Assembly (NCBI GenBank): GCA_964658305.1
Contig: OZ210886.1
Span: forward strand, 744,001-808,000
Direction of reading: 5' to 3'
Length of the DNA stretch: 64,000 nt
Source: Leptogorgia sarmentosa
Lineage: Eukaryota
The notes below the pieces were generated by a model that searched no databases, was not told the DNA's origin, and was given only the letters and a program-made list of their open reading frames with translations. How positions within the stretch are numbered: the first letter of the stretch is position 1; each line of letters starts with the position of its first letter. Of the stretch, positions 1 through 64,000 are shown in pieces. The translations under genes were made by a program, and so were the position numbers.

Positions 1-1099
1 CACAAGTACAGCGACATGAAATGCTGCGTGCACAGAGAATTAACACGCATATTGCATAGCATATATTTGCACCACTTGTTTGGTTAAATGTGCCTGTCAA
101 GAAAAGATATTACTTCACTCTTTGTTCCCGATTCACAACTCAAACCACTGAGGATTGCAAGGAATTCTTAAAAATCTGTGTTTCAATCCACGAAAGACTG
201 TGTGAAGGTTAGATTATATAGCCATATGTATTTTCTTAGATAATGTGCCTGTGGGTTTTGTAGGTAAGTTTGTCCTTTCCTTGTATACGAAGTACTCTAT
301 TTGTAATTTGTAAATCGCCTACGCCGGTGTCAATGATCATCTTGTGATTTGGTTTGGGAAAGCACAGAAACGGAATTTTATCGGAGGAATATTTTAGTCA
401 GTGAAATGTGTATATTGCTGTGTTAACAAACTTCAATATGTGGCCAGCATAGGTAGTGGATAACAAAATCACCAAGCAGTGAAAGTACTTGTCACTTCCT
501 AAATGACACACACAGATTCGACGTTTTGAGCGACGGGAATTATTGTGATTCAACCGGTAAAGATTTTTTTTACTTTTTCTGGAATTATTGTGATTCAACC
601 GGTGAACAAAAAATAATATGCGATTTGATTCTATGCATGCTGTATAGTGAAACATAGAAAAGTGAAGTAAAGCAGCATAATTCTGTTGAAGGTACAATAT
701 ATAAATAATGAAAATAGTTTGGTTCCGATGGCTCAGAGATTTTCCTACTTTTTAGGCCCTACTAAAAAATTGGGAACTTTTACATTTCCACTAATTTGAT
801 CAGTTTGGGGGCAAGATGAAAATTCAGTTAGATTTACATTGTGAAAAATTAAGATGTCCCAATTGCCCCCTGCAGTGCGACATAATTACATCATCGAGAT
901 ATGAACATCAATCTCTGAAAATATGAGACCTTTGGTATGATGTAATAACGGATTCTCTCTGTAGAAGTGGAAGCCGAAGAACTTGGCATAACAAATAATG
1001 TATCATGTAACGATGCTGATTTAGAAACTTACACTTTATTTTTAATTCAACATAGGAAGATTTTAGCATCTATTTGCGACATTCTGAACGGACTATAAA

Positions 1100-4000
1100 A
1101 TGGATAATCCAGAATTTGATCTTGATGACGAAGATATGACGAATCAAAGATTTGATGTGATACAGGTCAGAATTAATATTTGAGTTAGCATTAAAATTAG
1201 GATACAGTTAATTTAAGGATCAGTTATGAACACTAAACATATTCATTTAAACTTTTTACAATTATTATGATGAAGGTTTGATCACTTTGATGTGCTATAT
1301 AGTCAGGCGCCTATAAATAACTACTAATTTTAACACTATAGTACTTTCCAATAGTAGTATATGAACATGGTAAAATAGTGTTTAGAATTTAGAACAGATA
1401 CAATCAAATGATAAGCACAAGATTGGTAATTCGAAAATTAACCGCTATAGGTTGCAGGAAAAACAGAAGCAAGAAGATTCACATCAGAGAGCGAAGACCC
1501 CGGAAATGAAGCTCCAAGCACAGCGGAGAACACCATTGGTTATACCAGCACAAACGAAGCAGTTCCCATGACAGTGTTTTATCGAAATGATTCGTCTAAA
1601 AGACATTTACCAGGAGGAAAGAATTCCATGAAATCTCGACCAACCTTAGATCAACTGAGGAAAAACTTTGAAAAAGACGGAAATATTACCAGTGACACTG
1701 AAACACATGCTCAGGTGAATGTATCTAATTAACGGACCGGATTTGACTGCAGTTTTTTTGTCACCGTCCACCACAATCACTGACAGCGTTTGATTCACTG
1801 TACGTAAGAAGATTACTTAGTGACAATTTTCTAAAAGAAACAAAGCAACGTCATTGTTTTAAATACACCGCAATTGGAAAAATGAGCGAATAACCATAAT
1901 TGTTTTTAGGAGATTAAAAATTCAAGATTGCAAACAGCTCAAGTTTTAAACGTTCTTTCAAATTAGTTACAAAACGTCTTTGTATAAACTTTGTTGCCAT
2001 TAATGATACACAATTTGTCCTCGAAATTAACTTCAAAAAAAAGTCAAGTCATATACTCATATGTTTCTAAGCTCATTTATTGTTGCTGTACGTATTGTAT
2101 CGAAAAAAATCTGTTTTTATTCAATTTCAGGGAGAGGGAGATGTAGAAGCTGTATCAAGAAGCAAGCCAGTGAAGGCTGCAACGAAATTTGGCTGGATCA
2201 AAGGTGTCTTCGTGCCATGTCTATTGAATATCTGGGGTGTCATGCTGTTTCTCCGGTTGACTTGGGTGGTTGGTCAGGCTGGGATCGCTTTCTCGTCGGT
2301 TATTATTTTACTTTCTGCCTTCGTTACAACCTTAACCTCCATTTCTATGTCAGCTATATGTACCAATGGGCAAATTAAAGGAGGTATGGCTGTAATATTA
2401 AGTACGACATTATTTACATAAATGGTAGAATTCGAATGCATGATTACCAATGACACCATTGAGTGTAATTTTCTTTATTTTACTCTAATTTCATTTAGGT
2501 GGCGCCTACTATCTCATCTCGCGTAGTTTGGGTCCAGAGTTTGGTGGTTCTATTGGTCTGATCTTTTCATTGGCAAATGCAGTTGCTGTAGCGATGTATG
2601 TTGTGGGATTTGCTGAAACTGTCGCATACTTGTTGGTTGAAAATGGTTCTGTGTTGACAGATTACATTAATGATACGCGTATAGTCGGCTTAGCAACAGT
2701 GGTGATATTGTTAGGTCTTACACTAGTTGGCTTGGAGTGGGTGTTAAAGGCACAGTTAGTGTTGCTCTTTCTTCTACTGTTTGCAATGGCCAGTATTGTT
2801 ATAGGATTCTTTGTGGGCCCTCTCTCATCGGAAATAGAGTCAAAGGGATTCATTGGTCCCAGCTCTTCAGCGTTCAGTGAAAATTTTTTCCCCAGTTACA
2901 CTGGGAAGGAAAATTTCTTCTCTGTATTTGCTGTGTTCTTCCCAGCAGCCACTGGTATTCTTGCCGGTGTAAATATTTCAGGAGATTTAAGAGATGCGCA
3001 AAAGGCGATTCCGAAAGGAACATTCCTAGCAATTGCAATAACTGGGGTAGTTTATGTACTTCTGGGTATAATGGCAGGATCTTGTGCTGTACGTGACGCT
3101 ACAGGAATTGTTAATGAGACAATAACGTGTGCTATGATGGAGTGCAAGTATGGATTGAATAATGATTATCAGGTAACTGCTACAAGCCGTTAAGGCAAGC
3201 ACATCGTATCCAATGTGCGCAAAGCTTCTACCAGGATCTGTAAAGATTTTGAGTAATAGGTTTGGGCTTATCAACTACAAATGATAACATTAGCGTTTCT
3301 TTCTAATTATTTCTCGCTTATCTTCAAAGATGATGCAAAAGATTGCAGTTTGGGCTCCGTTGGTCATCGTTGGTATTTTTGCTGCAACATTATCCTCTGC
3401 ACTTGCCAGTTTAGTCGGAGCACCTAAAGTTTTCCAAGCTGTCTGTCGAGATGAAATATTTCCATATATCAAGTTTTTCGCGAAAGGAACTGGACCTAAT
3501 GATGAACCACGAAGAGCCTACATTCTTGTCTTCTTTATAGCTGCTGGTTTCATTGCAATTGCTGAACTGAACGTGATTGCTCCAATTATTTCCAACTTTT
3601 TCCTAATGTCGTATGCTCTAATCAATTATGCTGTGTTTGCAGCATCTTTGGGTCGATCACCAGGTTGGAGACCATCTTTCAAATATTACAATAAATGGGT
3701 TTCCTTATTTGGAGCATTCCTGTGTATTGGTATCATGTTTCTTATTGAATGGTGGGCAGCTTTAGTCACCATCGTCATCATTGGATCTCTCTATAAATAT
3801 GTCTCCTACAAAAAGCCTGAGGTGAGACGTGATAGACTGATGAAATGTTGGACATGATTTCATCGTAAGTTTGGATTGACAATTCATTAACATTAGTTGT
3901 TTCGTTTTATTTTAGGTGAACTGGGGTTCCTCAACACAAGCAGTTACATACCGTACTATCCTCACCATGAGTTATCAATATAATGCCATAGCCGATCACG

Positions 4001-5336
4001 TGAAGAATTTTCGTCCACAGTGCCTTGTCCTTTGTGATTCGCCCCAAGAGGAAAGCGATCTGCTATATTTGGTATCACATGTAACAAAGAACAACGGTCT
4101 TATGATTTGTGGGCAGGTGAAAGGTGAAAACACCATCAGTAAACAACAAGCTGATTATGAGAAGTCGAATGCATGGTTGTCTCAAAACAAGATCAAGGCT
4201 TTTCATACTATTTCGACAGGTATATTAAAATCAATGAGTGCATGTGACTGCTGTTGTCTTTCACTTCTGAATAGATTATTTACAACCATCATTACAACCT
4301 TCTTAAATTCTGAAATGTCTGGCGTGACCCAAACTGATGAATATATTCTGGGACTTCCCAGGGGGTGAAAGACCTACTCATAGACTACTCGTGTGATTTC
4401 CATAATAGACTTGATAATAAGCGCGAGTATTACGCCGATTTTCAGGCTTGGGAGCCTCTCTTTTGTTGATGAAACTGGTGTGTACTGCATGTGTGTGATT
4501 TTTTTAATATGAATTAAAAGTATTTTTTTTCCTTGTTCATTTTCTGTTTAGCTCATGATCTTCGGCTTGGAGTGAAGTGTTTACTTGAATGTACAGGTCT
4601 TGGTAAGATAAAACCTAACACAGTTTTCCTTGGCTTCAAAACAAACTGGCGAGAATCAATTATGAAAGATCAGTCCGATGATGGGGGCAAATCCTTGGAA
4701 GGAACGAAAACAACGAAGAACTATGTGAATATAATTCAAAATGCATTTGATCATCAGTTTGGTGTGGCCATCTTAAGAACCAACTTTGATAAAGAAATGA
4801 AAATCTTACGCATTTTGAACGAGAAACGTGAGGGGACCATTGATGTTTGGTGGTTGTTTGATGATGGTGGCCTGACTTTGCTCATTCCTTATTTATTAAG
4901 TCAATCTCGATTTTGGAAGCAATGCAAGCTGCGAGTTTTTACTCCAAAGGCAACAACAAAAGAAACATCAATCAGCTCTAGTAAGATTCGTATGGTCAAT
5001 CTGTTGAAAATGTTCCGTATTGATGTTTCGTGTGTGGAGGAATTTGACGGAATACACGGAAGACCAAGTGTAGAAAACATGGAGACATTCAAAAATCTCG
5101 CGGGACATTCTATAGAGGGAGAACAAAAAAAGAGAAGCTTACGTCATATCCGGTTAGGTGAATTGTTAAAGAAACATAGTAAAGATGCGAGCTTAATTGT
5201 GATGACATTACCTGTACCCAATGAAGCAGTTGAGCCCACGATGTACATGAGTTGGTTAGAGATGATGACCAAAGATTTACCTCCTATCTTGCTGATTCGT
5301 GGCAATCATACCAACGTACTGACTTTCTATACATAA
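1100..5336 (+). CDS. SLC12 cation-chloride cotransporter, NKCC-like (SLC12A1/A2 type), tandem copy 1, about 945 aa
   Basis: Seven GT-AG exons join in frame: 1100-1165, 1451-1714, 2131-2383, 2499-3172, 3330-3821, 3916-4219, 4552-5336 (2838 nt). Family motifs: [22 protein letters not shown] (TM1), [75 protein letters not shown] and C-terminal [12 protein letters not shown]. The first exon is the least certain. Confidence 0.93.
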
Positions 5337-8300
5337 ACTAAAAAAAACAATTCAAGTTTGAGCTCTTTATTACATCCATTATTTCTGGAACTGAGTCCTT
5401 TAATTGAACATATAGCTTAAAATCAGTTGTAACTAGTTAGTTTTATAATCTCTTATAGTTTCTCAAATATTAGTCGCAGTTTTTTGAGAAACCTTGGAAT
5501 TAAATGTATATTTTGGGAATGTATGCGAATATTGTCGTCGATATATGAATTGCAGAACTATTAGTCTATTATTGCATATATAACTTTGGTAAATTGTTCA
5601 AAAAGTTTGAATGGTTTCCCGCCAGATCTAGTCTGCATGTTATTCAGTTTTCGCCAATGATTAGTGAAGCACTGTTCTTCAATGTAATTTCGGCGGTGTA
5701 AATTGCAGATTGTACTGGGTTCACAGTTAGTTTGGTGGGATTTGAAAATAACATAAAACTGTCATGTAGAGTCATGTTGTTTTTGTATGGCGTAAATTAT
5801 GTGCAGCTTTTAACAGATGTATAGACCTAACCATTGCCTGCTTTTCAATTTTGCGAATAGTAGTTAGAAATCGAGTTTGCATGAGTCATTTGGCGGCGAT
5901 CCGACCTTTATATACATTCCTATGAACAAGATGTGATATCCGTGCCCAAATTTGGGACATCGCTAATGTTGATGCTTGAAGGTCTGGCAATGAATATTGT
6001 AACATCAGGGACTGTAATTGCCAACAACTGAGAATTCCGCAGGCCTGATTATACTTAAGCATCGATTGGAGTATCTTGTTACCATGGAAAACTTTAAGGC
6101 TCCAATATTTCACTTTCCTGTCAATGGAGACCAATACAACAAAATGGTAGTTGCTACTGACTATATACGTATATATAATTTAATGCTAATGCTAAGAAAA
6201 CAAACTGATCGATCAACTGACAGCTGTAAAAAAAGTTTACCTAGCTAGCTAGGCTTAGAGAATTCCTAACCAATAGGCCATAGGACAGGATCGCAAAAGT
6301 TTCGCTTCCGTGTTGCGTCAAGGAATTACCCACCATTTTTACTTATATTTAAATGGAATGTGGAGCTTGTTGGAAATTTAAGAGCTGGGCCTTGAAATAT
6401 TTGTTGCAGCTTCATTCGTAAAGATAGGCGTGGAAAGTAGCATATAGCTAATACAAAACAAGTTTTTCCGCTGTTGCGTTGGCGTTGTGTTGGCGAGAAG
6501 ACATGTAGTGGTTTTTTAGAGTGAAGTTATATTGCATTGCATGTAATTGTCGCTTGGAGTCAAATGAAAACAAACAACTTTTCTCGTAGATAAGATGTAG
6601 GCGTTTATTAGATAAGTGTTGTCTCAGTGGAGCTCAAAAGTTGAACTTGCCCTGTTTCAAACAATAATAATACATGAAAATAATATAAGCTTGAAATACA
6701 ATGACAGTATAACCTAAATTAACATTTTTATAACTTTATTGAATCTACGTTGCAAATGCATTTATCAAGATCTCTAATAAACTGGAACTTCAATACCTGT
6801 CCAGTGTAATAGGTATAGCTTATAATAGCATCAAAATGCAGTAAAATCTCTATTTACTGGCCAAACGACACAATTCGATGTTTCGGGCTAAAACCTTCGT
6901 CGGAAAGGTAGGACGAAAAGTCTCCGAATTAGTCCTATCCGGTTCAAGTCGCCAGCGGAACTTTTACTTTTAATTTTGATATTTGGAGTTACTTTTGTCT
7001 TTCATTAATTAAAATACTTTGTGGCTTCCGCACTGTTGATCTATTCCTTGCTTGGGTTGGGTTTTAAAAGAGATCTCTTGTTTTGGCTTGGCGTTGAAAA
7101 CAACTAAAAATGTGAGTAAATAACATTGCCTTAACTCATAGTTTCCAATGATGTATATACAGTATTAGTACTCCAAAAGAGTCGATAAAATGTTTATATC
7201 CTGAAAATCACGTCTATATTCTTAAGATTTTGAAACCACTGCAAATCATGACAGTTCTTTTAAAAATCCCTAATTCGTTTTGGTTCCAATGATTTTTCAT
7301 TAACGTCATCAATAAACAAAACACTTCTTATATGCTTGTGGTATCCAAGGCTGGTAGTAGCTAGGTGGTTCAAGTGCCTACAATGAAAAACACCCACAAT
7401 ATATTTGAATATATTTTCCGCAATCCTCTTCACATGCACTTCATTCATACACAATTCAAAAGACGAGCAAGGTACATTATGGGCAACGTTGAAAAGAGTG
7501 AGTGATACAGAATAACTTCAGTAAAGGTAAAATTAGTAGAGTAAGATTAATTTTGTATTAGAACAATAATATAATAATTATATATTTTATTTTAATGCCT
7601 AAAATCAATGTCTGAAATTAATTGCAAAAATTATATAACGTAGTTCAGTTACAGGTATTAACTAGTATCTCATTTGTTTTTCTATATTCTTCTCGTTATT
7701 TGTGCTTTCATCTTCGAATTTAAGACAAGTAGCTATCAGAGTTTCAGAATCATCAGAAAATTCCATATATATGTAATGCAAAAACCACGAACTTAAAATT
7801 AAGAGATTAGTTCTCTTCTGATTATCGATACTGGTAAATTAAAAACAGGTAAAATGATCTTATAAAAATACTAATGTTGGTCATAATTAATACGTTTTAG
7901 AGTTCTGTGTGGAAAGTGCTTAAAAATATTACTACAAAGCAGTAAGTTGACATTTCAGCCTAGTTTAAATATTTTTAGGTTGTGCAGACAACTCACAACT
8001 GCATTAGTTATATAATATTATTTAAATCGACCCACGCATTGCTTAGTTATATCCTGTCGGTTTAATTGAAGTGAAGTATAATAAAAAAGTCTTTGAAGAA
8101 AATTTCTTATATAATTGGCACGTGTACTCCACGTGCGTGATGAAATATCACTTCTATATTATCTTTTCCTTCTATGGAATATGTGAATTCCATTGAGTGT
8201 TTCATAATTTTCTCCCAATTCTTCACAAAGTTCACGATTAAATTTCTGTGCGTTGCAGGATGACTCCTTAGTCCTTACTGCATCAAAGTTCATGCTTCGT

Positions 8301-8774
8301 CTTGGAGTCTTAGCACGTTTTTTCTTAATATGTTCAGGAAACAAAAGAGTCCAGAAAACTCCAAAAACAAATATGGATGGCCTTTTTGACGAAATATTCA
8401 ATAAAGATAATGATGGGTAGCTATAAATTATTGTATAATCCCATCTTTCCCCGCAACGCCACTGCGAATGTTTACGTTATGCCGCAGTATTTGATGGGGG
8501 TCCTGAAGGGACTAAGGTTATTAAAACAACAAAAAATAAACCAAGTAAGAAATGTGGGAAACAAGACTTTTCTTTAGGAAAAAGAACTATGAGATTTGGG
8601 AAACAGTGACTTCCTTTGTCTTTAATAACTTTTTTGAAATGTGTGTAACATATACAGGTTATGACATTTACAGCAAATTTATAATGGTAAACTGCCCATT
8701 CAATACAAATTCATTTTTTGTTGTTTTGATGGCGTAGGTTGATTTGCCTTCCAAAGACTGAAACGGAAGGTAAC

Positions 8775-11700
8775 ATGGAGGATCCACAGCCTGAAATGAC
8801 AGATCAAAACCACGATATAGCAGCGAATAGTATAAATAATATACCACGTTTTGCTGTTACAACTGTACCGTTGAGAGAAGATAGCTTGGAAACGGATGAA
8901 TATGACGATGAAAATAACGCAGAAAATACGATAGGATACAGCACACACGAGGCTGTCCCCATGACTGTATTTTATCGCAACGAATCATCTCACAATCATA
9001 GCAAACAGAAAGGAAAAGCAAGACCAACACTTGATCAACTCAGAAAAGGGTTTGAAAAAAACAGTCCTGAAACACAGGTGAATTGTAGTCATAGTCGTAA
9101 TTTTGCACTGTGGGAAACAAGTTACTGGCAGTTTTATATACTTTTCTAAGATAACAAACCCCATTTTCTAGTTGGAAAAAGGGCCACATTTTTGAATTTT
9201 GACATATAAATTATTAACTGTCAACACCGTAAATGTCTTATGTTTTTCTTCTTTAGCCTATGGTTACTGATGAAGAAACCGGCGAAGCCGCAACTATACA
9301 AAAGAGACCAACTAAAACTCAAACCAAATTTGGTTGGATAAAAGGCGTGCTGGTGCCATGCTTATTAAACATATGGGGTGTTATGTTATTTCTTCGTTTG
9401 ACCTGGGTTGTTGGTCAGGCTGGAATTGGTCTTTCCACTGTAATTATTTTACTTTCTGCAGCTGTAACGACCTTGACATCCATATCAATGTCCGCAATTT
9501 GCACCAATGGACAAATCAAAGGAGGTATGATTTTGCTTCTTGTTACTCTAGAATTTAAGGGTAAAAACGCGAAAATTTTGCGTTGTAGACGCTAATGCTA
9601 TCCTACGTCAATCCTAACTCTCAAATACAATAATATTTTATATTTTAACTACGATACTTATTTATTTTACATATGAATTCTTAGGTGGCGCCTACTATCT
9701 CATCTCGCGTAGTTTGGGTCCAGAGTTTGGTGGTTCTATTGGTCTGATCTTTTCATTGGCAAATGCAGTTGCTGTAGCGATGTATGTTGTGGGATTTGCT
9801 GAAACTGTCGCATATCTGATGGCGGAAAGTAATTCTCTCTTGATCGATGAAATAAATGACACTCGTATTATAGGTCTGGGAACAGTTGTCATACTACTTG
9901 GCCTCACATTGATTGGCCTTGATTGGGTGCTTAAGGCACAGTTAGGTTTGCTTGTTCTTCTTTTGGTAGCCATGTTTAGTGTTATCATAGGATTTTTTGT
10001 TGGTCCTTTGAGTGACGAGATAAGATCTAAAGGTTTTATTGGTCCCAGTTCATCAGCATTTCGTGAAAACTTTTCCCCCAGTTACACTGGAAAGGAGAAT
10101 TTTTTCTCGGTATTTGCTGTGTTCTTCCCAGCAGCCACTGGTATTCTTGCTGGAGTAAATATTTCAGGAGATTTAAGAGACGCACAAAAGGCGATCCCGA
10201 AAGGAACATTCCTAGCAATTGGATTAACTGGGGTAGTTTATGTACTTTTGGGTATAATGGCAGGATCTTGTGCTGAACGTGACGCTACAGGAATTGTTAA
10301 TGAGACAATAACGTGTGCTATGATGGAGTGCAAGTATGGATTGAATAATGATTATCAGGTATATATAATGTTATTGCTGTCAGTTTGCTTTGAGCAGTAA
10401 TTTAGAAAACGTTTGCATGAATAGTTTTCAATGTCTTTTTCTTTCAGTTGATGCAAAAGATTTCAGTTTGGGCTCCGTTGGTCATCGTTGGTATTTTTGC
10501 TGCAACATTATCCTCTGCACTTGCCAGTTTAGTCGGAGCACCTAAAGTTTTCCAAGCTGTCTGTCGAGATGAAATATTTCCATATATCAAGTTTTTTGCG
10601 AAAGGAACTGGACCTAATGATGAACCGCGAAGAGCCTACATTCTTGTCTTCTTTATAGCTGCTGGTTTCATTGCAATTGCTGAACTGAACGTGATTGCTC
10701 CAATTATTTCCAACTTTTTCCTAATGTCGTATGCTCTAATCAATTATGCTGTGTTTGCAGCATCTTTGGGTCGATCACCAGGTTGGAGACCATCTTTCAA
10801 ATATTACAATAAATGGGCTTCGTTATTTGGAGCATTGCTGTGTATTGGTATCATGTTTCTTATTGAATGGTGGGCAGCTTTAGTCACTATCGTCATCATT
10901 GGATCTCTCTACAAATATGTCTCCTATTCAAAACCTCAGGTAAGACCAAATCCTATGCAAGATATGCAACCTTTGCTAGTTTAGTTATTGTCCTTCTGCT
11001 CATGCCTATAATTTTAGTGTGCAGTGATAACCAATTTGTGCAGTGATAAAGTAAAATGAGCACTGATAAAAAGCAAAATGTGCAGTGATAAGAACCTAAA
11101 ATGTCTCAAAAAGTGGTAACAGTAGGGTGGTACAAGAACATGGTTAGTTTCCAGGGCATAATTGTACTAGGCTAAAACTTTACATGAAATTAAATGTGCA
11201 GTGATGAAAAATTCTTAAAATTAGGTATGCTTCTGCTTCCTCCCTTTCTTGTTTAATGTTTCGTCTTTTTGTTCCAGTCGTCAATGCTGCGATTGCGTAC
11301 TTTTGTTTTTACTCTTTCTTTTTCCGCTGTGGCTGTGATTTTTTTGTCGTTGCTGTTCCATTCCTGTTTTATAACTTTCTACTATCGCACAGTTTATATG
11401 TAGTTTTGCATCAATTTTTTTAGGTAAACTGGGGTTCTTCGGCGCAAGCCGTTACTTACCGTACAATACTTGCAATGAGTTATCAATACAATGAAGCAGA
11501 AGACCATGTGAAGAATTTCCGTCCTCAATGTCTTGTATTGTGTGGATCTCCTGAGAGACATGGAGAGCTCGTTCATTTGGTGTCACATGTTACCAAAAAT
11601 AACGGTTTGATGATCTGTGGTGAAATATCGAGCGTGCAGTCAACTGGTAGTAAACAAAGTGATCATAGGAAATCAACAGACTGGCTTCGCCATAATAAGA

Positions 11701-12847
11701 TAAAGTCCTTTCATTGCATTTGCACAGGTATATAGACACTCATTATAATGCTTACGGAATCGACGTGCGTTTTTGAGAGCATGCACTATCTTGACTTGCA
11801 CGTTTCTTCTGGTGCTCTGTCCTGCTCCTGAAATAACGATGGATGAATAAACTGTGGTTGTTGCTGGATTTTAGCTGTTCAGTTATCTGGTCTGACATAT
11901 TCCAAGCTGTAAAAAGAGTAATTCCATCATGTACACTGCATATGAGCCTCTGTGGAAGGGAATAGCGGATAGGTGTCCGTATTAATACTTTTTCTACTTT
12001 TGTTTTTCTAGCTGCTGAATTTCGCTCCGGCGTGAGCAGTTTACTTCAATGTACTGGACTTGGAAAAATGAAACCAAATACCGTCTTCATTGGCTTCAAA
12101 ACAAACTGGAGAGATGGGCTAAACACGAGCGAAGAAATAAACGAAGATGTACAAGAAGGTGGAAACGATCTAATACAAACAGACCTTGGGAACAATTTTG
12201 AAGATTCAAAAACAACCAAGAACTATGTGAATGTTATCCAAGACGCATTTGATCAACAGTTGGGTGTGGCCATTTTCAGATCCAATTCTGACGAAACGGA
12301 TAATGAAAAAAGCGCATTGCGTATTTTCAACGAAAAGCGTGAGGGAACCATTGATGTTTGGTGGTTGTTTGATGATGGTGGCCTCACTTTGCTCATCCCG
12401 TATTTATTGAGTCTTAATCGCTTTTGGAAGAAGTGTAAGCTGCGAGTATTCACTCCGAAATCTGCTCAGAAAGAGAGCGAGATATCGTCCAGTAAAATTC
12501 GAATGGCTAATTTATTGAAGAAATTCCGTATTGATGTTTCATGCGTTGAAGAGTTTGATGGTATATCCGAAAAACCGAAGGAAGATAGTATTAACGATTT
12601 TAAAAACCTTGCTGGACATGTGGTTGAAGGAGAACAAAAAAAGAGAAGCTTACGCCATATCCGGTTGGGTGAATTACTGAGGGAACATAGTAAAGATGCG
12701 AGTTTAATTGTGATGACATTACCCGTACCCAATGAAGCAGTTGAGCCCACGATGTACATGAGTTGGTTAGAGATGATGACCAAAGATTTACCTCCTATCT
12801 TGTTGATTCGTGGCAATCATACCAACGTACTGACTTTCTATACATGA
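8775..12847 (+). CDS. SLC12 NKCC-like cotransporter, tandem copy 2, about 958 aa
   Basis: Six exons: 8775-9077, 9257-9524, 9685-10358, 10448-10939, 11424-11727, 12012-12847 (2877 nt, intact frame). Same motifs as copy 1. A splice acceptor at about 8737 suggests an upstream, probably non-coding, exon. Confidence 0.93.
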
Positions 12848-15440
12848 AAACAGAAAACAGTTAACACAAGCATACTGTAAAATAAATCTATAATATCTTT
12901 TTTCTTGAGACCAACTTTAAGTAGTGCACATAGAGTCGTGGTTGGCATATTTTATACTTGTAGTAGTAAGTTTGTCAATGATTTTCTTACTATAGTGGTT
13001 ACAAAGGCAGTGGGCTCAGCCTCATGGAGATAAAATTTCTCTCATGGAAAGGAAGTAAATAGCATTTCATGCCACAAGTGTGTAATGTCCTTGAGTTGAC
13101 TTTATTGTTTTATGTAGACTTTGAAAACCAGTACCATTTAGAGGGTCCTGAAGGGGGGTTCCTATTCCCATTTCCCAGCCCAAATTTTAACTAAATCCTA
13201 GTGTTGAAGAGCACAAATTCAACCGTCTTAGTGGCTGGGCTACTCAACTATTGTTTTTTTGGTGGTAAACGGTAAACCCAATCCCAGTGCATGAAATCCC
13301 ATTTTCGCAGCCAAAAATTCAGTTCCCATTTTACCCCTCCCAGAACCCTCCATTTGTATAAGTAATCGCATGGGGCCGAGTAAAATTAACGTTTAATTTC
13401 ACGCGTGTTGTTGAAGTTTCACAAATTGCCTGAAGTCGCCAAGCGACGAGCTCATTGAGTATTAACTATGCTGAGCCGTTGTAATATTCACTGCCATTGC
13501 CTGAGAATGCCTGGAGATTGCCTGCGAATATTAAAATTAACAATCGTACCCAGTCTCTTTCCTCTTTACCCCAGCCGAGAAAGAGGATAATTATTTGGGT
13601 CGATAATTTCGAAAAATTTCTATGTTTTAATGTTAACTTACAGGTATAATACACCATTATCTTCGTTAATCAATGCAGGTCTGTACACCTCATTATTCTT
13701 TATAATATTTAATACATTTAGTGGTAGATTTTTCGGAATACTTTAACGACGATATTATTAAAAGCGACTGACTTTGTTATAATTATGTAATGGTGGCTGT
13801 TTATAAAGTTGGGATTATAATGTCGCTTGTTGTTATATCAATATACGACGTAGCTAGTCTATATCTGTCTTGTGATTGGCCAAGTTAAATATTTTAATGG
13901 CGCAACGCAGATGTAACGTGTTTTGTGGTATAAGAAAACTACAGTATGTAATACAGGGTGAATTTAATGTTAGGGCCATTAGAATGATGTCATAGCCAAG
14001 CACAGGACATTACAAGTCATACCCAAACAAACTTTGATACAACCCACCCCAGATATTCTGTAATTTTACCTGTTGCAGTGTAGGTAGTGGTTAACAACAT
14101 GAACAAGCAACAAAAGTTGTACTCACTACCTAGATGATATAATAAGATTTGATATTTTTGGGAAGGCTCTTCATCAGGAATATGTCAAATTTATTGTATC
14201 GTTTAGGTAGTGAGTAGAACTAATGCTGCTTCTTGATGTTAATTGTATGTCTAACATTGAAACTGCATGTGAATTATTAGCCTACCAAAGACTGGCTCAT
14301 ACTTATCAGTGATTGAAGCAAAGAATGCAAATTACACATACCTCCGTTAAAAAGTAAAAGGTTTACAAGTATGTAAGAAAAATTTAAATATCTTTGGAGA
14401 GTGGCATCTGAAATCTGTCTGGAATGTCATAGAATGTATACTATGCAGACGTGGGTGCATATTTCAAAATGTCACATATTGAGGGAGTGAGTGCCTCTCA
14501 GCCATGTTGTTTGGGGATGTTATTTGTGTTTTTAGTGATGAATAGTGATAGAAACATTTTTTATGCTGAATTCTGATGGTTATATTGTTCTCAGGGACAT
14601 AGCTAGGGGATGTATATTCATATATTTGTGTTTTGCCTGACAAATTTCTTTCAAAATCAGTTGTTTGAAATCTGTCGGGCAGAACATGAATATATGAATA
14701 TGCGCACCCCCAAAAAACCACTATAGCTTTGCGTATATTTGATTGAAGAAATATAAAATTCAATCCTGGTGAGGAGTGGGATGACTTTATACAAAGAGTA
14801 GGTCTACAGCTTTGGAATAGAAGAATAACCAGTGCATAATGCTTTGACTTCAAGGGAGCTTTCATCTTGTTAACCAGCACATACTAAAAAGGCCCACATC
14901 TGAAAAAAAATGGCCTGATTATTAAAACACAATAAACCAATGATTTTTGCGTTAAAAACAAACTTGGGTTGTACAACATTTAGACACAAATATTTTCAGT
15001 TAAGCAGCTTCATTTATTCGCTTAATTAATTTAACTTAAATGTTGACTGTGAACATTGCTACGTACAGCACAAACTTGAAACAGGTTGTGGTAACTGAGT
15101 GTAAAGCTTGAGTTTTTTTAGTACTTTCATTGGAATAAAAATTGTCTGTCAATAATCCAAATTGTCATATATTCAGAAGTAAAGCTTTCATGGCAAAAAC
15201 GTTGTAAAATTAAAGTGAATAAATTTTGCCACTGGTGGCGCAGTTACTCAGCTTTCATTCAAAACGTTTCTGAAATCATGCCGGGAGCGTCACCCAATCT
15301 TTTCATTAAAAATTTTCAACACTCGTAATTTCAAGTTATTTGCTTATCTAATTTTTTTTGATAAACTATTAATGCGAACAGTTTTTAATTTCATGCTGTT
15401 CGTATAACTGTGTAGGCTGATCTGTGCTTGAAAGACAATA

Positions 15441-18400
15441 ATGGATGATCAACAGCTAACGGAAATGGCGAGTGAAAAAAGTGAAACAGCACCAAAGGGG
15501 AGTCTACGCTTTGCTGTAACAACTGTTCCTTCGAGAGACGAGAATGACGAGACAGATGAGTTTCTTAACCAAAGCACAATGCACGGTGCTGAAAATACGA
15601 TAGGATACAGCACACATGAGGCTGTCCCTATGACTGTATTTTATCGCAATGAGTTATCTCATACTCAAGGAAAACCAAAAGCAAAAGCAAGACCTACACT
15701 TGATCAACTCAGAAAAGGTTTTGAAAGCGAAAGTCCTGAAACACAGGTTAGCAATTTATTAAACTTTGATGTATATTATGCATGAGTTGTCAAACAACAG
15801 GTGAAGTTGCATGAGGTCGATTGTTATTTACGGTGCAATAATAACAATGTATGAAAAGTTGCAGTGACTATCTGAACGATAAAACAGAATTCGGCGTTTC
15901 AGCCAAAGGTCTTTTGTCGGGAGAAACGAGCGTGCTTTTGTACCCGTAATTATATTAAAACATTGCATGATAAATTAAAACCAATCAGGTAGATTTATTG
16001 AAAACGCGAAATCACTTAATCCCTAACTATGACTATACCTAAAACGTCTACACTGTAGACAGTACTGTTACAGTATACTGTCTACGAAACTAAATAGCCT
16101 AACGTTTCCAACATTCTTTTATGTTTTTATATTTGCCGTGTCAACATTGTTATCTACGATCACACTGACCCTAAAATTAATGTTTTCGTAAGATAACAAA
16201 CATGTGATAAAATAATTATTAAATGAGCTTTTTACATTGCAAAAGTGAATATCCACTGCAAAGTATGTTTCACAGTTGTCAGGAAATGAAGGTGCAATCC
16301 ATGCCAAATTGGTTCCAACCTCGTACCCAGGGTCTCTCCATGACTTGAGCAATTGCAAAAAAACATAGGCACGAGGTTGACCTGGTTCCTGGCTGGGGTT
16401 GGGGCAACATTTTAATCCAGAGCTCTGTAAAAAACCTGTTAATAACTAGACCAAGTCTATTAATATCTAATACCTAACCTTGTACATGCATAAAAACAGG
16501 AAAATATTAACCACATAAAAAGGGCATTGAGGCAAGATTTCGTATAGCTAGTGCACAACCTATGTTGTACTGATGCATGTATGACATTCATATTGTTTTT
16601 CTTCTTTAGCCTATGGTTTCTGACGAAGAAACTGGCGAAGCTGCAACTATACAAAAGAGACCAACTAAAACTCAAACCAAATTTGGTTGGATAAAAGGCG
16701 TGCTGGTGCCATGCTTATTAAACATATGGGGTGTTATGTTATTTCTTCGTTTGACCTGGGTTGTTGGTCAGGCTGGAATTGGTCTTTCCACTGTAATTAT
16801 TTTAGTTTCTGCAGCTGTAACGACCTTGACATCCATATCAATGTCCGCAATTTGTACCAATGGACAAATCAAAGGAGGTATGATTTTGCATACATATTCA
16901 TTCCAATTTATTTAAATGTTTTAAAAAATCGATAAAATTTTAGATCGACGAAAGTCAGACAATAATCACGCTGTATTTGCCTTTCATAATATATATATAG
17001 TTACCTTTTTATATACTATTCGTAAATTTATTTTTTACTTGTGTTAATTTTCAGGTGGCGCCTACTATCTCATCTCGCGTAGTTTGGGTCCAGAGTTTGG
17101 TGGTTCTATTGGTCTGATCTTTTCATTGGCAAATGCAGTTGCTGTAGCGATGTATGTTGTGGGATTTGCTGAAACTGTCGCATACTTGTTGGTTGAAAGT
17201 AATTCTCTCATGATCGATGAAATAAATGACACTCGTATTATAGGTCTGGGAACAGTTGTCATACTACTTGGCCTCACATTGATTGGCCTTGATTGGGTGC
17301 TTAAGGCACAGTTAGGTTTGCTTGTTCTTCTTCTGGTAGCCATGTTTAGTGTTATCATAGGATTTTTTGTTGGTCCTTTGAGTGACGAGATAAGATCTAA
17401 AGGTTTTATTGGTCCCAGTTCATCAGCATTTCGTGAAAACTTTTCCCCCAGTTACACCGGAAAGGAGAATTTTTTCTCGGTATTTGCTGTGTTCTTCCCA
17501 GCAGCCACTGGTATTCTTGCTGGAGTAAATATTTCAGGAGATTTAAGAGACGCACAAAAGGCGATCCCGAAAGGAACATTCCTAGCAATTGGATTAACTG
17601 GGGTAGTTTATGTACTTCTGGGTATAATGGCAGGATCTTGTGCTGAACGTGACGCTACAGGAATTGTTAATGAGACAATAACGTGTGCTATGATGGAGTG
17701 CAAGTATGGATTGAATAATGATTATCAGGTATATATAATGTTGAGAATTAAAGTGTTATTGCTGTCAGTTTGCTTTGAGCAGTAATTTAGAAAACGTTTG
17801 CATGAATAGTATAATGGCAAAGTTTAATAAATAAATAAATAAATAGCTTTCAATGGCATTTTCTTTTAGTTGATGCAAAAGATTGCAGTTTGGGCTCCGT
17901 TGGTCATCGTTGGTATTTTTGCTGCAACGTTATCCTCTGCACTTGCCAGTTTAGTCGGAGCACCTAAAGTTTTCCAAGCTGTCTGTCGAGATGAAATTTT
18001 TCCATATATCAAGTTTTTTGCTAAAGGAACTGGACCTAATGATGAACCACGAAGAGCTTACATTCTTGTCTTCTTTATAGCTGCTGGTTTCATTGCAATT
18101 GCTGAACTGAATGTGATTGCTCCAATTATTTCCAACTTTTTCCTAATGTCGTATGCTCTAATAAATTATGCTGTGTTTGCAGCATCTTTGGGTCGATCAC
18201 CAGGTTGGAGACCATCTTTCAAATATTACAATAAATGGGTTTCCTTATTTGGAGCATTCCTGTGTATTGGTATCATGTTTCTTATTGAATGGTGGGCAGC
18301 TTTAGTCACTATCGTCATCATTGGATCGCTCTATAAATATGTCTCCTATTCAAAACCTGAGGTGAGACCAAAATTGTTATTGTCATTCATGTCATCGTCG

Positions 18401-20186
18401 ATGCTGCTATTTCTAGTTTACTTACTGTCCTCGTGCTTGCTCTTTTTCTTGTTTAATTTTTTGACTTTTTGTTCCAGTCGTCAATGTTATGATTGCGTTC
18501 TTTTTTTTTTATTCTTCTTTTTTCCGCTGTGGTTTTGATGATTCTTGCGGTTCTTATGTATATATGATTTTTCTTTCTATTCTTATACATATTGTTTTTC
18601 TTAGGCAAACTGGGGTTCTTCGACACAAGCCGTTACTTACCGTACAATACTGGCAATGAGTTATCAATACAATGAAGCAGAAGACCATGTGAAGAATTTC
18701 CGTCCTCAGTGTCTTGTATTGTGTGGATCTCCTGAGAGACATGGAGAGCTCGTTCATTTGGTGTCACATGTTACCAGGAGTAATGGATTGATGGTCTGTG
18801 GTGAAGTATCGAGCATGGAGTCAACTGGTAGTAAACAAAGTGATCATAAGAAATCTTCAGATTGGCTTCGTGTGAATAAAATAAAGTCATTTCACTGCAT
18901 TTGCTCAGGTATATGAACCTTATAATGGTCAATTTAAGCAGTTGATGTGCGGTTTTGAAAGCCTGTCATAGCTTGGATTTTTCCTTGCTACTCTGGGACC
19001 AGTTGGTCAAAAGCCAGATAGTTTAAACCCCTAAGTTTAAACAACTTAGTTGTAAAAGTTTGTTTCATGAATTTAGGAACAACATGCAGGCCCCTGGTTT
19101 GAAGTAACACTGGATGAATTTATTTCTTAGTAGTTATTAGACCTTTAGGTTAAAATTAGTCCAACTATCCGGTATAAAAATGTTTTGGTTCAGAATGGGG
19201 ATTGGAACAAGGGTAATTCCACTCTTCATGACTTTTCTTAATGTTTTGTGCGCATTCAACTATCTGCGTACGTGCTTTTGGTGTCCGTTTTATAGAGATT
19301 CAAGTATTGAATAGAATCGTAATACTTTTTCTACTTTTTGTTTTTTCTAGCTCCTGACTTTCGTTCCGGCGTGAGCAGTTTACTTCAATGTACTGGACTT
19401 GGAAAAATGAAACCAAATACCGTCTTCATTGGCTTCAAAACAAACTGGAGAGATGGGCTAAACACGAGCGAAGAAATAAACGAAGATGTACAAGAAGGTG
19501 GAAACGATCTAATACAAACAGACCTTGGGAACAATTTTGAAGATTCAAAAACAACCAAGAACTATGTGAATGTTATCCAAGACGCATTTGATCAACAGTT
19601 GGGTGTGGCCATTTTCAGATCCAATTTTGACGAAACAGATAATGAAAATAGAGCATTGCGTATTTTGAACGAGAAGCGTGAGGGAAACATTGACATTTGG
19701 TGGTTGTTTGATGATGGTGGTCTCACTGTGCTCATCCCGTATTTATTGAGTCTTAATCGCTTTTGGAAGAAGTGTAAGGTGCGAGTATTCACTCCGAAAT
19801 CTACTCAGAAAGAGAGCGAGATATCGGCCAATAAAATTCGAATGGTAAATTTATTGAAGAAATTCCGTATTGATGTTTCATGCGTTGAAGAGTTTGATGG
19901 TTTATCCGAAAAACCGAAGGAAGATAGTATTAACGATTTTAAAAACCTTGCTGGACATGTGGTTGAAGGAGAACAAAAAAAGAGAAGCTTACGCCATATC
20001 CGGTTAGGTGAATTACTGAGGGAACATAGTAAAGATGCGAGCTTAATTGTGATGACATTACCTGTACCCAGCGAAGCAATTGAGCCCACGATGTACATGA
20101 GTTGGTTAGAGATGATGACCAAAGATTTACCTCCTATCTTGTTGATTCGTGGCAATCATACCAACGTACTGACTTTCTATACATAG
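15441..20186 (+). CDS. SLC12 NKCC-like cotransporter, tandem copy 3, about 959 aa
   Basis: Six exons: 15441-15746, 16610-16877, 17055-17728, 17870-18361, 18605-18908, 19351-20186 (2880 nt, intact frame). Closest overall to copy 2. Confidence 0.93.
16316..16379. mobile_element. Degenerate MITE, CAACCTCGTACCCAGG family
   Basis: caacctcgtacccaggg...aggcacgaggttg. Flanks aattggttc / acctggttc match at 7 of 9. Confidence 0.65.
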
Positions 20187-20427
20187 AAATATAAATTGGT
20201 TAAAAGAGTCTAGAAAAACATCTATCTTTTCAAGAATAAGAAAACTTGCAACATACAAGTTTTTTTCAGTTAAAATATAAATACAATATAGCAGAGTGTA
20301 ATAGAACGTGAAATGTAACTTTTTGCGAATTATATTAATGAAATTTCAGGTTCTGCAGGAATTCAATTTGTATGTCAATGTTCGATATTTATACTGGAAT
20401 CGATAGGGAGTCAGTGAGAGCAACTCA

Positions 20428-20513
20428 CAACCTCGTACCCAGGGCCTTTTCCCTTTTTGAAATTAGGGCGGTGCCCTAGTTTCAAAAAGGAAAAGGCCCT
20501 GGGTACGAGGTTG
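20428..20513. mobile_element. Palindromic MITE, CAACCTCGTACCCAGG family
   Basis: Near-perfect 86-bp inverted repeat. Flanking 9-mers agcaactca / agcaactcc match at 8 of 9 positions. Confidence 0.8.
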
Positions 20514-20615
20514 AGCAACTCCATGAAAGCGTGGGCTTGGGAGTTGTAGAACATGAAGTATCTCATTCAATCAAGAGACTACCGCTGACCATTATTTGGT
20601 TTTCCAACGTGGGAA

Positions 20616-20631
20616 CTTCTTTCCTTTCTTT
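20616..20631 (+). promoter_or_regulatory. Candidate TCT/5'-TOP polypyrimidine transcription start of NACA
   Basis: cttctttcctttcttt lies about 200 nt upstream of the NACA ATG. It is followed by a plausible 5'-UTR donor (tag|gtttgt, about 20690) and acceptor (gaag|caaac, about 20807). TOP starts are typical of translation-machinery and snoRNA-host genes. Confidence 0.45.
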
Positions 20632-20822
20632 GCCGAAGTTTGACTACCAGAAATATTTACTGGTGGTGCGAAGATCCTTCTGAATCGTAGGTTTGTATAG
20701 CTTTTTCGTTTTACACAAGTTTACATACATGTAGGGATAGAACATTTTCGAATACTAAGAATGTTCTTTTTTCAAATTTGCTAAAGTGTAAAGGGTAATT
20801 TTTGAAGCAAACGGACCAAAGA

Positions 20823-23663
20823 ATGACAGCCCCAGCCGTGGAGAAACCTGCCGCGGAGGAAAATGAAGGTGACGCCTTGTTATTAAATGTTGTATGTTAA
20901 ATGAAATATTGTCATCGAGAATTGTTAACATTTATTGTACCTTATATTATCTGTCACAGTATGCCATTACTGTAAACTCGACTACCAACTCTGTTTATTA
21001 TAAAGTGGAATAATCAACAGGTTTATATAAAAGCCAAGGGGTACATTATAAGATTTCAGAATATCTGCTAGTTGCTCTTATCGGCCATTTACATCCATTG
21101 TAATGCTGGATAAGCGGAAGGGTCTGTATTTTATGCTAGCTAAACATGTGTAAAATCTCCCCCTAATATAAGAACTGAATGAGCACAATATCGTTTTCTT
21201 TGATGAAGAAGACAACAATAATTAGTATTAAGTATGCCTTTCACAGATTACCAGTTAGTCTGTGAATTTGTTTTGGCTTTTGAAAGTTCCCAAGATGTTG
21301 TGATGTGATAGGTTAGAGATATTATATTTGTGAAGGTCATAAAGGGGGGGGGGGGGGGGTCCTAATTACATTTCCCTGTCAAGAATTGTGACATATTCCA
21401 TATTTGCTCAAAATGGCTTTTTCCTATTGTTCTAGTGAGAAGAAATATTTGGAGAATGTCTGTATTTTGAATAGTATTTCAAAGTTTTCATTTCTTTAAA
21501 TTTTCTCAGCTGGTTCTGGTACAGAAAGTGACAGTGATGATGACCTTCCTGAGTTGGAAGAAGCACAAGGTAGAGGCCCGAGCGAAAATTTCAGTGAAGT
21601 AGCTGCAGCTGCTGGTGTTCCAGAAGAATCTGTGAGCAGAGCAAGACAAAGTCGCAGTGAAAAGAAAGCTCGCAAAGCAGTTCAAAAACTTGGTCTGAAA
21701 GCCATCACAGGTGTTACTCGGGTAGCAATTAGAAAATCCAAGAATATCTTATTTGTGATTGCAAAACCTGATGTCTACAAAAATCCAAATGGTGATACAT
21801 ATATTGTATTTGGTGAGGCTAAGGTAACTACAATGTTCATTTCATTCAATAATTGTAAAATTTTGGCAAGAAGTAATTTTGTCTGCATTTATGTTCTGAT
21901 GAAAGTAGCATTGTTGATTTATGTTTATTTAGATTGAAGATCTCACTCAAACTGAACAAATGAGGGTAAGGATCTAAAAACATATGTAAGAGTCCCAATG
22001 TGCTCGATGATTAAAACATCTCCAATGAGGGGAGTCCAGTTATGTGCACAGGCTGTTCACCATTTACCCCTTGTGTATTTGTAAATATATTTGTTTGAGT
22101 AATATGTCTCCCACCCTGGTTTACAGCATGTGCAACTGGAAGTGGCCTGATGAATTTTAAGATTATGAGATATGAGAGCACTTAGCTTGAATTTTAATAT
22201 TTTAACAATATGTGTGGTAGACCGTTTTCCAAGGACCTTTTGATAGGTTCATGTGGTTGTATATTTGACATGTTAAAACAACATCACTTGGTAAAAGGTG
22301 CAATAAACAGTATTACTATAGGATGGCTTACATGGCTATATTAAAAATAGGCTGCAAAGAAATTTGAGGCAACAGAAAAGTTGATGTCAGAAATCAGTGA
22401 AGTCAAAGAAGCAGCCGAACAAGAGGAGAGTGATGATGAAGAGGTAATGGCAAATTTTTTATCAAACCTTTCTGCTTGTTAGCTTTGCACAGCTAAAAAA
22501 AATTGAGCCTGCAGTATAAGAACAGCTGAACAGGATAATTAAAAATGTTTTGCTGTTCATAGCTGTCAATATTGTTGGTCCTAAGCATTGGTAGAAATGC
22601 TTAGCAACATCACAACCCTGAACAATTGATATGGGCAGCAAAAGCTTATTCAATTCTACTTTTATCAACATTGCAACAAGTTGAAGATTTTTTGAAATCT
22701 TTTATCAACGTCATACAACATGAAAAATGAGCTTTTTATAACATATGTAAAAATTTCTTGTGCTCAATGATTAAAATCTGAAATATAGAGGGATTGTTCT
22801 ACTATGCTTTTCTCTTTTCTTTCGCTTATACCTGTTTGTAACTTTGTTTTGTTGATGTATGTTGTGTACAGTATGTTTGTAAAATTTGTATTTGTTGTTG
22901 TCTGTGTGAGTGAAGAGTATGCATAGTAGGAAGTGGCCCAATGATTCAAAGATTATGAGATATGAGAGCACTTTATTATTTTGCATGACATTTAGAGTGT
23001 AACCTGTTTTATATATAATTTGTTAGTTGTACATTTTACGTCTTGCATCACATGCACCACCCCTAAATGATAAAATGTGCATCAAGCAAAGGCTCTCCAT
23101 CTGCAAGTAGTGGTACTGTAATCACTATGTACTATTTCCTGACCAAGGAATTTTGCTCGAAACGTTGAATTCTGTTTTAGCATTGTTTAGGTAGAAAGTA
23201 TAACTTGTAAACCGTTCTCTATACATATCAATATGTGTTGAGATGGTTAACGTCCGTTGCTTGTCAAGTTTCCCAAACAACAAGAATTTTATCACAATAC
23301 GCAATAAACTTATAAAAGCATTGCAAGAACTGAAAGGTTTCTATTTTGTGTCGTACGCAGGTTGATGAAACTGGAGTAGAGACAAAAGATGTCGAACTTG
23401 TAGTGCAACAGGCAAGCGTATCAAGAGCAAAGGTAAATATATCAGGTTACCAAATTGATCTCTGCACAGTGTCTGGCATTTTTAACAAAGCATTTTTAAA
23501 AATTGTTCTTTTAGGCTGTAAAAGCTTTGAAAAGCAACAATAACGATATCGTCAATGCTATAATGGTTGGTATTAAAACAAAATCTTCAATTCTTTCAAT
23601 TTCATGGAAATATACAAAATTTTTACTGTTTGCACTTTCATTCATTAGGCACTGACAATGTGA
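20823..23663 (+). CDS. NACA: Nascent polypeptide-associated complex subunit alpha
   Basis: Exons 20823-20868, 21510-21823, 21933-21965, 22351-22443, 23361-23432, 23515-23565, 23649-23663. Translation includes [57 protein letters not shown] and the UBA-like end [45 protein letters not shown]. Confidence 0.96.
22000..22181 (+). ncRNA. Intronic box C/D guide RNA, SNORD97-like, copy A; predicted guide for 2'-O-methylation of tRNA-Met(CAU) C34
   Basis: Terminal stem gtgctc/gagcac. Box C variant ATGATTA at 22007-22013, C' TGATGA at 22148-22153, guide AGATTATGAGAT at 22160-22171, box D variant ATGA at 22172-22175. Internal stem tccagtt..tgcaca..gctgt / acagc..tgtgca.aactgga. Located in NACA intron 21966-22350. 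Confidence 0.85.
22760..22971 (+). ncRNA. Intronic box C/D guide RNA, SNORD97/SCARNA97-like, copy B, with long UG-rich insert
   Basis: Same gtgctc/gagcac stem, ATGATTA box C and identical 3' block AAGATTATGAGATATGAGAGCAC as copy A. Internal stem ctactatgc/gcatagtag encloses about 110 nt of U/UG-rich sequence. Located in NACA intron 22444-23360. Confidence 0.85.
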
Positions 23664-24100
23664 TAACTGTGGTAGTCGCGGTAGGACTGGGTACAAGCAA
23701 CCGCGAAGAATTCAGCAACGTTATGGTTTAAAATTCGTATTTTGAAAACATAAACTAAAACGTTGAAAACATTTTCAAGATCGATCGTTTGTAAATTTAG
23801 AATAAATAAGTGCTACATTGTTTTTCCCCGTTAAATGTGGTTTATTCATATCCATTAGGTCATATCCTCGCCCTTCCCGAGGCCCTTCCTGTGGGGACAA
23901 GCGGAAAAGGTTTCCCTCTGGGTTGATCCTCGTGTTTGAAACAGCAGAAGTTTTAAAGAGAAACTCATTTTTGCTTAGGGTTTCAAGCGGGACTGATTTA
24001 AAAGCTTGTGAATATAGGATCTCTATCTTCTCATTAGAAAAAGCCAATCGTATCGTGTTCCATTCCAGCTTTTAATTTATTCCCAAAATTAAGGTTGTCT

Positions 24101-24161
24101 CCACTGAGCTATAAGAATACTAGTAATTTAGTAATTAAAGAATTTTAGTATAGCTCAGTGG
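24101..24161. repeat. Short inverted repeat (MITE-like)
   Basis: 13-bp perfect arms ccactgagctata / tatagctcagtgg around an AT-rich spacer. Confidence 0.55.
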
Positions 24162-24919
24162 TTGTGCCGTAAAAGCTCCATCAAAATAAAGCTGACAAAG
24201 CAAAATGCAGCAGCAACAGGGTAGATACAACATACAACATACAGGTGTGATGACCATATGACATCACCCGGAAAAAAGCGTGGGTGAAAAATAAGATTAA
24301 CAGTGGGATCAACTCGAATAGTGAGAACTTTGAAGCCATGACTGTGTTGTTCAATTCTGCCATAATTTGATAATTAGAAACTAGATTAAACCGTAATCAT
24401 ATGCATCTGAATCAGGAGCACTGATGGCCTGGATTTGCACAAGCCTGGCCTAGTTTTGAGCTTTTATAAACATTGGCTTGGATGATGCATGTTTTGATTG
24501 AAAATTTACCTTGATCAGTGATTACAGTGAACATCATCATATACAGTGGGAAGTTTATGAGTTATATAACTGACCCACCGTGTTTTTTCACACAACTTCC
24601 TGTCGATGTTTTGTCTCGTTTTGCTTCATAGGACAAGGACAAAAGTCTGTTTCCACGCCAGGTAGTATTTTACGATTAATGTAGGACGAGAGAACTGTCA
24701 TCATGATTTTTACTTCAAAATAAAGTTTTGATGGTTGTGCGCCTGAATCTACCATATCACAACCACATGGGAACCTCCCACGAGAACAGGAAAACGCACA
24801 AATCGAACAATCGAACGTGACGGGCGCGTGTACAACACGCGGACTCCGAACTGGCGTAAACATCTCGTGTTAACTTTAGTGCCGTAATTTGTGCTAAATA
24901 AATGCGAAAATATTAAAAC

Positions 24920-37722: not shown

Positions 37723-40700
37723 ATGAGGATTTTTAGTACCGTCTTGGTACTCGCTTTAGCCGTCACTTTAGCGGCCGCGCAAGGCCCCGGTAAGAAAATT
37801 TGTTCAGTAAAGATGCTATTTCGTGATAGATTTAATGTTCTTTATTGTGGGGCAATTGCATGCATGCATTTATATTTGTATTACGGTAAACAATCGTGCT
37901 ATAGTGACTCATGTATGCCGCGAGAAGACGCGATAACATTTGCGCGCGTTGAATGTAAAATTATGTGCGCATTGTGAATAGATGTGATAAAACAGAAAAT
38001 ATGCATTTTAATGTTCCAGGCCAGTGCTGTAAATCTTCCTTGTTTCATATTAAAATGCGCGTTCTTGAAAAACATTTTTCTAAGATTCTGTAAGTGTGCG
38101 TGTATCGATTGGTAAATTATATTTATGTATTCCAAATATGTAATAGTGGGACACGTCCGAAGCATTTCAACATAGTTTTACAGTATAAGATATTGCATTC
38201 ACACTTTAATATTTTCTTTGTTCATTGTGAGGTCGAGATACAATATTTGATACAATATAGAAATTGTGTATCTTTCTGCGCACCTTTATTTTGCGCAAAC
38301 CAATATCCTCTACTCATGAATGCGTCCTTGTTGCCGTGCGGCGGACGTGTCCTCTGACCAGTTAGTCTAAAATATTTTGATCATGTACAGCGTAAAACTC
38401 GCACATTTAACTTTCAGACACTGTTCCTTCATTGAATTAGCGTCAAAAGCTTATATAGCACCATTATATTCTCAATTTTAGTTGTGACTGCCGTATGTAT
38501 GTAATCTATAGGTAGCTGTGGCCTAACATGTTTAAAATAGTTCTGATACCGGTATTATATACCTTGTGGTCAAACTGGGCCAAAATTTCTATGTAGTACT
38601 GGGCATAATTTTATTTAAACCTAGGGGTATTTAATAAATCATATATGATTTGAACCACTGATGAAAATTAACTTCTGTTTGTTATAATAGCAACTCTCAA
38701 GTCTCAATTCGGTTTGAGCGCGAGGATATTATTGTGAAATACTGGTATTGCTATTTTAATAACGCTCCAGAAAGTTTATTCTCTATTTAATATCGCCGTT
38801 TATTCATTTATCTTCAGTATCCACTTTGATGTTCATCTTTGGTCGTAAACGTGATTGTGTGACACCGTTTACAGTATTCGTACAGTGATGAATCAAAAAT
38901 TGTTTAATTAAAAATCTAATGGTACTACATTGGCCAAAGTGGTACACCTAAGGCGATATAAAATTTCTACGTCATGCAAGCGATTGTAGCTTTCGTTTTT
39001 CAGGCTTTGTCAATTCGTTGCCGAAATTACTTTTATTTTTTTATGTTGACATTATTTCTTATCGATAATTTAGGCTCAATCTTTGATCCTTGCAACCTCG
39101 TACCCAGGCTCTCTCCTCATAACGAGGTTGTGATCCTTGATGGTATCCAATTTTTAGACTCAATAACCATATACGTTAACCATATAGCTAGTAATGTATA
39201 AACATGCCACATTTTACAGCACAATATTTCCAGGTCAAAGTGCATTGACGAGTAGGCAACAATGTAAGAAAGACGCATCAATGAAGAGTTGTAGTCATAC
39301 CACAGAATAATTACTTTATAGTTTTATTCACACTTACATGTAATATCAATGTACAACACATTTACAAGCGAACTCATTAACTGAACATTGAATTGATGCG
39401 TAGTTTATGTTGAAAAAAATTCTTCGGAAAAAGGCAATGTTGTCGTTTACATTTCTTTCTAATTTGAAATTAGTGCGCTGATTTGAACTTATTGCGCAGA
39501 TTTGAAATTATTGCGCTGATTTGAAATTATTGCGGCTCTTAAACTCGCAAATAATCAAGTATTTCATCAAGTGAATTTCACGCTGTTTATGCCCTTTTTA
39601 AGCTGTTTTATTAAGATCCAACTGTGAAATTTTCTATATGTACGGCTCTCGGCGTTGAAATGCATTTTTTTTGGGACACCCTCCTGTATTGAAGCAGAAA
39701 ATTGTAGCTGAGCCTCCTGTTCTTGCGCTTCATTATAACATGTTATTACGAAAACTCTGAAGGCCGTTCCATACACCGAATTTTTGTCGTGTCGAATGAT
39801 TTGAAAACGGATAATGAGCTAGGAGCAGCTTCATAAGGAAACTCACTTCATTCTCTATTGTTTGAACTGCAAGTGTTTATGTAGTGCAGAGTTCCATTAA
39901 CTTCGGGCTATACGCAAATCGAGCTTCATCTCGGCTGTATATTTTTACTATAAACTTAATTGTAACAGGTTTTTTTGGGGGTATGCCTTGCAAGGTCTTC
40001 TTTCCGAACCTGTTTCGCACTATTTGCCCAGGTGATATCCAATGATATTATACCTAATCTCAAATTGTCCAATGAGAAAGCCCAGTTTGTGTCATGTGAG
40101 CGTGAATTTACATTAAAATTCACGATACTGGGCTGTTATTGTTGTATATTAATTCTACATATTTCCAATAATAAATAAAGTGCTAATGATCTAAAGACTG
40201 GAGAGTAGTACTGAAGAGTACAAGTTTCTAAAAATATGTAGTTTTGCAGAATTTTTTGTAACCCAACTTTGTAAAAAAAAATAATTCATTTCTATTTTTT
40301 CATTTAAGATAAGGGACCAAAGGGTGATAAAGGTGAACCGGTATGATATTAGATTCAGTAATGACATTCAGTCCTGTGTACTACAAATAAAATCCTTTCA
40401 TTTACCATTTCTTTATTTGTATAATGAATCAGAATATTTTTTCTATCAGGGAGGTGCTGGTTTTCCTGGAAACCCAGGAAGACAGGGTGGACAAGGGTCT
40501 AGGGTACGTATTATAGTTCTATTCAAGGTTGTATTTTATTGATAGCTCTCGAATCACCCCAAGATTCTTTTACTGGTCTATTATGTGTGTTGCTTATATA
40601 TCTTCTACAAAGCACCTGTTTTTCAGTTCTGTTACATGATGTCATTTTGTAAAATACTTCATTCACATGGTTGTATCCCTCCCTTATATAGTCCCTCCCT

Positions 40701-43700
40701 TATATGTAATTTCTGTTTTATATCTAGGGACCTACTGGTAATCGTGGTGGACCTGGAGATCAAGGTGATACAGGCGCACCAGGCCCAGCTGGACCTGGTG
40801 GTATTATTGATGTAAGTTTTAGATGGAGGACATTTAATAACCAAAACTTTGGCAAAATTAAAAGTCTACATTTCTAACAATTTCCTTATTTGTCTAGCCA
40901 ACTGATACACGTGGTAAAGGTCCTGGACCCAATCAATATCAGTATATTCCTGGCCCAGCTGGTCCAGCAGTAAGTTAAACGTAATACTGTATATATTCTT
41001 GTAGTGGCTTACTGACATTTGAAATCTTCTCATGCCATTTATTAGCAATTATAATTTGACAAGTCTGTTATTTCCTGAATGTATATTGTAGCTATTTAGT
41101 ATGGTATGAATGTTTTTTATTGAATATTATTATACTAATGAATGCAATGAAATAACGTGCATAACTTTCTTTTCAATTTTCAGATCAACCCAGGGTTAAA
41201 TTAACCTGCCTTTGTGCAATAATTATTGGCCCCAAGTCAATAAATTGAACACTATGTCAAAATTCGAAATATTGTGTTTGTAATGTGATTTTTATTTTGC
41301 TTTTGTTCAGGGTCCAGCTGGTCCTCCAGGAAATTCAGGCCCACCTGGACAAGAGGTACAGTAATAGACCATTTGTCTATCATATTCACACATAAGCAAA
41401 CTGCCGGCTGTAATTGTCTATTTATATGAGAAGCCAATAAATTAGAAAGCCAACACACTTTTCATGCAGTTGTTGATCTGTGAAAGTTGTTTTTATGTAT
41501 CTAGAAATTTCTATATAAATTTTCATCAACATTCCATCAAAAACATAAATTTATGCAGAATACATTCATTCTTTTTTGTTTTAGGGGGCCAGAGGTGATA
41601 CCGGTGCCCCAGGAGAACCTGGACTACCTGGAGAGCCTGTATGTAACACAATTTTAACTGTTCTATACACAAAGATTGCTCTTGATGTCATAGATAATAA
41701 ATTAGGTTCATTGCATGTGCACATGCAAGTAGAAAATGTATCCTGGTTTCCAGTTCCAAGATGACTGTAGTTTGCCTTGGTTAGATAATTCCATTTTTCA
41801 TTTATTCATTTTACATGATGATATTTGGTAGGCTAGTTTCAACACTATGTATCTTGCCAGAGTTTGCGTAAGCTAAAGTGTCTATTTATTTTAGGGGCAA
41901 AGTGGTGTGAAAGGAATCCAAGGTCGTGATGGATCACCTGGAGACAGAGTATGTACTGGTATTTGGTTCTCAAAAGATGTTTTTTGACACTTCAAGGTCA
42001 ACTTTGTCTGAGGCTAAAAGTCGAAAATACGCCTCTTTGAAAATGGCTTCTTCTCACACGCCGCTGGGAGCTGCTGCAGCACTGGCCGCAAGCTTGACAT
42101 TTTATTTAAAAATGATTTCACAATCCTGCTCGCATGCAAATACTATAATACCCAATCAAGGCAAAAACTCATGGCCTGTCTGGTAATGTATCCACTAAAA
42201 CACAACCCAGGGCTTGGGTGGGTGGGCACAGCTGTCAAGCTTTGCGGAGCAACAACAAATATGCCTGTGGATGCCTGCACCACCCACTTATACCCTAAAA
42301 GCATCACTAATGAGGCCCAGCAATGTGTGAGAAAACATTTTCCGCTTCTTTCGTACCTCAGCCAGTGGAAAATTATACTTTTCCCAAGTTTCCCAACATG
42401 AGAAGCTAAACATTCTGTGTAATATCAATAATTCACAGGACATTCTCTAACATTTTAATTTTAATGAAATGTAGGGCGCTGATGGAACAGCAGGTGAAGC
42501 GGGTGAAACTGGTCTACCAGGACCACCGGTATGATGAATATTATGCAGTGACAAAGCTAGTTATAGTAACCTGTCATGCTATATGCAGATAGATATGTAC
42601 TGAAAACGTTCCTACGTCCCTGCGGTGCTTAAAAATGGCTTGGTTGCATTTTTGGTATATATGTGCATGCATGAACTGCTTTTGATTAGGTTCTTTTCAA
42701 TTAATTTATGTAGTCTCAATTGAGTGTCATGAAATGAAAATGCAATATTTGGAATACTAAATAACTTCTGTACAAATGCTTTTGTTTATATTTTAGGGAC
42801 CACCTGGTACTCGTGGTCGACAAGGTGTACAGGGATTGAAAGGGGAACGCGTAAGACTCTGACTACTTTATATCAACAATACATTAAAGTGATCTTAGCT
42901 TTAATCTAGAAATTGTCATTTTGGGAAAAAATATGTAGAAGTGTGTCTTGAAATTATGAAGTTTGGTTCAAACATCGTAAATGTGGAAAAACAGCCATGT
43001 GAAGTTTGGAGATATTTTTTCTTTTGTATTTATATACATGGAAAAATTGGTGATCAAGTTCAAATGTGATTATCAGCTTGATTGAAGAACGCAAAATTCG
43101 CAATTTTACTAAAATTTATGATGCCAGTTGTGCTAATAAAGTTTTTTAATTCAGAACATTGTCGATCTAAAAGGAGTAAGTCCATTATATAAGTGTCTAT
43201 TAAATAAAGTGTTCTACGATTATTACTGATGCATACCTTTCGGTGCAAACTCAATATTTTCCCGGAAACATAATGTCGAAATACTAAACAAGAAAAAAGT
43301 TCTTACACAAATGGACAACATTCAGTTAATACAGGGCAATGTATCTAATTACGTGACTTTTATGATATAGGGTAACACTGGTACGGTTGGTGACGCAGGA
43401 GAAGCAGGTTTGCCTGGTGACACTGTAAGTAGAATATTAAGTCTAATCCAATTTTGATGGATGTGTTGCAACTAGGTAGAAAACAGGATGCAATGAGAGA
43501 GAAAAAAGTGTGTAGCCTGAACATACAACAAGATTCACAAATAAAGAATCTTATTCAGTGTTACCTTAAAATAAATTTAAGGTGGTTAGGATCAAGTTGG
43601 GATAAGTTCGTCTTGATTGACACATGGAATATATTTCCAAACTTTCCTAGGCTACCCGTAAAATACCATAACGTTCCCTAGGGCTTATATGTATGTCTTT

Positions 43701-46700
43701 GTTTTTCCAACCAATACTATTAGAGCTAACCTTTGCTGAATGCAAAACTCGTACATATTTGTCAGTCATTCATTTTCAAACAAGTCTTGTGTTCATGCTG
43801 TTCTAACTTAGTGTAATTCTTTACTCTTTACACCGTATCTTATTCAAGTCATATTATTATCGAACCTATGGTCATATCTTTTAGGGTGAACCTGGTGATG
43901 CTGGAAAAGATGGACAAGATGGACAACCTGTAAGTTATAGCTGTCTTTTTTCTATATAACCCTATAATTGAAGTTATTACGTTTTTAATTTCGCGTACAA
44001 ATGAGGGGTAGCATTAAGTTTCATACATGATGAAATCGAGAAATTGACATCATTATACAGTGGCGTAGCCAGAACGATAATTGGGTAAAATACCAGTAAA
44101 ATCCTGGGTAGTTATAACCATTGGTACATTTTTTTTCATTTGATAACAGGGTCAGCCTGGTCAGGCTGGTTCTAAAGGTGCTCAAGGAGTGAAAGGACCA
44201 AAGGTAATTTCTAATAAGTAATAATAGTAAAAAATAGGTGTATGATGTATCTCGATATAGCCAATGGATTTATCCCCACTCCTCCATATGGCTGCCTTCT
44301 TGCCATTACATTACTGTTGAAAAAACAGTTGTTTAAATATGGTTGTTTTTAACAAACATATGCACCACTGAGCAATATTAGTACCCATTTGAAACCCCCA
44401 GACACAAAACGTTTTCGTAGTCAAATTTCAAATTATTCAACTTGATCTTAAATTAGTTACATCTGTTTTTAATGTGCTTTGATGTACTAGTATTTTTCCA
44501 ACCCTATACATCTGGATGACATGCTTGTGGTATAGTTTTATTGTATCAAAATTAGATAAAAATTGATACAATAACCCAATGACATTTCTAAGAACGTAAC
44601 GGACGAAAGGGAAAACATTTTAAACAATCCTGTGCTCACCAAGTCATTTTAATTGTCACTAATTTTTAAAAAAATGTTTACATAGGGTCCCAGTGGTATA
44701 ACTGGTGTTTCTGGACCACCTGGCAACCAGGTACGTATGTCTCAAATGCTTTATCTTATAACGGTTGCTGATACCGTGTTTAGTGTTTTTAAAACATAAG
44801 TCCCTCTTCTCAGCTATTGTTCATTCAGTTACTGCCAGTTTACTGTGTTGACAAAAATCAATGAAATGATAAGGAAAATGATGGACATAAATTCATTTCA
44901 GGGTCCACAAGGTAACCCTGGTCTCTCGGGTCAGCCCGGTGGTACTGGTGCACCTGGTGAGAAGGGAGAAAGTGGGTTGACTGGGCGTGCTGGAAACCAA
45001 GGTCGAATTGGTGATCAAGGTTCACGTGGTGCCAAAGGTTCTAAAGGTGAACAAGGTGCTGAAGGTGTGCAAGGCAGTGCTGGAGCCAAAGGAGACAGGG
45101 TACGAAAACAACTTGTTTATCACAATACGTATACTTGATGTAGAGGTACTGTAGCAGTGAACATATGTATTGCTTGTTTGCAATCACGTGACTTTTTGCT
45201 CAAATGACGGGCAATTGAACAACTTGTACACAATTTTTCTCAGTATTCAAGTGCTTGTAGCAAAACAAAATGATGGTAACACATCTATCTTAGACTTAAA
45301 ATGTCTCCAAATCTTAAATTGTCTCCAATGGTTCGATTTTCGTCCTACTTGCCCGTCAACTGAAATTCCAAATTTAAGCCATTGCAAACAACCTATTGCA
45401 ACATTTTTATTGGGAGTCATGACATTCTTGTCATGGTCAAGAAGCATATTTGTACTGTATAATATAATTAGGGGGATCTATATCTGTATCAATTCGTGAA
45501 GTATTAAAATGTTAGCTAACCAAAAAACTATGGTATCTATTTATTGGTGAATGTTCAGTCATTACGTCGCTGCACCTTTGTACTATGGAAATGAAAAGGA
45601 CCGTTATGAACTGAATAACTTTATTTTTTCTTAGGGTAATGTTGGAATTCCCGGGCCTACTGGATATCAAGGCAGCAGTGGTGGTCAGGTAAGTTTAGGT
45701 TTTTTTATCCATCATAAAACTTGCCATTTAGAGATCGGATTCTTTCTTGTACCATCTAAAGCGAAACTACTAGGACCAGAGAAATAATAGCAGTGAAACA
45801 GTCTCAGCCCCCCTTCTTGCTATAATTCTATTGAATAACAGGGTGTTAGCTAGAAATATGAAGAAAATAACAATCCGCGTTTGACTGAAATTGGGAAATA
45901 TAGCCCAAATGTGTAGTGATTCCACATTTCAAAATACTTAGCCCGTTAGCCGTAAATTGGGAAAAACAGCGTTTAACGTGGAATGTTTGACCTTGGCTAA
46001 CACAATGAATACAGTAGTTAGGATAATCTGATTGCCAATACAGCATATTACAACTATGTAATGGCTGATGTATGTTACTGGCCAGGTAATGTATGCATGT
46101 TGCTTGTACGTATGTTACTGCATGGTGTGGTCAGTAATGCTAGCTACTTGCTTTTTTCGGTAAAATGTCAAGTGTGTATGTACGGTATAGTAATGTAACT
46201 AGTTTTCATGACTAAAATATATAACAAGAAATTAAAAACAACCAAACAAAATTGAAACAAACATTTCATCAACTGGCCCAGGTTTAATCCTGATTGGTCT
46301 TTTCTGTCAATATAGGGTCCCGCGGGATCACCTGGAACCAGTGGCTTACGTGGAGAGAGAGTAAGTTTTTTGTCCACATTGTGTTTAAAGTGTAATAATT
46401 TACGAAATAATGAAATAGAGATTTAGAATTACAACTGTTAATTTTGATGTAAAAATTTATTGAAACCAACTAATAAACAGTAAAGTATTACTTACTTTTA
46501 AGTAGTATTGTTACTGAAAGCAGTTGTAATAAATATTTTTTCTATATTTGCAGGGTCGTAATGGACAGAGCGGACTTGCAGGTCCAGTTGGAGCCAAAGG
46601 AAATCAAGTAATTATTTTATAACTTCTTTGAGACAAAGAAACAATCTGGTAAAATGACGTGGTATTTACGACAATATTAAATATCAATCGAACGTTGAAC

Positions 46701-49700
46701 TCAACATGGCAATGTTTACTACGTCACAGATCCTTGCTTGTGTATCCCATAGTTTATGAGTACTAGACTATGATTATTGTCTTCCCCTAAAGTTTTCGTT
46801 TGAATTCTTTGATGCCTTTGACTGAGTTGTTTTTGATGTTCATTGCAAAAACTCATGTACAGGACATATTCAAATATCCTATGCTAATTGCGTCCTATTT
46901 CCTTTTAGGGTCAACCTGGCCAACCTGGTTTACAAGGTGATCCTGGTTTTACTGGAAAATCTGTAAGTGACTATTATACACATTTATATATGCACTACAA
47001 CAGGTGCTTCATAGTTTGAAATAAACACAACCTAACATACCTGAATACTTCTTAGGGCCCTGCAGGAAGAGCAGGGCGTCAAGGTCCAGCTGGTCAACCA
47101 GGAGCTAAAGTAAGCTGAGCTATAATTTATTTTTGATGTTAAACAATTATTGAATGAAGCCTAGTAGGATATCGAACAAGAGCAAGAAGGATAATATCAC
47201 TACCTAAACGATAAAACAGATTCAACGTTTCGACCGAAAGGCCTAGCTTCGTCGGGAATTAGATCCTGAAGTGCTACCTACGCTGGTCACGCGTGCTGTT
47301 GTTTATCTAGTAGGGCAGAGGCTTATTGCATTGTAAACAAAAACCTTTCTTTGAGCAAGCCAATTGTATTTTAATTTCCGCTTTTGGCTCAAGCAGCATA
47401 AAGTGGTCAACGTCATAATTTTCAATAAACGACGAAATTACGTCATAATGTCGTATATGAGTTTTACCAAGCAGATATGACGATTTCATCCACAGCTCTT
47501 AACCAATCAAAACTCTAGAATTATTTCAAATTAATATTAAAACGAGTTATTGGTTAGTGTACTGTATACGTCTAGATAATTAATTTAAGTAACAATGAAT
47601 TATTTTTATAGGGTGATCCAGGTTTCGCAGGGGCACTAGGACGTATGGGAGCTTCTGGACCCAAGGTATAACAATAATAATTTGATTAAATTTTTGAAAT
47701 TGCCCTCATTAAAACACACATGTACTTCAGGAAAATTTACCATATACACCATAAATAATTCAAACATTTCATACCACATGCTTTTATCTTTAACATTTCC
47801 ACTCATTTCTTAGTTCCCCGTGTTTGGTACATATATGGAATTCATTTTCTTTTAGGGTGATCAAGGTCTGCAAGGAGCACGGGGTGATGTTGGACTAAAA
47901 GGATCTAGGGTAATGAATAGTGACTACAATAATGTGGAGACTAAATTGAGATGATTTACTTAATTATGATTTACCTACAATCATTAAATTTACTGTTGGA
48001 ACAGATCTTTTCAAGCCATATGGATCCTCCCCTCCCACACTTTTTCAATGTTGCATGTATTTAAATACTCAAGGTAGCTACGTATAGTTGTGAACGCTGA
48101 TACCCTATTAAAAACAACTTTCGTCTCGTGATCACATTATCTGCGTTCCAAGTCGTTAAGTTAATCATTGTAGTTTGAAATGCAATAGATATGAAGGAAA
48201 TGGAATGTGAAATTCAGGCCTAATATTAATCTCGTTAATTTTATTTCTTAAAATGATGCTGGAACATAAACCAAATTAGTGCACGTTTGGGTTTTCAAAC
48301 ATGCAAGAATAATATAATTCAATAATCTGAGACCTTAGGAGCCGAGAAACCTCAGATCACAAATATGTCACAAATATTGAGATATACCCTAAAAAAACGT
48401 TTGATGTTGAAGCTACTGACTTAGGGTAGGAGCGAGGCTCACAGGCCTAAATGTAGATCTGTGATGTAATCATTGAGAAAATCTGTTGTAAAAAGTAAAC
48501 TCCCAAAACAAATTGATTAAACAAAATTATCGTAATGCATTGACAGTAATTTACCGCCCACATATGGTGTATGACAGTGACTTGTAATTCCATTGCATTC
48601 TCTTTAACGTTAATATATTGTCGTAAAATATTTACAGGGTAGAGATGGTGCAGCTGGTCCCAAGGGTATGCAGGGAGCAAGGGTAAGTGTAAATATACTG
48701 TATATTGTGAATTCAATGTGAATATCTTCAAAGGCAATATGGTATGTTAGGACTAGCTTTAAAATTAGGATAATTAAAATTGGTTTAATGCAAGTAGTAC
48801 CAACATGGAACAGCCCTTCCTTTTCCATACCCTGACGTATATTTTTCATATAAATTTCATGTTTGGTTAAACTGTTGTTTTATTTTTAGGGACCCCCAGG
48901 CCCTCCCGGCCAAAATGGTGTTGATGGAAAACCTGGCAGCCAGGTATGCGTCAAGGGTGCTAGCTTGATCTTTAGTGGACAGATGCAAGCATACGTATAT
49001 GCATCGATAGAAATATTTTTATCATCGTAACACGTTAGCATAACGACACTGTATGTTAGCAACACCCAGTACAGTACGTTTCTCTACTCATGGTACAAAA
49101 CGATGAAACTAATTTTGGAAAATGATGACAAAAGGAGAAGAATGCAAATACTGTTTTTTCAATCATCTCTTAAAATAAGCGTGTTACATTTTAGGGAGCA
49201 GCCGGAAATACTGGTCAAGTTGGACAACCTGGTGGAGCTGGTCAATCTGGTCCTCAAGGTCCGCCTGGTCCTTCTGGGAGCAAGGGATCACAGGTTAGAT
49301 TCATTTCATCATTGTATTGTAGTTGGATTCTTGATCGTTAAGGGGGTAGTTGACTAATACATAGATATACTTGCTTTTCTCAACTGCCGTAGTACAGATA
49401 TTTGAAATTGCTTTATTGCACATGAAACAATAACGCTTGTAAAAAAAGTCGTTTTGAATGACACTCGGCAAATTGTTTGTTTTTCAGGTTTTATTGAGTG
49501 ATTAATTGTTTGAGGATGAATTGATTGTTTTGAATGTGTTAAATTTCGTTTCGCTATAGGGTGCTGAAGGTATCGCAGGCGAGGTTGGTCCCGATGGTGC
49601 AAAAGGAGAGAAGGTCAGCAGCATTCAATTTTGCTAATTTTTTATTCCACACGGAAACGATTAGCAAGTCTCAAATGAGGTTGTATTGCAATGATCTTGT

Positions 49701-52700
49701 TTACTGTACACAATATCAAACAATTCAACTCGCCGGTTAATTTCTCGTTTGTATATTATGAATTCATAACCTGCAGCCAATGAGCTCCATCTTGGCTGAC
49801 ACTCGGCTATTACAACAAATAAACTCATCTGTTTCACCATTTCTTGGTATATTTTCAAACTGACAACCATGCCCATCGTGTTATTGACATTTTAAAAACA
49901 GTGCACATGTTTTGAAATGTTAACCAGGATGACGGCCAATTGCAAATCACCAATTGTGTAATACAAAGTTATTCTGCTGTCAAAGTTTCTGTGAAAGATG
50001 TTTGAATCATTTCTGTATGGGTGAATGATTTAATGTTTTATAAACGATTTGTAAGAAATGCTCGAGAGAACGGGCCAAGTTTTAACTCACAATGTTATGT
50101 TTTAGGGTGACCAAGGTGTGCAAGGTCCTCAGGGAAGGCCCGGTAATGATGGCGCAGACGTAAGTTTTTGAAGACGAACACCATAAAGAAACAGCAATAA
50201 AATTTCGTCAAAAGTTCTAGAATGTATTGCAAAATTATTTTAAAACAAATTTAACAAGCAAGCTTAAGCGTAACCACGTTGTTATATGACCTGTTTTATG
50301 TCGTTGAAAATTAATCGTTGCTATATAAATTATTATTTTACTTCCAAAAACAGGGAGATGATGGAGAACAAGGTTTGGCTGGAGAAGTCGGTGCTCAGGG
50401 AGCTCAGGTGAGATTGTATGCCTTGTTTCCTTCCTCACAAAATGTATTATATTCACTGAATTATGTACTATTATATTACAACTGTTATTGTCTGAAGGAT
50501 ACATGTGAAGGCTTGTTAGAGAGAGACTTGATTTGATATATACTATCACAGGGCTTGCGATTTGTACATGTTAGTTTTGTAAGGTGGAAAACGTACATAT
50601 TATTTTTGCAAGTTGTTGTTCACAGCTATACACATATCTGTCGTATTTGCCTTTTATGTTTCTGTGTTTTACCCTTCGTATCTATCTCTTAATGTATTAA
50701 GCGAATGTGGTGATGCATTGTAGTACATTTTTGTACTAATTGCTTTCACGTCCTTATTCGCAGGGCGAACGTGGTGAGCAAGGTGTTCAAGGTCCTACTG
50801 GTCCAGCTGGAAACAAAGTAAGAATATATATAATCAATCCCCCTCCCCTTCAAGTATACAGGTGTATCCTGTACGTATTAGCCTTTTACTATCCCGTAGT
50901 ATCCCGAATTAACACCTAAAAAAGCCTGACACATACACATAAAAGTTGGTTTATGTAATGGCGCATCATTTATAGGGATACCGAGGACCTGACGGGCAAC
51001 CTGGATCAATTGGCGAACAGGTTAGTCAATTGACAATAAGACGACGACTATTTCATCAGGATCTGTTCGTATTTGATAAGATGTCGACGACTTGTTAAAT
51101 TTAACAAAGTTGGGGCAACTATTTGTCAAATTGTCGAAAATTTGTGATCAACAGTCTTGTAACAGCTTCAGAAAATGCATAAAATTGTAATGGCTGTTGA
51201 GAACTTCAGCAGCATCTTGCTGGCAAGTTTTACGTATCCCAGTTTATTGAATTTGGAGTTTTGAACAATTCATTTTCTTCTTCAGGGACCACAAGGGGAA
51301 TCTGGTGAACAGGGAGCACGTGGATTTGCGGTAAGAATTAAATCAATGTTGAGCTGTAAATACGTACATTTTAAACAACATACTGTAGGAATGGAATGGT
51401 TTCGAGTGCAATTTGGAAAATCAAGCATCGTGATGTTATTTTTCTAAATTTTACGGAAAAACATTTTTCAAACGGTTTTTTATTCTTATGTGTTTTAGGG
51501 TCAATCTGGAAAAACTGGTCCAATTGGTGAAAATGGAGCTGATGGAGTACCGGTAAGTACGAACGATACTTGACAAATATCGCCCATATATAGCTAATTC
51601 ATAAAAGGTTGTCCTCCAAAAACCTTAAAATCTAAGCGCGCTAAGAGTAACGGGTAACTTCTTTCTAGGGCATTTTATCAGACAAATAATCATAGCACTC
51701 TAATAGTTTTACATCGTAAGTAGTTTTAGATCGTAAGGCCTTGAGTAAGACGTTACCCATCCATCACACCTTGCGCGTTTTTTGAGAACAACCATTTCTG
51801 TATACCATGTACATATCTTCCAATTATAAGTTCATTAAATTCACGCCACAGTATTACTTCACGCAATAACTGTTAATTATTTTTATTGTCCAGGGACCTC
51901 AAGGTCCGTCAGGAGCCCCTGGTGAAATGGGACGTCGTGGTGACGTGGGTCTTCCGGGCGCAGCTGGTCTGCCTGGTGAGCATGGAGAGAAAGGTAGCAA
52001 GGTATGGTTATTGCTGTCAATTATACTAACATCGTTGTGTGGTAGTTGAGGGGCTGGTAACGAGTCTGTTTAGTCCTGCATGCAGTTGCCGAATTGACTT
52101 TAGCAAAAAAGACGGCGGCATGTACATTTTACCAGAATGCATTGCGGTCTGAAATCGTTCAAAAAAGCAGATTACTAGTGTTAAATGAAATGTTTTTTCA
52201 GCTATATGTAATTTTTTTGCAATGGTCAATTACGGTTATAAATGCAGAGGCTTTGGCGAGTTTTGTGGAACCATGCATCAATACAAATGAAAATGAGCTC
52301 AGCTAAAACGCTCAGACAACTGCTAATGGTGTTTTAGAAGGGAATACATTGGGAATATGCCCTTTGCCTGAATGCAGAGAATAAGTTAAAAAGAGTGCGT
52401 GAATTAAACGCATGTAGACAATACAAGCAGTTACCATAATGGACCTAGTACTCGATGGTTCCCGTAATCAAGAAAGTGTAAAAAATTAGGATGAAGGTTG
52501 GATTCAAAATGATTGTATTAAAAACGAGACAAATTTTTTGACAGGATTTTTTTTGAATAAATTACTGCGAGTAAAGTTAATTTTAAAGGATTTATCTTGG
52601 TGTAACAAACAAAGCATGGATGTCGAATCAATGTGTTTCATTAAGAATTTCTTTTTATTGTTCAGGGTGGCAGAGGTAATGCTGGTCGAAATGGCAAGCC

Positions 52701-55700
52701 TGGTGAAGATGGTCGACCTGTAAGCTGTTTAATTACTGATATATGATAATTAGATGTTTAATTACTGATATATGATAATAAGATGTTTAATTACTGATAT
52801 ATGATAATAAGATGTTTAGTTACTGATATATACTTTCTTCCAAATTAACCTGTGCTACTTATTGTAGGGTAGAAATGGTGATCCTGGCGTTCAAGGACGT
52901 GCTGGTCGCAGCGGTCCAAAGGTATGTCATGTTTACACAGTGGTTAACACAATCGTAGCTTTTTCCTGGACAACAGGATCAGAAATGAGGAAAGAAGTTT
53001 ACACTCGCATTTACGGGTTGTTAATGTTTCAGTTATTAAACCACAGTAACCCTAGTTTACCATTTCCCTGTGAAAAGGCATACAAATATTTTTTTGTTTT
53101 TAACAGGGTAGCCGAGGTGATACTGGAAGCCGTGGTGCTGATGGAGAAAATGGCCCACGTGTATGTTATTTGAGATTGTTTTTCAAATGCGCGATATTTT
53201 CGAGTAGTTTTTATTTTGCATATCGAATAGAACATGACTATACAAAACGTCTGTTCTATGAGAAGAGTTAAGTGTTTGCATGACGTGATTTTGATCTAGT
53301 TGATCGGACCGTGAGTAAAATGGCTGGAAGAAACTACAAAGTAGTCGCTCATACCTTTTATTTTCCATTATGAAACTTGTTAAAACTTAGTAATTATGAT
53401 TGGTGGAGAAAATGTTAGGTCTACCACGAATTTCGAAACAAAGTAAATTATATTTCATGAGGAATTTGGTATTTGGTTCGAAAATGGAATTGTTTTTAAA
53501 ATTCTAGTGCCAGAACTTCTCCGTTGTTTCAGATCAACGTCTGTTTCTGTTTTCAGGGTCCCCCAGGCAACACAGGTGTCTCTGGAGATCAAGGCCAAGT
53601 GGGATCAGCGGTATTTCCATCCTTTTATGTTTCGTCGTTTTATATTTTTTTACATTTACATCTCATCTTTTGTCTTATCTGTCAGCCTTTTTCAATCACT
53701 GTACAGGCTCTCCCCTCACTCGTCCCATGACGGAAACAATCTATTTGAGTTTCTCTTCAATCCAGTACTTCATCTTTTACAGGGACAACAAGGACCCGCT
53801 GGCCCTAAGGGTAGCCGAGGTGGAAAGGGTATGAAGGTGAATTGACCAATAGTGATTCAACGTTTTTTTTCTTCATTCCCATACATATGTAAGAAGAGAT
53901 TACACGCATGCGTACCCGCCATAGAAACGCTATACCATAGCAATTCCGATATCGTTGGATTTATCCTTCGAGCATTTGTGTAGGCCTTGAATTTTTAATG
54001 AGTCAGGTCTTCAATAATTTTTTCTTCGAGTTGGTTGTATATGTATATTTACAACTATAGTGATTTATGTATAGTGTTGAGTGTTCTATATATTATTCTG
54101 TGTAATGGAGCTCGAGTCTGTCTGCGCTCCCTCTTCTTGGACCAAAAAGTATTCAAAACCAATGAACACAGTGTGACACATGTCTCAGCTATGCAAATAC
54201 ACCAAGTCTTTGTTTTATTTCAGGGTGACAAAGGTTCTAAAGGTGAAACTGGTGCTTCTGGAGCTCCTGGTGGACAGGTAAACAAAAATTGAAGGGTGCA
54301 GGCTGACTAACTTCTAATATACACAGAATAACTTTCGGATGATTGCTTTTACCTAAAATTGTCCAGATTGACGATCATCGGTGATATGGGTATTATCATC
54401 AGATTATGGCGAACAATGCCATTTATAAAATAACATGTATATACCGCGTGCTCTGATTGGTGGGAACCCGTGTTTGGATCAGGCCATCCAAACACTGAAA
54501 TTTGAAGTGCCTTCACGGGAATTTTGAACATGTTTGACTCTATTGTTGTTATTTTATAAAACAATTACCTTTATAGCACTTTTCTGTGCCTAATACAAAA
54601 TTATACAAAATTCGCAGACATCACATATTTCATTTTCAATATTTCAGGGTGAACAAGGAGACCGTGGGGATGAGGGTGAAGCAGGATCCAGTGGAAGACC
54701 CGTAAGTTCCTATTTACCCCCACCATAGTCAATAGAATAGAGAAGATTAAGAAATTCGGTGAAGACCCTTTTTACAGTAGATATTTTTGTCTTGGATTAC
54801 GTAAAAAAATGTTTGTTTTTCGTCCAGTTTGTATTGTTTTTCCTATCAAACCAACCGATTGTTTGTTCGCGCAAATGACGGGCAATCGAAAAACTTGTAG
54901 CTACACAGTATCTGAGTGGTTGTAGCGAGATAAAATGAACGGTAACACATCTATTGAGACTTAAAATGTATCTAATTCTTAAAATGTTTCTTATGGATCG
55001 CGATTTTCGTCATACTTGCCCGTCAACTGTCTCCAAATGCACGCCATTGGAAACAACCAATTGCAAGGTTTTCACGTATAGTCTAGTGTTATAGCGCAGA
55101 TAACTTACAAGCTCTACACAAACCTAAAGTAAATCACATTCTCCAGTTCCTAGAATTATTCTGATAACCGTTCTCATAATTTCAGGGAGGCCCAGGTCTC
55201 CAAGGTGCCCGAGGTGAAACCGGTCCAGTTGGAGCAATGGTAACTATTCAATTTTCTTATACGTAAATATAGCGGATAAACCAAACCAATGGAAGTTTTT
55301 AGGTACTATATAATACCCTGGGTTATTGCATATCTTCTAAAAATATTAAAATACAATTAATAGACAAGAGTAATAAAATGCTTGTTTAGGGATCACCTGG
55401 ATTATCTGGTGGAGCAGGAGAAGACGGACAACCTGGAGCCAAGGTGAATATAATATTGAGACTTGGTTTATAGTGGTAATTTGTGGTGGAAAAGAATATT
55501 TATGGGACGACATTGCACTTTAAATGAACATCCTGGGATGACTGCTCAAGGGAGTATAGTAGTTGTCAATTTATAGTATCACAAAGCAACCTGCATAAAA
55601 ACATTTGGAAAAAATATTTGACATACTTCTATGAATAATTTATTTTCTCCCAACCTTGGGGAGGATGAGTAAGTTAATACTTGCCTAATCCTGTGTTCTT

Positions 55701-58700
55701 TCCCCAGGGTAACCATGGTCAAACTGGACCAGGTGGTAATGCTGGACCACCAGGTCCCCCAGGCAATCCTGGTTTTGATGGTAATCCTGGTTTGAATGGT
55801 GACACTGGACCTACGGTAAGATTTTAGTTTTGGTGATCATTGCTAGCCAGAAGATGGTGGAACCAATATTTCTTTCCTTCATACATACTCCCATCGTCTC
55901 ATTCCTGGATACTTTTATGCCTAAAAAATACTGTGTTATATTAAAGGGTGATGCTGGTCCACCAGGTACCAAAGGTGCGAAAGGGTCCAAGGGAGCGCAG
56001 GTGTGTGTACTACATTTTTATATTTGATTTTTTAAAAAGATCTTGTTATTTCTCAGATATCCATTCTCCCATTCATTTATTTCAGGTGCTTGCTTATAGT
56101 ATAACAAAAAACAACTTGTTCAAAACAACACAGTGCATGTTTTAAAAATTGTTTAAAGTTTTGTTCAAATAAAAGTCCAGACTAATCCAGCACTATGTAA
56201 CATTGCTATTTCGGTTTCAATAAAGCGCTTTTACCCAGGCCCTGGGATTAAAACAACAACGAATTTGGGGAACGTGTTTATATATAGGTTAATAAAGAAC
56301 TTGAATTTGGATTGTGTGATTTGGCAATATATTTTGTTGTAATGTTTCAACTCAGATGATGGCTTGATATGATCAAAAGTTTGACCAGTAAAACAAGTTT
56401 TATGTATTTGTCTTTTCAAGGGATTCCCAGGTCCACAAGGACCAGCAGGACAAACCGGAAATGCTGGACCAAAGGTGAGACAAGCAAACAAACTTTCGTG
56501 CGATTATGGTTATATACGTTGCCGCGATTTAACACGGTTCTAACTGACCCGATTATTCCATTGAAGCCTCATTGAAAATTATGTATTTCAAGGGCGCTTC
56601 TGGTGACTCTGGTTCGTCTGGTGATGTTGGAGGACAAGGTGATCAGGTAAATAGCATTGTATGAAAAGAAATTTTCATTTAGATGTTATCCGTCATGAAA
56701 CAAGAGGTGTTTTATCGGATTTTTTTTAAGGTTCGGTAAGGTTATTTAACCGTTTTGAACACCATTGCAATAGATGCGGGGTCATTAGTACATAAACTGT
56801 ATTCAAGTTAGACTGCATGGTTGACGCCAATATTTGAATATGATTTTAGGGTGCTGATGGCGCAAGAGGTGAAGATGGTGCTGATGGTGCTGATGGAGAT
56901 GACGTAAGTTTCTTATAGCAATGCATTCGTAATGCATACAGGTCGTTCCATTATAGGATTGAAAAATTTAGAGAACCATCCAAGAACTGTCTGAGACATT
57001 TTTTTAAACATTTATTAAGTGAATTGTAAAGATCTATAGCATGGGGATACCTTGCAATAATTCAAATATGACGCAGGTTATTGCCACGAATGTCCGTGCT
57101 TATATTAAACGTTGAAATTATAACAAAGAACGTACAATACTTTCTTCATGCTAGTACTAGCCTGCATGTATTACAGTAACGTAACTACACTGTAACGTAA
57201 TAATGCAATTATATTGCAAAAGTTTCAGATTTCTTGTTTGCCCATTTACACTCTCGTTCCTCTAATATATAAATCATAGAAAGGGAACAGATAAACCAGT
57301 CTGTAAATTTTTTGGTAATATATTTTCCACCAACTTCGTTTTAACAGCATAGTTAATACGTGTCTAATACATATAGGGTGCCGATGGTCTCGATAGTGAT
57401 GAAGCTGGTGAACAAGGTGAACAAGGAATACAGGTAAGCAAACATTTTTACCCCTAATCGATAATAACAATCTTATTGGCTTGTTATCGCTTCGCTTTGC
57501 CAAACCCCTGGACGTTCAATAACAAAAAAATATTGGAAAGGACAAAATGTTAATTAACGGTAGCCTTGCAACTGGAAAACATGGAGAAATAATGGAAGCC
57601 GGGGCTTAAATCTCAAGTTTCCAGCTACTGAGATCGTATACCTACCTTACGTGCGAGCCAGCTCAATTATCGAAATTTCTGATTTTTTTCCCGTCTATAA
57701 TTATTTTTTGGTATTTTAAAAAGAAATAATTCCGTTTTTGTTTTCAAGGGCCCTGATGGCGAAGATGGCGCTCCAGGAAATGCCGGTCCACCGGGCCCTC
57801 CAGGCCCTCAAGGTATACAGGGTTCACCTGGAGATGATGGCAATATTGGTAACACGGTACGTATATTTATTAATTTTATATTTTCAAAGAGTGTATAGAC
57901 TTACACTTGACCAGAATATGAAAAGTCGTTCGTTATACCTAAAGCAAAAGTGGCGAAATAGGAAAAAAGACTCAAGAATGGCATGAAGCGGTCAAAGAAT
58001 GCATTGCATAGTTTTGGAGAAATCACGCATTAAGTGCGCGGCAAGTGTCTAGGGTCTTCAAATTTACATAATGGCGGCGCATTTGGACGCAAATGTTCGG
58101 CTCGGCCTACAGATGATTTGGAACAAGTTGAGAACATAATAATGTTACAGTGAACATTTTTTTAAACCGTCACTTGTAAACTGTAAGGTTAAATACTGTA
58201 AATTGTAATTAACATGTGAGTGGTTTTGTTTTCTTCTTTTGTCTTCGCTATAAGTTTGGGGCAGTGTGCACATGAACAAAATATGTCGATACATGGGAAA
58301 AAGATGGGGGTAACTGGGGGTGATTCTGCGCTATTGTAAACTGTGGTATTAATGGAATAACTACAAACTAGATGTGCAGTATGCAATCTATATTTTCTCT
58401 TCTTGAACGATCGTAGTTCACTATAGTGTGAATTATATTTTCACAGGGTGAACCAGGTTTGAAAGGGGCTAAGGGACAACCCGGCATAGTTGGAGTAGAG
58501 GTAAGCAATCTCTTAGCATTAACAACTAGCTCATGGCGTATAATGTAAATGTGTTTTGTAAGGCTCTATCGAATCCAATTAAAACTTTTCTTTCCTGACG
58601 TAAAGTAGTTCTTGTTGGCCCAAGGAGAAACTGCAAGGTTTTATAGACAGCTCACTTCCTCTGGAAAATAGGGGAAATTATAATTGATCAACATTAGTGA

Positions 58701-61700
58701 AGTAATTAAATGATGATCAGATAGCCAAAACTTTGGCCACAAAGAGACAGATGGCACATCCACTAGGCACTACCTCCTCCACACGCTCTCGAATGTTCAC
58801 AAAAAATTACAGTGATTTGTGTGTCATATTTCAGGGAGATACAGGTACACTCGGTGAGACTGGAATTGATGGTGACGATGGTGCAAAAGGACCAAAAGGT
58901 GATATCGGTGCACCTGGATTACGTGGACAACCTGGTTCACCTGTAAGTAATATTGACAATATGAGGCGTCCAGCAATGTACCACACAGACAGAGCTAGAT
59001 TGAAAGCATACTGTTTTGCTTAGTACTCAGCGCAGATTCAATAATCCGTTTAAACTCCAGCATATTGATCAGAATTTAAGTCACCATAGCAGTAGAAATT
59101 AGAACCACTTAAGGACCTTTTGTCAGCATGGTTTTACGTGGACGTTTACCGAATTTTCATTAAAATTCCCCAAGTTAATTGCAAGGTTTCTTTCTACTGC
59201 AATCTGCAATTTATTTATTCAGTGACTCCACTCACTACAAGGGGAGGACGAGAGCTAGCTGCATCATGAACTTTTTAAGCCCGTCACGAAGGAAAACTAT
59301 GTCATTTTTGTTATTATACGTATTCACACATATGGAATATGATCTCCCCAATAAAAGATATGAATTCATCGCGCTTATTGTATTTTGTTTTTTGACAGGG
59401 AGCACAAGGCAAGACTGGTAATTCAGGCTTCGCCGGACCTAATGGAAAACTAGTATGATATTTATTATCTTTAACTTTTTGCTTGAGGTATTGTTTAGCC
59501 GGTAGTCGATGAATTCCCTGTTGTTGTGCACAACAAAGGGCATTTGTTTTTTCTGTTGCATTACAGCCGTGTTACCAAGAATAATTTTGAAACTAAAATA
59601 TTTCAGGACGCTGAATTGTCGAACTAGCAGTATAAAAATCCAAGATGTTTGCAAATGGGGTCTTCATATTTGAAACCCAGAAAATGTACACCACAGTACT
59701 GGGTCCTCTGGGTGTCTTTTTCTCCCTGCATTATGATATACGTATATTTATTATGATATACTAGATTTATTGCTATAGTTACAGGCATTCATATTATTAT
59801 TGCAATTTTTCAGGGTCAGGCTGGTCCAAATGGCAAGAACGGTCCTCCTGGCTCCCCAGGCGTTGCGGTAACACCTGTTTTACTTTTACTTCTCCCTGCT
59901 GGCAAGCAACCAACCTCGTACCCAGGCTCTCTCCTATGGGGTGCCATAGGAGAGAGCCTGGGTACGAGGCTGGCAAGCAACAGGGATTGTTTAACATAGT
60001 CGTCATTTGTCAATCGTTCAAAGTCGAACAAAGCTGATATCCTTGTTTGTTTTTACACGAAATTATAATGAACACAATTCTGACTACAATGTGTAGGGTA
60101 CTCTAATAGTTGCAGTATTTAAGCATGACAGGGATATTTGGGAATTCTTAGGGTCCTCGAGGACGACGTGGACCACCAGGTGAAGATGGTCCTAATGGAA
60201 GAACTGGCGCTACTGGTGTTCCCGTAAGTTATTCATATTCTATACTTCTGCAGCACAGTTACCAAAGAAACCGAAGTGGTAAAATACCAAATACAAAGTC
60301 AAAGTTCATGTATTGTTAAAGTCATTTAACTGTTGCTTGTGCAAAATCCATATTTCGTTCCTGAATGTACATCAGATTTCTTCAAAAAGGCCAATTTATT
60401 TCTTCAAGAAGCCCAATTTATTTCTTCAAAAAGCCCAATTTATATATAGTTTCCCATGTGAAATCTGGAGCTAATAACACTAGTGTTCAATAAAGAAAAG
60501 TTTGTCCTCTCTCACAAGCTTTCAACCTTTCTCCTCCTTGACACTTGTGATGTATAATATACCCATTCAGTATGAACTGCTCCCGAGCTTGCGGGAGATT
60601 CAGGCATCATTTAATAGATAGAATAAACAATTGGGGACTGCGCGGAAAAACAGAGATCTTTATCTTTAGGAAGCCTATCCAGAATACTTTGAATTGGGAG
60701 TGAGATAAATCATTAGATAACTCATTCATGTCATTCATTTATATTTTTTTACATAGGGTTCCCCTGGTAATATGGGACCGCCTGGTCCACCTGTAAGTAT
60801 CGACAATCTCCGATAATTAAATAATTGTGAGAACAAGAATTTTCCACCACTGTCCTTATCCAATGTCGATAACTAATGATATTTAGTGATATTATTCTTT
60901 TCTTGACGCTTCGCAGTTTTGGTTGATGGGAGGGGGAAACTAAGCCTGGCACAGATACTCGTACATTTGTTTATCTATTCTGCTCATTATTCAGTTTCTG
61001 TAGAAAAAGTGTCTAAATCATCTTCTAATTATATTTATTGATGACACATAATTATATTTATTCCATATTTTTGATTTTCCTCCTATAGGGTCCACCTGGC
61101 AGGCTTATCACGGTGAGCAATTTATCATTTCAAGATTGTGTGTGGAACGTTTTCTGCATTTTGTTTGTATTTTGGTACATCCCCAGCGCTTTTCGTTAGC
61201 GCCTGCGATCAAAAGCGGCACATCAATGAGTTGTAACTTGGCACGGAATTTTAACGACACGAAACTTACATTCATGTTTAAGCCCTATTAACACATGTAA
61301 CATTTAATGATTTTTTAATTCTACAGCAAGACCCCGGTCCCCCAGCTGCAGACAAGGGTCCTCGATTCTATTCAAGCCATGAGGTGAGTGCACTGCGACT
61401 ATTCACTACAACACCTTAGCTTATCCATTTAGAACATAGCTATACTTTACCAGGCAACGAAGGAAAAACGTGTTCCTACCGTGGTGAGGCACTTCGTGAA
61501 ACATCAACTGCGGTCTATTCATTTCCATCCCCATTTATTCACCTTACCCATCCATCGTTCTAATGTAAATATATCTACATTGCTACCGAACATATACCCA
61601 TTTTGTGACATTGCTTTACTTACGTCACCAGGATGTGGACGCTGACACTTTAATGCCTGACCAATGGACAGAAATATCGCAGAACACTGATGATATTGGA

Positions 61701-63135
61701 GAGATGATTAAAATGAATGGACTATCTCCTTCTACAGCAGCAAGGTCATGTCGAGATGTTAAAATGGAAAATCGAAATGCTTCGGATGGTATGTTAACTT
61801 AACCTCGTACCCAGGGTGAATGGTCAGGCCTGGGTACGAGGTTGATGTAAATTTTGGATCTTGCAATTCCAAGTGTACAAGATCATCACATCTAAATAAT
61901 GTGTGTTCAAAAATATCCAAAAGTGCCTAAAAATCGCGCGCTAATTTATTAATGAAATTGAAATAAACAAACTGCCGGCTGTATGCCTCAGCCACCGAGA
62001 CGTCCCACTCCCTCGGATGTGTGGCTAAAATAGGATATGCCATACTGAAATGTTAGGGCCTTGCAATATTTTACCTTTGGGTACCTTTAAGTACTGTATG
62101 TTTCTAATGGCTCCTCGATTATAGATAGTTTCCAAATTGCACTGAGTTTTACTCGGAAGTTGTTGTACAAGTTATAGCCAACAAGGACATTGCATTCATT
62201 CACGGCAACATTTTATGTAGGTGTATACTGGATTGATCCTAACTTGGGTAGCTATGGAGACGCCTTCCAAGTCAGCTGTAACTTCACTTCGCGAGAAAAT
62301 TGCATTAAGTCTCGCAATTCCATGAAAATGAACAACAATGAAAACGTAAGTAAAACTATTAAAACTGAGGTGAAAACCAAGTCATTCACTCTCATTTTGA
62401 GTTACTTGCTGAAGAATTCTCTTTCAAATGATCAAATTATTGAACTCATATTGTAAATATGGAACATTTCATGAATTTCAGCTAATTTCTACTTCCATTT
62501 ATACGTTTTCTGCCACCAAAGCTAAACCATTCACTAGCGGTCTTCGCACTGTATTTGCAATGAAACTATATAAACTTTCTAATATTGAATAATTTTATTT
62601 AAGTTCAAGTATCCTGATGAAGTTCAAATGAATTTCCTCCGATTATTAACCATTTCTGCTCACCAACAAATAACCTATCGCTGCAAAAACTCCATGGCTA
62701 TAGATGACAAACAAAATTCTGTTGACTTGATTGGATACAATTACGATGCTATGAATATGAAGAGTTCAGAAGATTCACGATACACACTCACAACTATCCT
62801 AGATGACTGCAAGGTATGCTTAAGTAGCGCTTTTAGTCAAATTGTAATAAAGTAAATAGCTTCGTTGTGTTTTTTTCCTGGTAGTCGTTATTTGTTATGT
62901 CTACTGGCTTAACTAATTAAAGAACGCGTGTTATTGCAAAGAAAATGATTTGATGGTCCAACACTTTCAAATTATTATTTTGTTTTAGAAACTTGACGGC
63001 AAATGGCATAAGACGATATTTGAAGTAAAAACGGAGGAAAAACAGCGATTACCGATTATCAACGTAACACCATTTGACACAGGTTCAAACAAAGAGTACA
63101 AGGTTGAAGTTGGAGATGTATGCTTTGTATGGTAA
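37723..63135 (+). CDS. Fibrillar procollagen alpha chain (A-clade-like): signal peptide, minor helix, N-telopeptide, major helix of about 1020 aa, C-telopeptide, COLFI C-propeptide
   Basis: Signal exon 37723-37789 ([22 protein letters not shown]). Minor-helix exons 40309-40340, 40450-40503, 40728-40811; N-telopeptide exon 40898-40969. About 50 phase-0 Gly-X-Y exons, mostly 54/45/99/108 nt, from 41311 to 61112. C-telopeptide exon 61327-61383 ([10 protein letters not shown]). COLFI exons 61632-61788, 62221-62345, 62604-62813, 62989-63135 ([38 protein letters not shown]). Confidence 0.96.
39093..39130. mobile_element. Internally deleted MITE of the same family, perfect 9-bp TSD
   Basis: tgatccttg-[caacctcgtacccagg...acgaggttg]-tgatccttg. 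Confidence 0.75.
39461..39534. repeat. 19-bp tandem repeat, about 4 units
   Basis: Variants of atttgaaattattgcgctg. Confidence 0.75.
45172..45400. repeat. Dispersed repeat of about 200-230 bp with inverted ends; second copy at about 54858-55065
   Basis: Both collagen introns share caaatgacgggcaat...ggtaacacatctat..gacttaaaatgt...gattttcgtc.tacttgcccgtcaactg...ccattg.aaacaacc.attgcaa. Internal inverted motif tgacgggcaa/ttgcccgtca. Confidence 0.7.
52726..52832. repeat. 29-bp minisatellite, about 3.7 units, filling most of a collagen intron
   Basis: Repeat unit tgtttaattactgatatatgataa(t/a)aga. Confidence 0.9.
59911..59972. mobile_element. Palindromic MITE of the same family, perfect 9-bp TSD
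   Basis: gcaagcaac-[caacctcgtacccaggctctctcctatgg..ccataggagagagcctgggtacgaggctg]-gcaagcaac, inside a collagen intron. Confidence 0.8.
61800..61844. mobile_element. Short MITE of the same family next to a collagen splice donor
   Basis: aacctcgtacccagg..cctgggtacgaggtt. Flanks atgttaact / atgtaaatt match at 7 of 9. Starts 11 nt into the intron. Confidence 0.7.
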
Positions 63136-64000
63136 AGAACACAATATGAACAAGGAGCCTGCCGAACAACGGAAAAAATAAATGTAGACGTGAAAACGCA
63201 GGCTAGGGGAATTACATCTTATTAGTTGAATAAATATAACAGCTAAATCGATATTCTCTGTACATTTCAGTGTGTGTAGAATTGTTAAAAATATAAATTG
63301 TTTTGTCTTTGTTCGTTGCCGGTGATTAACACCAATACTGTCTGAAGTAATCGTGGCAGGCGGTACATATATTAATATTAGAATTCCAAAGTTAGTTAAT
63401 ATCATTGAAATTTAAAATATATTTTTTCACTTAAATAGAATTTATGTATACTAGTAGTTGGTGTAGTTTTGACTGTCTAATACTGCGGTGATGGTAAGCA
63501 ATGAAAATTCAGGGAAGGATGAGTTTTATCTTGTACTATACCATGCATCATGTGGTATATGACCACAACTGTGCTGGATCGTAGGTAAGCAATGCCAGAA
63601 ATTTCGCTTGATGTAAGTGAGTGTGCAATGAATTGGAGTATCTTTAAACGTCGAATTTTTGTCGTGTCGAATGCAATTAAAACTTGAAAATAGGGAAAAT
63701 TCATGGCCACAGCTTGAAAGAGCATCCTAAATTTAGTAAAATGGCAAAGTTTGGTTGCGAAATGTTGTAAATCCGCGCGTTATACAAAAAAATTTGCCAG
63801 CTTTGCAAGCTTTTCTTACTTTACAATATTTCGTAACCAAACGTTGCAGTTTTATTAAATTTAGGATGCTCTTTCAATCTGTGATGAAAGAATTTCTTAT
63901 TTCAAAATGATTTGAAATTTGGTCTAAGGTTAGAGGTCCGAATCGCGACGGAAAGCACTGTTTTCTCCCTCGATCACAAACTGCAATAGGTTAGATTTGT

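Follow-up and report, generated by a model that had tools for sequence, protein, structure and literature searches.

A pair of predicted box C/D guide RNAs aimed at tRNA-Met C34 in consecutive NACA introns of a likely octocoral

Two human box C/D guide RNAs are tied to the 2′-O-methylation of wobble C34 in elongator tRNA-Met (Cm34), namely SNORD97 (Rfam RF01291), in intron 13 of EIF4G2, and SCARNA97/SNORD133, 216 nt long and in intron 10 of LARP4 (PMC6601510). A preliminary description of the locus studied here had named the same two human hosts. Cm34 is lost in human SNORD97/SCARNA97 knockouts and guards tRNA-Met against stress cleavage in human cells (PMC6601510). The guide of this family covaries with tRNA-Met from archaea to humans, archaeal homologues of the Met C34 guide are reported, and in human D97 the D′ guide also pairs with the tRNA D arm (Gm22) (PMC10576143). 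Fish carry both guides within LARP4 introns, the authors place the duplication behind the human pair early in vertebrates, and Vitali and Kiss present one SNORD97/SCARNA97 candidate each for Drosophila, silkworm, bee, Arabidopsis, rape and Ciona (PMC6601510, Fig. S3C). With homologues already published for insects, Ciona and plants, and with both guides in one gene in fish, the surprise that the preliminary description attached to finding two such guides in one host gene of a probably non-bilaterian animal is not supported. Among the titles and abstracts found in searches of a largely open-access literature, none concerns a cnidarian homologue or NACA as its host.

Here we analyze a 64-kb stretch of DNA, called the window throughout, in which the gene for NACA carries two such elements, copies A and B. 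Their main features are as follows.

20823..23663, plus strand: host gene NACA (nascent polypeptide-associated complex alpha), 207 aa, open frame with GT-AG introns
20823-20868, 21510-21823, 21933-21965, 22351-22443, 23361-23432, 23515-23565 and 23649-23663, plus strand: the seven NACA coding exons
21966-22350, plus strand: NACA intron 3 (numbered from the start codon), containing copy A
21979..21989, plus strand: 11-nt word preceding copy A, with a second occurrence at 22740-22750 ahead of copy B
22000..22181, plus strand: copy A, predicted box C/D guide RNA of 182 nt (anatomy, profile match, NACA intron 3)
Parts of copy A, plus strand: terminal stem 22000-22005/22176-22181, box C 22007-22013, D′ 22025-22028, long stem 22035-22062/22117-22140, C′ GA at 22152, box D 22172-22175
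22160..22171, plus strand: antisense guide of copy A, 12 nt, the fifth base from box D (22167) opposite tRNA-Met C34
22444-23360, plus strand: NACA intron 4, containing copy B
22760..22971, plus strand: copy B, predicted box C/D guide RNA of 212 nt (anatomy, profile match, NACA intron 4)
Parts of copy B, plus strand: terminal stem 22760-22765/22966-22971, box C 22767-22773, D′ 22786-22789, long stem 22797-22816/22913-22931, C′ 22941-22947, box D 22962-22965
22846..22885, plus strand: UG-rich apical hairpin of copy B, a candidate Cajal-body signal, 15 predicted pairs of which 5 are G-U, -3.9 kcal/mol
22950..22961, plus strand: antisense guide of copy B, 12 nt, identical to that of copy A, the fifth base from box D (22957) opposite C34

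The placement of the two elements in consecutive NACA introns on the plus strand, as first described, is correct. Database matches to the window NACA carry Pfam PF01849. The whole protein is 88% identical to NACA of Dendronephthya gigantea and 67% identical to that of Porites; among the best 120 of 3706 matches, a window exon reaches 90% identity to D. gigantea and at most 75% to named hexacorals or bilaterians. The window sequence and Dendronephthya stand together at 100/100 in a NACA protein tree of 15 rows, and the animal, earlier called probably non-bilaterian, very likely belongs with the octocorals, a placement that has this one gene as its basis. Both copies lie on the sense strand of their protein-coding host, with 34 nt of intron 3 preceding copy A and 316 nt of intron 4 preceding copy B, while intron 2, of 109 nt, is without a guide. 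A possible third copy in intron 1 (GAGCAC at 21181) was rejected, as it has no profile match.

The surroundings of the host gene hold a few further features. A pyrimidine tract at 20616-20633 upstream of NACA is followed by a likely untranslated exon with a 5′ splice site near 20688, a layout that we take to resemble a 5′TOP start, common in snoRNA hosts. An inverted repeat at 20428-20513, with 30-nt arms that are 97% complementary and spaced by 26 nt, is presumably a miniature transposon; it lies between NACA and an SLC12-like gene, to which we assign 19500-20187 as what is presumably the 3′ end of a long coding exon reading like a cation-chloride cotransporter (SLC12). Downstream of NACA, 24101-24161 forms an imperfect 30-nt inverted repeat (73%).

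The anatomy of the two copies agrees with the first account, in that the 6-bp terminal stem, the box C variant ATGATTA (22007, 22767), GGAAGTGGCC (22138, 22929) and the 3′ block are all present. On both strands of the window, GGAAGTGGCC and the 17-nt word made of guide plus box D each occur at these two places only, and the 3′ end common to A and B measures 25 nt, against 14 nt for the longest common word in 100 resampled intron pairs. The two copies share one layout, in which the D′ box follows box C after 11-12 nt and a 3-bp stem comes next; an internal loop, with a conserved purine-rich block as its 3′ strand, then leads to a long stem that carries a low-complexity loop, and C′, guide and box D come last. 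In both, the terminal kink-turn has 6/6 stem pairs, a 3-nt bulge, tandem GA, and U-U and U-A pairs, and a U at position 6 of box C pairs with the A that opens box D, the same variant as in the Rfam SNORD97 consensus. An internal C′/D′ motif with tandem GA, a 3-nt bulge and a 3-bp closing stem is present in each, but is modest evidence in either copy alone, since 28 and 42 of 500 shuffles do as well. The internal stems had been described as unlike in sequence and still paired, and this is so: the arms of A and B self-pair at -30.2 and -29.0 kcal/mol, values equalled by 1 and 0 of 500 shuffles, while the crossed arms are weaker at -20.9 and -8.6 kcal/mol. Over the whole RNA, copy B folds exceptionally well (z -3.07), and copy A does not fold clearly better than its shuffles (z -1.56, 14 of 200 as good; z -0.9 for the interior).

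Pairing was assessed against the anticodon arm of elongator tRNA-Met from other animals, which is invariant over 13 nt in 18/18 animal rows and over 11 nt in 20/20 rows (PMC6601510, supplementary Fig. S4); the 64-kb window itself contains no tRNA gene. All 12 guide positions pair with this arm, and the D+5 position falls on C34. The 12-nt duplex first proposed stands in length and register; it consists of 11 Watson-Crick pairs and one G-U pair beside box D. The guide is letter for letter that of the SNORD97 consensus in Rfam. Box anatomy, guide register and the profile matches given below support the original assignment of A and B to box C/D guides of the SNORD97/SCARNA97 kind, predicted to be aimed at tRNA-Met C34.

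Searches with the Rfam models gave no match at gathering score anywhere in the window. The RF01291 model (142 positions) has a gathering threshold of 45 bits, and copy A reaches 27.3 bits (E 0.085) as the top weak match and copy B 17.5 bits (E 1.2), over its 3′ part only and as its sole match; a significant hit with this covariance model, proposed earlier as a check, was therefore not obtained, and as the threshold is not reached, A and B are not filed under RF01291 in the strict sense. The other seven of the eight Rfam E-value matches near NACA were weak and were taken as chance. Both ends of A and B nevertheless agree with the SNORD97 consensus, down to its unusual variants of boxes C and D. 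With nhmmer and a profile of 10 independent metagenome homologues, copy A matches over its full length at E 1.4e-11 and copy B at E 8.2e-9, and nothing else in the 64-kb window does at E 5; when the profile stops short of the search word, A and B still rank first and second in 64 kb by their 5′ ends, weakly (E 0.012 and 0.029). These tests are partly circular, because the homologues were found with a word from the window and chosen by patterns designed after the window had been seen, and their results concern primary sequence only. Rfam lists only 4 of the 10 homologues at all, at 31.7-35.1 bits, below the gathering score; its SNORD97 model misses such members. Taken together, the two elements are a real, well-formed pair of predicted tRNA-Met C34 guides in an octocoral.

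The homologues come from a scan of metagenome contigs with the guide word, which covered at least 120 of an estimated 230 loci. A script sought box C and the terminal stem in 120 metagenome and 13 viral loci, 27 were inspected by eye and 11 kept, and the final set is 10 of the 120, as L118 was rejected after Rfam had put its guide-like word in large-subunit rRNA (L118 is still part of alignment A2 and its profile search, and is left out of A4 and A5). None of the 13 viral matches has a box C upstream, and these serve as a picture of chance matches. Across the window copies and homologues, the internal kink-turn has a closing stem of at least 3 pairs in 9 of 12 sequences (13-101 of 500 shuffles each), and the basal stem is better than shuffles in 11 of 12 (at most 18/500). 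The pair between box C and box D is U-A in both window copies and G-C in L022, L049, L056 and L101; its covariation is loose, as 5 of the 10 homologues have a U-C mismatch. RNAalifold on MAFFT alignments recovers the terminal stem alone, because the interiors do not align. What the comparison set appears to have in common is an internal kink-turn, a long stem of free sequence and a low-complexity loop.

From 137 frame pieces of the 10 loci, hosts could be named as CHD1/2 (L044, with a CHD exon that is equally close, at 72-81% identity, to many animals and so does not place its lineage), a CCT chaperonin (L049), a DEAD-box helicase (L065) and a DUF913 protein (L094), and no host was found for L047, L056, L058, L101 and L115; the guide thus appears to move among housekeeping hosts. 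Among the matches listed, no second guide copy was seen in the fetched loci, L022 covering 253 nt of the next intron. L049:326-496 and L101:295-466 are two distinct homologues with ends alike, on contigs named with one and the same assembly prefix; they may come from one further animal that has two copies or from two species. A weak SNORA35-like H/ACA match (27.7 bits) lies at L049:2167-2287, in another intron of the same CCT host.

The D′ side sets some of these sequences apart from the window. Against the tRNA-Met D arm it scores -2.2 and -1.9 kcal/mol in A and B and -12.7 for L047 and L058, and A and B are therefore predicted to be single-site guides. Both window copies have lost a D′ tRNA guide that L047 and L058 keep almost letter for letter. 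In L047:47-303 and L058:900-1156, this D′ guide is nearly the vertebrate SNORD97 one, box D is canonical and a long pyrimidine-rich loop resembles that of SCARNA97; a SNORD27/SNORD121A-like RNA (below gathering score) follows about 250-340 nt downstream in both. These two loci may show an ancestral two-guide state.

One homologue, L022, bears on the age of the association with NACA. Its host is a NACA gene with 85-90% identity to stony corals, with which it groups in the tree (80/86), and its source is likely a stony coral. The L022 guide sits in the intron that matches window NACA intron 2, one intron further upstream. On this evidence NACA was likely already the host before the two coral groups split, and the guide, to judge by these sequences, apparently stays in NACA across the octocoral-hexacoral split and has likely moved between neighbouring NACA introns since. 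That split lies more than 500 million years back. The upstream layout of the L022 NACA gene is similar to the pyrimidine tract and untranslated exon of the window. The variable loops of copy A and the L022 guide have an 11-nt word in common (22078-22088; 4 of 300 shuffles), only a hint, whose 7-nt core occurs twice in copy B; it is a possible protein-binding motif.

The origin of the pair can be approached from its ends. There A and B differ at 1 of 37 positions, and each differs from the 10 homologues at 4-10 of 37, so that they are each other's nearest rows; in the RNA tree, 0 of 9 inner branches are starred and no supported branch joins A and B. Their interiors are 57% identical at best. 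An 11-nt word recurs 21 and 20 nt upstream of the starts of A and B (0 of 2000 shuffles), and this contradicts the earlier view of the two introns as otherwise unrelated; it is a likely trace of a duplication that carried some flank along. In the 40 nt that precede the L022 guide, this word does not occur. Local duplication in octocorals is the likely and simplest reading of the pair on this comparison, resting on alike ends and one flank word, which gene conversion could produce as well. The one-to-one correspondence with the human pair that the preliminary description implied, with A as the SNORD97 and B as the SCARNA97 orthologue, is rejected on the same end counts: being mutually closest, A and B are likely local duplicates rather than separate orthologues.

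Set beside the described systems, A and B resemble SNORD97 in the terminal stem, the variants of boxes C and D and the entire D guide, all of which fit the Rfam consensus, and also in being intronic and on the sense strand, in the same predicted target C34, in the internal closing stem and in a C′ that precedes the guide. They differ in being 40 and 70 nt longer than the model, in scoring below its gathering threshold and in having NACA as host, and they differ from SNORD97 proper in that the human D′ guide for the tRNA D arm (Gm22) is not found in them. With SCARNA97 they have in common the guide, a comparable length (216 nt against 212 for copy B), a long low-complexity interior and a diverged D′ guide. 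Box D is canonical there, as read from the probe in the paper (PMC6601510), and variant in A and B; and instead of a 93-nt pyrimidine tract, copy B has a 40-nt stretch with at most 82% pyrimidine followed by UG-rich sequence. A pyrimidine-rich Cajal-body signal of about 90 nt is in neither copy, the interiors being 54-55% pyrimidine and the best 40 nt 68% (A) and 82% (B). Copy B is like the vertebrate C/D scaRNAs U90 and mgU2-47 (PMC4041459) in its long apical hairpin topped by UG-rich sequence, and unlike them in lacking a long run of consecutive wobble pairs and in its predicted target, a tRNA and not an snRNA. The insect, Ciona, plant and archaeal guides, which we compare by their published descriptions, are likewise non-vertebrate and have the invariant antisense element; the present locus differs from them in holding two copies in one gene, and in a cnidarian.

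We consider that A and B are likely intron-encoded box C/D guides, that they would be cut from NACA introns and direct fibrillarin to tRNA-Met C34, and that they likely came from an octocoral-local duplication, a reading to which we give a probability of roughly 0.85. By analogy with the family, each RNA would be released from the spliced NACA intron by exonucleolytic trimming and would assemble with 15.5K, Nop56, Nop58 and fibrillarin, which would 2′-O-methylate the wobble C34 of elongator tRNA-Met; Cm34 would in turn shield the anticodon loop against cleavage. Having two copies, largely redundant as they would be, would raise the guide dose from a highly expressed host. To our knowledge, angiogenin, the human nuclease of stress cleavage, is vertebrate-specific.

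An alternative with a small but real chance of being right is that A and B are divided as the vertebrate pair is, independently of it, with B sent to Cajal bodies by a G-U wobble hairpin, A nucleolar, and both needed for full Cm34. This would refine the explanation preferred above and is compatible with it. The UG/GU density of copy B is the maximum of the window: 15 steps per 30 nt are reached by 2 of 399 tiles, both overlapping copy B, whose fold has 12 G-U pairs, against 10 steps and 2 such pairs in copy A. Vertebrate C/D scaRNAs carry a GU-repeat stem atop the apical hairpin (PMC4041459), and in humans, too, the nucleolar guide is the shorter one (142 positions in the Rfam model against 216 nt for SCARNA97). 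However, four other tiles of the window reach 14 steps, the longest strict purine-U alternation in B is 8 nt, its hairpin is weak at -3.9 kcal/mol, with 5 of 15 pairs G-U and at most 2 of these consecutive, and copy A also has a small alternating hairpin (2 of 7 pairs G-U), while SCARNA97 itself has a 93-nt pyrimidine tract and no GU repeats (PMC6601510). L022 equals B in UG-richness, and the trait could therefore be no more than an ancestral one of corals, which argues against the division. That soft corals, after a duplication within NACA, evolved a two-compartment pair for the same tRNA base independently of vertebrates, B keeping an ancestral UG-rich Cajal-body signal and A losing it and becoming nucleolar, is just as speculative; if true, the G-U wobble Cajal-body signal would predate bilaterians and serve a tRNA guide.

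We regard it as rather improbable that a single copy is active while the other decays, as a recent duplicate or with ends kept alike by gene conversion. The target is redundant, and copy A, whose length falls 30 nt short of B and 28 nt short of L022 and whose fold is less distinct, begins just 34 nt from the 5′ splice site; but interiors of at most 57% identity stand together with intact boxes, guide and kink-turns, and each copy has its own compensated stem, a pattern of selection on both. Less probable again is that the true target is another RNA or a wider set of tRNAs, while a stand-alone Trm7/FTSJ1-type enzyme makes Cm34 of tRNA-Met. In humans, Leu-CAA and other tRNAs are bound by D97/D133 as well (PMC10576143), and FTSJ1-type enzymes modify anticodon loops in Drosophila (PMC13228274, the consulted portion of which does not mention SNORD97); against this, the consensus guide found here letter for letter covaries with tRNA-Met from archaea to humans (PMC10576143). 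An origin of the elements as chance or repeat-derived intron sequence is scarcely conceivable, even with Rfam silent at gathering score and with chance occurrences of the 17-nt word, which account for the 13 viral loci and for most of the 120 metagenome ones. The complete box anatomy, the full-length profile matches (E 1e-11 and 8e-9), the first and second rank of the 5′ ends with the shortened profile, the 25-nt common end and the stem energies against shuffles refute it, along with the occurrence of a homologue in NACA of a second coral and the want of an upstream box C in all 13 viral matches.

What is new here is modest, and consists of a cnidarian record, an apparently old NACA host link, and in copy B a UG-rich hairpin that resembles a Cajal-body signal. 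The record supplies the missing cnidarian example of the RNA-guided tRNA modification that is best studied in eukaryotes. The two duplicates, with their unequal UG-rich hairpins, form a natural setting in which to test the human division between nucleolar and Cajal-body guides, and given the protection from stress cleavage in human cells, the modification is a candidate for coral stress studies.
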